This document shows, piece after piece, positions 1 through 64,000 of a stretch of 64,000 bases of DNA. The position numbers and the translations under genes are program-made. The notes below the pieces were generated by a model. It made no database searches. It saw only the letters and a program-made list of their open reading frames with translations, and was not told where the DNA came from. Positions within the stretch are counted from its first letter, which is position 1; every line of letters starts with the position of its first letter. The stretch is taken from contig JALNLM010000004.1 in NCBI GenBank assembly GCA_023254095.1, positions 9,359-73,358 of the forward strand, in the 5' to 3' direction. The DNA is from Candidatus Geocrenenecus huangii (GTDB taxonomy: Archaea; Thermoproteota; Nitrososphaeria_A; Caldarchaeales; Wolframiiraptoraceae).

Positions 1-280
1 ATGTCTAACAATCCAAATCTTTAATCTTAAGCTTATCAACAATCCATTATCTGAGAAGCATAGAACAGTTTAATCAGACTAAGCTTTAGAGCTTCCTCGA
101 AGAAGAGATAGTGAACTTTAATGAGTTATATTGTTTTCCAAGAGTATTAGAAAGATTATTGTTGGCAGAACTATAACTTGGATGCCAGTAGCATGGTGCA
201 CGACGTCTGAGTGATATCGTTCAGAGACCTGTAGGGTGTAAAAGTTATTTGTTAGATTTTATGGATAGATTGGGTAGATT

Positions 281-1309
281 ATGATGCGGGAGCTTAGAAC
301 GATTTGGTGGGATAAGAATGGCGTCGTCATAATTGATCAGCGTCTCCTACCCCACAAGCTAAAGTATCTAAAAATTAGAAGCTATAAAGAAATGGCTAAG
401 GCAATAAAGGATATGGCGATTAGAGGTGCCCCGGCCATAGGCGTGGCGGCAGCGATGGGTCTAGCCTTAGCAGTAGTCAATGCGAAAACAAATAATAGAG
501 AATTATTGATGAAGAGATTGGAGAAAGCTGCTGAAACAATAAAGTCCACTAGGCCTACGGCCGTAAACCTCTTCTGGGCAATAGATAGGATAATGAGTGT
601 TGTTAGAGAAACCCAATCTGGAGAAGAACTAAGAGAGAAGGTCTTGATGGAAGCAATAAGAATAGCTGATGAAGATGTTGAAGTAAATAGGAAGATTGGA
701 GAGAACGGCTCGAAGCTTATTGATGATGGAGACAGAATACTTACACATTGTAATGCTGGCGCTCTCGCCACAGTCGGGTATGGCACAGCTCTAGGAATAA
801 TAAGGACAGCATACAGCCAAGGCAAGAAGATCCAAATATATGCTTCAGAGACCAGGCCTAGACTTCAAGGAGCAAAACTTACAACATGGGAGCTTACTAG
901 AGAAGGTATACCTGTTAGACTAATCACGGATAACATGGCTTCATTTCTTATGCAGAGAGGGGAGATTACGAAGGTAATAGTTGGAGCCGATAGGATAATT
1001 GCTAAGACGGGCCACGTGATAAACAAGATTGGAACATTAACTCATGCCATCTCGGCAAAATATTATAATGTGCCATTTATCGTCGCGGCACCATTCTCAA
1101 GTATAGACTTTGAGCATAGTATAGAAGAAGTAGTTATAGAGGAGAGGGATGTTAGAGAAGTACTCTATATAGGCAATGTTAGGATAGCTCCAAAAAACAT
1201 TGAAGCTGTAAACCCAGCCTTTGACATCACTCCTCCCGACCTAGTCTCATACATAGTTACAGAGAAAGGAATATACAAGCCTGACGAATTAAAACATCTA
1301 GCTAAGTAA
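281..1309 (+). CDS. mtnA: methylthioribose-1-phosphate isomerase (eIF-2B alpha/beta/delta family)
   Basis: IRGAPAIG, RPTAVNL, THCNAG, ETRP and NKIGT motifs. Confidence 0.9.
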   Translation: MMRELRTIWWDKNGVVIIDQRLLPHKLKYLKIRSYKEMAKAIKDMAIRGAPAIGVAAAMGLALAVVNAKTNNRELLMKRLEKAAETIKSTRPTAVNLFWAIDRIMSVVRETQSGEELREKVLMEAIRIADEDVEVNRKIGENGSKLIDDGDRILTHCNAGALATVGYGTALGIIRTAYSQGKKIQIYASETRPRLQGAKLTTWELTREGIPVRLITDNMASFLMQRGEITKVIVGADRIIAKTGHVINKIGTLTHAISAKYYNVPFIVAAPFSSIDFEHSIEEVVIEERDVREVLYIGNVRIAPKNIEAVNPAFDITPPDLVSYIVTEKGIYKPDELKHLAK

Positions 1310-1903
1310 ATTCATGATGTAGAGTAGTAGCATTATGACTCCTCCGACGGTTACCGTTTTTAATCCTGCAGAGATTACGTTTCTTTTCGAGATCCTGCCA
1401 AGAAAACCCCCCATTATGAAGAGTGTTGAGAAGAGGATGACCATAGAAGTCATGAACGCTAGTCCGCCATCAATAACACCCGATGCAGCAGCTATGTATG
1501 GTGATAGTATGATTAATCCAGATAGACTTGAAGATGCCGAATTTACTATCGCTGACATTATCACTGCTCTCTTGTGAGCTCTCAGTATCTCTGTCTCATC
1601 AATCCTTGTCAGTAATGCTTCCTCGATCTCTCTTATTCTCCTTTCTTGTTCAGCCGATTCAGCAATATATACTGAGCCTACGCCGGATATAGCCATGGCC
1701 AAGACGGCGCCAATCCCTCCACTAACTATCTGAGATACATCTCTATTTCCCAAAACATATATTCCAAGTATTATACCCCACATTGTTAAAGCTCCTTCGA
1801 AAGCATTTATCGCAAAGTATCTTCTAGATAACTCTCCTGACCTTGAATACCTGAAGACCCTCCTCAGAGAATCTATCAGTCTTGATATAAATCTCTTAAA
1901 CAT
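1298..1903 (-). CDS. VIT1/CCC1-family membrane protein
   Basis: RRYFAINAFEG N-terminus, AE-x-AE motif, 5 TM segments; directly downstream of DUF211 gene. Confidence 0.75.
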   Translation of the reverse strand: MFKRFISRLIDSLRRVFRYSRSGELSRRYFAINAFEGALTMWGIILGIYVLGNRDVSQIVSGGIGAVLAMAISGVGSVYIAESAEQERRIREIEEALLTRIDETEILRAHKRAVIMSAIVNSASSSLSGLIILSPYIAAASGVIDGGLAFMTSMVILFSTLFIMGGFLGRISKRNVISAGLKTVTVGGVIMLLLYIMNLLS

Positions 1904-1908
1904 TTTTC

Positions 1909-2187
1909 TTATCTCTTCTTCGTATTTTCTATGACTACACCATCTACACTGTGAATAGCCGCTCCAAGCTTTCTTACAGTTTTCTCAAGTTCCTCATAGT
2001 TTATTGCTTCACCCTCAATTATTAACCTGATACTGTCTGTCTCTGCATCAACCTCGACTAACTCTACTTCTACTCTAGAAACACCCCTAACTCTAGAAAT
2101 CTCATATCCGAATTCTACGAGAGATGGAACATGCGTCTTCAATACATCCAATATTATCCGAGTCAATCTAGGATGAGAGCTATCCAA
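1909..2187 (-). CDS. DUF211 family protein
   Basis: RIILDVLK.H.P and GAAIHSVD motifs; likely start is the TTG at 2187 after GAGG, not 2355. Confidence 0.8.
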   Translation of the reverse strand: MDSSHPRLTRIILDVLKTHVPSLVEFGYEISRVRGVSRVEVELVEVDAETDSIRLIIEGEAINYEELEKTVRKLGAAIHSVDGVVIENTKKR

Positions 2188-2509
2188 TTCCTCTTTCAAG
2201 CCACTATTATTAATCGGAAATATCTGTTTAAAAACATTGCTAGAAATAGTTAATAAACATTCGCTACCTCGATTAATAAAAAGATGCGAGGATAAGAAGA
2301 GAAGTAAAGGCCTAAAAGACATAACAACATTAGATGATTTTCCAGAGAATTTCATCTTCTATGATTAAGCCAAACAATCACGATAAGCTTTCTGCTTCTA
2401 AACAGACTCAAACCAGAAACAATAAATAGAAAACTAAAAGTTGAATTCAACCTCTAAACAATATAATCACAGAAAATTAGAAGACCAAGAAAGATGTTAT
2501 GAGTTTGTT

Positions 2510-2530
2510 GCGGCGGTCCCCTAGCCTGGC
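2510..2530 (+). repeat. att-like copy of the tRNA-Ser(GCT) 5' end
   Basis: GCGGCGGTCCCCTAGCCTGG vs tRNA GCGGCGGTTCCCTAGCCAGG. Confidence 0.75.
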
Positions 2531-2730
2531 TAAAACTAAATAAAATCGGCTCCTTACACTTTCGTTTTAAATAGACTTCCAGAGGGTTTGGCGGCTTGTT
2601 CGGGTTCTTCAAGTGGGTCTTAACATCCTCTCGAAAAATTTAATTATCTCTCAAAAAGACTTTTAATTACTATAAAGGTGGTGGAAAAACGAGATTATTT
2701 CCTCACTTAAAGAAAAAAATCTTTGCTACA

Positions 2731-4275
2731 ATGATTATCTTGATATTTTTGTTTTCAAGTATTCCGATAATCGCGGTTGAAGCTCAGCAGCTGGTATTCT
2801 ACGATAACTTTAACAACTATGTAGAAAAATCCTATTCGGGGCGGGATGGTCCAGGCATCTGGGTTCAAGAGTCTATAGCCTCTGCCACATACAGTATTGC
2901 TGGCGGAGCCTACAAGATTCAATCTAGTGGGGGGGTATGGACTTCAAAAGCAATCCTAGATTTTTATCGAATATTTTCTAGATCTTGGCCGCCAGGTTAT
3001 GATGGGCCCAAAGATTACATCTTCAGCGTGGGAATTAAGATAGATAGCGGAGGAGGCGGAATAATCTTCAGAGCTATGCCTGGGTCTCAAGAAAAATACT
3101 GGACACATTACGAGGTACGTATCAATAAAGATAATAAAAAAGTGACCCTAGCTAATGTAATTGAGACTTCTTCAGAGTATGCAGAAACCGTCTTAAAGAC
3201 CGTGGATTTCCCCAGCGATGTAAATATTAATGATTGGTTCCGCCTATCGGTTAGGGTTCAAGGGTCCAGTATACAGGTCAGTATTGCAGGTAAAAAAGTG
3301 ATAGATGTGACGAGCACTCTTAGCCCTAATGGAGGTGTTGGATTGATGGTTCTCCCAGGAGGGACAGCTTCTTTCGACTGGGCGGAGCTAGATATCTTAA
3401 CAACGACCGTTACTAATACTGTGACGAGCACTATTACCTCGACTGTCGCCGAACCTCCATCAACAGTAACTGCCACTGTAACTGTGAGTGAATTAGTTAC
3501 AACTACGATAACTACCACAATAGCGTCAACTACTACTGAAACCGTTACCCAGACTGCGGCTACAGTAACGGAGACAGCCCTTCCCCAAACAACTACCGTA
3601 ACTCAAACCATGACGGTTTCCGGACCGGTTTCCACTCAAACTGTCAAAGAAACTGTCACGTCGATCTCAACTGTTACGTTGACGCAGCCAACGGGTGGAG
3701 GAATTAAATGTCTCATAGCTACCGCGGCTTTTGGGTCTGAGATTGCTCCACAAGTTCAGGCTCTCAGAGAGTTTAGAGACGGCCTTGTTATGAAAACATT
3801 TGCTGGCGAGAACTTCATGAACGTCTTTAACACGTTTTACTATTCCTGGAGTCCATATGTTGCACAAGCGGAGTACGAGAATGATCTTCTGAGAAGATTC
3901 ATAAGATTTTCGATCTATCCGCTCATATGGATCCTAGACCTCTCAAAACGTTTAGCTGAACCCCTCTTCATTGTACCAGAGTTCGCGGTTCTAGTGAGCG
4001 GATTGGTTGCAAGCTCCTTGATAGGATTGGTTTATGTTAGCCCGATCGTTCTTCTAGTAATCTTGATCATGAAGCAAAGAGGTAAGAGAATTAACCTTAG
4101 CCTAGTTTATCCATTCTCCGCCCTAATGGTTAGTTTGCTATTCTTCTTCTTGGCCGAGATCACGGTCTCCCCCATATTCATGATGGTCGCTTCCTCGATG
4201 GTAGTTTTATCCAGTATGGCTACCACCTCCATAGCCCCTATAAAGATCCTCTTCTTAAAGAAAAAGCCGAAATAA
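2731..4275 (+). CDS. secreted surface protein: beta-sandwich (LamG/DUF1080-like) domain, Thr-rich linker, CFI-box-CTERM domain
   Basis: Signal peptide, FYDNF start, long T/V-rich tract, CLIATAAFGSE..LREFRD..FYYSWSP, C-terminal TM helices. Confidence 0.8.
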   Translation: MIILIFLFSSIPIIAVEAQQLVFYDNFNNYVEKSYSGRDGPGIWVQESIASATYSIAGGAYKIQSSGGVWTSKAILDFYRIFSRSWPPGYDGPKDYIFSVGIKIDSGGGGIIFRAMPGSQEKYWTHYEVRINKDNKKVTLANVIETSSEYAETVLKTVDFPSDVNINDWFRLSVRVQGSSIQVSIAGKKVIDVTSTLSPNGGVGLMVLPGGTASFDWAELDILTTTVTNTVTSTITSTVAEPPSTVTATVTVSELVTTTITTTIASTTTETVTQTAATVTETALPQTTTVTQTMTVSGPVSTQTVKETVTSISTVTLTQPTGGGIKCLIATAAFGSEIAPQVQALREFRDGLVMKTFAGENFMNVFNTFYYSWSPYVAQAEYENDLLRRFIRFSIYPLIWILDLSKRLAEPLFIVPEFAVLVSGLVASSLIGLVYVSPIVLLVILIMKQRGKRINLSLVYPFSALMVSLLFFFLAEITVSPIFMMVASSMVVLSSMATTSIAPIKILFLKKKPK

Positions 4276-4359
4276 ATCCAAACCTACCACCTCACTTCTC
4301 ATTTTTTTCCCAAATTGTTAAGGGTGGAAGAACAAAATATTATTAATAGCAAATAAATG

Positions 4360-4905
4360 CTATCTCGCCGCATTCGTGCGAAGATCTTCTGGGCTTTGCT
4401 CGACGTTAGGGCCGTCCATATCCGGAACACCGGTATTCTCACGGCAGATCTAAGCTCAAATTGAGATCGCTAATCTTCGATCCTATGGCCTCATTAACTC
4501 TGCAGCCAGCCGCTAAAGAAAACAGACCAATAATCGCTTACTAGGCTTCAGTGATGTGAGAACTTGGGCTAAGACGTTTTTCGTATCGGCTTCAGCTTCT
4601 TGACGGCCGCCTTTTTCGAGAAGAACCGCTTAAGCTTAGCCCGACTCACTTTAATGTCATGAGGCGGGCAGAGGGTGCAGACCGCGGAAAGATAAAGCCG
4701 AATAGTCATGGGGGGGTGATCGGCCAGATCCCTGAGCCTTGAAACCATGCTTAAAAACCGCCTTCTCAGCCCTCTATGGATTAGATAGGATCGCGCTTAG
4801 CGCCTCCCGCGAGACCTTCTATCCATTGGCCGCTAAAAAATGTTCAATCGCATCTTCCTGGAATGCAGTTTAAGAAACTCGCGACAAAAACTTAAATCCA
4901 CACTC
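4360..4905 (-). pseudogene. tyrosine recombinase/integrase pseudogene
   Basis: Manual minus-strand translation across frameshifts: PPMTIRLYLSAV...DIKVSRAKLKRF / LKPSKRLLVCFL / AAGCRVNEAIGSKISDLNL (box I Arg); no HxxR or Tyr found; boundaries approximate. Confidence 0.75.
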
Positions 4906-5045
4906 GCTCCTATCACTCCCGAGGAAAAGATGATCCTGGGGGATGGAAAAGCGTTTAAGGCCCCGGAAGATAGCCCTCCTGAAAACACCGGGTAACATCG
5001 GCCATAACCGCCTAGATAAAAGCTTTCGAGGATTAGGGGATCGAT

Positions 5046-5130
5046 GCGGCGGTTCCCTAGCCAGGTAGGGGGGTGGCCTGCTAAGCCACTGGCCCTTTGG
5101 GCCACGCGGGTTCAAATCCCGCCCGCCGCG
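5046..5130 (+). tRNA. tRNA-Ser(GCT)
   Basis: GCGGCGG/CCGCCGC acceptor stem, GTGGC-CT-GCT-AA-GCCAC anticodon arm, long variable arm TGGCCC/GGGCCA, GGTTCAAATCC T-arm, G73. Confidence 0.95.
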
Positions 5131-5396
5131 CAGTCCACTCTCAACTTTGTTCCTCGAGATTGTTCAACTTCGTCTCTCGAGTTCAAGATAAAGTATACTT
5201 GGTGAGCGTAAATTTCTTCCCACTAGGGCAGAAGGTTAACTAACATGTATGTAACAATATCTAGAAGATAATCTATGAAACTTTTATCTGGTTAAACATC
5301 TTTTTTGAAATCGTTAAATTGAATGTAAAGATAGGAAATGGGCCATGAGATTTAGTAGCGGTAGAGAATTTAGACCTCAATTCCTAAACAAGTATT

Positions 5397-5444
5397 TCAG
5401 GGGATAAGGATGATAAACAATGATGTTAGAGCTTTCTTCATCAG
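5397..5444 (-). ncRNA. possible C/D box sRNA (weak)
   Basis: CTGATGA...CTGA at sRNA-like spacing, but internal D'/C' boxes are poor. Confidence 0.3.
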
Positions 5445-5581
5445 GTTCCGTTAAGCTTATTTTCCAATATTTTACACTTTAAGGTATCTTGAACGGTGCG
5501 TAATTAATGTTATTGCATCAATGTAATGAGAATAGATAAATATGAGAGCCATCTTAGAAACTCTAGTTAGGCTGATGTAAA

Positions 5582-5902
5582 ATGAAGAAAAAAATGATAA
5601 TGTTGTTAGCTTCTCTATCCGCTTTGACCATCATTCTGCTTCCATCTACGTTCGCTGAAACACCTCGACTTGCACAAGAAGCATTAATCTCAGATTTGAT
5701 GGCAAAGGTATTCGCGGCTGCAATCGCTTTTTCCTTAGCGGTTGTTAGTGCTGCTTGGGCGATTGCACGTGCAGGTTCAGCCGGTCTCGCGGCCTCCGCT
5801 GAAAGACCTGAGATAAGAACTACAGCGATAATTATCTCTGCTTTCGCTGAAGCTCTCGCTATCTACGGCATCGTTATCTCATTCTTCATACTTGGAGCAT
5901 GA
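5582..5902 (+). CDS. atpK: A/V-type ATP synthase proteolipid subunit K (c)
   Basis: Hairpin with AERPE loop and ion-binding AEALAIYG; N-terminal signal-like extension. Confidence 0.88.
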   Translation: MKKKMIMLLASLSALTIILLPSTFAETPRLAQEALISDLMAKVFAAAIAFSLAVVSAAWAIARAGSAGLAASAERPEIRTTAIIISAFAEALAIYGIVISFFILGA

Positions 5903-6004
5903 CAAATAGCAACCTTCTTTATTTCTCTTTTTCTAGAATAACGTGAAGGTTAACTATTTCCTCATACTCTGGAATCCCTTTATAGATGATGGATTCTCGT
6001 GAGC

Positions 6005-6060
6005 GGCTCAGTTAAATGCCTTTTCTTCATTAATCTGTGTAACTCTGATTCATCACAGCC
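6005..6060 (-). ncRNA. C/D box methylation guide sRNA (dual guide, predicted 23S rRNA targets)
   Basis: GGC-U-GUGAUGA-AUCAGAGUUACA-CAGA-UUA-AUGAAGA-AAAGGCAUUUAA-CUGA-GCC: boxes C, D', C', D, two 12-nt guides and a terminal stem. Confidence 0.85.
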
Positions 6061-6092
6061 ATGTTTATTTAGTTTGAGGTCTAATATAGTCT

Positions 6093-6683
6093 TTACCTTG
6101 TTTCTGGAAAAGTTAATGATAGTAGAATGTGGATGGATGCGGAAACATATGTCAACAATACTGTGTAGAAATGTATCTTGTTTGAGACTCTTTTTAACCG
6201 GAGACTAACTCCATGCCTACTTAGGATGCCTGAGATGAATGCTGATATGAGTAGCCATGTTAATAACCCTCTGATACCTATTAGTCCTTCAAGTCCCCCG
6301 AAAATGTTTAGTCTTGTGAATGGTTCCCAGTATCTAAATGCGTATGGAAAGCCTGCATGTATAAGCAGTAGAGTGAAGCCTGTAATATTTAGTATGCAAT
6401 GCATATCCAGCAATCTCGCAAGCTTTATTCTTGCTTTAAAGCCTTTAACAATGTACTTCGAGAACACGTATATCTGGGAGAGAATAATCATCCATGCACC
6501 TACGTATGCGTATCTATACCCGACCGCACCTCCCCCCTTAAATTCTTCTACTAACGTGTAGTTGGGCATCTCCATCAAGGATGAGCCAAAACGAGGATAA
6601 GCATAAATGAGGAGATATACGATTACAGCTATACCTAATATTCTCAAGCCTACCTCTATAGATGGTTTAATCGCTACAGCCAT
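6093..6683 (-). CDS. di-heme cytochrome b / ferric reductase-like membrane protein
   Basis: About 5 TM helices; His pairs H95/H109 and H171/H185, each 14 residues apart. Confidence 0.65.
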   Translation of the reverse strand: MAVAIKPSIEVGLRILGIAVIVYLLIYAYPRFGSSLMEMPNYTLVEEFKGGGAVGYRYAYVGAWMIILSQIYVFSKYIVKGFKARIKLARLLDMHCILNITGFTLLLIHAGFPYAFRYWEPFTRLNIFGGLEGLIGIRGLLTWLLISAFISGILSRHGVSLRLKRVSNKIHFYTVLLTYVSASIHILLSLTFPETR

Positions 6684-7411
6684 CCTCCCTTCTTAACTCC
6701 GACAGGGATCACGTAAAGAGGTTCTTCATCGACCTCCAGTATCTTTTTTACTTTTTCATCATAGAATGCTCCGATGACAACGCATCCAAGCCCAAGGCTT
6801 ACACATTGCAAGTATATGTTTTGACCAACATGTCCAACCTCCATATGTACGTATCTTATTCTGCCTCTATCTCCGTACCTGTAGGTGGTCCTCTCATAGA
6901 TAGCTGTGACAACGATGTTTATAGCTGCCTCTCCAACCCATTCTTGGTCTAGACATGCATCCATCAACTCTCTACTATAATCTCCTTTCTTAACGAGTTC
7001 TAACATATGCTCTCTAGGAAGATAATGGTATATTCCTTCGGATAATCCTTCTACGCCGTTCTTCTTGACAACTATGTAGATCTCCAGAGGGTATGTGGCT
7101 CCAGCGGATGGAGCAGTTCTAAAGCCATATCTCTTATCTGTTATCCCCTGTCCAGCCCAAGCTAGTTGACTTACATGCTCTAGCTTTAAAGGCTTATCTT
7201 CGTATTCTCTTATAGACCTTCTAACTTTCAAAGCATACTCTATAGATACGTTACCATCGTATCTAGGAGGAGGTAGAGGAACCTTCTCGAAAACTCTTGA
7301 AATTCTTCCCCTACCACCATAACCGATCAAGGCTAATCCAATAGCTGAAAAGGCAGGAGCGAGAATATAAGCTAAAAGCATTCTACGATTCATGAAGCTT
7401 TCTATCCTCAT
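6674..7411 (-). CDS. SagB/ThcOx-family FMN-dependent oxidoreductase with N-terminal RR plus hydrophobic segment
   Basis: RRSIR, RTAPSAGATYPLE, EVGHVGQN and IGAF motifs; MNRRMLL followed by a hydrophobic helix. Confidence 0.88.
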   Translation of the reverse strand: MRIESFMNRRMLLAYILAPAFSAIGLALIGYGGRGRISRVFEKVPLPPPRYDGNVSIEYALKVRRSIREYEDKPLKLEHVSQLAWAGQGITDKRYGFRTAPSAGATYPLEIYIVVKKNGVEGLSEGIYHYLPREHMLELVKKGDYSRELMDACLDQEWVGEAAINIVVTAIYERTTYRYGDRGRIRYVHMEVGHVGQNIYLQCVSLGLGCVVIGAFYDEKVKKILEVDEEPLYVIPVGVKKGGWL

Positions 7412-7491
7412 TTATGTAGGGGGATTAATAAGTCGTTAGAAGCTTTCGACATCAATTTATTATAGTAGGATTGAGTTGATAGATTCACGGT

Positions 7492-8268
7492 ATGGAAACC
7501 ATCTGTGAAGGAGATACAGTATTATTCATGACAGAGAAAAAGAAGAAGTATATGGTAAAGATAGTTAGAGGTAAGAAATATCATGCGAGTGAAGGATATG
7601 TAGATTTAAGTGAGCTCCTTGGGAAAAGATATGGATGTAAGGTTAAATCCAACACGGGCTCCACCTGGGTTGCATTAAAGCCAACCATACTAGACTATGT
7701 CCTGCACTATCCTCGGATAACACAGATAATATATCCAAAAGATCTAGGATACATAATCTTGGTGGGTGGAGTTAGACCAGGCTCAAGAGTGGTAGAAGCA
7801 GGAACAGGGTCAGGGGTATTGACAACAATACTCGCATCATATGTTGCTCCGACTGGGAAAGTATATAGTTATGATGTAGAAGAAGAATACCTTGAGAATG
7901 CTAGGAAGAATCTCGATAAGCTTAGTTTACTACAGTACGTTGAGTTGAAGCATGGTAACGTTGAAAAAGATGTTGCAGAGAAAGAAGTAGATTCGTTCAT
8001 TCTAGACGTGCCAGAGCCCTGGAAAGCCATTAAATCAGCTTACAGTGCTCTCAGGGATGGTGGAATCTTCGTTTCTGTAAGCCCAACTATAGAGCAGGTT
8101 ATAGAAACTGTCGAAACATTACGTAAAGAAGGCTTCGAAGACATATCTACCGTTGAGATCTTGTCTAGGGAGATGAGGGTCAAGAAGGGAATGACTAGAC
8201 CGGTCCACATAATGCATGCACATACATGCTATATAACAACAGCGAGGAAAATATTGAATGAAGAATAG
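7492..8268 (+). CDS. trmI: tRNA (adenine57/58-N1)-methyltransferase
   Basis: TQIIYPKD, EAGTGSG and LDVPEPW motifs. Confidence 0.92.
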   Translation: METICEGDTVLFMTEKKKKYMVKIVRGKKYHASEGYVDLSELLGKRYGCKVKSNTGSTWVALKPTILDYVLHYPRITQIIYPKDLGYIILVGGVRPGSRVVEAGTGSGVLTTILASYVAPTGKVYSYDVEEEYLENARKNLDKLSLLQYVELKHGNVEKDVAEKEVDSFILDVPEPWKAIKSAYSALRDGGIFVSVSPTIEQVIETVETLRKEGFEDISTVEILSREMRVKKGMTRPVHIMHAHTCYITTARKILNEE

Positions 8269-8290
8269 GAGATGTTTATTACCTTAAGCC

Positions 8291-8920
8291 TTACTCTGCT
8301 TTCTTCATCTTCTCTATCAATTCAATTATCTTTGATGAAGCCTCATCAGCGTGTTGATATGGATATTTTTGAGGTTCTAGAAAACGAAGTACTAACAGAT
8401 AGCATGATACATGATTTGCGGCAGCGGAAGCCATCTCTAAACTGATCTTTTGATGCTCCTCGACATCTTCTATCTTCTCCACTTCTCTTACTCTCCTCCC
8501 CTCTGATTGATCTTTTGAAAGGTCTTTCATCCTTCTAGCGAGGATGTCTTCAGGCCTGAATTCCAAAAATATTATAGCGTCTGGATTAATATACTCAACC
8601 ACCTTGGAGGGCAGGCCTGGATAATATCCATAAGTTGTCTTTACAACAGCATGCGTATCAATTATTAGGTCTCCCTCCATTCTAGATATCGTTTTTGCGG
8701 CGTCTTCCTGCAGCTTCTTATAATCTCTAAAGTTTATCTTCTTTCTTAGCTCGTCCCTATCGTTTATTCCGAGTCTCTTCGAAGCCTCCTCAAGCATTAT
8801 GTCTCCGAAATTCACTATCTTGATATTAGGGGCTTTCTCGACGACTTTCTTTAGAATTGTTGATTTGCCCGCGCCAGGGACAGCAACAACAATAACCCTT
8901 ACCATTACGTATACACCCAT
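8291..8920 (-). CDS. adkA: archaeal adenylate kinase
   Basis: VPGAGKST P-loop, NFGD, DTH and PGLP motifs. Confidence 0.9.
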   Translation of the reverse strand: MGVYVMVRVIVVAVPGAGKSTILKKVVEKAPNIKIVNFGDIMLEEASKRLGINDRDELRKKINFRDYKKLQEDAAKTISRMEGDLIIDTHAVVKTTYGYYPGLPSKVVEYINPDAIIFLEFRPEDILARRMKDLSKDQSEGRRVREVEKIEDVEEHQKISLEMASAAANHVSCYLLVLRFLEPQKYPYQHADEASSKIIELIEKMKKAE

Positions 8921-8962
8921 CGACGTAGTCTCTATGAAGTATACATAGATGTTTTTCTTATT

Positions 8963-9775
8963 CTACATCTCCATCTGTCTCTGTATTTTCTGCTTCATTG
9001 TTTCATATTCTTCACTTGTTAATTCTCCGACCTTGTATCTTAGCTCGACTTTTTCAAGTTCTTTGGTTAAACGTTTATGGACCTCAATCAAGCTCTGTAT
9101 ATTTTCCAGTATCTCTTCTAGGTCTGAGATTATCATTTCAATTTCCTCATTCTTCAAACCTAGAGATGGCCCTTTCTCTGAAACTTCTTCTTTCAATTCT
9201 CTAATCTTAGCCTCAAACTTGGGCACCTCGGCAATCTTAACATTAAATGCATTGTGTAGTATATTCATCTTAGGTTTAAGCCTTGATAATTCTCTATCGA
9301 TATTAAGCTTCTCCGTTATGTACTGTCTATCGGGAACTTCTCCCACCTCATGCCTAATCTTCAGATTCTCTAGCTTAACAGTCAATTCATTGATCTTCTC
9401 TTCGATTTCCTTCAGCATCTGGACTCTCTTCTCGTTCACCGCCTGGATCCTTGCTCTATACTCTTTGTATATGTCTAGGAAAACATCGAGTGACGCCTCA
9501 CCCTGTAAGAATAGTTCTAGAAGCTTATTTCTCCAGTTATAGAATGTTGAAAGCTGTTCTACTATTTTTCTTTCTTCTGCAACTTCTTGAATAGGTGGGA
9601 CTATTTCTTGGGGAGTAGGTGGAAGCGCTTCCTCAGAAGGTAAAGTTGGTGGTGTTGTCTTCTCGGTTATAGGGGTCTCCGACTTAACCTCTAGAGATTT
9701 ACCACAGAATTTGCAGAAAAGACCCTTCTCAGTTAACTTCCCACAATGAGGGCAAACAATTTTCTCTCTCCACAT
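8963..9775 (-). CDS. zinc-ribbon plus CdvA-like coiled-coil protein
   Basis: CPHC/CKFC ribbon, Pro-rich linker, repeated (R/L)xxxGE(I/V/L)xxxxY helical units. Confidence 0.6.
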   Translation of the reverse strand: MWREKIVCPHCGKLTEKGLFCKFCGKSLEVKSETPITEKTTPPTLPSEEALPPTPQEIVPPIQEVAEERKIVEQLSTFYNWRNKLLELFLQGEASLDVFLDIYKEYRARIQAVNEKRVQMLKEIEEKINELTVKLENLKIRHEVGEVPDRQYITEKLNIDRELSRLKPKMNILHNAFNVKIAEVPKFEAKIRELKEEVSEKGPSLGLKNEEIEMIISDLEEILENIQSLIEVHKRLTKELEKVELRYKVGELTSEEYETMKQKIQRQMEM

Positions 9776-9981
9776 TTACCTATTCACTATCATTTTTATT
9801 TGATTAACTTAGGTAATAAGATTTTCTCCTAAACTTGAACAGAGAGTTGATAGGTATGTTGTAGGCTATTTTCAACGTAATATTACCTCACCGAATGGAA
9901 GCCTCAGCGATCTCTCTGAACGACCTTTCTAAGAAAAGCTAAATAACATGTTAGTAGATAATCTTTCGGTGATTTTAGAGT

Positions 9982-10212
9982 TTGAGTTCGAGTGAGTTAA
10001 GTCTCGCGCCAATACATCGTCTAATAAAGAAGGCTGGAGCAGCTAGAGCTAGTGAAGATGCAGCTGAAGAACTTAGAAGGATCCTTGAGGAGATCGCTGT
10101 GGCCATCGCTAAAGAAGCGTTAAGCCTTGCACAGTATGCTGGGAGAAGAACTGTTAAGAGAGAGGATATTGAGAGGGCGGCTAAAACGCTTCTAAGAGGA
10201 TTCTATACTTAA
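9982..10212 (+). CDS. archaeal histone (HMf family)
   Basis: ELSLAPIHRLIKKAGAARAS and AGRRTVKREDI. Confidence 0.92.
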   Translation: MSSSELSLAPIHRLIKKAGAARASEDAAEELRRILEEIAVAIAKEALSLAQYAGRRTVKREDIERAAKTLLRGFYT

Positions 10213-10350
10213 CCATCACATTACAACCAATCAGTAGCTCCACTCAACTATTTTAACTATTGGTATACTTAAATCTAGTTTAGAAGAAATTCTTAAATTA
10301 AGGTGCAGAATGTATCATGGTAGAGATTTAGAATCTGGAAGGTGTGAGGT

Positions 10351-11991
10351 GTGGCATATATGGCTCAGCTTGGTGGTCAACCTGTAATAATCTTAAAAGA
10401 GGGGGCCACCAGAACTAAAGGTAGAACGGCTCAGAAGAACAACATAGCTGCTGCTAAGATCGTTGCCGAGATCGTTAAGACGACGCTTGGACCAAAAGGG
10501 ATGGATAAGATACTCGTAGATAGTATAGGAGACGTTATAGTGACAAATGATGGTGCAACGATACTCGAGAAGATGGATGTAGAGCATCCGGCTGCGAAGA
10601 TGATCGTTGAGGTTGCCAAGACGCAGGACAACACTGTTGGAGATGGAACAACTACAGCAGTAGTCTTGGCAGGAGAGCTCTTGAAAAATGCTGAAGAGTT
10701 GATCGAGCAGAAAATACATCCAAGCACAGTTATATCTGGATACAAGAAAGCTCTTGACATCGCATTGGAAGAACTGAAGAAGCTTGCTAGGCCAGTCAAG
10801 CTAGAAGATAGGGGAACATTAAAGAAGATAGTGATGACTGCTCTTGGGAGCAAATCTCTAGGATTCGCTACAGATCATATTGCCGACCTAGCAATTGATG
10901 CAGTGTTGAAGGTTGTCGAGGAAAGAGACAGTAAGCTTGTAGCAGACAAAGACAGTATCCAGATAATCAAGAAGATGGGTAAAAGCTTACTTGAAAGCCA
11001 ATTAATCCATGGAGTAATCGTAGACAAAGAAGTCGTTCACCCAGCTATGCCTAAACGTGTACAGAACGCCAAGATAGCATTAATCAACGCTCCATTCGAG
11101 ATAGAGAAGACAGAATTCAGTGCAGAGATAAGAATACGAGACCCATTAAAGATAAAAGAATTCCTAGATGAGGAAACGAGAATCTTGAAGGAGATGGTTG
11201 ACAAGGTGGCAGCGGTAGGCGCGAACGTAGTTTTCTGCCAGAAGGGAATAGATGATATAGCGCAGTTCTTCCTTGCCAAAGCCGGTATACTAGCGGTCAG
11301 AAGAGTGAAAGCATCCGATATGGAGAAGCTTGCTAAAGCTACGGGCGCTAGAATCGTAACGAACTTCGAAGACCTTACAGAGAAAGACCTTGGTAAAGCC
11401 GGGCTGGTTGAAGAAGTAAAGATTGGGGAAGATAGGATGGTCTTCGTGCAGGAATGCAAGAATCCAAAAGCTGTCTCAATACTCCTAAGGGCTGGCTTAG
11501 AACGCCAGCTAGACGAAGCTGAAAGATCACTAAACGACGCTATAATGAATATGATAACTTTGATAGATAATTTAAACTATGTTCCAGGAGGGGGAGCTAT
11601 AGAAGAATCATTAGCTTTAAAGATAAGGAAGGAAGCGGCCAAATATCCTGGTAGAGAACAGCTTGCGATGATGGCTTTCAGTGAAGCATTGGAGACTATC
11701 CCGAGAACTCTTGCCGAGAACGCTGGACTAGAGCCTGTCGAGATAATTACTGAGCTGAGAGCTAAGCATGACAAAGATGGGTATGGATACGGAATAGATA
11801 TATTCTCTGGAAAAGTAGCTGACATGTTCACTCTTGGAGTCATAGAGCCTGTTAAAGTGAAGGAACAAGCATTGAAGAGCAGCTTTGAAGCTACTGCAAT
11901 GATACTTAGAATAGACGACGTAATAGCTGCATCGAGGAAAAAGCCTGAAGAAAAAGGCAAGGAGAAACAAGGACCACCAGAATTTGAATAG
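10351..11991 (+). CDS. ths: thermosome (group II chaperonin) subunit
   Basis: TLGPKGMDK, TNDGATIL and GDGTTT motifs. Confidence 0.97.
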   Translation: MAYMAQLGGQPVIILKEGATRTKGRTAQKNNIAAAKIVAEIVKTTLGPKGMDKILVDSIGDVIVTNDGATILEKMDVEHPAAKMIVEVAKTQDNTVGDGTTTAVVLAGELLKNAEELIEQKIHPSTVISGYKKALDIALEELKKLARPVKLEDRGTLKKIVMTALGSKSLGFATDHIADLAIDAVLKVVEERDSKLVADKDSIQIIKKMGKSLLESQLIHGVIVDKEVVHPAMPKRVQNAKIALINAPFEIEKTEFSAEIRIRDPLKIKEFLDEETRILKEMVDKVAAVGANVVFCQKGIDDIAQFFLAKAGILAVRRVKASDMEKLAKATGARIVTNFEDLTEKDLGKAGLVEEVKIGEDRMVFVQECKNPKAVSILLRAGLERQLDEAERSLNDAIMNMITLIDNLNYVPGGGAIEESLALKIRKEAAKYPGREQLAMMAFSEALETIPRTLAENAGLEPVEIITELRAKHDKDGYGYGIDIFSGKVADMFTLGVIEPVKVKEQALKSSFEATAMILRIDDVIAASRKKPEEKGKEKQGPPEFE

Positions 11992-12071
11992 AATCTAGAT
12001 AACTTAAACACTATCTTATTTTTTAAACCTAGATTCTCTAGCCAATACATCTACTTAGTCTCTGCCGGGAG

Positions 12072-12554
12072 CTATCTACCATCTATAGATTTTTTCTTAT
12101 CCTGACAATACCTTATTATTCTCTCTCTATGCAACTTAATTAGTTGTACTAGCGAAGGTGAAACGTCTAGTTCATCTATATTCTCGAAGTCCACCCACTT
12201 GTATTCGGCTACTTCGCTTGACGGAGTAACAGCTATAGAAGTGGGTCTGGCTAGAAAATCTATGATCACATAATGATATCTAACATTTCCATCGCTATCT
12301 CTAGTTATACTATCGTAAATCCCTAGAAGCTCAAGGTCATAAACTTCTATACCTACTTCTTCTCTAACTTCTCTCTTAGCGGCTTCCTCAACTTTCTCGC
12401 CTAGCTCTACTACTCCTCCAGGAATACTCCATCTACCTGCCGATGGTTGAAAAGCACGTTTAATCAATAGAATTCTTGATCGGTCAAGTATGAGTACACC
12501 CACTGCTGGAAGAGGCCATGGAGGATACTCTCTTGAGAAGCTTCTCTCCACCAT
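12072..12554 (-). CDS. NUDIX hydrolase
   Basis: GGVVELGEKVEEAAKREVREEVG Nudix box. Confidence 0.92.
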   Translation of the reverse strand: MVERSFSREYPPWPLPAVGVLILDRSRILLIKRAFQPSAGRWSIPGGVVELGEKVEEAAKREVREEVGIEVYDLELLGIYDSITRDSDGNVRYHYVIIDFLARPTSIAVTPSSEVAEYKWVDFENIDELDVSPSLVQLIKLHRERIIRYCQDKKKSIDGR

Positions 12555-12823
12555 TCTGAACCCAGAAATATTTGTAGACGCAGAAATTATGAATTTTACC
12601 TTTTAGTTTCTTTCGGGTTTTATATCATCATTTCCCAGCTCAATGTTTATTCTCCATAGATCATGGATTGTGATTTCGAGAAGGTCTACATCTATAAATG
12701 ATGTTAGCGCTTCTCACAAATTTGGGAGAAGGTTCTCAATGAATGTATAAATCTTGCTGGAGATCACCAGTCTACTCCATGATAGCTTAGTTAAATTTTG
12801 AATACTGGATCAACGTATTTTCT

Positions 12824-13603
12824 ATGACTGTAGAAATGGTGGAGATTAGTGAGAATCTTAGAAGGGCTTTACATCATCTAGGTCTAACAGACTACGAAAT
12901 TAAAGTTTACATAGCATTACTTGAATCCGGTGATTCTACGGCCAGCAAACTCAGCGAGGTTGCAGATGTGCCCTACTCCAAGATATATGAAGTTTTAGAA
13001 AACTTGGAGAAAAAAGGATGGATTGGGACAGAAGGAGGTAGACCTGCTCGCTACTACCCTAAATCTCCTTTAACAGCTCTCGAAGCTAGCAGGATAAGGA
13101 TCGAGAGAGAACTTAGAGAGTATGAAGAGATTGTTTTATCTGAGCTTCTCCCAATATATGAGGGAAGAGGTTTTAGAGAAAGACATGATATTTGGATACT
13201 TAGAGGAGAAGAAAATATTCTAGCGAGAATAAAGAATCTATTATCGAACTGCGAGAAGGAATTGCTCGTCGCTGCGCCATTTCTCACGAAGAACCTTCTA
13301 GTGACTTTTCTACCGCACATCACATACATAACTAGCAATGGAGGCCACGTAAAGATCCTCGTGTCCGGTGAAGTCAATTATTCAATGGTAAAGAAATTGA
13401 ATGAAGTGGCAGAAGTAAGATTTAAGGAGCAGATGTTCGGCGGTGGAATAATCGCTGACTCGAGAGAAGTCATCTTACTACTAGGAGAAGAAGAGAGAGG
13501 TATAAGTTTTGCAATATGGTCAGAACATGTAGGATTAGCGAAATTCGCAAAGAATTACTTTGAGTATCTTTGGAGGGAGGCCGAGTCTCCAGACAAAGAA
13601 TAG
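12824..13603 (+). CDS. TrmB-family transcriptional regulator
   Basis: LGLTDYEIKVYIALL..VPYSKIYEVL wHTH plus PLD-like C-terminal domain. Confidence 0.9.
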   Translation: MTVEMVEISENLRRALHHLGLTDYEIKVYIALLESGDSTASKLSEVADVPYSKIYEVLENLEKKGWIGTEGGRPARYYPKSPLTALEASRIRIERELREYEEIVLSELLPIYEGRGFRERHDIWILRGEENILARIKNLLSNCEKELLVAAPFLTKNLLVTFLPHITYITSNGGHVKILVSGEVNYSMVKKLNEVAEVRFKEQMFGGGIIADSREVILLLGEEERGISFAIWSEHVGLAKFAKNYFEYLWREAESPDKE

Positions 13604-13804
13604 TATATCAATAAACGTTAATCTACACTTTTATGCGTCTCCTCAGTTATATTGCCCTCTACCAGCGTTCATGCCGAATTTCATTGACTGGCCCAACCCC
13701 TCATGATTTTTGTTAAATTTCAGTTTCTCTAATCCATCTTTATTATTCTCTTTAACTAGGTGTTGTAATTAATATTTATCAGATAGTAGCCTAGGTTCTT
13801 TAGA

Positions 13805-16579
13805 GTGATGTATACTAGGAGTAGGAAGAGAACTCGGACGACGATAATAGCTTTAGCAATATTCATAGTTGTATTATTTTTTGTTTCCCTAAGCCAGATC
13901 CTTCAGATATTTTTAAATTTCTGGGAGTTTGGAGACCTGTTTATTAAGCCTTACTATTATTCCCTCATAGGCGGGTTCATTCTTTCTTTTATTGCACTCT
14001 TCCGTCTAGATTTTAAAAATAGGAATTCCATTACTTTCTGGGCCATCAGGCTGTTCTACTCAGTTTTCTGGGAAAGATATATTCGACCAAGAGACTTGGA
14101 CTTCTCATCTTACCGACTTAGTTTTAGCAGATTTTTAGCATGGCAGATTACCAAGACGTTAATAGGCGCATTATTCTTTGCTAATGCCTTCTTCGGCATG
14201 GCTGTCTTGGGATTCTTGAACAGGGCGGACTTAGGATTAGCTAGATTGATAGATTTACTCAAACTGCCTTTTATAACCATTTCTACGGTTGACGTCTCTC
14301 CAGCCTATACAGTAATATCTGCTTCTCCAGCGTTGGTACTACTCTTACCACCACTTTTAACTACGATATCGGCTAGATTAACGATACTCGTTGGGTTAAC
14401 TATACTGTTGAAGGCTTCATCAAAAAGTCTTATAGAATATCTTAATACAGGAATATTTAGACTCCCAGTGGAGACAATCGAGTTAATTATAGCTATTGCA
14501 ACAGCATGGATAGGCTTTACATTATTCTTCCCGAACTATATAGACTATAATACAAAGGTCTTAATCTTAGGGTCATTCGGATTAACAATCCTTATGTTGC
14601 TGTTCATCTATTTAGATAAAACTAAGACTGGATTTCTCTATGCATACGTTATAAAAGGCGGAGCGGTACTGTTAGCCATACTAGCGGTATTTTCTATTGT
14701 AACTATACAGAACAGTATCGCAGATGCAAGGAAGGTTGAATGGCTTGGGCCATACGTTAAACAAGAAATCGCCGTTAACAGATATCTTGCAGATATCGAG
14801 AACATACGTAGACAGGAGTACGTATTCCCAAAGTATTCATCTTCTCAATCTATACAAGAGTATTCCAAGAATGTGAGAGAACAATTAGAAGTCATTAGGC
14901 TCTGGGACTGGGAAGCAGCATTTACAAAGATGAAGCCTGAGATAGGGTTAATACCATACGTGGACTTCGAAGACTCCGATATCCTCCGATTTAATGGAAG
15001 ACTTTACTGGAGTGCATCTATGAAGCCCATCCTACCTGTATCTGTGAAAGCGACAGATATATGGTACAACCAGCATCTGGTCTACACGCATGTTCCAAAC
15101 GGTTTTCTCCTACTCGACGCAAGCAATGGAACGATAGTCGATTCATCAAGATTCTTCACTCAGAGAAGAATATACTATGGGGAGGGGGGCCTGCTGGAAT
15201 CGACCTGGGCTTCAATAATACTAGATAGAGAAGTATCCGATGAAGTTACGGGAACAAAGTATAGTGGAAAAGGCGGGATCGTCGTCTCCCCACCTATCAG
15301 CTGGATCTATGATCCAACCTTCTTCTTCTCTTATCCAGATAAAACAATTAGACTATTAAGATATAGAGATGTTTATGATAGGATGTCACTACTATTCCCC
15401 TACTTCGAGTATAGATGGAATGAAGAATTCGTTGATATGTTCCCTGTAACAGATGGAAAGGAAACATATTGGTTGATGCCTCTGATAGTTAGGTTAAGTG
15501 GAGAGCATGTCCCCTGGAGTAGAGGTAACGACTATGTGAGGTTCATTGGATACGCTCTCATAAACGTATATGATGGTACAATACAGTTGATCATAACTGG
15601 CTCAGATTTCGTCAGCGAGATCATTAAAGATGCATACAGAGAAATAGTCTTAGAAGATGTGCCTAAATGGTTATACAACCAGACTAGATTCCCACAAGAA
15701 GTATTCGAATACCAAGTTAGAATATTCAACAATTACCATATGGAGGATGTCTCCGTGTTTATACAGGCGAGAGAATTCTATGAGATACCTAGAGGCCTAT
15801 ACACATATTACATTATCACCAGGCTTCCAGGTTTCGAGAAGCCTGAATTCGTAGGAATACTCTCCTTACAGATAAGAGGGTCGCCTGGAAGAAATCTCGC
15901 CGGATTCACAATAGTTAGGAATGATTACCCACATCTAGGTGACAAGGTCTTCTACTATGTTCCACAAGAATCCGAGCAGAAGCTTCTCGGTCCATCAGCA
16001 GCAAGAGAGGCTCTTGAGAGATACCCAGAATTCAGAAAGCTCCAAACCCTGTTAGAGAATCCTAGGATAGGGGAAACAATACTATACAATATTGGCGATT
16101 ATATCGTGTATGTGATCCCAGTCTACACTACTCCGACTGGTGAGGCGGGAGTAGTAACACAGCTCGGAACAGTAGCTATCGTTGGTGCAGAGTTTACTGG
16201 AAGCTATTTCGTGGCTATAGGCGACAGTGTCCAAGAAGCTTTTGAGTCATTTCTGAAAACATTGAGAGGGGTACCCACTACACCGAAAACTGTGATAGAT
16301 GTAAGAGATTTAACGTTACAGGTAATAAGAGAAGAAGGGTTAACGCCTATCTTCCCAGAGAAGATAAATGCTCATCTAGTGTTTAATGAGGGAAACATAT
16401 CCTACATATCCGTAGAACAATTTACATCTGAATTGAAAGATTTCCTGAAGAAGTGGGTTATACAAGCTGGAATAGATAAAGTACTTATTTGGATTGAGGA
16501 TAATGTTTTAAAGGCTGGAGTAGTAATTGTAGATGAAGGAATAGTGGAGTTACACTATGTAGTGTTACGCGGGGGTTAG
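13805..16579 (+). CDS. UPF0182 family membrane protein
   Basis: Multi-TM N-terminus; IRLWD, HLVYTH, RIYYGE and FIGYALINVYDG motifs. Confidence 0.85.
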   Translation: MMYTRSRKRTRTTIIALAIFIVVLFFVSLSQILQIFLNFWEFGDLFIKPYYYSLIGGFILSFIALFRLDFKNRNSITFWAIRLFYSVFWERYIRPRDLDFSSYRLSFSRFLAWQITKTLIGALFFANAFFGMAVLGFLNRADLGLARLIDLLKLPFITISTVDVSPAYTVISASPALVLLLPPLLTTISARLTILVGLTILLKASSKSLIEYLNTGIFRLPVETIELIIAIATAWIGFTLFFPNYIDYNTKVLILGSFGLTILMLLFIYLDKTKTGFLYAYVIKGGAVLLAILAVFSIVTIQNSIADARKVEWLGPYVKQEIAVNRYLADIENIRRQEYVFPKYSSSQSIQEYSKNVREQLEVIRLWDWEAAFTKMKPEIGLIPYVDFEDSDILRFNGRLYWSASMKPILPVSVKATDIWYNQHLVYTHVPNGFLLLDASNGTIVDSSRFFTQRRIYYGEGGLLESTWASIILDREVSDEVTGTKYSGKGGIVVSPPISWIYDPTFFFSYPDKTIRLLRYRDVYDRMSLLFPYFEYRWNEEFVDMFPVTDGKETYWLMPLIVRLSGEHVPWSRGNDYVRFIGYALINVYDGTIQLIITGSDFVSEIIKDAYREIVLEDVPKWLYNQTRFPQEVFEYQVRIFNNYHMEDVSVFIQAREFYEIPRGLYTYYIITRLPGFEKPEFVGILSLQIRGSPGRNLAGFTIVRNDYPHLGDKVFYYVPQESEQKLLGPSAAREALERYPEFRKLQTLLENPRIGETILYNIGDYIVYVIPVYTTPTGEAGVVTQLGTVAIVGAEFTGSYFVAIGDSVQEAFESFLKTLRGVPTTPKTVIDVRDLTLQVIREEGLTPIFPEKINAHLVFNEGNISYISVEQFTSELKDFLKKWVIQAGIDKVLIWIEDNVLKAGVVIVDEGIVELHYVVLRGG

Positions 16580-16587
16580 CCTCTTAA

Positions 16588-17040
16588 ATGGCTCATGATA
16601 AGTCAGACTATAAGACATGGCCTTTGTTATCTAAGGTATTCACGGTTCTGCTAGTTATACTGCTCGCTTTGATATTCGTCTCCTTGACGGCTAGATTTCA
16701 GAGAAGCTTACTGGGGCTGGCAATGGTGATTGCTCTGGGATTACTATCCTTCTACTGGGTTAGAGAATTGAGAAAAGCCATATCCAGTAGAACAGCTGTA
16801 GAGAAATATCCTGTAGAAATAATTGAAAAAGATGGATTGATACTACTTACGGCACAAGTTCCAGGACCAGAAGAAGAGGTAAAAGTAGAACTTAAGGGGA
16901 CTAAACTACTGGTGATGGGAGGGAGAGGATTTAGACGCATTATAAAACTCCCGTATAGAGCCACTATACTTACCAGAAGCTACCTAAACGGAGTCCTACA
17001 CCTACAACTCCGTAAAACGATCGAAAGCGAAGTACAATAA
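16588..17040 (+). CDS. membrane-anchored Hsp20/alpha-crystallin-like protein
   Basis: 2 TM helices, then AQVPG...SYLNGVLHL. Confidence 0.75.
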   Translation: MAHDKSDYKTWPLLSKVFTVLLVILLALIFVSLTARFQRSLLGLAMVIALGLLSFYWVRELRKAISSRTAVEKYPVEIIEKDGLILLTAQVPGPEEEVKVELKGTKLLVMGGRGFRRIIKLPYRATILTRSYLNGVLHLQLRKTIESEVQ

Positions 17041-17129
17041 AAAGATCAAAAGACAGACTTCGACGATAAACTCCTTCTTATGTAAGCAGATATTTTTCTT
17101 AGCTGATCGATTAACCAAGTAGAGCGCCA

Positions 17130-17546
17130 TTACAGATTTCTAAGCTGTGGAATGGATATGGCCGCTCCAATGATAACCAGTACGGCTCCTATAATAAGTC
17201 TCATGATTGCTGAGAATCCGTATGGTGTAAAGAGCCAGAAGATGGATACTACGGCAACCGACCCTAATAGACCTGCGCCAATAATCATCAAGACTAAACC
17301 GACGAGTAGTGGAAGATACTTGTCTAACTCAAATGATGAAGCAAGAGGTTTCTCCTCCCCCGTCCTAGGCACGAAGAATACTGCAACTACATATAGGATG
17401 AGCATGAGAACGGGTGAGACGAGAAATAACAAGACAGCCACTATTCTGAGGAGATTGACATCTATATTGAGATAATCACTTAAACCTCCAATAACTCCTG
17501 CGATTATTCTGTCTTTCACAGATCTTTCTAACTTCTTCGACGACAT
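17130..17546 (-). CDS. PspC domain membrane protein
   Basis: KKLERSVKDRIIAGVIGGLSDYLNID..LLR motif. Confidence 0.88.
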   Translation of the reverse strand: MSSKKLERSVKDRIIAGVIGGLSDYLNIDVNLLRIVAVLLFLVSPVLMLILYVVAVFFVPRTGEEKPLASSFELDKYLPLLVGLVLMIIGAGLLGSVAVVSIFWLFTPYGFSAIMRLIIGAVLVIIGAAISIPQLRNL

Positions 17547-17616
17547 CTTTCTTTACATACTATATGCATGATTACTTATAACTGTTAAACTACTTCATCG
17601 AATATGTAATACTTTG

Positions 17617-18546
17617 CTATTCAACGGTGATTAGAGCTGAAGCTATTAAGGGCACTATTATCGTCGCATCTCCATAAATTGTAACTTTCATTGCTTCAGG
17701 CTTCACTTTACCCCAGGAGACTGCTTCTCTGACGGCTGCACCACTTAAACTTCCATCATACTCGTACCCCGTAGTAATGTAGACAGCGTAGTCTAATCCA
17801 TCTTTAAACTGATTCCACCACAAGACGTGATGTTTAGAGATTCCACCACCGATCATCAATGCCCCGCTACGTTTAGCATTGAAGATTATTTCAGACAACT
17901 TGTCGAAATCTTTCAAAAGGTTTAACTTGAAGTCCCTATGTTTCTGCTGGAATAGCCAGATCTGCGTTCCAACAGCTCCATCGAGTATCCCTGGAACAAA
18001 GACCGGTATGCCGTTTTCCGAAGCATTCTTCAAGAAGCTATTTTCATCTTTTATCTTTCTCCCAATTAGATATGATATATCGCTGCTACTCACCTCTCTC
18101 AATCCCTTGTTATACTCCTCTTCTAATAGTTCTTGAGTAAATTTCTCTATTGTCTGCCCATAGTTTTCGAATGGGATCAGTACGCATCCAAGCCGATGAT
18201 ATCCATTCTTCTTTAAAGTTTCATCGTCCATCCAGAAGTCCCCCTCATAGTATTCTCCTAGAGATCTGGCGATATCATGGTCTAATGCACCGCACGTCGT
18301 TACAACTACCTCGAACAACCCCCTCTTCAACAATTCGGATATAACCCCTCTTAGACCTGTACCTATCGGCGCACCTACAAATGATAAGAATTTTACGCAT
18401 TCAGGATCTCTGACCATCTCTCTAAGTACTTCTACCGCTCTACCTAAGTATGATGCTGTAAATCCTCCAGCATTTCTCATCTGTTCAATTAGCTCTGAAG
18501 CAGTCATTCCTAGTCTAATCTTAATATCTTTAATCGGCCTAAGCAT
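17617..18546 (-). CDS. dys: deoxyhypusine synthase
   Basis: GGGISKHH, DGSLSGA and EAVSWGK motifs. Confidence 0.95.
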   Translation of the reverse strand: MLRPIKDIKIRLGMTASELIEQMRNAGGFTASYLGRAVEVLREMVRDPECVKFLSFVGAPIGTGLRGVISELLKRGLFEVVVTTCGALDHDIARSLGEYYEGDFWMDDETLKKNGYHRLGCVLIPFENYGQTIEKFTQELLEEEYNKGLREVSSSDISYLIGRKIKDENSFLKNASENGIPVFVPGILDGAVGTQIWLFQQKHRDFKLNLLKDFDKLSEIIFNAKRSGALMIGGGISKHHVLWWNQFKDGLDYAVYITTGYEYDGSLSGAAVREAVSWGKVKPEAMKVTIYGDATIIVPLIASALITVE

Positions 18547-18581
18547 AAGTTTAGGTAATGTAAGGAAGAATATATATTAAA

Positions 18582-19376
18582 CTATAAGAGCTTTTTCAGT
18601 CTTTCTATAACCTCTTCAGAAGACTTGAGGAGAGATAAAGAGAATGGGAGCCCCTCAAGTTCTGCGAGTTCCATAGCGAAAGCATCCACCTCTTCAGGTA
18701 GCCTTGGACCATGTATTACTATCATCTTAGGTTTTATTGGATATAAGCGGACTGCAACCATCGGAGATCTTCCTCTACTGACTTTAGTAAATATCATGGC
18801 TCTGTTAGGATTTTTACCGAATAGATAGAGGAAGTCTAAGGCTTCTAGGTTTCTTATCGCTGATAGACTATCGATCACCGTGTATCCATATATTAGCTCG
18901 TTATCCCATTCTTTTCCCACTAGTAAGATGCCGTCTAACGCTTCCACAACCTCCTTGATAGTTTTAGGTTTCTTGAATTCATTCATATCTAGTACAGCTA
19001 CGCTAAGGTCACGGTGGAGCATCGAGAATCTCCTAACATGTATTCCGCCTCTCTTCATGTCTGCATCTATGAGGGCTGAAACAAATTTTCTTATGAATCC
19101 TGCTCCAGGAGATTTCCTTCTATTATTCTCATAATCGCTTAATACAGATGAAGATACACCCATGTATCGAGCTAGCTCACTTTGATTTATCTCGAATAGC
19201 TGTCTCCATTTCTTCATCACGGTTCCTGGGCCATCAGACAGTATTATCTCTCCAGCTATTCTACTCATCAATATCTCTTTCGTCGTTATACTTACTTCTT
19301 TCTCAATCATGTTCTGCACCATACTACATTTCCCTATATTACAGCATAACATGTTTTCTAAATAGTTTCTGTTCAA
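18582..19376 (-). CDS. XRE-HTH transcriptional regulator (COG1709-like)
   Basis: IAGEIILS, SDYENNRRKSPG and GRSPMVA; true start probably downstream of 19376. Confidence 0.85.
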   Translation of the reverse strand: MNRNYLENMLCCNIGKCSMVQNMIEKEVSITTKEILMSRIAGEIILSDGPGTVMKKWRQLFEINQSELARYMGVSSSVLSDYENNRRKSPGAGFIRKFVSALIDADMKRGGIHVRRFSMLHRDLSVAVLDMNEFKKPKTIKEVVEALDGILLVGKEWDNELIYGYTVIDSLSAIRNLEALDFLYLFGKNPNRAMIFTKVSRGRSPMVAVRLYPIKPKMIVIHGPRLPEEVDAFAMELAELEGLPFSLSLLKSSEEVIERLKKLL

Positions 19377-19632
19377 ACGTTGATGCGATAGGGGTTACTG
19401 TTATATTTTTTATGAGGATAATGTATAAATTCGGATTGTCGGAGTCGCATGATAAACATAGCTACAGAATCTCTGAAATTTCTGTTCAGTGAATAATCTT
19501 TCTTTAACATATTTACATGATTTTCTTATAGTTTAATAAGTAGATGCAAAAATTCTAGGAAAAATAAATAATGCGGTCTAGTTATTTATTTTGAGGTGTC
19601 CTTGGATAGACAGAGGTCTTTAGGAGTGTTTA

Positions 19633-19941
19633 ATGATGGGGAAAAGATTCTGGGTTAAAGTCCATCATTCTCGAACTGGTGAGGTGGTTGTAGCTGCATG
19701 TGATGAAGAACTTCTAGGCAAAAACTTGAAGATTGTTGAGGGACTCTCAGTTGAAGTAAGTAGAACATTCTATGGCGGGGTATTGGTTGGAGAAGACGAA
19801 CTTCAAAGTTATCTTAAACAGGGAACAATAATTAACCTTCTAGGAGAATATGTTATAGAATATGCTTTAAGCCATGGTTTGATAATCGAGAAAGCAGTAA
19901 CGAAAGTAGGCGGAGTACCTCATGTCCAGATATATTGCTAG
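19633..19941 (+). CDS. DUF424 family protein
   Basis: VVAACDEELLG, FYGG and GVPHVQ motifs. Confidence 0.88.
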   Translation: MMGKRFWVKVHHSRTGEVVVAACDEELLGKNLKIVEGLSVEVSRTFYGGVLVGEDELQSYLKQGTIINLLGEYVIEYALSHGLIIEKAVTKVGGVPHVQIYC

Positions 19942-20015
19942 AGGATAAGTTCAAGTGGGGTTTCTACATTATTAAGAGTTAAGAACAGGCTATTACTCGG
20001 AATACGAGAGATAAA

Positions 20016-20714
20016 TTAAACCTTCAATGCTCTTGAAAGAGTCATTAACTCTGGACCTGTTGTTCTTGCACCGACTATAGCCCCTCTACTGTTAGCTATT
20101 ATCCCACTTCTAACAAAAAGTACCCCATCATTGACTGTTCCGGGAATAAATTCTACTTTGAAGATTTCTGAAAGCTTTTTTTCTTCTTCTCTAGATGCTT
20201 GTACGTGTACGATCCCACCATTATTTGTTACTACCGCTATTGAGCCGACGTATGGTCTATTCGCTATTGTCCCTTGGACGACCTCAACCCCTAAAGTATC
20301 CTGGATTAATCTTACTTCACGTTTATTGAAATAAACACTAACTAGTGCTGCTGTATCGTTCGCCAGTATAAGGTTACCTGTAGCGGTGTATTTGCTCTCC
20401 AAAACCAAGATGTTTGAATCTTTTAGAGAGTTCCTGATCTTTTCTAGTTCTTCATCTAAGACCATGCATGAAATTATTAGCCCATTACTGTTTCCTGCTA
20501 TTAATGGTCCTATCAGGAAAGAGCCCGCAACAGTTGTTTTTATTATATCCGTTCCTAATGCTTTCTCGATAAGCTTCTGGTGTCTAGGTTTTATCTGGGG
20601 AGGGACTACACATATTGTATCTGTTGCAGTAGCGAATAAACCCACTTCGAAGGTGCCGAAGAATTCTTCAACATAAATACCTCGACCCACTAGTTCCTGT
20701 CTGCCCGCTTTCAT
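20016..20714 (-). CDS. eif6: translation initiation factor 6 (aIF6)
   Basis: GNSNG, GNLILAND, GTVN and TTGPEL motifs. Confidence 0.92.
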   Translation of the reverse strand: MKAGRQELVGRGIYVEEFFGTFEVGLFATATDTICVVPPQIKPRHQKLIEKALGTDIIKTTVAGSFLIGPLIAGNSNGLIISCMVLDEELEKIRNSLKDSNILVLESKYTATGNLILANDTAALVSVYFNKREVRLIQDTLGVEVVQGTIANRPYVGSIAVVTNNGGIVHVQASREEEKKLSEIFKVEFIPGTVNDGVLFVRSGIIANSRGAIVGARTTGPELMTLSRALKV

Positions 20715-20727
20715 ACCTCATCTAATC

Positions 20728-21432
20728 CTAGAATTCGATCTGATATAGTGTTGAGATATATGTTCTAGAGATCCCGTCCACGTCTTCAACTTTTAATCCT
20801 AGGTCTAGTAGCTTATTTACAGATTCTATCGCTCTCTTAGCTGCATAGTAATCTGGAGTCATCTCGGATGCCTCGACGAGCATAGATAGATTATCTAGAC
20901 CGCGTTCATCAGCTAGAGTTATCAGTAGTCCTGCAGCTCCAACTATTTGGCCTGCATATACTTTTGCTGGAATCTTCTCGATAACTTTCTTGATAGTTTC
21001 ATGATGGGTTGATGATACATAGACTTCTCTCGCTTCCGAGACTTCTTCTTTACCGTACCCACCGAGAGTCATAATGAAGTTTGCTCCTAGAGCTATGGCC
21101 ACATCCAATATTTTCTCGCACAGCTCGTGTTGCCCGTAACTCGTCGAAGGCTGAGAATTACCGTAAAGAAATAGTATTGGAGTAGGCTTCTCGACAACGT
21201 ATAGATCCGCAAATGCGGGTATAAGCCTACCATCTTGAATATAGATGAGTGATGGAAAATAAGGTGAGTAGAATCTACAAACTTTTCTAGCTCGAAGTTT
21301 ACTCAGCAGATATGCTACTGCAACTTTCGCTACTAGACCTACCCCAGGTAAACCTTCGATCAAGATAGCTCTATCAACACGTATATCTTCAGCTCCAGGC
21401 TCAAAGACTACATCTGTAGTCAAGCTTCTCAT
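20728..21432 (-). CDS. PAC2-family proteasome assembly chaperone
   Basis: EGLPGVGLVAK, TLGG and IVGAAGLL motifs. Confidence 0.88.
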   Translation of the reverse strand: MRSLTTDVVFEPGAEDIRVDRAILIEGLPGVGLVAKVAVAYLLSKLRARKVCRFYSPYFPSLIYIQDGRLIPAFADLYVVEKPTPILFLYGNSQPSTSYGQHELCEKILDVAIALGANFIMTLGGYGKEEVSEAREVYVSSTHHETIKKVIEKIPAKVYAGQIVGAAGLLITLADERGLDNLSMLVEASEMTPDYYAAKRAIESVNKLLDLGLKVEDVDGISRTYISTLYQIEF

Positions 21433-21654
21433 TCCCTACAGTAGTCTAACCATATTTAAGGGTTGACCGTATAAACACTGATTGACACTACTGGATAGGT
21501 AGGTTCAAATAATGTGTCAACAACTAAAATCGGTCTAATAGAGATATAGGATGTTAGAGGTTCAGGTATAACTTATTACTGGATATAAGGTTTACTACAT
21601 GGATTACTTAATCTATGTAATAGAGTAATGGTTACAGGACCGTGGTGACTGGTC

Positions 21655-23199
21655 ATGTTTGAAGTAGTTGTTGAAGACCTACTTGGTAGGATTGGTAGAC
21701 TGGAGACTAAGAATGGCAAGAAGATTGAAACCCCCGTCTTCCTCCCCGTAATTAACCCCGTAACGCAAGATATCTCTGCTAGATGGATGAAGGAAAATCT
21801 TAAAGCAGACATCGTGATAACTAATGCATACATACTTTACAAGAGGTTTAGAGATGAAGCAGTAAAGAATACTGTTCACTCTATACTAGGTTTTGACGGA
21901 GTAGTAATGACGGATAGTGGAGGATACCAGATGCTTGAGTACGGTGAAGTCGAGGCCACACCTGAAGAGATAGCTTTATTCGAGGAGGATATTAAGACGG
22001 ATATTGCGGTGCCTTTAGATGTCCCAACAGGACTGGGTGATAGAAGACGTGCAGAAGAATCTGTAGAAAAGACTTTGAGGAATCTTGAAGCAACATTGAA
22101 GATTCTAGGAAGTAGAAGGGATAGGAACTGTCTATGGGTTGGGACAATCCAAGGCGGAGTACATCTAGACCTAGTCTCGTACTGTGCTGAAAAGTTGAAG
22201 AAAATGGATTTCGACATGTATGCCTTAGGTAGCCCAACCCCGTTAATGGAGGGTTATAGATTCAATAAATTATTCCAAATGATCATAGCTGCTAAGACGT
22301 CTATTGAATACAGTAAGCCATTACATCTATTTGGCGCAGGTCATCCTATGATATTTTCCTTCATAGTTGCTCTCGGAGCAGACATGTTTGATTCGGCGAG
22401 CTACTATCTATACGCCAAGGATGGTAGATACATCACACAGACTGGAACAATGAAGCTGGACAAGATGGATTACCTCCCATGTAGTTGCCCAACATGCTCT
22501 AGGACTAATGTAAAAGAACTGAGAGAGCTACCTACGAGGGAGCAAGTAGATGCGGTGGCCAAGCATAACTTATACGTATGCTTTAAAGAAATCTTAGAAA
22601 TTAAGCAAGCAATTAGAGATGGAAGATTGTTCGAGCTACTAGAGGTAAGAGCAAGAAGTCATCCAAGCATCTATCAAGCATTCAGAGATATTATGAAGAG
22701 AGAAGACCTACTCGCTCTAATGGAGCAACATACTCCAATATACTCTAGACGTGGGATAAACTTTTTCGACAATCTTAGTTTGAATAGACCAGAAGCTAGA
22801 CGTGCGAGGAGAAAATTGTTAGATAGTGTTTTCAAAGAAAGAGTAAAGCAGAAGGCTATTCTTCTTCCTTACACTATAAAGATTAGTCTAGAAAAGATAA
22901 GAAAAACCATAAATGAGAAAAGCTTATCTGAATATGATATCCTACTGTACGGTTCACCTTATGGTTTAATACCAGATGAGATAAAATATGTCTATCCTTT
23001 TTCTCAAACAGTCTACCCTCAAGATCTAGTATTAGATGAACAAGTAATAGACACGGTTATCGAGCAAATAGAAAAAGCTGGATACAAAGAATTGAGAATC
23101 ATAGAAGCTAGAAAACCGTACATACGAGAAGCTATTAATCGAGTCTTAGAAAAACTAAAGAGTAAAAACGTGAAAACCGACATAATCTCTTTTAGATAA
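21655..23199 (+). CDS. tgtA: archaeosine tRNA-guanine(15) transglycosylase
   Basis: TDSGGYQ, HLFGAGHP, DMFDSASY and CSCPTC motifs. Confidence 0.93.
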   Translation: MFEVVVEDLLGRIGRLETKNGKKIETPVFLPVINPVTQDISARWMKENLKADIVITNAYILYKRFRDEAVKNTVHSILGFDGVVMTDSGGYQMLEYGEVEATPEEIALFEEDIKTDIAVPLDVPTGLGDRRRAEESVEKTLRNLEATLKILGSRRDRNCLWVGTIQGGVHLDLVSYCAEKLKKMDFDMYALGSPTPLMEGYRFNKLFQMIIAAKTSIEYSKPLHLFGAGHPMIFSFIVALGADMFDSASYYLYAKDGRYITQTGTMKLDKMDYLPCSCPTCSRTNVKELRELPTREQVDAVAKHNLYVCFKEILEIKQAIRDGRLFELLEVRARSHPSIYQAFRDIMKREDLLALMEQHTPIYSRRGINFFDNLSLNRPEARRARRKLLDSVFKERVKQKAILLPYTIKISLEKIRKTINEKSLSEYDILLYGSPYGLIPDEIKYVYPFSQTVYPQDLVLDEQVIDTVIEQIEKAGYKELRIIEARKPYIREAINRVLEKLKSKNVKTDIISFR

Positions 23200-23335
23200 C
23201 ATTGCCTCGGCCGGGATTGATGTGTTCACCGATATATCCAAATGCAGGGTTAGTATGAACTATTAAGAGTTTTGAACAAATATTTATCTTATCGGCTTCA
23301 AAGTAATATCCTCGAAGAAGATTAACATAATCATC

Positions 23336-23342
23336 GGAGGTG
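23336..23342 (+). promoter_or_regulatory. Shine-Dalgarno GGAGGTG
   Basis: 8 nt upstream of the in-frame TTA at 23351. Confidence 0.6.
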
Positions 23343-23350
23343 GCGAAACC

Positions 23351-24607
23351 TTAGAATTAAAATTTCTTGGAGGAGCCCAAGAAGTAGGTAGATCAGCTAT
23401 ACTTGTTAAAACACAGGAGGCACGAATACTCCTAGATTACGGTGTTCAATTGAGTGAGCCGGAACCATTGTTTCCATCTCATGTAGCAGCTAGAGATATC
23501 GACGCCGTCATCGTATCTCACGCCCATCTAGACCATAGTGGTGCGGCTCCACTCTTTATGTTAAATAATGGAGTAAAAATCTATGCTACACCTATGACTT
23601 TCAAGGTAGCGGATCTTCTCTTAAGAGATTTCCTGAAGCTGGCAGGCTACTATCTACCCTATGAAACATTAGAAGTTGAAGAGATGGTCAGGAAGGGTAT
23701 CGACGTAAGCTATGGAGAGACCGTTAAGATAAAAGATGCTGAGATAAGTTTCATAGATGCAGGGCATATTCCTGGAAGCTTCCAAGTCTTAATAAATGCT
23801 GATAAAACCCTTCTCTACACAGGCGATTTTACAACAATTAAGACCAGACTTCAAAAAGGAGCAGAACTTGGGCCTAAAGATGTAGATGGAGTAATCATAG
23901 AATCAACCTATGCTCTTGAAGACCATCCTGAGAGAAAGAATCTAGAAAAAGAATTCGTGACAAGGGTCAGAGAAGTCATAGACAATGGTGGAAGAGTACT
24001 TGTCCCCGCTTTCTCCGTGGCCAGATCTCAAGAGATAATGTGTGTACTGGAAGCATACAACTTCAGGGAGCCTGTCTACATTGATGGTATGAGTATAAAA
24101 GTTCTAGACATATATCTTGAGATGAGCGAATACATTGATGGAAGACAGTTATTGTATCAAGCAAGCAAGCACGTTAATAGAGTAACAAGTAGCAAGAAGA
24201 GAGGACAAGCATTAAGCGAGGCTTCTGTAATAATCAGTCCAGCAGGTATGCTGAAGGGCGGACCCGCAGTCATCTATGCTGGAGAATTAGCTGAAGATGA
24301 AAAATCAGCAATATTCCTTGTAAGCTTCCAGCTTCCTGATACTCCTGGAGCTAGACTTCTAAATGAGAAAAGACTTATACATGGACAACTAGATATCAAG
24401 GTTAAAGCGCAAGTTGAGCAATTCAAGTTTAGCTCACATGCTGGCAGAACTCAGCTACACCAATTCTTGAAGAGATTTGACCCGGGCGTTAAAGTATTTG
24501 CGATACATGGTGAACCTCAAGCAACGAGCGACTTGGTCGGGTTCTGTAGGAATGAGCTAGGCGTGGAAGCAGTAGCTCCTATCAGAGAGGAAGAATACGT
24601 TATCTAG
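23351..24607 (+). CDS. beta-CASP MBL-fold ribonuclease (aCPSF2-like)
   Basis: SHAHLDH, AGHIPG, SSHA and HGE motifs; the conserved N-terminus LELKFLGGAQEVGRS lies in frame upstream of the called start at 23450. Confidence 0.88.
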   Translation, partial: LELKFLGGAQEVGRSAILVKTQEARILLDYGVQLSEPEPLFPSHVAARDIDAVIVSHAHLDHSGAAPLFMLNNGVKIYATPMTFKVADLLLRDFLKLAGYYLPYETLEVEEMVRKGIDVSYGETVKIKDAEISFIDAGHIPGSFQVLINADKTLLYTGDFTTIKTRLQKGAELGPKDVDGVIIESTYALEDHPERKNLEKEFVTRVREVIDNGGRVLVPAFSVARSQEIMCVLEAYNFREPVYIDGMSIKVLDIYLEMSEYIDGRQLLYQASKHVNRVTSSKKRGQALSEASVIISPAGMLKGGPAVIYAGELAEDEKSAIFLVSFQLPDTPGARLLNEKRLIHGQLDIKVKAQVEQFKFSSHAGRTQLHQFLKRFDPGVKVFAIHGEPQATSDLVGFCRNELGVEAVAPIREEEYVI

Positions 24608-25056
24608 AGTTTTCTAAGTGTTGTGTAGGGCTTACTGCCTATCAATCTGTTATGTTCTTTCATTATGCATCTATTCCAGACTACTATTAAGCCTCCATTC
24701 TTAGCTATCTCAACAGCCTGAGCATTGTATATTCCTTCTTGAAGCCACAATACTTTGGCTTTTTTCTTTACAGCCTCTTCGGCAACTTCAGGGGTGTGTT
24801 CTGGTCTCCTGAAGACATCTACAACTTCAACGTCTTCTGGTATTTCATTTAAGCTTGGATAAGATTTTAAGCCGAGCACTTCATCTACTGTAGGATTTAC
24901 AGGGATAATCTTGTATCCGTGCCTTATCAGAAATTTCGGTACATAGTGTCCAGGCTTCATAGGATCTTTACTCATACCAACGACGGCGATCACTCTGTAT
25001 TTCTCAAGAACATTCTTTATTTCCTCATCACTTAAACCGTCATGCGGTATACTCAT
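24604..25056 (-). CDS. CoA-binding protein (YccU-like)
   Basis: IAVVGMS, PVNP, VDVFR, WLQEG and NRCI motifs. Confidence 0.9.
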   Translation of the reverse strand: MSIPHDGLSDEEIKNVLEKYRVIAVVGMSKDPMKPGHYVPKFLIRHGYKIIPVNPTVDEVLGLKSYPSLNEIPEDVEVVDVFRRPEHTPEVAEEAVKKKAKVLWLQEGIYNAQAVEIAKNGGLIVVWNRCIMKEHNRLIGSKPYTTLRKL

Positions 25057-25198
25057 GATAAGAATCTAGAAGAATACACAATATAAAGTTTCATAATTTT
25101 ATCCATACTGAGTAACTCGGCTGATATCTAGAGGGGGTCGTCTATAAGTTTGTGGAAGTTGCTGGTTAGCATGGTTAATATATTGGGGAAAACTTAGT

Positions 25199-25630
25199 TT
25201 GCTCATGGTTATGCTACTTAAGTCAAGCGCTGTTCTAGTAGAAAATTATAGAAGCATAGTTGATAATGATAGGGGTCATAGCGTGGTCATCGACCTGCCA
25301 TTCGAGCAGGGTGGAGGTGATACTGGACCAACATCTCTAGAACTCGCAGTTATGGGTTTAGCTGGATGCGTTATAACAATCTATGCATTAATTGCCTCTA
25401 AGAGAAGATTTAAATTTAATGGAATGAAGGTAGAGGTTGAAGCAGAGAAACCGGATACAGAGAAGACTATAACGAAAGCAAGAGGAAATGTAACTATATG
25501 GGCTGAAGATGAGAAGGAAGCTGAAACAATCTTCAGATTAACACTTGAAAACTGCCCGGTAGGGGTACTCTTCGAGAATGCGGGAATACATCCGGAATGG
25601 AGTCTGAAAATAGAGAAAACAAAACAATAA
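25199..25630 (+). CDS. OsmC family protein
   Basis: GGGDTGPTSLEL..LAGC and CPV motifs. Confidence 0.88.
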   Translation: MLMVMLLKSSAVLVENYRSIVDNDRGHSVVIDLPFEQGGGDTGPTSLELAVMGLAGCVITIYALIASKRRFKFNGMKVEVEAEKPDTEKTITKARGNVTIWAEDEKEAETIFRLTLENCPVGVLFENAGIHPEWSLKIEKTKQ

Positions 25631-25690
25631 ACAGATAGAATAAAGCTAGAAGAGTAAAACTCAAATAAATATCGGTATAGTATATAGTCG

Positions 25691-25784
<94 letters not shown>

Positions 25785-26001
25785 CATTCTCCTCTTAACA
25801 TTAAGTTTGATAACATGCATCACATGTTTAATACTTCGATGAAGAAAGAAGAGAAATAAGGCCCATACGTGGTGGTCCCTCTTCTTCTAACACATCCCTT
25901 TAAATTGGTTCTCTTCCTCATATAAGATACAATATTGATTGATCTAAAATTCTTATATTCTCTATAAAGAAAAATGATATGAAGGTAGGGTGTTTATCTT
26001 T

Positions 26002-27501
26002 TTACTTTGCATGAATTCTTCTTGACCCGTATTTGATTTTTACCCCTCTACCTGTTATCCATGCTAGGAATGTGTATAAGGTGATTATTGATAGATATGT
26101 GTTGTAGAATATGTAAAGTGGCAGATATAACAGTAGAGATATCTTCCCATGATATCGGTATATTGATAATGGTAAAGCTCTACTTACTACGAATATAGTG
26201 AAGCTCATCAACGAGTACGGTAGAAAGTATGCTAGGTATGCTTGCCCCATGACTATTCCGAGAACAGGTATCGACAACAGTATAATCATCGAGATAGGGG
26301 TTAGAATGTATCCTAGCCAAGCCCATACAACCCATGGATCCTTAAGAGACCACCTATGAAGTCTTATGGTTTGGAGTACTCCGTAAAGCCATCTTACACG
26401 TTGTTTGGTAAAAGCTGAAAGATTGCTAGGTGCCTCAGTAAAGCTTACAGAGTCTACTTCTTGGCCTATCTTCCAATTATTCCTTCTAACCTCGAAAGTG
26501 TAGTCAGCATCCTCGGTCACAGTCCTATCGGATACAGTAATATTCTTCGCAACTTCGCTTCTATATATGCATCCGGCTCCGGGACATATGATGACGTTCC
26601 TGCTTATCGACTGACCATATCGAACTATTAACTGTTCGAATAGATACTCTATCATCTGCAACCTTGTAAGTATACCTCTATCATTAGAGATCGAAACCAT
26701 TGAAGCCGCTGCACCTATTCTTTCATCATTGAATGTCGAGAGGACCTTCTCGATATTGTCTGGAGCTAAGACTGTGTCTGCATCCATATGGTAGACGTAT
26801 TCCCCCTCAGCCTCCTTTATCCCGGAATTCAATGCTTCAAATTTACCGAGATTCTTCTCATGTCTAACTAACTTGACACGGTCTCCATAAGCATCAACGT
26901 ATTTTGAAATAATCTTTGAAGTATTATCTGTTGAGCCATCATCAACTACTATAATTCTTGTATTCGGGTAGGTTTGATTTAACACTGATTCAATCGCATT
27001 CTCTATACTGGATTCTTCGTCGTATGCAGGTATTATTACTGAGACTTCCGGTAGAGATCCCCCATTAAACATTTCATACACTCTTACAGGCGGGTAACGA
27101 GAGTCTTCGTTATTCTTCACCATAAGGAGAAATGCTGCAAAAGACAATGAGATAGTTAGGTAGCCTATCCATGAAATAATGTCCGCCGGAGAATAGTAGA
27201 CTAGTAGTATGCCTAAGATAGCTATCACTACAGGGATAGCATAGACTGAAGCGTTTTCACCGTGTCTCCTACTCGTTCTACCTAATACAGCGTATGTAGT
27301 GAAGAAAGTTGTTGGAAGAACGAACGTGAATAGGAATGCTATCCATGAAATATTTATCAGCATCGTTGCCCATGAAGGTACGTTAGTTGCATCTACTTGA
27401 ACGAAGCGGTTTATTAGAGATGGAGAAAGACCGACGAGAACCGTTAGAACTGCTGCAAAAACAAAAGCTAGAAACTTTTTGAAAATAGACATATTATTCA
27501 A
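26002..27501 (-). CDS. GT2 processive glycosyltransferase (PgaC/IcaA/cellulose-synthase-like)
   Basis: DDGS, DAD, TED and QRVRW motifs; TM helices at both ends. Confidence 0.88.
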   Translation of the reverse strand: MNNMSIFKKFLAFVFAAVLTVLVGLSPSLINRFVQVDATNVPSWATMLINISWIAFLFTFVLPTTFFTTYAVLGRTSRRHGENASVYAIPVVIAILGILLVYYSPADIISWIGYLTISLSFAAFLLMVKNNEDSRYPPVRVYEMFNGGSLPEVSVIIPAYDEESSIENAIESVLNQTYPNTRIIVVDDGSTDNTSKIISKYVDAYGDRVKLVRHEKNLGKFEALNSGIKEAEGEYVYHMDADTVLAPDNIEKVLSTFNDERIGAAASMVSISNDRGILTRLQMIEYLFEQLIVRYGQSISRNVIICPGAGCIYRSEVAKNITVSDRTVTEDADYTFEVRRNNWKIGQEVDSVSFTEAPSNLSAFTKQRVRWLYGVLQTIRLHRWSLKDPWVVWAWLGYILTPISMIILLSIPVLGIVMGQAYLAYFLPYSLMSFTIFVVSRALPLSIYRYHGKISLLLYLPLYIFYNTYLSIITLYTFLAWITGRGVKIKYGSRRIHAK

Positions 27502-27858
27502 CCAATCTTTGCTTGCTTAACATCGGATAAATTGCTATAAAGACAGAACATATTAACTTAGATATGGGTTAACTTATTTACAAGGTTTAACTCATTTCCT
27601 AGATTATTGGTAATATTCTAATCAAGCTTTGAATTATTCGTTAAGCGATCATCCATAATATCTAGGGAAAGATTTGCACTAGAGAACAAGCTATTCCAGA
27701 TCTAGATGCTTAGAGAATAATGATGTGTAGTGAATACGCAGAATGCGAGTTTCTCTCTGATGGATTATTCTAAACCCGAACCTCTTTAGGGATAGTGTTG
27801 ACCTTTTATAATATTATAGAGAAAAACCTAAAATACGGTGGAGAGAAGTAATTTAACG

Positions 27859-27970
27859 GCGGCCGTAGTCTAGTCTGGTAGGACATCTTAAGAGAACTAA
27901 AACCAGCCTGCCAACAACATAATGAGAGGTAGAACGCTGGTGGTCGCGGGTTCAAATCCCGCCGGCCGCA
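27859..27970 (+). tRNA. tRNA-Gly(GCC) with two introns (25/26: 27885-27901; 37/38: 27914-27934)
   Basis: Removing both inserts gives a complete cloverleaf; BHB helices TAGG/ACTA and CTGC/GTAG. Confidence 0.9.
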
Positions 27971-28175
27971 AATTCATATTCACATAGGTCTTGTCAAGCT
28001 AGACTCATCTATTTTTCGTCTTCTCGATACGGAGGCCTAACGTATTGTTTATAGTAAATTGGGATGAACTTGGATCAATTATGATAACAGATGATGGATG
28101 AATACGAACTATCTGTCAATGTATGATGTCTTAACGTGTTCCTCAACTGATTGAGACATTCATTAACCTTGGAGA

Positions 28176-28478
28176 TTATTTTCGTTCTCTTAACTTCTTT
28201 CTTGCTAGAGATTCGATGATCGCTGCCTCCTTTTCTACATCATCAATTACGTAGCTTGGTCTACTAAATACATAGTGAAAAACTAATCCAAGGCCCCAGC
28301 CTGCTAATGGCCATACAAACCATATATTGCTATGAGATGTCCATAAATTAATAAACACTAGAAAAGCATTAACAATGATATATGCAGTCAAATGAGCTAT
28401 AAATCCTCTTCTAGCCTCCTTTACTTTATGTTCCTTCCATGCTTCTTTAAACTCTTCTAATGACACTGTTTCACTCAT
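28176..28478 (-). CDS. 2TM domain-containing protein
   Basis: GFIAHLTAYIIVN..WFVWPLAGWGLGLVFH. Confidence 0.85.
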   Translation of the reverse strand: MSETVSLEEFKEAWKEHKVKEARRGFIAHLTAYIIVNAFLVFINLWTSHSNIWFVWPLAGWGLGLVFHYVFSRPSYVIDDVEKEAAIIESLARKKLRERK

Positions 28479-28630
28479 GTCCAGATAACGTTTCTTCCAT
28501 GCTTATAAATGTTAAATCTTAATTAAGGTTGGAAAATTTTGAAAGAGAAAATACCCAATAATGAATATGAATGACGTGAAAGAATTGTTGTATATAAAAA
28601 TTGTATATAAAAAATATGGGAAGGGTAAAA

Positions 28631-29098
28631 CTACATAAGTTTGGCGAATTCTTCATGTTCGATCTTCATGTGCTCCATCAACAGAGAGTGCATTTGGTTG
28701 TTTACTGCATCAACCCTATCTTTCAGTTCCCATTCTTCAATCTTCATGAAGCGGTAATCATCTATCGCTTTTCTTAAATCGTCGAGCATTAGGTTCAGCC
28801 TCCTATGATCTTCTTTCAATCTTAATGTTACTTCGAGTCTTCCTCTTTCATCCATATCTGGATATATCCAATATTCTTCTTTAATCTCGTGAACCGCAAA
28901 CTTTGACATGAATAGATAAACTCTTGAGTAAATATCAGAGAGAAGCCCGAATACTTCATGGAGCTCTTCTTTACTTTTGGGTCTCTTTTCACCCGCCTTG
29001 ACAACAATCTCTCTGACATCACTCCATTCTTTTAGTAGAGAATCATGCTCAGAAAGAATCTCTTTCACCATATCTCTTAACTTCATGGGAGCACTCAT
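28631..29098 (-). CDS. hemerythrin-like (HHE) protein
   Basis: EH, HEIKEE, DH and HMKIE ligand pattern. Confidence 0.8.
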   Translation of the reverse strand: MSAPMKLRDMVKEILSEHDSLLKEWSDVREIVVKAGEKRPKSKEELHEVFGLLSDIYSRVYLFMSKFAVHEIKEEYWIYPDMDERGRLEVTLRLKEDHRRLNLMLDDLRKAIDDYRFMKIEEWELKDRVDAVNNQMHSLLMEHMKIEHEEFAKLM

Positions 29099-29315
29099 AT
29101 TCTCAGAAAATTTTTAAACTATAGAAGTAGATAAATATTTGTTTCAATCACAATGAATTTTGTAATTATTTAATATTCTTCTATAAAGGTTATTAACATT
29201 GTCTTAATCTCTTTCCTTGTCTTTAATAAATCAAAATTAAGATTCGTGACCTACAGACTATTCTAAGAAGATAATAAAGACAGCCTTTATCAGAGACTTA
29301 AAAAATAATAGAGTG

Positions 29316-29771
29316 TTATTCTAGCTTTGGAAATTCTGCATCCTCTATTCCTATATGTTCCAATATGATGCCTGTTGCTTCCTTATGTATTTTCAGCATC
29401 CTTTCTACCAATTCTTTTGCAGAAATCTTTTCGAACCGATAGTCCTCCAGAAGAGTTCTCATGTCTTCGAGTAGACCATCTAACTTTCTATGGTCATCTA
29501 GCAATCTAAATACTATGGATTCTTTTCCTCTTTCACTCATCTCGGGGAATATGAATCGTTCTTCTTTGATTTCATGTAGCTTAAACTTAGACATAAAGAT
29601 ATGAGACCTCCCGAAAAGATCGGTTAACGGCTTCAAGAATCTATATTTCTCTTCTTTCATTTTGGGTTCTTCAATTATAACATCTTTTACGATATTCTGG
29701 ATGTCTTGCCATTCATTCGATAATAAAATATGTTCAGCTAACACTTCCCTGATTAGCGTTTCTAGACTCAT
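29316..29771 (-). CDS. hemerythrin-like (HHE) protein, paralog of 28631..29098
   Basis: EH, HEIKEE, DH and HIGIE ligand pattern. Confidence 0.8.
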   Translation of the reverse strand: MSLETLIREVLAEHILLSNEWQDIQNIVKDVIIEEPKMKEEKYRFLKPLTDLFGRSHIFMSKFKLHEIKEERFIFPEMSERGKESIVFRLLDDHRKLDGLLEDMRTLLEDYRFEKISAKELVERMLKIHKEATGIILEHIGIEDAEFPKLE

Positions 29772-29902
29772 GTGGACTTAAATGGAGATACAATATAACA
29801 ACTTTCTTGAATCTAAAATCCTAGTGTAAAAAGATCAAGTATATAATGTCCTCTTATACATTATCTTCGCTAGTCAATCTTAACTTTCTAATATCTTGGT
29901 AA

Positions 29903-29945
29903 GTTATCTTCACGATAACGATGTTTTCAAAAATCTAATATAGTA
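29903..29945 (+). promoter_or_regulatory. inverted repeat GTTATC-N5-GATAAC plus BRE/TATA of the PqqD-like gene
   Basis: Perfect 6-5-6 palindrome at 29903-29919; AAAATCTAATATAGTA at 29930-29945. Confidence 0.5.
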
Positions 29946-29965
29946 GTCCAAGAACATATATTTCA

Positions 29966-30220
29966 ATGGAAGAGGTCAAGTTTAAGCGTAAGGGAGAACT
30001 AGTCAAAGATGATGAAGGAAATCTTCTACTTGTAAACGAGCTCAACGAAGCATATAGAGTAGATGAAGTCGTAGCCTATATCTGGAGCATATGTGATGGT
30101 AAGACCTTTAATGAAGTTGCCGTAGAACTCGCAAGCCAAGGAGAAGTAGATATAGAAGAAGTTAAACCACCCCTTCAAGATCTGATATTAAAGCTTAGGT
30201 CTGCTTCATTAATTGAGTAA
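29966..30220 (+). CDS. stand-alone PqqD/RRE-fold protein
   Basis: Three beta strands, then AYIWSICDGKT..E and L..L....LIE. Confidence 0.8.
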   Translation: MEEVKFKRKGELVKDDEGNLLLVNELNEAYRVDEVVAYIWSICDGKTFNEVAVELASQGEVDIEEVKPPLQDLILKLRSASLIE

Positions 30221-30430
30221 ACAATAGTTAGTTTCTCCCTACGTTTAGAATGAAATTGGGCATATTCTCTATAGAGCTAGTTAAGTTTATAATATAGCCG
30301 CATTTAGCTGTGAATATCGTTGGAAACGTATTGATAATATAATCTGTATCGCTTATAGCATTCATCAATAGATTAAGTAACATAATCGACTCGCAGCTTT
30401 TAAGGTATGATTATTGATTTTGTACCTAGT

Positions 30431-30446
30431 AAAATCTTATATAGTA
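30431..30446 (+). promoter_or_regulatory. BRE/TATA of the DPSL gene (likely leaderless mRNA)
   Basis: AAAATCTTATATAGTA, ending 23 nt before the ATG. Confidence 0.55.
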
Positions 30447-30468
30447 TTATTTAACAACTCTTAACTGT

Positions 30469-30963
30469 ATGGGAAAGAAAGGACGTGAAGTAGTAGAGAA
30501 AGCAGGTGTCAAAGTTGACGAACTCATCAATATGCTGAAGAAAGCTTACGCAGATGAATGGATAGCATACTACTATTACACTTTACTTGCCAAGCTTGTT
30601 AAAGGGTTAGAATCTCCAGCTATAGCAAGCAAGATAGAAGAAATAGCTAAAGAAGAACTTGAACATCAAGGAGAATTAGCAGATAGGATTATCCAGCTTG
30701 GAGGGGAACCGCCTAAAAGATTTGAAGACCTAGTAAAGATAGCTAACTGCCCGTATGTCACCATACCTGAAAATCTCGGAGACTTGAAAGCTGTAGTAAA
30801 AGCAATAATTGAAGCCGAAGGATGCGCTATCCAAGTCTACACCAATATCCTCAACTGGCTTATGAGTATAAAGAATGATCCCGTGACATTCCACATCGTC
30901 AGGCACATCCTCCAGGAAGAAGTAGAACACGAAGACCTCTTCGAAACAATACTAGGTGAATAA
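30469..30963 (+). CDS. dpsL: DPS-like (DPSL) ferritin-superfamily protein
   Basis: DEW.AYYYY, EELEH and EEVEH di-iron ligands; Cys pair in ANCPY and EGCAI. Confidence 0.88.
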   Translation: MGKKGREVVEKAGVKVDELINMLKKAYADEWIAYYYYTLLAKLVKGLESPAIASKIEEIAKEELEHQGELADRIIQLGGEPPKRFEDLVKIANCPYVTIPENLGDLKAVVKAIIEAEGCAIQVYTNILNWLMSIKNDPVTFHIVRHILQEEVEHEDLFETILGE

Positions 30964-31035
30964 GAACCCTTAACATTATTTTTTACTATTTCTGAGACTC
31001 GAAAGATCTTCTGAAATGCTTGAATAGCTGGGAAC

Positions 31036-31773
31036 ATGTTTTCTCCAAGTATTCTCTTGACAGGGGTCATCCTTAGCATAGCTGTAATAATCTATACGAT
31101 GGGTGGATTCGGAGGAGGCTCAATCTTCGTAGCGATACTACTACTCTCAGGTACAGCGCCGTCCCAAGCAGCTGTCTTCAGCTTATTATTCAACATAATT
31201 AGTACAGGTACATCACTTACAAGATGGAGAATCTATCTAGAAAGAAAGTTTACCTTGTTTTCAGTAGGATCAATCCCCTTCTCGTTCATCGGTGGATTAC
31301 TATCTCTAACAGTTCAGGAATATGTCCTCAAAATGGTGATGGGCGTGGTCATAGCTTTCTCAGGCTTATTCATCTTGATTTCCAGCAAACCTCTCGCAAA
31401 CATTCGACTAAGCATTCTACACATAATCTTCATCGGATGTCTAATAGGTTTCATAGCAGGTCTTACAGGCATAGGAGGAGGTGTTTACCTCGCACCAATA
31501 CTATTATTAGACGGGATCTCCGACCCTAAGGCGACCGCGGCTACAACAACATTCTTCATCTTCTCAAACTCTCTAGCCGGGCTATTGGCACGTACAGAGA
31601 GGATGCATGTAATACTTCAAAACCAAATATTACTTCTACTTCTTCCAATAGTAGTTATTTCAGCTATTGTCGGAGGTCACATAGGGTCTAGAATGCTGAG
31701 CCGTGAAAAAGTTAAGAAAATTATTGGAGCAATATTGACTGGAATTGGTTTGTTCATAGCATTCTACCAGTAG
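31036..31773 (+). CDS. TauE/SafE family exporter
   Basis: GGFGGG and GLTGIGGGVYLAP repeats; multiple TM helices. Confidence 0.88.
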   Translation: MFSPSILLTGVILSIAVIIYTMGGFGGGSIFVAILLLSGTAPSQAAVFSLLFNIISTGTSLTRWRIYLERKFTLFSVGSIPFSFIGGLLSLTVQEYVLKMVMGVVIAFSGLFILISSKPLANIRLSILHIIFIGCLIGFIAGLTGIGGGVYLAPILLLDGISDPKATAATTTFFIFSNSLAGLLARTERMHVILQNQILLLLLPIVVISAIVGGHIGSRMLSREKVKKIIGAILTGIGLFIAFYQ

Positions 31774-31778
31774 TTAAT

Positions 31779-32465
31779 CTATTTCATGTTAAGTATATAG
31801 TACTCTAGTATTGTTAAGATTCTCGAGGCAACCGTCCAAGCTTCAAGCGGTTGACTCCACACACTTATCATGATGTCTGCATTATTCTTAGTTTCTTCTT
31901 CGAAATCCCCACGAGGAAAACCTCCGAGAATCAGCATAGGCTTCTTATACATAGTTATCTTCTCCCCAATCTCGCTCCACTTCATCTGTAAACCATCTTC
32001 GGATAACAGTATCTTCACGTCAGGATTCACTCTCTCAACTATGTCTCTAAGACTTCCTTCTTCAAGCTTCAATAGTACTCGGCCTCCTGATTCTACTACT
32101 GGATATTTGTAGAGCTTCTCTACTAGGCCTTTGAATCTTTCGTATATTCTGGGAAGCTTTGTAGCGGGGTTAACATATATTATGTGGCCGCTTTGAGCTT
32201 GAACATATGTCTCCACGTAGTTTGATTTGTTTAGAGGAGACCCAAGAATCTCCAGCAATGTGAAATGTGTGATGTCGGGTCTCCCCCTCTTCCACGCCTT
32301 CTCAAGATTAAGCATAGCTGTGTGGTGGTAAGATCTATCTAGGAGCACTTCAGTAGGTTTTTTACCCCTTCTCCTGGCATATGAAACTACAGATGGATGG
32401 TTAGCAATCTCTCTAGGGACAGGTTCTAGAGCAGCTTCGACAATTACAAAATATAGTTTCTCCAC
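31779..32465 (-). CDS. nep1: 16S rRNA pseudouridine N1-methyltransferase Nep1/Emg1
   Basis: LLDRSYH, RGRPDI.H, PR.Y.RF.GL and GGFPRG motifs. Confidence 0.92.
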   Translation of the reverse strand: MEKLYFVIVEAALEPVPREIANHPSVVSYARRRGKKPTEVLLDRSYHHTAMLNLEKAWKRGRPDITHFTLLEILGSPLNKSNYVETYVQAQSGHIIYVNPATKLPRIYERFKGLVEKLYKYPVVESGGRVLLKLEEGSLRDIVERVNPDVKILLSEDGLQMKWSEIGEKITMYKKPMLILGGFPRGDFEEETKNNADIMISVWSQPLEAWTVASRILTILEYYILNMK

Positions 32466-32553
32466 GCTGGCCCCCTAAAGAAAATAGCGAAGAAGAATAA
32501 AATGATAAATTATTAAGGATGTTGTGTATCGAGTTAGGTAGGTAGCCGGCGGA

Positions 32554-32898
32554 TTGGTTTCTAGGGAATTGAAGAAGATTGCTTTAGACAGGGTTTGCAG
32601 GTTGATGGACTTTGCTAGAAAGCATGCAATTGAGAAACCTGAGATCGCGAGAGAAGCTGCATTATTGGCTATGCGTATAGCGCAGAAAGCTAGAGTTAGA
32701 ATGCCCAGAAAATACAAGAGAATGTTCTGCAAAAAATGTGGAACGCTATTTTGGACACCATACTCTTTCACTGTAAGAATAAGAGATAGAAGAAGCACGC
32801 ATATAGTAATAAAATGTTTAAAATGCGGATACATCAAGAGAATACCTGTAAAGAAGAGATCTAGATCAATATACAGAGCTCCTACTCAGAAAACATAA
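32554..32898 (+). CDS. rnp4: RNase P subunit Rpp21
   Basis: KRMFCKKC and CLKCG zinc motif. Confidence 0.88.
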   Translation: MVSRELKKIALDRVCRLMDFARKHAIEKPEIAREAALLAMRIAQKARVRMPRKYKRMFCKKCGTLFWTPYSFTVRIRDRRSTHIVIKCLKCGYIKRIPVKKRSRSIYRAPTQKT

Positions 32899-33018
32899 GG
32901 GAGTAATAAAAAATAGGACCTATAACCTGATAAAACTCTAAAGGGCTCCCAGATTCAATTGAAACTTTGAAGTTTCAGATATATTTAATAATAGATGAAT
33001 GAAGTTTTTCACTAAAGG

Positions 33019-33456
33019 ATGGTGTCCCCAGTGTCTTCGGTTGATGCATGGAAGCTGATAGAGAAAGTTGCAAACTACTTAAAAGATAATAAAGTTATCG
33101 AGCCCCCTCCTTGGGCTATGTTCGTTAAGACGGGGGTTCATAAGGAGCGCCCTCCACAAAACCCCGATTGGTGGTATATTAGAGCTGCATCCATCATGAG
33201 GAAGCTATACTTGAAAGGACCCCTCGGAGTATCTAGGTTGAGGACGTTCTATGGAGGTAAGCATAGGCTAGGTCATCATCCACCTAAATTCGCTAAAGGC
33301 GGCGGTTCAGTGATCAGGAAAATCATACAACAACTTGAAGCCGCTGGATTAATGGAGAAAGCAGATAGGAAGGGTAGAAGATTAACTAGTAAGGGTAGAG
33401 AACTCTTAGAAGAGGCGGCTAAAGCCATAATAAAAACAGAAGCACGAAAAACATAA
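33019..33456 (+). CDS. rps19e: 30S ribosomal protein S19e
   Basis: VKTGVHKERPP and WWYIRAAS motifs. Confidence 0.96.
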   Translation: MVSPVSSVDAWKLIEKVANYLKDNKVIEPPPWAMFVKTGVHKERPPQNPDWWYIRAASIMRKLYLKGPLGVSRLRTFYGGKHRLGHHPPKFAKGGGSVIRKIIQQLEAAGLMEKADRKGRRLTSKGRELLEEAAKAIIKTEARKT

Positions 33457-33685
33457 CTCCACGGAAATAGTCTATAAGATATGTATTCTCGATTGTTAGA
33501 ATACGCTACTTATCCGTAGCTAGAAAAGGAATTCGAACCCACCTATTAGAATATTATCTCAACGTGTAACCTGCTCCATCTATGAGAAGCCTGCCTAGAT
33601 TAACGATAAACGTACCTACCTCTACTAAACGCTATGATAGAAATGGGAAAGCTATAGTTTAGTTAGATAATCTTTAAACTATCCT

Positions 33686-34039
33686 TTGTCTGATATTATG
33701 TGGGTGGAAATGACTATCCCTATTGATGAAGATGAGTTGGAGAAGATTAGAATGAAGAAGATGATGGAACTTCAGCAGAAAGCCGCTGAAGAAGAAAAGA
33801 GAAAGAGGGAAGAAGAAAAAACTGCTGCTCTACGTATCATTCTCACTCCAGAGGCTAGACAGAGGCTTGCAAATCTACGTCTCGTTAGACCTGAGCTTGT
33901 AGAACAGCTCGAAGAACATTTAATTAGAATTGCTCAAACTGGCAGAATAAATCTACCGATAACGGATGAGATACTTAAAGAAATATTGAAGAAACTAGAT
34001 TCTGAAAGAAGAAGAGAAATACGGATAATTAGGAAGTAG
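33686..34039 (+). CDS. PDCD5-like DNA-binding protein
   Basis: ELEKIR and ILTPEARQRLANLRLVRPE; usual position after S19e. Confidence 0.92.
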   Translation: MSDIMWVEMTIPIDEDELEKIRMKKMMELQQKAAEEEKRKREEEKTAALRIILTPEARQRLANLRLVRPELVEQLEEHLIRIAQTGRINLPITDEILKEILKKLDSERRREIRIIRK

Positions 34040-34147
34040 TATCCCAGCTTGTATAAATATGAAAAAGTTCATACCCAGTAGGCAGCCTAGTATCGATCCT
34101 TAAAGATTATACTCATATACAAGTTCTTCCATGGATTTTAGGAAGAG

Positions 34148-34303
34148 ATGACCATTCGTACTCTCGCTTTAAAGAAGAAACTATCGAAAGCTTTGAGGAG
34201 GGCTTGGCCTGTTCCTGCATGGGTTATAGTCAAGACCAGACGTAAATTTAGAACTCACTCTAAATCTAGGCATTGGAGGAGAAGCGGTAAAATAAAGACC
34301 TAG
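34148..34303 (+). CDS. rpl39e: 50S ribosomal protein L39e (not in the ORF track)
   Basis: Manual translation: MTIRTLALKKKLSKALRRAWPVPAWVIVKTRRKFRTHSKSRHWRRSGKIKT. Confidence 0.93.
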   Translation: MTIRTLALKKKLSKALRRAWPVPAWVIVKTRRKFRTHSKSRHWRRSGKIKT

Positions 34304-34318
34304 AAATGGTGATGCTAG

Positions 34319-34603
34319 ATGAGCGAGATAGAGATCGAGAGAGAATACGTTATTCCGTTAAGAGATGCCTATGAGGCTTCTAGAACTAGAAGAGCTAGAA
34401 GAGCCATAAACATAATTAAGGAATTTGCGAGAAGACACATGAAAGCAGAGATTGTAAAGATCTCTAACAAAGTAAATAGCCTAATATGGAGTAGAGGTAT
34501 AAAGAAACCACCCAGAAGAATAAAAGTAGTTATGAGAAAAGATAAGGAAGGAGTAGTAGAAGTACTACTCCCAGCAGAGGCAAAAGAAGAGAAGAAAGAG
34601 TAA
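34319..34603 (+). CDS. rpl31e: 50S ribosomal protein L31e
   Basis: EREYVIPL, RARRAI and IWSRGIKKPP motifs. Confidence 0.95.
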   Translation: MSEIEIEREYVIPLRDAYEASRTRRARRAINIIKEFARRHMKAEIVKISNKVNSLIWSRGIKKPPRRIKVVMRKDKEGVVEVLLPAEAKEEKKE

Positions 34604-34606
34604 AGG

Positions 34607-35548
34607 CTATAACTCATTCATATCCTTGATTATTTTCTTCGCTATCTTCTTTGAAAGTGGTGGAGGGACAGCTTCACCTACCTGGTCAAACTGTCTATCA
34701 ACTCCACCGTAAAAAACGTGATTATCTGGGAAACCCATAAGCCTAGCTTGTTCCCTAACAGTGAGAAGCCTATGCTCGTATGGATGAATGAACCTAGCTT
34801 TACCATATATTGTGGGAGCAATCTTCTTAGGGTTTAGCCTAGTCCAGTTATATCTTATATTTCCTCTACCATCTCTAAACTTGTATAATGATTGACCCCA
34901 TCTAAGCCTCTTAATCCTCGACAAACGACTCTTCCCAATACTTATTATGGAATGATTCGGGAGAGAACCCGGCGGAGGTAGATCACCCAATACTTCTTGA
35001 ACACACTTTGGAGTCTCCTCCATCCCCGAGAGATCAATCTCAAGATTGGATATGAATACTCTCCTACGTCTAGAGGGTGTACCATACTTCTCCGCTTCCA
35101 ACATATTAAAGTGGGTTTCGTAGCCAACCCTATTGAATATTTTCCTGATCATGGATCCCAACGGCTCAGAGACAAGCTCAGGCACATTCTCTAAAATATA
35201 GATTCTGGGCTTAAGCTCGTCCACTAGTCTAGTGAACTCTAGGACGAGTCTTCCCTGTCGGTCTGTGAATAGTCTATCATATGGATCAACCATTCTTTTA
35301 GGGTTTATGCTTGTAAATGGTTCGCATGGTGGGCCACCGATTACAACATCTACTTCCCCTACCGTCTTCAGTATGTCTCTTCCAGATATTCTTTTAACAT
35401 CTTCAGCGAATACTATTGCATCTGGGAAGTTCGCTCTATACGTTTTAACTACGTGAGGATGGTTTTCTATTGCTGCTAGAATGCAGTTCCTAAAACCTAG
35501 GCTAAATCCTCCAGCTCCACTGTATACGTCTAGAATTTTTAAGTTCAA
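34607..35548 (-). CDS. C5-cytosine DNA methyltransferase (orphan)
   Basis: YSGAGG, GGPPCEPF, ENV, RRRVF and QVGEAVPP motifs. Confidence 0.9.
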   Translation of the reverse strand: MNLKILDVYSGAGGFSLGFRNCILAAIENHPHVVKTYRANFPDAIVFAEDVKRISGRDILKTVGEVDVVIGGPPCEPFTSINPKRMVDPYDRLFTDRQGRLVLEFTRLVDELKPRIYILENVPELVSEPLGSMIRKIFNRVGYETHFNMLEAEKYGTPSRRRRVFISNLEIDLSGMEETPKCVQEVLGDLPPPGSLPNHSIISIGKSRLSRIKRLRWGQSLYKFRDGRGNIRYNWTRLNPKKIAPTIYGKARFIHPYEHRLLTVREQARLMGFPDNHVFYGGVDRQFDQVGEAVPPPLSKKIAKKIIKDMNEL

Positions 35549-35698
35549 TAATCAGCGTTAGGATCATAGTGTAGCCAAAATTTTAACATAATCCCACTCT
35601 TTACGTTTACCTGACTATTGGGAATATCGATATTTCAAGCTGTATCGATGTTTTAATCTTTTACTTATTTAGCTTAACCTTATGGATAATCTTTCTTC

Positions 35699-37156
35699 TT
35701 AATCGTGGAGAGCTGGGACTCCCTTTATGATTATTGATACGATTGGGTAGTTCAGGAACCCTAGTATTATTACTAGGAGTAACAGTATGCTCATCGGAGC
35801 TATCATTGTTGACGGAGCATCATGGATTTTGGACAAGTCGTGTTTAGGTTGTAGGAAGAAGACCGCTCTAATCATTCTTAGATAGTATCCAGCTGTTAGA
35901 GCAGTGTTCGCTATAGCTATAGCCGTATAGACCGTTAGACCTGCGTCGACGCCTCCGCTAAATATCATCCATTCACTTGCAAATCCTCCGAGGGGGGGTG
36001 TACCGGCAATAGATAAGGCTCCGACGAGCATGGCAGTGACGGTTATAGGCATTCGGGAAGCTAGCCCTCCCAGCTTATTCAAGTCTCTTTCATTCACTAC
36101 GTGGATTATTACTCCCGAGCACATAAAGAGGAGGCCTTTAGCAAATCCGTGATTCAGCACATGGAATATTCCTCCGGCTACACCTATTGGGGCTAGGGAC
36201 ACTAATCCAAACAATATGTATCCTACCTGGCTAATGCTACTGTATGCTAGGATTCTCTTAACGTCTGTCTGGACCAGGGCCATGATCCCTCCCCATATCA
36301 TGGATATTAATGCGAGAATGATTACCGGGATATTGATTAACGGTATAAGCTGATTGAATAATCCTATTAGTATTCTGACGATAAGGTATGCTCCAGTCTT
36401 TATCATCACGCCACTTAACAATACACTTATAGGTGTTGGAGCTTCAGCGTGAGCATCGGGGAGCCATGTATGAAATGGGAAGACGGCCATTTTAACAGCC
36501 GCACCGATAAAGATTAAGATAGCTATGTAGAGGTTCTCAGTTCTCTCTGTCATGAGTGTTGACAACTGTGAGATCTCGAGAGTGCCATGTAATGCATAGA
36601 TCCAGATTATGCCGAATAGCATGGCTAATGCTCCAGCATGAGTGAATACGAAGTACTTGAAGCCAATTACTCTAGGTCTCCCTGTACCCCAGTAGGCTAT
36701 GAGGAAGTAGCTTGGGATAAGCATGAGCTCCCAAAATATGTAGAGGAGAAATAGGTTTGTAGCTAAAACTACTCCGAGCATCCCTGCGTTGAACATTAGA
36801 AGTAAAGCCATGTAGGCCGCATATCCATGCTCATGCTCCATATACTTCGTAGAGTATATCGTTGCGAGGAAGCCCATTAAAGAGATAAGTAGAGCGAAAG
36901 GATAGCTGGTTGAATCTAGTAGAAATCCGAGTCTAAGATTAAATGCAGGAATCCATGAATATTCTTCGTAGACCCGTTGTCCACTGTAGATAGTGTTGAA
37001 GAAGTATGCGACAATTACGAACGGGATGGCTGAGATAATTATGCTTAAAGTGTCTCCAAGCTTTTTTGAATTATTGGTGGCTATGTAGATTAGTGGGGAG
37101 AGTATCAGCTGGATGAAGACCGCGATGCTTAGTTGGAAGCTACTCACTATATCCAT
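35699..37156 (-). CDS. nuoM: NADH-quinone oxidoreductase subunit M-like antiporter subunit
   Basis: FWE, HTWLPDAHAEAP and AYSSISQ motifs. Confidence 0.82.
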   Translation of the reverse strand: MDIVSSFQLSIAVFIQLILSPLIYIATNNSKKLGDTLSIIISAIPFVIVAYFFNTIYSGQRVYEEYSWIPAFNLRLGFLLDSTSYPFALLISLMGFLATIYSTKYMEHEHGYAAYMALLLMFNAGMLGVVLATNLFLLYIFWELMLIPSYFLIAYWGTGRPRVIGFKYFVFTHAGALAMLFGIIWIYALHGTLEISQLSTLMTERTENLYIAILIFIGAAVKMAVFPFHTWLPDAHAEAPTPISVLLSGVMIKTGAYLIVRILIGLFNQLIPLINIPVIILALISMIWGGIMALVQTDVKRILAYSSISQVGYILFGLVSLAPIGVAGGIFHVLNHGFAKGLLFMCSGVIIHVVNERDLNKLGGLASRMPITVTAMLVGALSIAGTPPLGGFASEWMIFSGGVDAGLTVYTAIAIANTALTAGYYLRMIRAVFFLQPKHDLSKIHDAPSTMIAPMSILLLLVIILGFLNYPIVSIIIKGVPALHD

Positions 37157-39073
37157 TTACCACAACCCTCCATAGAGGAACGTTAAGAATATTATGATTA
37201 AGACAGCTACACCTAGGAGTAGCCCTCCGATATTTATGTTGCTACTGCCAGTCTGTATATTCCTCAAGATATTTACAGCGCTCTTAACATTATCAGCAAC
37301 CAAGTAGTTAAATCTATCAATGCCCCCATCTTCTATGCTCCTCCTCAAGATGCTTGAAAACCATATAAAGCCATCAATGATCTTGTAGTATAATGCGTCA
37401 ATGTAGTACCTATTGCTGAGTATCTTATGGAGCGTGTATCCGAAGCCGCCCGCCCTAAAATATTCAGGAGGAATGATCTTACTGAAGTAGACAACGTATA
37501 CCGTTATAGCTCCCGAGATGATTATTCCAGCTGATGTAAGTAATGTTGGTAGACTCGTAGTGTGATGCATATGCATTCCTAGGTAATCTGGGAACCCATG
37601 TATTATTTCTGAGACTATTCCTGAAATAGTTGCACCTACTGCCAAGACTATTAAGGGTATAGTCATGATGGGCGGGGATTCATGTAGGTGGCCGTGACCA
37701 CCTCCATGATTATGATGATTAGAGGGAGCGAGGAATATCTTGTAGATCCATCTAAGAATGTAGATAAATGTGAGGATGGATGTAAAAGTGATTAATAGGT
37801 AGATTGGAAGGTTCCCAGCCTCTAGCGCTGCCTCAATTATCAAGTCTTTACTGAAGAATCCGGAGAAAGGAGGTATACCCGCTAATGCAAGCGCTCCAAC
37901 CATTGATGTCGAGAATGTTATTGGCATTACTTTTACGAGTCCACCCATTTCATCGATGTTTGTTGTTCCAACTGCGTGCATGACGGAGCCTGCGGCCAAG
38001 AATAGTAATGCTTTGAAAAGTGAATGGTTAAGTATGTGGAATGTGCTGGCCACCCATCCTAGCTCAGAAGCTAGTCCGAGAGATGCAAGCATCAATCCGA
38101 GCTGGCTGATAGTAGAATATGCTATCACCCTCTTGATATCCGTCATGACCAAACCCATCGTTGCAGCAAAGAACGCTGTTACTGCACCTATGTAAGCTAC
38201 CGTTAGATACCATTGATGAAGTGTGGCTGGGGGAAATTCTTCAAAAGGTATGATCGTTAAAGTTAAACGTGCTGTCAGATATATTCCAGCCTTAACCATA
38301 GTAGCCGCATGTATCAATGCGCTTACGGGCGTGGGGCCTTCCATAGCGTCGGGAAGCCAAACGTGTAGAGGTATTTGAGCAGATTTACCCACAGCTCCAC
38401 CGAATAGTAAGATAAGGATTAAAGTCAGTAATGGTAGGCCTACTGTGCCTTCTCTTAACCCGTGTGCAAGAGCGTGGCTTATCTCTGAGTAGTTAAACGT
38501 GCCGAACATCGAGAAAAGTATCACTATTCCTATAAGCATCATCACATCTCCTATCCTAGTAGTTATGAACGCCTTGATGCCTGCATGAGCTGCCTCAGGC
38601 TTCCTGTAGTAGAATCCTATTAATGCATACGAACATAATCCTACTATCTCCCAGAAAATATATGTTTGTAGAAAGTTGTCAGCCATTACAAGCCCTGTCA
38701 TCCCTCCGATGAAGAAGACCATGAAGAAATAGTATCTAGGTAATCCTTCTTCATGAGACATATACCCTACCGAATAGACGATGATCCAGGCGCCGATGAA
38801 CGTGGCGATAGAAGCCATTAATACTGAGAGTGGATCTACTAGGACTCCTGCTTCTATGAATCCCCTCGGAGTAGGAATCCAAGGAAAACTCTCAACCCAT
38901 GACTTTCCACCCCAGACATCGGGAATCATTGAGAGAGCAAAGAATGAAGCAAGGAAAACTACTGTTATAGAATATGCTTCTCCTACTCTTTTACCAAGTT
39001 TAAAGAATAATGGAACAAATACGCATCCGATAAGCGGGATTACCCATGAAAGCCAAGGCGAATATGGAAGCAA
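37157..39073 (-). CDS. nuoL: NADH-quinone oxidoreductase subunit L
   Basis: KSAQIPLHVWLPDAMEGPTPVSALIHAATMV. Confidence 0.9.
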   Translation of the reverse strand: MLPYSPWLSWVIPLIGCVFVPLFFKLGKRVGEAYSITVVFLASFFALSMIPDVWGGKSWVESFPWIPTPRGFIEAGVLVDPLSVLMASIATFIGAWIIVYSVGYMSHEEGLPRYYFFMVFFIGGMTGLVMADNFLQTYIFWEIVGLCSYALIGFYYRKPEAAHAGIKAFITTRIGDVMMLIGIVILFSMFGTFNYSEISHALAHGLREGTVGLPLLTLILILLFGGAVGKSAQIPLHVWLPDAMEGPTPVSALIHAATMVKAGIYLTARLTLTIIPFEEFPPATLHQWYLTVAYIGAVTAFFAATMGLVMTDIKRVIAYSTISQLGLMLASLGLASELGWVASTFHILNHSLFKALLFLAAGSVMHAVGTTNIDEMGGLVKVMPITFSTSMVGALALAGIPPFSGFFSKDLIIEAALEAGNLPIYLLITFTSILTFIYILRWIYKIFLAPSNHHNHGGGHGHLHESPPIMTIPLIVLAVGATISGIVSEIIHGFPDYLGMHMHHTTSLPTLLTSAGIIISGAITVYVVYFSKIIPPEYFRAGGFGYTLHKILSNRYYIDALYYKIIDGFIWFSSILRRSIEDGGIDRFNYLVADNVKSAVNILRNIQTGSSNINIGGLLLGVAVLIIIFLTFLYGGLW

Positions 39074-39352
39074 TAATCTTCACCGACCTCATACCATATA
39101 GATGAGCCATCATTTAGATTTTTCTTATGGAACGATCATCCAACTCGAGATACAGGTTTTAGGCTATCAAGTTAAAGGTCGGCTCATTCATGAATGATGA
39201 GACAGTATCCTCCTATCAATTAATAACCTAATCAAATAAGCCAGACAGACTCTTATCCAAACTCATAGATGAAATAGGAGATATACCTTAACTTGACAGT
39301 AATAATGCAAAAGAAAAACTTTAAAATCCATAGTACAATCTTGAATGAGAAC

Positions 39353-39917
39353 AATGAGCATAAGAAAACCTCACTTTTCAAGATATACAGAAGAAAGCAG
39401 ATAAGCTACGTGAGCTATTTCAGAAGTTTCCTTCTTGGCAGTCTTCTGAAAGCTTTCTTTTTTAAAAACGAGTTCGCTCCATTAATCGCTACTATATGTG
39501 ATGAACAAATAAGGTCTGAAGATGCATGGAGTTTTCCTGAATGGTTAAATAATAAGTTAGGGACGCTTGAACTATCTGAGCTGTGTAAATTGGAGCGCAA
39601 GGAGTTCAAGAAGTATTTGGAGGGGTATTTAAATGTAAAGTGGCCGAGCGGCATGAAGAAAGAAGATAGACGAAAATATCTGGAAAAGACTTCACAGCAT
39701 TTGTATAATGCCCTTAACTTTTTCTCGCGAGAAGGGAAGACGCCAGTAACGATGTTTGAGAATAGGGAATATTCGTCTCTTGAAATCTACTTTATGTTAA
39801 GAAGATTGCCTGGGTTTGGTCCAAAGAAGGCTAGCATGATAACTAGAGACTGAATATTGTCACGAAAGAAATCCTAACTGCGATGGATGCCCAATTGTAG
39901 AGACTAGTGGATTATGA
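39353..39917 (+). pseudogene. HhH-GPD / endonuclease III-like Fe-S glycosylase pseudogene
   Basis: Frameshifted pieces: ENLTFQDIQKKADKLRELF / ICDEQIRSEDAW...LPGFGPKKASMITRD* / YCHERNPNCDGCPI. Confidence 0.7.
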
Positions 39918-39962
39918 TTAGAGAATAGTTAATACTACAATTTTCAAAATTATTAAGAAGAG

Positions 39963-40823
39963 TTGAGAAGGCGTTTCTATATTCTTCAGGGTGGGCTCGC
40001 AGGATTCTTCTTTGGTACTTCAGCCATCTTTATCCGTTATCTACCTCTTATGGATTCTTTTACGATAGGCTTCTATAGGCTCATGATCGCTACAACGATC
40101 TTGACGGCTTTATCCGGAATATTCTACAAGACAGCTTTAGTTGAAACTTTCAAGGATAGAGGTTTCAGAGCATCCCTGCTTGGAGTAGTTATCGGTGGGC
40201 ATTTTGCAGCATATATTAGTTCCGTTAAACATACAACCATTATGAATGCAACCGTCTTAACAAATACGACCCCAATATTTGCATCGGTCTTCTCATGGAT
40301 CTTTTACAGTGTTAGGCCGAGTCTCAGAAGCGGGTTAGGGATCACGATATCCTTAATCGGCATGATCACGATATTCTGGAGGGCTGGAGACAGAGGCGCA
40401 AACATCGTCGGAGACATTGAGGCAGTTGTTGCAGCATTACTATGGGCGTTATATCTCGTTTTCGGGAGGGAAGTAAGGATTAAGTCTCATCCAATAACGA
40501 TAATGATCCCAATATATATCTCATCCTCCATCCTGCTAGTATTCTCCGGGCTCATCTTCGGGGATCCTAGGCTACCTCTAGTAGACGAGGTTCCAGCTAT
40601 ACTTGGATTAGCGGTTTTCCCAACAACTCTAGGTCATACACTCTCCTTTAGTTCTCTTAAGGGGTTACAACCATACCAGACAGCTATACTATCATTGCTA
40701 GAGCCGGTCGTGGCAACGCTCCTCGCGATACCATTATTCAACGAGGTGCCTACAATTGACGCATTGCTGGGCGCATCGTTGATATTCGCTGGAATATATC
40801 TGGTCGTGAGCTTAGAGCGTTAA
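39963..40823 (+). CDS. EamA/DMT family transporter
   Basis: 10 TM helices in two repeats; TTPIF and LLEPV motifs. Confidence 0.9.
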   Translation: MRRRFYILQGGLAGFFFGTSAIFIRYLPLMDSFTIGFYRLMIATTILTALSGIFYKTALVETFKDRGFRASLLGVVIGGHFAAYISSVKHTTIMNATVLTNTTPIFASVFSWIFYSVRPSLRSGLGITISLIGMITIFWRAGDRGANIVGDIEAVVAALLWALYLVFGREVRIKSHPITIMIPIYISSSILLVFSGLIFGDPRLPLVDEVPAILGLAVFPTTLGHTLSFSSLKGLQPYQTAILSLLEPVVATLLAIPLFNEVPTIDALLGASLIFAGIYLVVSLER

Positions 40824-41815
40824 CCATACTCTTTGGATAACTCTTTTAGATACTTCTTTAGTAACGCGTAGACTGCAGAATTATCTTGTAGAGCCAATCC
40901 TACACTTTTGAATACGGTTATTTCCTCCTCGCTTGTTCTACCAGGCTTAGCCCCTGAGACTATTTCTCCTAGCTCAGCATATATCTTATCCTCTGAATAT
41001 CTTCCCTCTCTTATAGGTATGATGATGTCTCCAGCTTCTGAGAGAGCCGCCTCCCTCATATCTACAACTACTTTCGCATTAACTATGGTTTCTGTATCTA
41101 TCTCTCTCATATCAGGAGTATATGCCCCTATAGCGTTCATGTGGACTCCTGGTTTAAGCCATTCTCTCCTAACTACGGGGGTGCTGCTGGTTGTCGCGGT
41201 ACATATTATGTCAGCTTTCTCTACTGCTTCCCTAGCGCTATTCACTACCTCGACCTCTACACCCAGCTTACGGCTCATCTCTTCAGCGAACTTCTCAGCT
41301 CTATCAGCAACTATGTCATACGAATATATCTTCTTTATCTTTCTTACTTCTTTAACGCCTGCAGCTTGCGTTCTAGCTTGAAAACCACATCCAATTATTG
41401 CCAATACTTCAGCATCTTTTCTAGAGAGATATTTTGTGGCCACGCCGCTTATCGCGCCTGTTCTAAGAGCCGTTAGATAACCTGCCTCTATCACTCCTAT
41501 AGGTACTCCTCTAACAGCATCAACGGCTACTATCAGAGCATGAATAGTCGGTAAACCGATCTCTACATTCTTTGAGTAGACTGAGACTATCTTATTCGTG
41601 TAGAGGTTAAACTCCTCTATTAGGCACGGCATGGACAGTATGTCTCCATCGTAGGTTGGGCTTCTAACCCTCACTCTTAGAGGAAGTACGACATTACCTC
41701 TAGCAAGAGACCTGAATGCTTCCTCAAGAGCATTTATAACCTCCTTCATAGTTAGAATTCTCTCAACATCTCTCTCCGACAGATAGAGCATAGACCCCCA
41801 ATCATCAATGGACAA
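40820..41815 (-). CDS. ornithine cyclodeaminase / archaeal alanine dehydrogenase family
   Basis: LTALRTGA, GCGFQA and FKSVGLALQD motifs. Confidence 0.9.
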   Translation of the reverse strand: MSIDDWGSMLYLSERDVERILTMKEVINALEEAFRSLARGNVVLPLRVRVRSPTYDGDILSMPCLIEEFNLYTNKIVSVYSKNVEIGLPTIHALIVAVDAVRGVPIGVIEAGYLTALRTGAISGVATKYLSRKDAEVLAIIGCGFQARTQAAGVKEVRKIKKIYSYDIVADRAEKFAEEMSRKLGVEVEVVNSAREAVEKADIICTATTSSTPVVRREWLKPGVHMNAIGAYTPDMREIDTETIVNAKVVVDMREAALSEAGDIIIPIREGRYSEDKIYAELGEIVSGAKPGRTSEEEITVFKSVGLALQDNSAVYALLKKYLKELSKEYG

Positions 41816-41900
41816 CCTGTAGATAAATCTATTATGGGATCATGAAAAGCGTCCTTAAATAAAGATAATTAATTGCTTCCTAATCGTTTATCGAGGAGTC

Positions 41901-44177
41901 ATGAGTCGACGTCATTCAACCTCTAGATCTCTATTGCTGGTTACAATGCTTATCCTGTTTTCTTGTACCGCAATTTACCCAGTCTTAGAATCCTCTACAG
42001 CCGGCACCACAACCATGAAAGAATTATCTAAAAACTGGTTAGAAGATCTTAGGGTTCTCCGGACAAATTCATCGAGTTCTTTCTCTGTAACTAAAAAGTA
42101 CAAGATCCTACTAGATACAAGCGTACCGAATATCCACGCTGGCGACGTATGGATGATCAGAGACCGATACGGCAGATACCTCAATGGTACCGGAGTAGCT
42201 ATAGGTATTGTAGACACGGGGATCGACTATACTCACCCAGACTTCTACTTCCATAATGGTTCAACAAAGATACTGGCAATATGGGATCAGACTATAGAGG
42301 GTAAGCCTCCGAAAGGCTTTAACTATGGGCGTGAATGCACGAGAAGAGAGATAGAAGATAGGACTTGTCCTGAGAGGGATACTGTAGGCCATGGAACACA
42401 TGTAGCATCTATAGCTGCTGGGACGGGTAATGCGGGACCATACATCGGCGTAGCCCCTGGAGCATACTTAATAGTAGTGAAGTCCGGATACTCCGCATGC
42501 AACGGTACACAATGGTTCATGGATGAAGACGAGATAATAGATGGCTTGATCTATGTTGTTGAAAAAGCTAGAGAACTAGGTCTAAGACTTGTTATCAATT
42601 TAAGCATAGGCTCAAACCTAGGAGGACATGATGGGTCTTCAACTCTAGAGAAGATTATAGAGGAGCTTATAGATGGCGGCGTAATCGTTATCGCAGCTGC
42701 TGGAAACTCTGGAGATGAAAAAATACATGCTACAGGTTTCCTGAAGATAGGAGGCCAAATAAATCTTAGATGGTTTATCCCACCCTCAACTACAGGTTTT
42801 GGCCTATCTTTATGGTTAGACCATGGGGACGAGATTACGGTAAAACTCAAGACGCCCAGCAATATAACAGTTCAAGCACCAGTGAAAAACTTGTTAATCG
42901 ATGAAGTAAGCATTAGTCTCGTTAGAAGTGTCTATGATACTGGGATAGAATGGTTACTAGAATTGAGTTCTAGCGGGAGCTTACCTACTGAAGGCTGGAG
43001 TATAGAGATTCAGGCGGTAGAGACTCGGGGAAGCGGAGTATGGCATGCATGGATAAGCAGTGATACATGCTCATCATATATTGAGAGCTTCCTACCTGGA
43101 GAAGGATACATTATCTCACAGAACTATACCATAGCTATCCCCGCAACCTCCCGTAGAGTTATAGCAGTCGGAGGATACGTGACAAAGAATACATGGACAA
43201 ATTATCTAGGAGAAGTTCTCAACACTCTTTACAATGTTGGCGATATTCTAGATTTCAGCAGTAGAGGTCCGACGAGAGATGGTAGAATAAAACCCGAGAT
43301 AATCGCTCCCGGCTCAGTAATTGTCGCCGCTAGACCAGTGTCAGACCAGTTCTCCAGACTAGACGTCAATAGATACTATACTGTTAAGCATGGTACAAGC
43401 ATGTCTTCCCCCCACGTCGCCGGGGTAGCCGCAATCATCCTACAATTTATGCCCAACGCATCGTATACTGATGTTATCAAAGCTCTACAATCCTCTGCTA
43501 AATGGAGTAGAGAATACGGTGAGAGACCTAATAATGTCTGGGGATGGGGAAAGCTTGATGCGAGAGTATTCTACAACGTATCTCTTAGATTGGTTGGGCT
43601 ACCTGGAGATGTCACTGCAACGGTGTACATTAACAATTCACTAGAAAAACTCTCTGTTAGCACTCCTGTCGAAAAGGTCTTTTTGAGAGGGACCAGTCAA
43701 TTTGTTAATGCTCAAAGGGTAGTCGAATTCATAGAGAGAGGCGTTAGATATGTTGTTGAGAGGGGTAACTTCAAGATAGAAGATGGTGGAAACATCGTCA
43801 TCAGATACATTCCAGAATATCTCCTAGAAGTAGAATCGGAACTAGGCGGAGAATATGGAGGTGGATGGTATAGAGAAGGCACGATAGCGGTCTTTTCTGC
43901 TAGAAGCTATCTTTTTCCAGAAGGCTTAGAGGTACTCTTTAAGCCAATATCTATATTGAGCGGGTGGATTGATGAAAAAGGAAGGATTCTTAAAGAAAAC
44001 AAGATAGTTATGGATGGCCCCCACAAAGTTACGGCGATATATAGTAGAGACTACGGTTTGCTCTATACTGGGTGGATAATTATATCCTCCGCCATAATCT
44101 TGACGGTAATTATAATCGTGAATTATGTAAGAGAGAGAAAACTTGCCGATAGAAGTAGTTACGCCATAGACCATTAA
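41901..44177 (+). CDS. S8 subtilase (Csp-like with insertion), membrane-anchored
   Basis: Signal peptide; VDTG, HGTHVA and GTSMSSPHVAG catalytic triad; C-terminal TM helix. Confidence 0.92.
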   Translation: MSRRHSTSRSLLLVTMLILFSCTAIYPVLESSTAGTTTMKELSKNWLEDLRVLRTNSSSSFSVTKKYKILLDTSVPNIHAGDVWMIRDRYGRYLNGTGVAIGIVDTGIDYTHPDFYFHNGSTKILAIWDQTIEGKPPKGFNYGRECTRREIEDRTCPERDTVGHGTHVASIAAGTGNAGPYIGVAPGAYLIVVKSGYSACNGTQWFMDEDEIIDGLIYVVEKARELGLRLVINLSIGSNLGGHDGSSTLEKIIEELIDGGVIVIAAAGNSGDEKIHATGFLKIGGQINLRWFIPPSTTGFGLSLWLDHGDEITVKLKTPSNITVQAPVKNLLIDEVSISLVRSVYDTGIEWLLELSSSGSLPTEGWSIEIQAVETRGSGVWHAWISSDTCSSYIESFLPGEGYIISQNYTIAIPATSRRVIAVGGYVTKNTWTNYLGEVLNTLYNVGDILDFSSRGPTRDGRIKPEIIAPGSVIVAARPVSDQFSRLDVNRYYTVKHGTSMSSPHVAGVAAIILQFMPNASYTDVIKALQSSAKWSREYGERPNNVWGWGKLDARVFYNVSLRLVGLPGDVTATVYINNSLEKLSVSTPVEKVFLRGTSQFVNAQRVVEFIERGVRYVVERGNFKIEDGGNIVIRYIPEYLLEVESELGGEYGGGWYREGTIAVFSARSYLFPEGLEVLFKPISILSGWIDEKGRILKENKIVMDGPHKVTAIYSRDYGLLYTGWIIISSAIILTVIIIVNYVRERKLADRSSYAIDH

Positions 44178-44229
44178 TTCACATATCTTAATCTATTCTA
44201 GAAAATCCTTATAGAATAGTTGATCATCC

Positions 44230-44490
44230 TTGAAATATATGGTTGATCCCAGATACATTGTTAAAGTTGTAGATGCAGGTAAGACTCTAAGAGTTTCCAA
44301 AGAAATCTCAGAACTTGTCAAGAACGTTGTAGGAGGAAAAATGATGCAGAAAATGAAGAGAGAGTACGTTGACTGCCCAGTAGCGGCTAAGCAGATTCCA
44401 TTCCTCGAATGTTATCTATGTGTCTCCTTCATAAGAAGAATGAGGGGGGAAGTACATTGCGCAGGGATAGAATTCAAGATAAGGCAATAG
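44230..44490 (+). CDS. small 4-Cys hypothetical protein
   Basis: CP-x9-ECYLC-x12-C pattern; upstream TATA-like box. Confidence 0.65.
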   Translation: MKYMVDPRYIVKVVDAGKTLRVSKEISELVKNVVGGKMMQKMKREYVDCPVAAKQIPFLECYLCVSFIRRMRGEVHCAGIEFKIRQ

Positions 44491-44600
44491 GCAGATTTCC
44501 AGCTTGTAAAGTATCGTTTTCCTAGGTAGGGAAGCAATATGCATAAGATAGCTTATAGCTAGTTGGATGCTATAAATAGCTAATCTTACATGTAGATAAA

Positions 44601-45080
44601 ATGAAAACACCTAAATACAGTGGATTCTACCAAATAGACGAGGGGCGAAGTTTGGCAGCTATAGCTTCAAAAAGGTTTAGTGATGAATTCTCATCTCTAC
44701 TCGATAAGCTTGTTAGAGTAAACTTTCTGAATGGGGGGTCTCTCGAAGGTAGATTATCAGCATACAATCCTACAGATTATAGCCTATGGCTATCTGATGT
44801 AAGAGATGCTTCTGGCAAACTAGTACCGAAGATATTTATCTCAGGTAGGAACATAATGTCAATAGAAGTAATCGAGGCGGGGCCGCGTCTAGAGAAGCTT
44901 GCTGAGAAGCTAAATAAGGTTTTCCCGAACATGGTGAGATACGTACGTGAAGCAGACGTTATACTAGTCATGGATAGGATCAGAGTAACTAAGGATGGAG
45001 TAGTCGAGGGTAGTGGACCTGCGGCTGAGAGAGTACAGAAAGTATACGAAGAATGGCTTGCCGAACAGGAAAGTGGATAA
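44601..45080 (+). CDS. Lsm/SmAP3-type RNA-binding protein
   Basis: Sm fold plus C-terminal FPNMV...VEGSGPAAERV domain. Confidence 0.8.
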   Translation: MKTPKYSGFYQIDEGRSLAAIASKRFSDEFSSLLDKLVRVNFLNGGSLEGRLSAYNPTDYSLWLSDVRDASGKLVPKIFISGRNIMSIEVIEAGPRLEKLAEKLNKVFPNMVRYVREADVILVMDRIRVTKDGVVEGSGPAAERVQKVYEEWLAEQESG

Positions 45081-45235
45081 ACAATAGAAAGAGATAAGCT
45101 AAAGTCTCTAGAGTTAGGATAATTCTTCTCTGCCGTTTATTGGATAGAATTAATGCCTCCGTCTACCTATATCTTACCTGTAAGGGGAAAGCTTTTTAAA
45201 ACGTTTTTTCTCAATTGATTTGGTTGATGGAGTAG

Positions 45236-46372
45236 TTGGTGTTCGATATTCTGCAGATAGGCGGACAACAGGATATCCTCTCCACCCTAGTCTCGCTCAT
45301 CTGGCTACTCTTACTTCTCAGCTTCTTTCTATATCCAGGATTCAGTCAGAGGATCCAGCTATCATACATTTTAAGAGATTTAGAGAGGAAATTAAATAAG
45401 CTAAGGATTATTGACGACGATGTCAAGGATAGAACTTTAAAGGCTTTTCAAGAACATTCTGAACCAAATATAGATGTAAAAAATGAGCTTGAAAGACTGG
45501 TAGATTCATTTATTATATCTCCTGAATCTATGGACCCGTACGGTATAGTGTATAAGCTTGAACACATCGTTAATACCTGGGAAGATAGGTTCGAGGAAGA
45601 TGTGGCCAGGATCTGTTCTAAAGCGGATCCCGTAAAAGTTAAGACCTTGACAAACCTCGTCGAAGTATCTAGAGGAGTACACTTCATATATCGTTACGTC
45701 CGCCACTACTATTTGCTCGGGAAGAGAACACAGAACATCTATCTAGTCCTCCAGATGCAGATGCTCATGCCTCAGATAATGGAGATAGCTGAAGCATACA
45801 GGCAGGCGAGCTATGCTTTTGCTCAAGCTCAGCCGATAGGAGATGGGATAGGAGCTCTAGTCGTAGCAAAGCTCGTTCATGGGCTGGAGAAGAAAACCTA
45901 CGAAATTGCAAAAGATACAATCGTCCACGAATTAGAACTTGATGGGAGGAAGCTTCTAATACTTAGAGCAAGTGGGCCTGGAGGCACTGTTGGGAGACCT
46001 GGTGAAGGAATTGTTAAACTGATCGAGTCGGAGGGAGATCGAGTTAAATTAATAATTACTATAGATGCCGGCTTAAAGCTTGAGGGAGAAGAGAGTGGGA
46101 AGGTAGTAGAAGGAGTAGGAGTAGCGATAGGTGGGACAGGAGTAGATAAGTTCAAGATAGAGGAGATAGCTAAGGCGAAGAGAATACCTCTCTACGCTAT
46201 AGTAATCTACGAGTCGATCACGGAGGCTATTACGCCTATGAGGGAATCGATAGTGAAAGCAGCGGACAAGATTATTGAGAAGGTCAAGCAGTTAGTCAAC
46301 GAGAAAGTTGAGAAGGGGGCCACAATCATTATTGCTGGAATAGGGAATTCAGTAGGGATAGGGGTGACATAG
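45236..46372 (+). CDS. DUF1512 family protein
   Basis: N-terminal TM helix; DPYGIV, PIGDGIG, IDAGLKLEGE and GIGNSVG motifs. Confidence 0.85.
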   Translation: MVFDILQIGGQQDILSTLVSLIWLLLLLSFFLYPGFSQRIQLSYILRDLERKLNKLRIIDDDVKDRTLKAFQEHSEPNIDVKNELERLVDSFIISPESMDPYGIVYKLEHIVNTWEDRFEEDVARICSKADPVKVKTLTNLVEVSRGVHFIYRYVRHYYLLGKRTQNIYLVLQMQMLMPQIMEIAEAYRQASYAFAQAQPIGDGIGALVVAKLVHGLEKKTYEIAKDTIVHELELDGRKLLILRASGPGGTVGRPGEGIVKLIESEGDRVKLIITIDAGLKLEGEESGKVVEGVGVAIGGTGVDKFKIEEIAKAKRIPLYAIVIYESITEAITPMRESIVKAADKIIEKVKQLVNEKVEKGATIIIAGIGNSVGIGVT

Positions 46373-46418
46373 ATATCTATACTATTCCAAGGTATATTAA
46401 TAGCCTAGATACTCCTAT

Positions 46419-46649
46419 GTGGCGAGTGTAGGAGGAATGTTCCCTCAGAAACCACAACTAAATAGGTTCATCCAACCGTTAACCCATCTAACATGCTTCT
46501 CATGCAATACTGAAAATTCTAGACCATTCAAAGATGGAGACTATGTATTCAAAGAAGTTGAAGAAAAATGTCCGAAATGCGGTTCAACAAAAATGCTCAT
46601 AACAGGGATCTACATAGAAGAGAGACAGTTGAAAGAAAGAGAAAGATAA
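46419..46649 (+). CDS. small zinc-ribbon protein
   Basis: CFSC..RPFKDGDYVFK..CPKC..ITGIY. Confidence 0.75.
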   Translation: MASVGGMFPQKPQLNRFIQPLTHLTCFSCNTENSRPFKDGDYVFKEVEEKCPKCGSTKMLITGIYIEERQLKERER

Positions 46650-46793
46650 TCACCTAATAATCTTCAAGGACTCTTTTCTAAATAAACTAACAATAGAGAG
46701 CAGGTCAATCAGACTATCTTGAAGAAAAATTCTAATCATCCACTATTCCACATAGAGGATAAACCTCATCTCTAAATTATAGGGTAACATATC

Positions 46794-47690
46794 CTAGGTT
46801 ATGACTTCACATCCGTTTTCCGTCACTACTACAGTGTGTTCTGCTTGAGCCACAGGTTTACCTCTTCTTTCAACCAAGACAGGGTAAGAATATATCCTCC
46901 CCGTCTTAACCATTTTCTCATGAATCTTACTAAACTTCTCGAAACCATTTATCCATCTAGGAGTATAAGGTAGACTATCAAACTCTTCATACATATGTTC
47001 CAGGAACTTCTTCTCTTCTTCATCAAGCTTTCCAAATTTAAGTTTTCCGGCATTAATTCTATATATCGTGACAATATCTGAGGAGACTACTTCCCCTCCA
47101 CCATCACTGGTCGTTGCAAAGGGCTCGATAGCGTAGATATGACCTAGCTGGAGCTTCTCACCTCTAGCTGATGCGACATTCGGTATTGAGAGACCTGCAT
47201 GGAGATTATATCTGTCGATCTCGTGGCCTGTTAAGTTTCTTATCGGCTTGAAACCTCTACTAGTGATGACTTGCTGGATAACTCCACCGATAGTAGAGGT
47301 TTGAACGCCAGGCTTAATGATCTTCACAGCCTCAAGCAATGCTGTGTTAACCGCTTCGACCATTGCTTGTAATGCGGGGTCTAGAGATATTGTTATAGCT
47401 GTATCAGCGATATAGCCATCCACACAGACACCTATGTCTATCTTGACGAGTGATCTGGGGAAGATGATCGAAGTGTCCCCTATAGTGGGCGTATAATGTG
47501 CCGCTACATCGTTTATACAGATATTACATGGGAAGGCAGGCTTAGCGCCTTCATCAATAATCAATCCTTCAAGGATGTCGCATACTTCGGTCAATCTTAC
47601 GCCTTCTCTAGCAATACTTAGAGATTTCTCTCTAACCTTCCTAGCTACCCTGCCCGCCTGCCTCAAAGCATCTATTACAGCATCATCCAT
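46794..47690 (-). CDS. map: type II methionine aminopeptidase
   Basis: AAHYTP, DIG..DGYIADTA, NLTGH, AIEPF and QAEHT motifs. Confidence 0.95.
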   Translation of the reverse strand: MDDAVIDALRQAGRVARKVREKSLSIAREGVRLTEVCDILEGLIIDEGAKPAFPCNICINDVAAHYTPTIGDTSIIFPRSLVKIDIGVCVDGYIADTAITISLDPALQAMVEAVNTALLEAVKIIKPGVQTSTIGGVIQQVITSRGFKPIRNLTGHEIDRYNLHAGLSIPNVASARGEKLQLGHIYAIEPFATTSDGGGEVVSSDIVTIYRINAGKLKFGKLDEEEKKFLEHMYEEFDSLPYTPRWINGFEKFSKIHEKMVKTGRIYSYPVLVERRGKPVAQAEHTVVVTENGCEVIT

Positions 47691-47951
47691 ACATATCCCT
47701 CATCTAGCTTAACTATACTATAGCAATAATTACCATGACGTGTTTTATATTTTTCCTCAATCAATCCAGTAAGATAAGACTTAACCGTCAGCTTTAATAC
47801 TTGAACACAGAAGTGTAAGAAAATCAAGATGGCTATTCCTATTATCTGTTCTAGATTCATCCACTGTCGTTAAGTAATTTATGGAGCTGGAACAAGGTTT
47901 TAGAAGAAGTTTATTAACGAGATATAATTAGTTGAGGGGGGAAGAAGATGG

Positions 47952-49115
47952 GTGAATATCTTTGGCTCTAAGAATAATGGAGACTTCATGGTAACCCCGT
48001 GGACGGTTGAAGGCGAAGTAGATTATAATAAACTTGTAGAAAAATTCGGGACAAGCATCATAGATGACAGGTTGATGGAGAGATTTGTAAGTGTAGCTGG
48101 AGAAGATCACCACCTACTTAGAAGAAGGATATTCTTCTCCCATCGAGACCTAGACAGAATACTCGACGATTACGAAAGTGGTAAAGGATTCTTTCTATAT
48201 ACTGGAAGAGGCCCAAGCGGGCCAATGCATATAGGGCATATAATCCCATTCTATTTTACCAGGTGGCTTCAAGATAGGTTCAAGGTAAACGTCTACATCC
48301 AGCTGACCGATGATGAAAAATTCCTAGAGGAAAGTAGGGGGTTAAATCTTGAAGATACTGTCAGATGGTCTAATGAGAATGCACTAGATATAATTGCTAG
48401 CGGATTCGACCCGGATAGGACTTTCATCTTCCAAGATACCGAATATATTAAGAACATGTATCCGATAGCTTTGAGGGTTGCCAGGAAGGTCAATTTTAGC
48501 TGGGTTAGAGCAGTCTTCGGATTCACATATGAAACAAACATAGGTTTAATCTTCTACCCAGCATTACAGATAGTCCCATCGTTATTCGAGAAGAAGAGAT
48601 GCTTAATCCCTGCAGCGATAGACCAGGACCCATACTGGAGAGTACAGAGAGATATAGCTGAATCCCTCGGATACTATAAAGCAGCCCAAATACATAGCAA
48701 GTTTCTCCCACCACTAACTGGTCCCGTTGGAAAGATGAGTGCAAGTAAACCAGAATCAGCAATATACCTTCACGACGACCCCAAAACCGTAAGAAAGAAG
48801 ATCTGGCAAGCGTATTCAGGGGGTCAGCCTACGGTCGAACTTCATCGAAAGCTTGGAGGAAATCCCGAAGTAGATGTTGCATTCCAGTGGTTGTACTTCT
48901 TTTTCGAACCGGACGACTCGAAATTGAAGAAGCTGGAAGAAGATTATAGAGCCGGTAAGCTCTTAAGCGGAGAGATGAAGAATATACTGATCGAAAAAGT
49001 TGCCGAATTTCTTGAAGAACACCAAGAAAGAAGAAAAGAAGCTAAAGAGCTTCTCCACCTCTTCAAATATGATGGAGAACTAGCTAGAGAGATGTGGAAA
49101 AAGATCTATAAATAA
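47952..49115 (+). CDS. trpS: tryptophanyl-tRNA synthetase
   Basis: YTGRGPS, HIGH, AIDQDPY and KMSAS motifs. Confidence 0.97.
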   Translation: MNIFGSKNNGDFMVTPWTVEGEVDYNKLVEKFGTSIIDDRLMERFVSVAGEDHHLLRRRIFFSHRDLDRILDDYESGKGFFLYTGRGPSGPMHIGHIIPFYFTRWLQDRFKVNVYIQLTDDEKFLEESRGLNLEDTVRWSNENALDIIASGFDPDRTFIFQDTEYIKNMYPIALRVARKVNFSWVRAVFGFTYETNIGLIFYPALQIVPSLFEKKRCLIPAAIDQDPYWRVQRDIAESLGYYKAAQIHSKFLPPLTGPVGKMSASKPESAIYLHDDPKTVRKKIWQAYSGGQPTVELHRKLGGNPEVDVAFQWLYFFFEPDDSKLKKLEEDYRAGKLLSGEMKNILIEKVAEFLEEHQERRKEAKELLHLFKYDGELAREMWKKIYK

Positions 49116-49282
49116 CTTACATACAATATTATCTTTTATCTACTTTAAACTCTGTGGCTGTGAGACCTACGTTATAAAACAGTATATTCAGCTCTGGGAC
49201 TTCATCAAGCAACACTGTGACCTCTTCCTCTCCCATAAACTCTGGCTCGACGTGATAGGATGAGACCTACTATGTGTCCCAT

Positions 49283-50086
49283 TCATATCCGACTATTTTT
49301 AATTTTCGATGCGAAATTCCTTATCGCAGAGATAAATTGTTCAGGTGCTTCACGGTGTGGAGAGTGCCCAGCCCCCTCTATAATCATTAGAGTGCTTCCA
49401 GATATGGCTTTACTTATTCTAACACCATCTATTAGTGGTATTAGCCTATCATCTGATCCCCAGATGATCAGTGTTGGAACCTTTATCTCTGCAAAGTCCG
49501 AAGGTAAGAGTGGCCTCGAGATCTCATCAAGTAGCAATGTATAAAGTTGAGGGAATATGGGGTCCTCGAACATTTGCATAAACTCTCTTAAACGTGTTTC
49601 ATCAAGTCTTCCTAACCTCCCCAACAAACATTCTTGGTAGTATTTCCTCAATCTTTCTATACTCCACCGATCCTCCATATATTCTCTGATCTTTTTCGCA
49701 GGAGCATCACTCATCCCAGCAGCGTTAACTAATATGATGCCTTGAAATTTTTCACGGCATTTTTTGTATGCTTTTATCGAGATCATGCCTCCCATTGAGT
49801 GACCAACAATGATCACTGGATAGAAGTGCGTGGACTTCATGAAAGAACATAAAAGATCTGCAAGATTGTCAAGAGTATATGGTAATAGAGGTTTATCTGA
49901 TTTTCCGAATCCCGGTAAATCGATAGCGATCACGTGAAAACTTTCAGATAATCTATCGAAAACTTCCTCCCAGCTTTTAGAGGTCCCGCCAAGGCCATGA
50001 ATCAGCAATAGCTTGGATGCTCCTTCGTCGCCTGATTCTAGATAATGAACTCTAAGACCGCATATTTGGAGAAAAGTCTCAACCAT
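49283..50086 (-). CDS. alpha/beta hydrolase
   Basis: HGLGG, DLPGFG, GHSMGG and GH motifs. Confidence 0.92.
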   Translation of the reverse strand: MVETFLQICGLRVHYLESGDEGASKLLLIHGLGGTSKSWEEVFDRLSESFHVIAIDLPGFGKSDKPLLPYTLDNLADLLCSFMKSTHFYPVIIVGHSMGGMISIKAYKKCREKFQGIILVNAAGMSDAPAKKIREYMEDRWSIERLRKYYQECLLGRLGRLDETRLREFMQMFEDPIFPQLYTLLLDEISRPLLPSDFAEIKVPTLIIWGSDDRLIPLIDGVRISKAISGSTLMIIEGAGHSPHREAPEQFISAIRNFASKIKNSRI

Positions 50087-50225
50087 GGACAGCTATCTTT
50101 CCATCGTCAGCTATTTATAAATGCATCGGTTTAAAGAAGCTCCGAGCTCTAAACAACCCGGAAGGCAGGTAGCTGTTTAATAACATACTTGATTATCCTT
50201 TCTTTCTCACTGATTTGAGAGGGAG

Positions 50226-51122
50226 TTAGTCTTCATGCACCTTAATGTCTATAGATAGTTCAACAGGATGCTTGAGAATTAATCTGTAACTTCCCTGTCT
50301 AGCTATAATGAGAAGCATTACGTGGTAGTATACTCCCTTCTTCTCTACTGGTGTATTCAGAACTGCCTTAACAAAACCTGTATCAAGAGATGCGAGCTCG
50401 AACCTAAACATCTCTACATCTTCTCCAACGGTTTGGAAAACCCATGCATATACTTTGAATCTACCGAATCCCGAATTATCGGCCACATCTTCTATCTTAT
50501 CGACTTGAAGAGCGAAAGACCTTGTCGAACCTTCAGCTGTAAACCAGTTAGTTGTATCTTCTGGTTCGCTAGACCCTAGATTTACAATAGATGCATCGTA
50601 AGCTCTAGTTAATAGCCTCAAGCTAACCTTCCCGAAATCTTTAGCCTCTCTCCAACTAAACATTATTGTTAGAAGATATCTACCAGATTCTATGGTTAAG
50701 GGAGCATCATATCCTGGTATAATCATTGTTATCCTCGGGCATGAAGTATTGACGGCCAGAATACATGGCATATCAATCTCATAGGTCTTATTACTAGATT
50801 CAAGTTTCACCTTACCGGATAAGCTAAGAGAAGTAAGCTTCTCGATCCTTGGATCAACTATTCTAAATAATAGAGAATCAACATCATCCACTTCGATTAC
50901 GGCTACTTGTCTAAATTCGCTCACGCCTTCACTACTCTGAATCTCTAAATCTAAACTTATGAAAGAGGGATTGACCTCTACTATTGTTGAAGTAGGCGAT
51001 GTAGAAGTAGTTACTGGATGGAAAATGTTTAAGTAGAGAAAGGATGAAAACACTCCAGCGACAATAAATATCGAGACGAGTAAAGCTAGATTCTTAGAAA
51101 AAGATTGCTTAGACAAGCTCAC
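50226..51122 (-). CDS. membrane-anchored/secreted hypothetical protein
   Basis: Single N-terminal TM helix, S/T linker, beta-rich body with a Cys pair. Confidence 0.7.
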   Translation of the reverse strand: MSLSKQSFSKNLALLVSIFIVAGVFSSFLYLNIFHPVTTSTSPTSTIVEVNPSFISLDLEIQSSEGVSEFRQVAVIEVDDVDSLLFRIVDPRIEKLTSLSLSGKVKLESSNKTYEIDMPCILAVNTSCPRITMIIPGYDAPLTIESGRYLLTIMFSWREAKDFGKVSLRLLTRAYDASIVNLGSSEPEDTTNWFTAEGSTRSFALQVDKIEDVADNSGFGRFKVYAWVFQTVGEDVEMFRFELASLDTGFVKAVLNTPVEKKGVYYHVMLLIIARQGSYRLILKHPVELSIDIKVHED

Positions 51123-51150
51123 TCACGTAAATCGAGCCGCATCCTACTAT

Positions 51151-52143
51151 TTAATAAATGCGGTTATTATTGAGGTCGTTTATAATCTTCTTTATCTCCT
51201 TAAGCGCCCATAGTGTTCTAGGTCCTGTAGGCGCGCCTACCACTATCTGGGTGTACCCTATCTCGACTATCTCTCTAATTCTCTCCTCGAGCACTTTAGG
51301 ATGCCCAACGATCGCTAATCTCTCAACCACTTCTACATCGAGGAGGTCGTATAGCTTTAGCCAATCTGCTCTCTGAACTGCTTCTCTTATCTTTACCATC
51401 TTATCTTCTTCTATATCTATACTGTCTATTATCTTTTCTGGAAGCCCTGACAGTATGTAGGCAGCGTAAGGAGTCACTGTTTTGACAGCTCTCCTAAGAT
51501 CCACATCTAAGGAGATCGTTAGATACGCTGCTAAGTCGATCTCTTCTATCCTTTTACCAGCTTTCTCCACTCCCTTCATTACCTCGCCGTACGCCCATCT
51601 CAAATCTTCAACAGCTGAGTAGTTTACTAGTACGCCATCCCCTATCTCTCCACTTAATTGAAGCATCCTGGGACCTTGAGCGCCAACATACAGTAGTAAA
51701 TTGCCTCTAGGGTTAAAGTCTAACCTACCATGTATATTATCTCTTAATGTTATCCTTTTCTCAGTTAATAATTTACGAATGATTGTCGCTGCTTCTCTAA
51801 CTTTCTCCAATGGCTTAACTCTTTCTATGCCAAGGCTTTCAAGAACTGTCTTGTCTCCCGCTCCTATGGCCAGTCTAACTCTTCCCGGAGCGATCTCTAG
51901 AAGTGATGCAGATAATTGAGCTATCACAAATGGGTTTACAGTGTATGGATTAACTACGCCTAGACCTATCCAGACTCTATCAATGTTCTTCAATAAATGT
52001 GAAGCTATGATAAAGCTACTTCTATTGTGTGGATGCTCGCTTAGCCATACGCCTGGAAATCCGAGATCGCCGATAATATATGTTAATAAGTCGATCTTCC
52101 ATAAAGGATCTTTTGGGACGACTTCTACTGTGAATACCGTCAT
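51151..52143 (-). CDS. Mer-like LLM-class (F420-type) oxidoreductase
   Basis: WLSEH..NR, GVVNPY, GAGD and GAQGPRML motifs. Confidence 0.8.
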   Translation of the reverse strand: MTVFTVEVVPKDPLWKIDLLTYIIGDLGFPGVWLSEHPHNRSSFIIASHLLKNIDRVWIGLGVVNPYTVNPFVIAQLSASLLEIAPGRVRLAIGAGDKTVLESLGIERVKPLEKVREAATIIRKLLTEKRITLRDNIHGRLDFNPRGNLLLYVGAQGPRMLQLSGEIGDGVLVNYSAVEDLRWAYGEVMKGVEKAGKRIEEIDLAAYLTISLDVDLRRAVKTVTPYAAYILSGLPEKIIDSIDIEEDKMVKIREAVQRADWLKLYDLLDVEVVERLAIVGHPKVLEERIREIVEIGYTQIVVGAPTGPRTLWALKEIKKIINDLNNNRIY

Positions 52144-52409
52144 CTCGGGTTTTCAGCCCCCAGCTCATCTAGTATCTTCTTGAACTTTGCAGGCTCAGCT
52201 ATTGACACAGCATATACGAGTTCTCCTATGAGCTCATCTCTGCTAAATCCTCCCTCCCTATAAGCTTTATTTATCTTCCATCCAACATCATCTGGAACCA
52301 TCTCCAAATTAACAGAGGACAACAGTATGTCAAGTAATTCTTCCACTAGAGATCCTCTATCCTCGATTGATAGTTTCCTGATAATTTCTAGGAATCTATC
52401 TATGCTCAT
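52140..52409 (-). CDS. hypothetical protein coupled to the Mer-like gene
   Basis: ATGA overlap with the downstream gene; helical composition. Confidence 0.7.
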   Translation of the reverse strand: MSIDRFLEIIRKLSIEDRGSLVEELLDILLSSVNLEMVPDDVGWKINKAYREGGFSRDELIGELVYAVSIAEPAKFKKILDELGAENPR

Positions 52410-52877
52410 GTATCCTCGTATAGCTTAAGAAAATGTAGGGATTTAAAAATACTAGTATATAAAAAGCAGGGTTTAGAGACCTATCTGAAGGGTGTTTGGC
52501 AACCCAGTTAGCATCAAATCCTACAAACCTCGTTGTAGGCCTTTAGGGGCCTATTCTCTGAGAGTCTACATATGCGTGGAGACGATGAGTGAGACCTAAT
52601 AGCTTTAGTTATCCGATGTACTGCATCTCATAGAGTTTGTGGACAGGCTAAAAGTCTTCTATATCATCTTGACTGATAACGTAGTGATGGTTTCAGAGCT
52701 GAGGAACCAGGTGAGTTTGGAGATTCCGTATTTTATAGGTGTCCTGAATGCGGTGCTGAGTTCTCTCTCAAAGACTTTAAGAAAGATCGTAGATAGATTA
52801 GTCGAAGGAGGGAAATCCATTAAGACGTATCTGTAGGAGATGTAAGAGAGATAGATTATATCATCGGTTATGATATA

Positions 52878-53051
52878 ATGATGATAGGATACTGCATTAC
52901 AATCTACGATGGCAAACCACGATATTATAGAGATGAAATATGCGATCGAATCTTTGAAGAGAGAAAGAAGTTCATATGTCCGAGATGCTACTTCACGTCA
53001 TCCAATCTAGAAGATATAGTAGAAGTAAGGAATGATACACGAGTGAAGTAG
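52878..53051 (+). CDS. small putative Zn-finger protein or gene remnant
   Basis: Manual translation: MMIGYCITIYDGKPRYYRDEICDRIFEERKKFICPRCYF... Confidence 0.35.
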   Translation: MMIGYCITIYDGKPRYYRDEICDRIFEERKKFICPRCYFTSSNLEDIVEVRNDTRVK

Positions 53052-53137
53052 CGATAAAGATTAGTAAGTAAGATGTATTGTATGTGTTGCTAAGCTCTTA
53101 AATTTAAAGCTTAGACATTATTACATTTGAATGGAGA

Positions 53138-54214
53138 TTGGGAGAATATTGGTTTAAGTATGGGGTTACAGAAGTTTTCGCAGATATAAGTGACGAAGTT
53201 AGAGTTGATAAGATATCTACATCATACTCTAGTTTGAAATATGACTATTCCGTAATCTCGAAGATAGCTAACGAAATCGCCGAAGGTGAGAATATAGCCT
53301 TAATCTTTGATTATTCGTCTTCCAGAGATCTCGATCTGCTGAAGTCCCTAATCGCAGAGCTTGAGGCTAAAGGGGTTGAAAAGAACAAGTTCAGGATCTT
53401 GGCTTCTTCATGGAGGATTAATCGGAAAATCTTAGAGAAAGAAATAGAGGAGATCTTGAAACCATATAGAGGCAACATAATCTACCCATGGAGCGAGAGC
53501 AAAGTAGAGTATAAAGGGTTCATGATCTCGAGAAGTATTATTGACTCACAAGTTAAAATCTACATATCTACGATTCTCCCACACGGTATACTGGGATTTC
53601 CATCTATAAGCAACTCACTTAAACTTTCAGGGTGGATTAATGGAGATATAATGGATGATAGTAGTTACTGGTTTAAGTTAAGAGATGAATTAGATTTTAT
53701 GGGGGTCTGCATCGCAGGCGATAATGTTTATTCTGGATATCTGTATGAGATTGAGAATGAATGCCTTAAGAACACCGTGGATAAGTATACCGTGAAGGTC
53801 GATTATGAGGCAGACATACTGCTCGTAGATGGATTAGGATGGCCGTGGGACTCGACGCTTGAGGACAGCTTACATATAGTAAACCTGGTATGCGAGGGGG
53901 TTCGAGAAGGAGGGTTGATCGGTTTAATATCTGAGTGTAGAGAGGGGCTTGGAAGCAGCGTTTTCATAAAAGCATTGCTCTCCAAGACCTTCGAGGAAGA
54001 TACTTTAGGTGTGAAAACACTCAAAAAGACCATGGAGTTGTTAGAGAAGAAGAAGCTTGCTTTTGTAACGACAATCCCTAGAAGCATCCTCGAGAAAACA
54101 CTTAATTCAAGAGGTTTCGACACCGTTCAAGACCTGTTAACGTATGCTTTTAGGATTTACAGTAAACAAGCTGTAGTTAGAATAGTTGATGGAAGTATTC
54201 GTCTTATCAAATAG
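53138..54214 (+). CDS. divergent LarA (lactate racemase)-like protein
   Basis: W.KYG N-terminus; GWPWD and GVREGGLIGLISECREGLG C-terminal domain. Confidence 0.65.
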   Translation: MGEYWFKYGVTEVFADISDEVRVDKISTSYSSLKYDYSVISKIANEIAEGENIALIFDYSSSRDLDLLKSLIAELEAKGVEKNKFRILASSWRINRKILEKEIEEILKPYRGNIIYPWSESKVEYKGFMISRSIIDSQVKIYISTILPHGILGFPSISNSLKLSGWINGDIMDDSSYWFKLRDELDFMGVCIAGDNVYSGYLYEIENECLKNTVDKYTVKVDYEADILLVDGLGWPWDSTLEDSLHIVNLVCEGVREGGLIGLISECREGLGSSVFIKALLSKTFEEDTLGVKTLKKTMELLEKKKLAFVTTIPRSILEKTLNSRGFDTVQDLLTYAFRIYSKQAVVRIVDGSIRLIK

Positions 54215-54238
54215 AGTAAACTGGTCTAGAATAAGAGG

Positions 54239-55342
54239 CTAACTTACAATAAAGAATCTGAGCGGTACGAAGGTTAACGCTAGTATTATGAAGACTAGTG
54301 GTATAGCTGTTTTCCGTCTTTTAGAGAGTGGTGAGACTTGGTCTAGTGGAGGTATGTCAGGTGTTCTAGGCATTAACAAGAGTATAAGAATCGCAAAGAA
54401 GAAATATCCAGTAATAGCGAATATTACAACGGAGACGTATCCCGCGATCCTATGCTGCCTCCTGCTTAGGAAACTTCTGAAAACTCTACCACCATCAAGT
54501 TGCCAAGCGGGGAAAAGGTTTAAAGCAGTTACAAGCATTCCAAGCCATGCTGCGAACCCTATCGTTGAAAATAGCGGAACCATATCCGGTCTACCGAATA
54601 GTGGGCGTGCAAGATAGAATATTAAAGGTGAAGGTAGGAGGAAACCGCCCTCGGCTAGAACTTGATTAATTATCGTATCATATTCTGTTTCTGGAATCCA
54701 TCTAGCCGTCATAAAAGAGACGAGGAGTACCCCTATACTTACTATAAAGCCTCCTATAGGTCCGCTAATACCTATGTCGAACATATCATCTCTATTGATT
54801 ATAGGGCTTTTCTGGAAGATCAGAGCACCGAAAGTCGGAATCATAGTAGGTATGCCTGGGATGAAGTATGGTGGACTCGACTCCATGTAGTCTATCTTCG
54901 CAGATATCTTGTGGCCGAGTTCATGTACCCCTATTATAGACATCAAGGCAACTGCGAAGAGTAATGCGTCTATAAACCTATCTAGGAACCCCGTCTTACC
55001 TGTAATGATCTCATACACGGTCGTAGTAGATCTCAGGTATCCGTCTATAGATATTGTTATCAACGTTGCTATGAAGAGCAGTAGAGGAAGTATACGGGAC
55101 TTCGGTATAGGTATCTCAACCCGAGGTTTCGGGAATATTCTTATAATTATCTTACCATCTTCTCTAGTTGCTGTAGGGACTAAATCATGTTGTTTAAGCT
55201 CTTTATAGAGATGTCTAAATTTCTCTTTTATGTCTTCATCATATACTCTAAAAGTCAGGATTCCTGCATCTAGATACACGTCTAGGATGGTAAAGTATCT
55301 CCCAACTATAGTTTTGACAGAGTCAAGATCGTTTACATACAT
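54239..55342 (-). CDS. site-2 (M50) intramembrane metalloprotease
   Basis: HELGH, GP..G and NLFPAWQLDGG motifs. Confidence 0.92.
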   Translation of the reverse strand: MYVNDLDSVKTIVGRYFTILDVYLDAGILTFRVYDEDIKEKFRHLYKELKQHDLVPTATREDGKIIIRIFPKPRVEIPIPKSRILPLLLFIATLITISIDGYLRSTTTVYEIITGKTGFLDRFIDALLFAVALMSIIGVHELGHKISAKIDYMESSPPYFIPGIPTMIPTFGALIFQKSPIINRDDMFDIGISGPIGGFIVSIGVLLVSFMTARWIPETEYDTIINQVLAEGGFLLPSPLIFYLARPLFGRPDMVPLFSTIGFAAWLGMLVTALNLFPAWQLDGGRVFRSFLSRRQHRIAGYVSVVIFAITGYFFFAILILLLMPRTPDIPPLDQVSPLSKRRKTAIPLVFIILALTFVPLRFFIVS

Positions 55343-55669
55343 TGCTTATTCCTTTACCCTTAACCACTTAAATGTATTATTTGTATTTTAAACCTTTCTG
55401 GAAACACTGAATTTAAGTAATAGACATAACACATCAAAGTTTGTGGAACACTTTTCCAAGTCTCTATTCAAAATTGTAGACTAGAGATATAAATGAGACT
55501 CTCTTAAGATGCACCTATAGTTAAAGAACTAAGAAGAATCGGAGATCTAACTTATCATTAATCTAAGACCTTCTAGCAGTATTCTACAATATTACATTGA
55601 CCACAATGGATCTTACTTAGTTGAATATGAGCAATATTTATGCCTTGGAATTTTTAATGTATTTCTGGA

Positions 55670-56182
55670 TTGGTGACTGTGGAAGCAAAACCTGAGAAGC
55701 CCTTCATTACTAGAGAAGCTTCAGAAAAAGACCTGATCGCGGTTATGAACATTAATCGGATATGTCTCCCAGAAAATTATACGTACGGGTTCTTCGAGAT
55801 GATTCTTCATTCTTATCCTAAGAGCTTCCTAGTAGCTGAAATTGATGGACACATAGCAGGATACATTATGTGTAGAGTTGAAAGAATATTATCAAGATTT
55901 CAAAGATTCAAGATCTCTAAAGCAGGTCACGTAATATCTATAGCCGTACTGCCTGAATACAGAAAGATAGGGATAGCTTCTTCTCTACTTAAGAATGCCA
56001 TGAAGGTCTTGAGAGAAGTTTATGGCTGTAGCGAGATATTCCTCGAGGTAAGAGTCTCGAATATCCCTGCAATAAACCTGTATGAAAAAATTGGATTTAT
56101 AAAAGTAGATATTATCAAAAAATATTACATAGACGGTGAAGATGCATACGTGATGGCTAGAGAACTGACAAATATAGATTAA
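55670..56182 (+). CDS. N-terminal acetyltransferase (Ard1/RimI)
   Basis: CLPENY, GHVISIAV, LEVRVSN and YY.DGEDA motifs. Confidence 0.92.
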   Translation: MVTVEAKPEKPFITREASEKDLIAVMNINRICLPENYTYGFFEMILHSYPKSFLVAEIDGHIAGYIMCRVERILSRFQRFKISKAGHVISIAVLPEYRKIGIASSLLKNAMKVLREVYGCSEIFLEVRVSNIPAINLYEKIGFIKVDIIKKYYIDGEDAYVMARELTNID

Positions 56183-56309
56183 GCTTCTTAGCTATTTGTC
56201 CCTAACTTCGTCTCTTTCGCCTCAACCTTAAGAAGGAAATCTTTGTTAGAGATTGTTTAAGAGGGAAACTATAATAAGATGTTTTTACTGTTTTAGATGG
56301 GTATCTAGG

Positions 56310-56594
56310 TTGCCATATAAGAGGAAGAATAGGGGTAGGAGGAAAGGGGATAAAGGAAGCGAGCCGGCTGTTCAATGCGATAATTGTGGAGCATTCGTTC
56401 CCAGAAGCAAGATTCAGAGAGTTACAACACGTGTCTCCCTAGTAAGAGGAGATCTAGCTAGAGAACTCAAGCAAATGGGTGCATATATCGCTGAAAACGT
56501 CGTAGTCAAGAATCTATGCATAAGCTGTGCAATTCACTACGGAATCTTAAAAGTGAGAGCAAGAGAAGAAAGAAGACCGAGACAATTTCTGTAG
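56310..56594 (+). CDS. rps26e: 30S ribosomal protein S26e
   Basis: PYKRKNRGR, CDNC and CISCAIH; start probably the TTG at 56310. Confidence 0.93.
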   Translation: MPYKRKNRGRRKGDKGSEPAVQCDNCGAFVPRSKIQRVTTRVSLVRGDLARELKQMGAYIAENVVVKNLCISCAIHYGILKVRAREERRPRQFL

Positions 56595-56695
56595 ATGTTC
56601 TCCATGTAGGTTTTCTCTTTATAGCTATACTGGTTAGATCTGACGGCTACTACTAGCCAGAGTACTAACATCAACATTATAACCGACCGAATAGA

Positions 56696-58135
56696 TTGTT
56701 AGTTAGACTGCGGATGTTTAGAGTTGATGATGTAGCCGTACGTCTTCTAAGCTATGGTCCATCAGCAAAAATCGAGGGAGTCGAACTAGGTCCAGATATA
56801 TTGATAGCTCTTGAAGGATTAGGAACGTTCAAAGGCGTAACCATCGAGGACAGATTCAAAGAACTTCAAGCTAAGAGTAGAGACCTCATAGACGTGGCCT
56901 CAAATATGCACAAGGAATCTACTAGACGTGGACATGCTTCTCTTACAACGTCTCTAATACTACAATTCGAGGTAAATCCGTGTAGTAGAGTTTCAACAAT
57001 TCTTCTTGCAGCACAGCCTTTCGGCTCATACTTACAGGAGTCTCAGAGAAGAAGACAGGTAAAAATAGATGATTTCATCATACCTCCAGAGATAGTTAAA
57101 GTAGAGAGGTATTCGAGGATCTACCATGAAGTGATCTATCATGCTTGGAAATGCTACAGGTCCCTTATCGATAAAGGGGTGCCAATAGAGGATGCACGTT
57201 ACCTTCTCCCGTTATCTTCTCGAACATCGATATTCGTAACTGGGAGCCTTGAATCATTCATCTGGCTAATATACTCTTCAGAGAATAGGGATGCATGGTA
57301 TTTTCCATCAGAGTTAAAGAAGATAGGAGAATTAATCAATAAGACGGCCTCGAGTGTTTCTCCATTACTTACTTCAGCCCGCCTCTCATTTAAGCCTCTA
57401 AGTTACGTCTATCCATATCCAGACTTATACAAGCGAGAAGATAAGGCAATAGAGGAAATAATCAGGAAGCATCACGTACCTAATCAGCTAATACTCTTAG
57501 ACTTCAGAGTTGAAGAAGGAATAGATGGTCTAATTCAACATGCTTTAAAGAATCCTGAATGCATGAATTCTCTAAATCCGCTAATTTATGCTGTAACTCT
57601 TGAACCGCTCTCACTTGCAGCATATCATCAATCTATAAGGCATAGAACCGTTCCGACATCGGTTGAATCGATCTATAAAGCAGTGGAGAGGGCTGAGAAA
57701 AAACCTGAAGCTAACGTCATTATCCCACCAACTATAAAATCTAGAGAGGAAACGGTCAACATATTTAATGATGTTGTCTACAGATTATTAGAGGCATACT
57801 CAAATCTAATAGCTGAGAATTTACCTCCGTCAGAGGCCATATATCTTTGCCCTCAAGCATTAAGGATATACGCTGTAAGGAGGTATGATGCATTCAATCT
57901 ACTCTGGCCACAGGGATACATTGGTACAAGAACGTGTAGCTACGCTCAGTGGGAAGAGAGAATGATTGCTTACAGTATATGGAGGGGTATAGAAAAGTTT
58001 TCACCCGACATAGGTAGGTTAATGGGGGAAAAATGTAAACATCTAGGATACTGCCCAGAGAAGGATTGGTGTCAAATAATAAAGAAATACTTTCCCGACT
58101 ATAATGATGAAATACATAGGAAGATGATGGAATAG
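56696..58135 (+). CDS. thyX: FAD-dependent thymidylate synthase with tandem domains
   Basis: GHAS, QESQR and EDARYLLP in domain 1; HQSIRHR, RTC and AQWE in domain 2. Confidence 0.85.
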   Translation: MLVRLRMFRVDDVAVRLLSYGPSAKIEGVELGPDILIALEGLGTFKGVTIEDRFKELQAKSRDLIDVASNMHKESTRRGHASLTTSLILQFEVNPCSRVSTILLAAQPFGSYLQESQRRRQVKIDDFIIPPEIVKVERYSRIYHEVIYHAWKCYRSLIDKGVPIEDARYLLPLSSRTSIFVTGSLESFIWLIYSSENRDAWYFPSELKKIGELINKTASSVSPLLTSARLSFKPLSYVYPYPDLYKREDKAIEEIIRKHHVPNQLILLDFRVEEGIDGLIQHALKNPECMNSLNPLIYAVTLEPLSLAAYHQSIRHRTVPTSVESIYKAVERAEKKPEANVIIPPTIKSREETVNIFNDVVYRLLEAYSNLIAENLPPSEAIYLCPQALRIYAVRRYDAFNLLWPQGYIGTRTCSYAQWEERMIAYSIWRGIEKFSPDIGRLMGEKCKHLGYCPEKDWCQIIKKYFPDYNDEIHRKMME

Positions 58136-58166
58136 CATTGTCAATTCTGCTTTAAGGAATACATAG

Positions 58167-58964
58167 TTACTCGAGGCTTACAACCTCGATTACCTCTCCA
58201 TCAACAATTTTTACCCCTCTCGGAACAATGCCGTAGAATCTACATGAGAAGATCGTTTTTAGCCTTCCATTAAATAATTCTCCATACCCTTCTGGGTAAG
58301 GTTCATGTGCTCGAACAAGCATCTTAAGATTATTCTTCTCCATAAAAAGATTGAATGCTCTCCAACCATATAGCTTGGCCCCTCCTCCTCTCCAACTAGG
58401 TGTAAACCATTCAACATCCTCTGAAGGATCATTCCACAATAACTGGAAACCTATCATGTTCCTAGGACTAAGCTCACCTTTAGGTATAGTGTTTACTTCT
58501 TCGATTTTATCCAGGCCCTCGGGTACACCACCATGTACAGCGAATACTTTCTTATGGATTAGAGCAGCATAGGGTAGCTTCGAGAAAAGTTTTGCAAAGG
58601 AATCATATAGGTCTGGACCATACCTAGAATACACGACGTCCATAAACCCATACCATCTATTTATCTCGACGGTCTCATGATTTCCTCTTAGCATTAATAG
58701 ATTATCTCCCCAGCTGAGTTTCGATTCTAGAAGTTTAACGATGTTCTCTACCTGTCTGGGACCTCTATCAACGTAATCTCCTAGGAATAGTAGTTTAAGC
58801 CCTCCTCTCTCAGCGATCTTAAAAGCATTAGTAGTGGTTTCTTCATCTCCATGAGTATCTCCAACAACTAGAAAATCTCCAAATTCTTGGACTACTAGCT
58901 GTGGCTCACCCTCAAAGAGAGGCTCAGAAGATTCTATCAGATTCTTAATCACTGCTTTATTCAT
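58167..58964 (-). CDS. PPP-family Ser/Thr protein phosphatase
   Basis: GDTHG, GDYVDRG, RGNHE, HGG, LLWNDP and RAHE motifs. Confidence 0.92.
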   Translation of the reverse strand: MNKAVIKNLIESSEPLFEGEPQLVVQEFGDFLVVGDTHGDEETTTNAFKIAERGGLKLLFLGDYVDRGPRQVENIVKLLESKLSWGDNLLMLRGNHETVEINRWYGFMDVVYSRYGPDLYDSFAKLFSKLPYAALIHKKVFAVHGGVPEGLDKIEEVNTIPKGELSPRNMIGFQLLWNDPSEDVEWFTPSWRGGGAKLYGWRAFNLFMEKNNLKMLVRAHEPYPEGYGELFNGRLKTIFSCRFYGIVPRGVKIVDGEVIEVVSLE

Positions 58965-59043
58965 AACTCGAAGATAGAGTAATCAATGCTGTCTAATCAA
59001 TCTATCGTAATATCAAAGTATTAAGAAAAAATTCTGTTATGTT

Positions 59044-59931
59044 TTAGCGGCCGGCTTTCTTAAGAACTTTCTTTAGAAGCTCAGGTATCTGGGATGGTAG
59101 TTCAGCCACTTCTACTCCCGCTTCTTTGAGTGCTTTGATTTTGCTAGTTGCGTCCCCCACGCCCATGGATATTATTGCTCCTGCATGGCCCATTCTCTTA
59201 CCTGGCGGAGCGGTCCTACCAGCTATGTAGGCCACTACGGGTTTCTCGTAATCTTGCTCTATTATGTATCTTGCAGCTCTCTCCTCCATGTCTCCTCCTA
59301 TCTCTCCTATCAAGATGACTGCGACTGTTTCTTCATCTTCCCTAAACATCTCTAATGCATCTATGAAAGATGTTCCCGGGACTGGGTCTCCGCCTATACC
59401 TATAGATGTACTCTGACCTATCCCTGCCTTAGTCATAGCGTAAGCTATCTCGTATGTTAGAGTACCGCTCCTAGAGACTATGCCGACTCTTCCCTTAGAA
59501 AATACGTGCCCAGGCATTATGCCGACTTTCGATACTTCCGGCGAGATCACACCTGGACAGTTAGGTCCAATAATTGTTACGCCGCTCAGCCTTGCATATC
59601 TAACGAATCTCATTGTTTCATGGACTGGGATGCCCTCGGTTATCACGACTATGAGGTCTAAGCCCGCATCGATTGCTTCATAGACGGCGTCCGCTGCAAA
59701 CCTCGATGGAACAAAGATTATAGAAGTGTTTAGTTCTTGGTGTTTTCTAACTGCTTCCATTACGTTATCGTAGACCGGTACTCCCTCGACTACTGTTCCA
59801 CCTTTGCCTGGTGTCACTCCTGCAAGTATCTTCGTTCCATAGTTTAGCATTGCTCTTGTATGGAAGCTCCCTTCCCTACCAGTTATCCCCTGAACAACGA
59901 CTCTCGTATCGGAATCTATTAGGACCGTCAT
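59044..59931 (-). CDS. sucD: succinyl-CoA synthetase alpha subunit
   Basis: QGITG, GPNCPG, SRSGTL and RMGHAGA motifs. Confidence 0.96.
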
Positions 59932-61061
59932 CTTCTCCCACCCAGCTCTACAGCTTTCCTAGCTGCTTCATCCATTTCTTCTAGAACATACATCCTGTTT
60001 TCTTCAAGGATTCTTCTTCCTTCTTCTTCGTTCGTTCCTTTAAGTCTTACAACAATCTTCTTCATCGCTCCAGTTTTTTCTAATGCTCTAACTATTCCAT
60101 TAGCTACTTCATCGCATCTAGTTATTCCGCCGAGTATGTTGATGAAAACCACCTCCGTCTTCGGATGTTGGAGTAGTAGGCTCACGGCTCTCTCAACGAG
60201 GTCTGCCCTAGCCCCTCCACCTATATCTAGGAAGTTTGCGGGTCTCCCTCCGAGAACATATACTGAATCCATTGTGGCCATAGTTAACCCCGCTCCATTG
60301 CATAGTATCCCAATATTCCCATCTAATTCTACATAGCTGAAGTTCATCTTCTTCGCTTCAGCTTCATAGTATGTTAGGTCTCTAACTAACTCGCTTGAAA
60401 ACTCCGGATACTTGTATAGAGCATTATCATCGAGGATCACTTTTGCATCTATTGCTTCTAATCCACCCTCAGGAGTTAGAGCAAGAGGGTTTATCTCGGC
60501 AAGCTCGCAGTTATAGTAATCAAAGACTCGGTAAAGGTTAATAATTATTTCTTGAGCTTTCTTTAATGCTGGCTCACTTAGCTCAAGAAATCTAGCTGCT
60601 TGTCTTGCTTGATAGTCTCTAATCCCTATTATTGGGTCAACGACGATTCTGAGTATCTTCTCAGGCTTTGTACGGGCCAGTTCTTCAATATCAACTCCAC
60701 CTTCAGGTGAAGCCAAGATGACTGGCGCTCCAATACTTCTATCAATAATAATACTTAGGTATAGTTCTCTATCTATATCTACGGCTCTGGAAACTATTAT
60801 CTTGTTTACCTTCTCTCCCTTGATTTCTGATCCAAGCATTTGCTTAGCATAACCGTATGCTTCATCAGGGTTATCTGCAAGCTTAACCCCTCCAGCTTTG
60901 CCCCTACCCGCAACCAAGACTTGCGCCTTAATAACTACTCTGCCAGCAATCTCTTCCGCAGCTTCCCGAGCTCCTTCAGGAGTAGACACAGTCTTGAACC
61001 TAGGTACAGGAATACCGAACCGAGTAAAAATATTTCTAGCCTCATACTCGTACAGCTTCAT
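59928..61061 (-). CDS. sucC: succinyl-CoA synthetase beta subunit
   Basis: KAQV..GRGKAGG, EINPL, NGAGL and GGITRCD motifs. Confidence 0.96.
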
Positions 61062-61160
61062 ACAGCATAGATGGTATGAACTATATAATGAATTTTATTC
61101 ATACATTATATTCCTGATTAACTATGGGGGGAATCTTCTAACTCTTAACGGTTGCGAGTT

Positions 61161-61778
61161 TTATTCCTTGCTCTTCGGCTTTATGTATATTTTACTACCT
61201 ATGATTGTATTGTTTGGAACCAATATTTTCACACCATCGGACTTCATGAGTACCGTGAAGAGTGTTGAAACATCTTCTACAACGCCTTCTTCTCCACCGA
61301 GAACTGCGGTGTCTCCAATCTTGACAGGCCTTGCTATTAATAAGAGTAATCCTGAAATTGCTTGGCCAAGTACTTGCTGTGAGGCAAACCCTATAACCAT
61401 CCCTATAAATCCTCCTAGAGCCACTCCAGCTGCACCTCCTGCTACGCCTCCAGCTATACCTGCCAGAAGAGCCCCCACACCCACGATCTTAACAATGTTC
61501 CTTACCGCCGCGGATGTTGAATGATCATATTTTGCTCTCATAGACCAGTAGAAAAATGTTGCAATGCTATTAACTATCAAGTACCCGAATCCTACTGCGA
61601 GAAGTATGTTCACGTATCCTAGGTAGTCTATGAGGTTTATCTCATATCTTAATAGAAGGTCTTTGAAGACCCATTGTATAACAGCGGCAACGGCTACGTA
61701 CGATCCAATGTATAGAATAGTTTTTACTAAAGAGGTGGTTGTCTTCTTCGCAATCTCGGATTTAGTTAATTCGAGCAT
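61161..61778 (-). CDS. small-conductance mechanosensitive channel family protein (short)
   Basis: GFASQ..L....SG, RPVKIGD and VPN motifs. Confidence 0.85.
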   Translation of the reverse strand: MLELTKSEIAKKTTTSLVKTILYIGSYVAVAAVIQWVFKDLLLRYEINLIDYLGYVNILLAVGFGYLIVNSIATFFYWSMRAKYDHSTSAAVRNIVKIVGVGALLAGIAGGVAGGAAGVALGGFIGMVIGFASQQVLGQAISGLLLLIARPVKIGDTAVLGGEEGVVEDVSTLFTVLMKSDGVKILVPNNTIIGSKIYIKPKSKE

Positions 61779-61898
61779 GTAGATGTCTATAGTTAATATC
61801 GGATAAATATTTTTCCATCCGAATAATCCTTACGAGAATGTTCGTTGATAAGAGAGTATCCTTATATTTTGATGAGACCATGTTAAGAAGATGACTAC

Positions 61899-62783
61899 TT
61901 GAAAGCGTCATACATTATTGAGAGGATCGGAGTCTACTACTCTGTTACTAAGCCCAGAGTTTGGTATCTACTAGCATATACTGCTTTCGGCGGATACATA
62001 GCAGGCTCCGGAGCAACCGTAGACTGGGTTAAAGCATTTATAGCGACTCTATCAGTTATACTTGCCTCTGCGGGCTCTGAAGCGATAGCGAACTTCATTG
62101 AAAAGGATATTGATGCATTGATGGAAAGAACTAAGAATAGACCATTACCATCTGGAAAGATTAGACCTGAATGGAAAGCGTTGATTCTAGGATTAATCTT
62201 AACCAGCCTCGGAGCATATATAGGATACACTATCAACTTGCTAGCCCTAATCTTCATCTTAATCGGAGTACTTGACTACGTAGTCATATACGTAATGCTA
62301 TCAAAGAAGAAGACGCCTCTAAACATTGTACTTGGCAGCGTTGCAGGAGGAGCCCCTACGATGGTTGGATATGTCTCAGCTGCTAATCAGATAACTCTGG
62401 ATTCTGTAATCCTCGCAGGAATAGTCGTCTTATGGATACCGAGCCATATTTGGAGTCTAGCCTTAAGATACAAAGAAGACTATATGAAGGCAGGGATACC
62501 GATGCTCCCAATAGTTATCAGTGAAGATAAAGCAATAAGATGTATTTCGTCTACAGCAATCATATTGATGATTTTCTCAATACTAGTACACTTCATTAAT
62601 CCTTTAAAATACGGATATATCTATCTGGCCTCAGCAACAGTCTCCGGGTCAATCCTACTATACTTTGCCCTCAAACTAATATATAGACCTAGTAAGACCC
62701 TGGCGTGGAAAATGTTCAAGTATACTTCCCCTCACCTTGCAGTTATCTTTACTGTAATAATTATTGAATCGCTACTAGCATAG
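61899..62783 (+). CDS. ctaB: protoheme IX farnesyltransferase (heme O synthase)
   Basis: TKPR, DIDALMERTKNRPLPSG, WIPSH and DY..AGIPMLP motifs. Confidence 0.93.
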   Translation: MKASYIIERIGVYYSVTKPRVWYLLAYTAFGGYIAGSGATVDWVKAFIATLSVILASAGSEAIANFIEKDIDALMERTKNRPLPSGKIRPEWKALILGLILTSLGAYIGYTINLLALIFILIGVLDYVVIYVMLSKKKTPLNIVLGSVAGGAPTMVGYVSAANQITLDSVILAGIVVLWIPSHIWSLALRYKEDYMKAGIPMLPIVISEDKAIRCISSTAIILMIFSILVHFINPLKYGYIYLASATVSGSILLYFALKLIYRPSKTLAWKMFKYTSPHLAVIFTVIIIESLLA

Positions 62784-62854
62784 AGTAGGAAAACTAACAG
62801 TAATAGAATTAGATAATGTTTTATGCCACCTAGTATAATCTAGTAATGTAGTAG

Positions 62855-63385
62855 GTGAACAATGAGATTATGAGAGAAGATAAAGTCGGCGAGAAGATAA
62901 GCTTTCATCTAGTGGAAGATGCTTGGAATACTCTGAGAACAGAGTTCAGTAGAATAATTGGAGAAGAAGAGGCAATCTTGGTAACCGTTTTTAGATTTTC
63001 TTCACCTTCTCACAAAATGGAAGAAGAATCTGAAGAAGAGAGAAAAATGCATTTTGAGACCCCCTTCGTGAAGGATGTCAAGAAGATCGTCAAGAAGATA
63101 AAAGAGAAATTCAAAGCTGAATCTCATATACATCTACATCCGAGGCATGGATCGGTAACCTTCATGATGGTGTCTTCCGGAGAACTTCTAGTAGATAATT
63201 TTAGAAGCATAGTCGCTGAAGCATCCACATGTGAAGAGTGCGTCCTTGAATATTTAGAGGGCGAGGTAAGAATAGGAGAAGAAGTAGCCACGTTATTCTA
63301 CGGTTCATCAGCAAATGTAATTTTTATTCTCCCAGCGGCTGATGGTAGAAAATTAAAGCTTATTGAGGCGGTTATGTCAATCTAA
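62855..63385 (+). CDS. hypothetical protein with His-rich and CxxC motifs
   Basis: HIHLHPRH and CEEC. Confidence 0.65.
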   Translation: MNNEIMREDKVGEKISFHLVEDAWNTLRTEFSRIIGEEEAILVTVFRFSSPSHKMEEESEEERKMHFETPFVKDVKKIVKKIKEKFKAESHIHLHPRHGSVTFMMVSSGELLVDNFRSIVAEASTCEECVLEYLEGEVRIGEEVATLFYGSSANVIFILPAADGRKLKLIEAVMSI

Positions 63386-63884
63386 GTTTTTCACCATATC
63401 TTTCAGAGAAAACGATCTCTGATAATTCCCTTCTACTCTTTACTCCTTTTATCTTCTTCACTGGGTAGCCGAAGCCTATTATCGCGGCTATCGTCAGATT
63501 GTCCGGGATACCGTACTCTTCCTTCATCTCTCTTTCTCTTACTCCAGTGTATATGCATGAACCAACTCCCATACTCCATGCTGTAAGCTGCATGTTCTGG
63601 ATGGCTCTACCAGCATCTATTAAGTGGAATGGATATTTTGGGTCTGTTAGAACTATTATTGCGAAGTCTGCTCCCGCAACCCATTTGCCTGTTGTGCTTA
63701 GTTCTGCAAGCTTCTTTAAGTTATCCTCATCCTCTACCAAAATGAACCTCCAATGCTGTAGGTTTAACCCTGTAGGGGACATCCTGGCAGCTTCTAGAAT
63801 TCGGAGCTTAACATCATCTGGAACTCTTTCACCTAAATATTCTCTAACCTCTATTCTGGAAACAATGGCCTCGAAAACTTCCAT
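63372..63884 (-). CDS. nitroreductase family protein
   Basis: R.EVR, SPTGLNLQHW and DAGRAIQNMQL motifs. Confidence 0.9.
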   Translation of the reverse strand: MEVFEAIVSRIEVREYLGERVPDDVKLRILEAARMSPTGLNLQHWRFILVEDEDNLKKLAELSTTGKWVAGADFAIIVLTDPKYPFHLIDAGRAIQNMQLTAWSMGVGSCIYTGVREREMKEEYGIPDNLTIAAIIGFGYPVKKIKGVKSRRELSEIVFSERYGEKLRLT

Positions 63885-64000
63885 ACAATACTTTACCGCT
63901 AGGTAGATTAAAAATATTTTTAGATAGTCTCCTGCTTAAAGGTGGTTTATTCTTGTTCTGTCGTTTCTAGTATTCTTCTATAGTATTGTCTTACCGATTT

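Follow-up and report, generated by a model that had tools for sequence, protein, structure and literature searches.

Organisation of the locus

The window, by which we mean the whole 64-kb stretch of DNA that was analysed, contains an intact tRNA-Ser(GCT) gene, the only one detected in this genome. It is preceded by the remains of a tyrosine integrase gene, a 514-aa ORF and, further upstream, a DUF211 gene (Table 1). A copy of the first 20 bases of the tRNA gene, here called attL, lies 2536 nt upstream of it and differs from it at two positions: base 9 is C instead of T, and base 18 is T instead of A. With up to three mismatches allowed, the 20-mer is found in the window at attL and in the gene itself and nowhere else, and two matches were obtained in none of 100 dinucleotide-preserving shuffles of the window; no such repeat is expected by chance. 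The copy about 2.5 kb upstream had been noticed in an earlier, sequence-only reading of this DNA, and it withstands this comparison. The similarity ends exactly at base 20, as does a perfect repeat in the related genome G030, which is described below. The insert is flanked by direct repeats made of part of a tRNA gene, as is characteristic of tRNA-targeting integrative elements. It is bases 1-20 that are repeated, the working gene is found at the end of the insert opposite attL, and the DNA before it appears to derive from the element, an arrangement that corresponds to the 5'-distal layout.

Table 1. Features of the locus and the evidence for each (positions are those of the window)
Feature	Position	Strand	Evidence
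DUF211 gene, left chromosomal flank	1909-2355	-	Pfam PF02680, E 4.6e-25
Apparently orphaned native tRNA upstream region, AT-rich (former promoter side)	2420-2509	+	comparison with relatives
attL, copy of tRNA-Ser(GCT) bases 1-20	2510-2529	+	18/20 identical
Left end of insert, non-coding	2530-2730	.	ORF survey
514-aa ORF	2731-4275	+	Pfam PF06439, E 5.3e-8, 33.6 bits (cut-off 26.8)
Probable remnant of integrase C-terminal tail	4336-4407	-	P0011 residues 319-342, BLASTP
Integrase relic, N-terminal domain through box I	4442-4884	-	P0011 residues 3-150, BLASTP/tblastn
Putatively element-derived DNA between integrase start and att, now tRNA upstream region	4885-5045	+	comparison with G003, L134 and G030
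TATA-like GATAAAAG	5015-5022	+	-31 to -24 from tRNA start
Intact tRNA-Ser(GCT)	5046-5131	+	ARAGORN; Rfam tRNA 54.6 bits, E 1e-9
attR, tRNA-Ser(GCT) bases 1-20	5046-5065	+	repeat comparison

The 514-aa ORF encodes, in this order, a signal-like N-terminus, a ConA-like/3-keto-disaccharide-hydrolase domain, a Thr-rich linker and a membrane-spanning C-terminus. Its homologues are patchily distributed in the family (17 of 35 genomes, at other loci), and it has host-like chromosomal relatives elsewhere. Contigs of one RNA library, which may derive from DNA and are given without strand, cover 2877-3527, 3612-3857 and 4037-4189 with 0-3 differences. The ORF may be cargo of the element or a later arrival within the insert. 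A 52-codon minus-strand ORF that crosses attL (2454-2612) was judged to be a chance one.

Remains of a tyrosine integrase

The relic was recognised through P0011, an intact metagenomic integrase of 391 aa. BLASTP gives collinear alignments in three minus-strand frames (E 7e-13, 4e-11 and 2e-5), and a tblastn search of the whole window with P0011 has the relic as its sole match (E 1.8e-9 and 5.6e-9). The box I stretch AAGCRVNEA of the relic aligns with FATGCRIGEA of P0011. The relic is read in three frames, with three in-frame stops within the part equivalent to P0011 residues 3-47. The sequence-only reading had described a frameshifted tyrosine-integrase relic next to the tRNA gene and pointing away from it, with box I GCRVNEA, and the P0011 alignment bears this out; the similarity to tyrosine recombinases on which that description depended is indeed found in the translation of 4360-4905. 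As in integrative elements, the integrase gene (4442-4884, minus strand) adjoins one attachment site, and the segment 4351-5250 has a G+C content of 48-53%, compared with 34-46% around it.

The probable tail remnant shares its strand with the remainder of the relic and is collinear with it. Identity to P0011 is seen at 14 of its 24 residues, with an E value of 0.002 in a pairwise comparison and 0.31 with the whole window as target, and the match that marks the internal deletion is therefore to be read as a weak one. Between the positions equivalent to P0011 residues 150 and 319, 34 nt remain, and about 168 codons with the catalytic core have probably been lost. The box I Arg is the one catalytic residue kept, while the box II His-x-x-Arg and the Tyr, which a mobile element would have retained, are gone. 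Judged from these residues, the element is a fossil and not a live one.

Scanned one frame at a time against Pfam and PHROGs, the relic had no match, and PF00589 did not match its three minus-strand frames at E values up to 1, as expected if the catalytic domain has been deleted. The proposed comparison of the relic with the phage integrase profile thus failed as a direct match, although it succeeded by way of the homology to P0011, which itself bears PF00589. PF00589 had no match in the whole genome. When the relic was compared by blastx with every ORF near 30 integrase loci of the order, the best E value was 0.3; the G030 integrase is too distant for BLAST, and the link from the relic to G030 ran via P0011. 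Nothing was found in a word-indexed search of proteins with 138 residues from minus frame 0, a frame that is only partly coding, or in a search of viral contigs with P0011. When genome contigs were searched with a profile of the integrase alignment, the matches were to four bacterial loci alone, at 25-50% identity, and these were left aside. Mismatches between the copies in this genome (G000) and in G003, counted by codon position, favoured frame 0 in two blocks ([7,1,5] and [8,1,5]). Since the block 4949-4841 falls upstream of the P0011-aligned integrase start, this signal was set aside.

Intact relatives and the upstream region of the working tRNA gene

An intact relative with 5'-type attachment sites was sought and found in G030, a complete genome of the same order. 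Here, a gene for a 355-aa integrase, 35% identical to P0011, lies 123 nt from the start of tRNA-Ser(GCT) and points away from it, and tRNA bases 1-20 are repeated without mismatch 7171 nt upstream, with the same limits as attL. The DNA between the two repeats contains primase-like and large ORFs. In G030, AT-rich DNA precedes the left copy, and a TATA is found on the element side of the working gene. All the intact relatives P0001-P0012 contain PF00589.

Five integrases of the P0011/G030 family have a tRNA gene within 1.5 kb (in G030, G037, G040, G010 and G013), and all five are divergent at the 5' end of that gene. Three of them have a near-identical upstream sequence, AAATATTTAAA(T/A)AT, before different tRNAs (Arg-TCT twice, Lys). 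Both repeats were seen in G030 alone, with both ends checkable in one of the five: contig ends are too near in G010, G013 and G037, and G040 has no copy of the tRNA-Lys 5' end within 20 kb. A metagenome search further yielded an intact integrase gene at 98% identity, L134, on a contig that stops about 60 nt short of the expected att; the 119 nt before the start of this gene are not integrase sequence. The shared layout suggests that one integrase family of the order consistently targets tRNA 5' ends and brings its own tRNA promoter.

The DNA between the integrase start and the working tRNA gene is GC-rich and, in a search of 75 other genomes, was found again in G003 alone. At about 4930-4990 it is similar to what lies upstream of the intact L134 integrase, and G030 has GATAAATA and TTAGGGG at matching distances. 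The TATA-like sequence that had been placed about 25 nt before the tRNA gene, within the element, is present there, and its position fits the tRNA genes of this genome, in which the AT peak upstream of 26 such genes falls at -32 to -26. These comparisons support the view that the element supplied the upstream sequence of the working tRNA gene, TATA-like box included, as the sequence-only reading had proposed; the stub keeps an AT-rich, native-like upstream region, and G030 has the same layout. The working tRNA is most likely transcribed from this element-derived promoter.

Left flank and empty sites

The AT-rich region before attL has AACTAAAAGTT and its general style in common with the tRNA-Ser upstream regions of G002, G004 and G006, and 2488-2529 is 78.6% identical to the upstream region and tRNA start of G005. 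Uninterrupted target sites are found in relatives. In other genera of the family, DUF211 adjoins tRNA-Ser(GCT) in eight of ten loci (three of three in genus g3, two of two in g5 and three of five in g2), where the two genes are divergent and 37-210 nt apart, an arrangement that, by comparison with the window, is the empty site. Among congeners, no DUF211 gene directly joined to the tRNA gene was found. The congeners G001 and G005 have the tRNA gene with an AT-rich upstream region, the next conserved gene adjoining and no insert, and in G002, G004, G006 and G007 a 7-kb metal-transport block lies upstream of tRNA-Ser(GCT).

The prediction of an empty site with DUF211 joined to a full tRNA-Ser gene therefore holds for these other genera but not for any congener. 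It had also been predicted that the tRNA genes of empty sites would match the attL variant, and this is only partly the case: CCTGG is present in five of the eight, but C9 in none. Since it is absent from all eight, C9 in attL looks like later decay of an unused copy.

Alternative explanations and proposed history

The 20-nt repeat, the homology of the relic to P0011, the empty sites of other genera and the intact G030 element together point to one reading: 2510-5065 is very probably the remnant of a small integrative element that recombined at bases 1-20 of tRNA-Ser(GCT) and whose integrase later decayed. The earlier proposal of a fossil element recombined with the tRNA-Ser 5' end near the D-loop is supported by the empty sites, the integrase homology and the identical att limits in G030. 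The two attachment sites, attL and attR, are each crossed by a minus-strand ORF (2454-2612 and 4870-5115), and both ORFs have one frame with respect to the repeat, which would agree with an SSV-type partitioned ('suicidal') integrase, with att inside the gene and the gene split on integration into an N-part on the left and a C-part beside the tRNA; an SSV-type element is also present in this genome, at tRNA-Leu(GAG) on contig C2. Such a split integrase reading through att was rejected on the strength of the P0011 alignment, in which the integrase starts near 4884, about 160 nt from att, and of the G030 integrase, which is whole when integrated and ends short of the tRNA. Moreover, the family is PF00589 and not PF16795, for which the scan found no match, a 1-nt difference in G003 breaks the frame that would cross att, and the DNA upstream of the L134 integrase start is not integrase sequence. 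We regard this explanation as extremely improbable. It is also very unlikely that the 20-mer is a chance match or what remains of a tRNA gene that was duplicated or has decayed, and the 2.5 kb ordinary chromosomal DNA that was rearranged. The metal-transport block shows that the tRNA upstream region has been rearranged in several congeners without any repeat, the 514-aa ORF has its chromosomal relatives, and much of the 20-mer is common to other tRNA-Ser genes. Against this stand the absence of expected chance matches, the end of the similarity at exactly the base where the perfect G030 repeat ends, the location of the relic where G030 has its integrase, and the foreign composition of the upstream region shared with G003 alone.

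A further explanation retains the same element history but has the relic and the tRNA 5' part arriving in G000 or G003 from another lineage by homologous recombination, or being retained because selection acts on them as a leader or promoter, in place of neutral inheritance as a fossil. It draws on the relics of G000 and G003, which are 83-85% identical while the flanking genes are 66-77% identical, and which share two in-frame stops, at the positions of P0011 K7 and W24. Because of these shared stops, the common ancestor of both copies would already have been a dead gene, and simple vertical descent of a neutral fossil fails to explain their identity as measured. In G003, the box I stretch lies in one frame (tblastn E 2.7e-5). 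One RNA-library contig joins a G003-type relic to the tRNA, although such contigs may come from DNA and carry no strand, a third variant with the core deletion in common is abundant in another hot-spring run, and partial matches among public-run contigs carry the relic variants of relatives. Conversely, the two relics differ by independent 1-3-nt indels and a 155-218-nt deletion, which speaks against constraint across most of the relic, and their identity near the promoter is not above that elsewhere. Contigs of four public runs, which drop rare variants, contained neither a joint of 2530 to 5046, looked for as a sign of an excised form or an empty-site variant, nor an RNA-library contig on 4276-4483, and neither gap speaks for a true absence. 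Such a transfer or retention seems to us unlikely, if less remote than a split integrase or a chance repeat.

Under the preferred reading, that of a decayed 5'-integrating element, the order of events may be reconstructed as follows. The integrase of the element would have been a tyrosine recombinase of the non-partitioned kind, from the family that includes P0011 and the G030 integrase, and the attachment site would have held a copy of bases 1-20 of tRNA-Ser(GCT) together with a short leader and a TATA box belonging to the element. A crossover with the chromosomal gene inside these 20 bases, from the acceptor stem into the D-loop, would have left attL on the left, where the old upstream region of the host runs into a 20-nt stub without use, and created attR on the right, where the upstream region and 5' segment of the element continue into the remainder of the host gene. 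The integrase gene would then have decayed by stops, frameshifts and the probable loss of the catalytic-core codons, and most other genes of the element would since have been lost, with the tRNA left under the promoter that the element brought. One may speculate that the only tRNA-Ser(GCT) gene detected in the genome now depends on the promoter and leader of a dead element, as a cassette that is selected or exchanged between species by recombination. This would explain why the relics are more alike than the housekeeping genes despite their shared stops, but we consider it doubtful.

Comparison with known systems

Taken alone, the locus is unremarkable, a fossil left by a mode of integration that is uncommon but known. 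What makes it useful is that it offers a clean, datable example, in which the old upstream region, the stub, the putatively donated TATA-like box and the dead integrase lie within 2.6 kb, and an intact counterpart (G030) and empty sites are on hand for comparison. If the family brings its own tRNA promoter, essential tRNA genes would be left dependent on element DNA after the death of the element, and if the cassette idea were true, a whole integrase family of an archaeal order would routinely rewire host tRNA transcription.

Integration at the 5' part of tRNA genes is rare but already described, for this lineage and this tRNA, and the element in the window is a decayed new case of it. The 5'-distal case of Zhao and Williams is reportedly bacterial. 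SSV-type elements (PF16795) are likewise archaeal and tRNA-targeting, some of them at the 5' part; in these the att lies inside the integrase gene, which is split on integration, whereas here the integrase belongs to PF00589 and ends short of att. In its passages on 5'-distal recombination with tRNA genes, Krupovic et al. 2019 (PMC6563490) cites the work of Zhao and Williams and further 5' cases, Thermococcales elements included, and describes CalSub-E1 of Ca. Caldiarchaeum subterraneum, which recombined with tRNA-Ser. According to these passages, CalSub-E1 is a small, cryptic integrated element with separate primpol and helicase genes, comparable to the primase-like and large ORFs of the G030 element. 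It comes from the same broad lineage, and the integrase homologues found here are labelled Nitrososphaerota archaeon and archaeon HR03. In contrast, the copy in the window is a 2.5-kb wreck with a dead integrase, and promoter donation is not discussed in the passages that describe CalSub-E1 (PMC6563490). The sections of Sugahara et al. 2012 (PMC3293823) on Caldiarchaeum populations report a 5' fragment of tRNA-Thr(GGU) next to an insertion of 1.8 kb that bears a recombinase. Both cases concern related archaea, with a tRNA 5' stub upstream of the working gene and an insertion that encodes a recombination protein. The Sugahara case differs, as far as those sections describe it, in the tRNA, in a junction at bases 24-27, in the gain of an intron and in being a repeated element of six copies, whereas the tRNA gene in the window is free of introns and the genome contains a single copy of the relic.

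Insert layout and putative promoter

The sequence-only reading took this locus for a fossil element that had recombined with the 5' end of tRNA-Ser(GCT) near the D-loop, and it is right in its core. A search of the whole window with the first 20 bases of the gene, with up to three mismatches allowed, returned only the gene itself and an upstream copy, the stub, and two such matches occurred in none of 100 shuffles, which shows the copy to be real. The similarity ends sharply past base 20 and is weak 5' of base 1 (7/13). The window corresponds to G000:C1:9359-73358, in a 1.6 Mb genome of 32 contigs (G000).

Features of the insert and its surroundings (window positions)
Feature	Position	Strand	Remarks
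DUF211 gene	1909-2355		relatives in 29/41 genomes searched
Copy of tRNA-Ser(GCT) bases 1-20 (stub)	2510-2529		differs at base 9 and base 18
Non-coding DNA, first part of insert			200 nt
514-aa ORF	2731-4275		3-keto-disaccharide-hydrolase/ConA-like domain
GC-rich stretch			0.6 kb; 48-53% G+C vs 34-46% in genome region
Match to P0011 residues 3-125		-	one frame; E 7e-13
Match to P0011 residues 46-104		-	second frame; E 4e-11; 45% identical
Match to P0011 residues 124-150, including box I		-	third frame; E 2e-5
DNA immediately 5' of tRNA-Ser(GCT)			160 nt
TATA-like GATAAAAG	5015-5022		-31 to -24
Intact tRNA-Ser(GCT)	5046-5131	+	ARAGORN, Rfam

The TATA-like sequence fits the upstream A+T peak of 26 tRNA genes of this genome, which lies at -32 to -26. 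The proposed locking-in of the element and its cargo would extend to no more than a few dozen bases just 5' of the tRNA, the only part that may now be indispensable.

Elsewhere in the window, ARAGORN places at 25691-25785 a tRNA with a 2-nt anticodon and no assigned type, probably an intron-bearing tRNA. Its total for the genome is only 29 tRNA genes, so several must have been missed. A match to the C/D-box sRNA sR17 (6006-6060, minus strand; 25.7 bits, E 0.015) stays below the Rfam gathering score of 36.

An eroded integrase gene

Scanned one frame at a time, the GC-rich stretch matched nothing in Pfam or PHROGs, and blastx against the ORFs of 30 integrase loci from the same order was equally negative. 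Its identity was reached through one of those loci, encoding a 355-aa integrase in G030, a genome from another family of the order, with which a protein search retrieved 18 relatives. Among them is P0011, an intact 391-aa metagenomic integrase carrying PF00589, whose matches to the minus strand are collinear across three frames; in tblastn searches of the 64-kb window and the whole genome, the relic is the sole place matched. The proposed kinship with tyrosine integrases is thereby borne out, as is the proposed orientation: the gene reads away from the tRNA, and its start is placed near 4884, some 160 nt from tRNA-Ser(GCT). Within the aligned part there are three in-frame stops, and reading through it takes at least two changes of frame. 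P0011 residues 319-342 also match at 4407-4336 (E 0.002 in the pairwise comparison, 0.31 with the whole window as target) and, because only 34 nt separate this match from that of box I, the alignment suggests, less firmly than for the rest, that some 168 codons with the catalytic core were lost.

PF00589 was not found anywhere in the genome (rated 96% complete) at E up to 0.01, while 14 of 14 control genomes gave matches; not even one Xer-type recombinase was detected by this search. By the P0011 alignment, the block 4841-4949 falls upstream of the integrase start. Its minus frame 0 is open over 36 codons in both G000 and the related genome G003, and the mismatches between them follow a codon-like pattern ([7,1,5] by codon position); either chance or a small gene of the element may account for this.

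An intact counterpart and its integrase family

The 355-aa integrase gene of G030, a one-contig genome, ends 123 nt from the start of tRNA-Ser(GCT) and reads away from it. Bases 1-20 of the tRNA recur without a mismatch 7171 nt upstream, with AT-rich DNA in front, and the repeats enclose a primase-like ORF together with ORFs of 294, 422 and 487 aa. Upstream of the working gene, GATAAATA and TTAGGGG stand at the distances that GATAAAAG and TTAGGGG have in the window. Repeat limits, gene order, orientation and target are thus the same at both loci.

A profile of 12 relatives detects this integrase family in 13 of 76 genomes of the order. Five members have a tRNA gene less than 1.5 kb away, and each of the five is divergent from that tRNA and located at its 5' end (Ser-GCT, Arg-TCT twice, Lys-TTT and Met). 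Furthermore, a near-identical AAATATTTAAA(T/A)AT precedes different tRNAs by about 25-35 nt in three of the five (G037, G010 and G040), the pattern expected of a promoter that travels with the element. Only in G030 were both repeats open to a check: in G040 no second repeat was found within 20 kb, and the contigs of the other members are too short. In P0012, another database relative, residues 40-75, an N-terminal extension, match the antisense strand of a tRNA-Met gene (G000:C13:54522-54620; 64% over 36 aa, E 5.6e-7). The gene call has probably been extended through a divergent tRNA; if so, one more integrase would lie at a tRNA 5' end.

Empty sites and variation upstream of tRNA-Ser(GCT)

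The empty site anticipated in relatives is present: at eight of ten loci from other genera of the family (g3 3/3, g5 2/2, g2 3/5), tRNA-Ser(GCT) lies 37-210 nt from DUF211 and divergent from it, and this adjacency is the uninterrupted arrangement. Of the tRNA variant predicted from the stub, C9 occurs in none of these eight tRNAs and CCTGG, also found in the stub, in five, the remaining three having CCCGG. The DNA left of the stub is like native tRNA upstream regions, with an 11-mer shared with G002 and 78.6% identity to G005 over 2488-2529, whereas the stretch in front of the working gene is unlike any native upstream region of the congeners.

Within the genus, the DNA directly 5' of tRNA-Ser(GCT) is a hot spot of variation. 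In G002, G004, G006 and G007, a metal-transport block of up to 7 kb (L031, G004:C17:26500-36500; L032-L034, L049, L052) separates DUF211 from the AT-rich tRNA upstream region, and neither repeat nor integrase was found at it. It carries genes for an FTR1-like permease, a DsbD-like protein, a copper chaperone and a P-type ATPase and, except in G002 and G007, for a secreted protein of 751 aa. G001 and G005 lack DUF211, and their tRNA adjoins a homologue of the window's first gene, while G003 carries the relic.

Conservation of the relic and the 514-aa ORF

Across 76 genomes, relic-like DNA was found in G000 and G003 only, beside one 25-nt match in G009 (E 0.006). The G003 copy also adjoins tRNA-Ser(GCT), across a contig break, and its relic is 83-85% identical (window 4477-5065 against L048:1-432, G003:C19). 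It has its own 1-3-nt indels, lacks window 4618-4772 and keeps the box I stretch in a single frame (tblastn E 2.7e-5); two stops, at P0011 K7 and W24, are common to both copies. Flanking genes of the two genomes are only 66-74% identical, yet a neutral fossil passed on by vertical descent would be expected to fall below that level. The excess may reflect exchange of a tRNA-relic cassette between lineages or some constraint on that cassette. Each of 11 public hot-spring runs, drawn from four studies, contains at least half of the sampled words of 2300-5400. Of four runs aligned to the region, two have contigs with relatives' relic variants, including a third variant that also has the core deletion.

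The 514-aa ORF belongs to a surface-protein gene family. Its relatives occur at other loci in 17 of 35 genomes from the host's taxonomic family: the closest, in G001, sits between two genes adjacent in G000 (window about 18546-18585), and G002 and G004 carry a gene of this type at a locus that in G000 holds no more than a decayed fragment (C5:21456-21853). Such scattered loci mark the gene as patchy and movable, and the ORF could be either original cargo or a later arrival. In one RNA library, contigs with 0-3 differences extend over much of it, a hint of expression though not proof.

Relation to known systems

A second 5'-type element lies outside the window in the same genome (L133, G000:C2:111126-115732). 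Its perfect repeat, 17 upstream nt plus bases 1-44 of tRNA-Leu(GAG), is located 4.5 kb upstream of the gene, and contig C24 ends where the repeat ends. Between the repeats are ORFs for a 612-aa AAA_25 ATPase, a zinc-ribbon protein and a 307-aa PF16795 protein (archaeal phage integrase, 28.7 bits). The first 17 codons of the last are the tRNA stub in sense, and a 76-aa ORF with the same residues runs into the intact tRNA; together the two mark a partitioned SSV-type integrase.

Elements at tRNA 5' ends have been described in related archaea. In Caldiarchaeum populations, an insertion with a recombinase gene has left the 5' part of tRNA-Thr behind as a stub (Sugahara et al. 2012, PMC3293823). 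For CalSub-E1 of Ca. Caldiarchaeum subterraneum, recombination with the 5'-distal part of tRNA-Ser has been reported, alongside citations of other 5' cases; this element has its primpol, PriCT-1 and helicase domains on separate genes (Krupovic et al. 2019, PMC6563490). The window's insert is a decayed member of this known, uncommon kind: it is like the published 5'-distal case in lineage and target tRNA and differs in being decayed.
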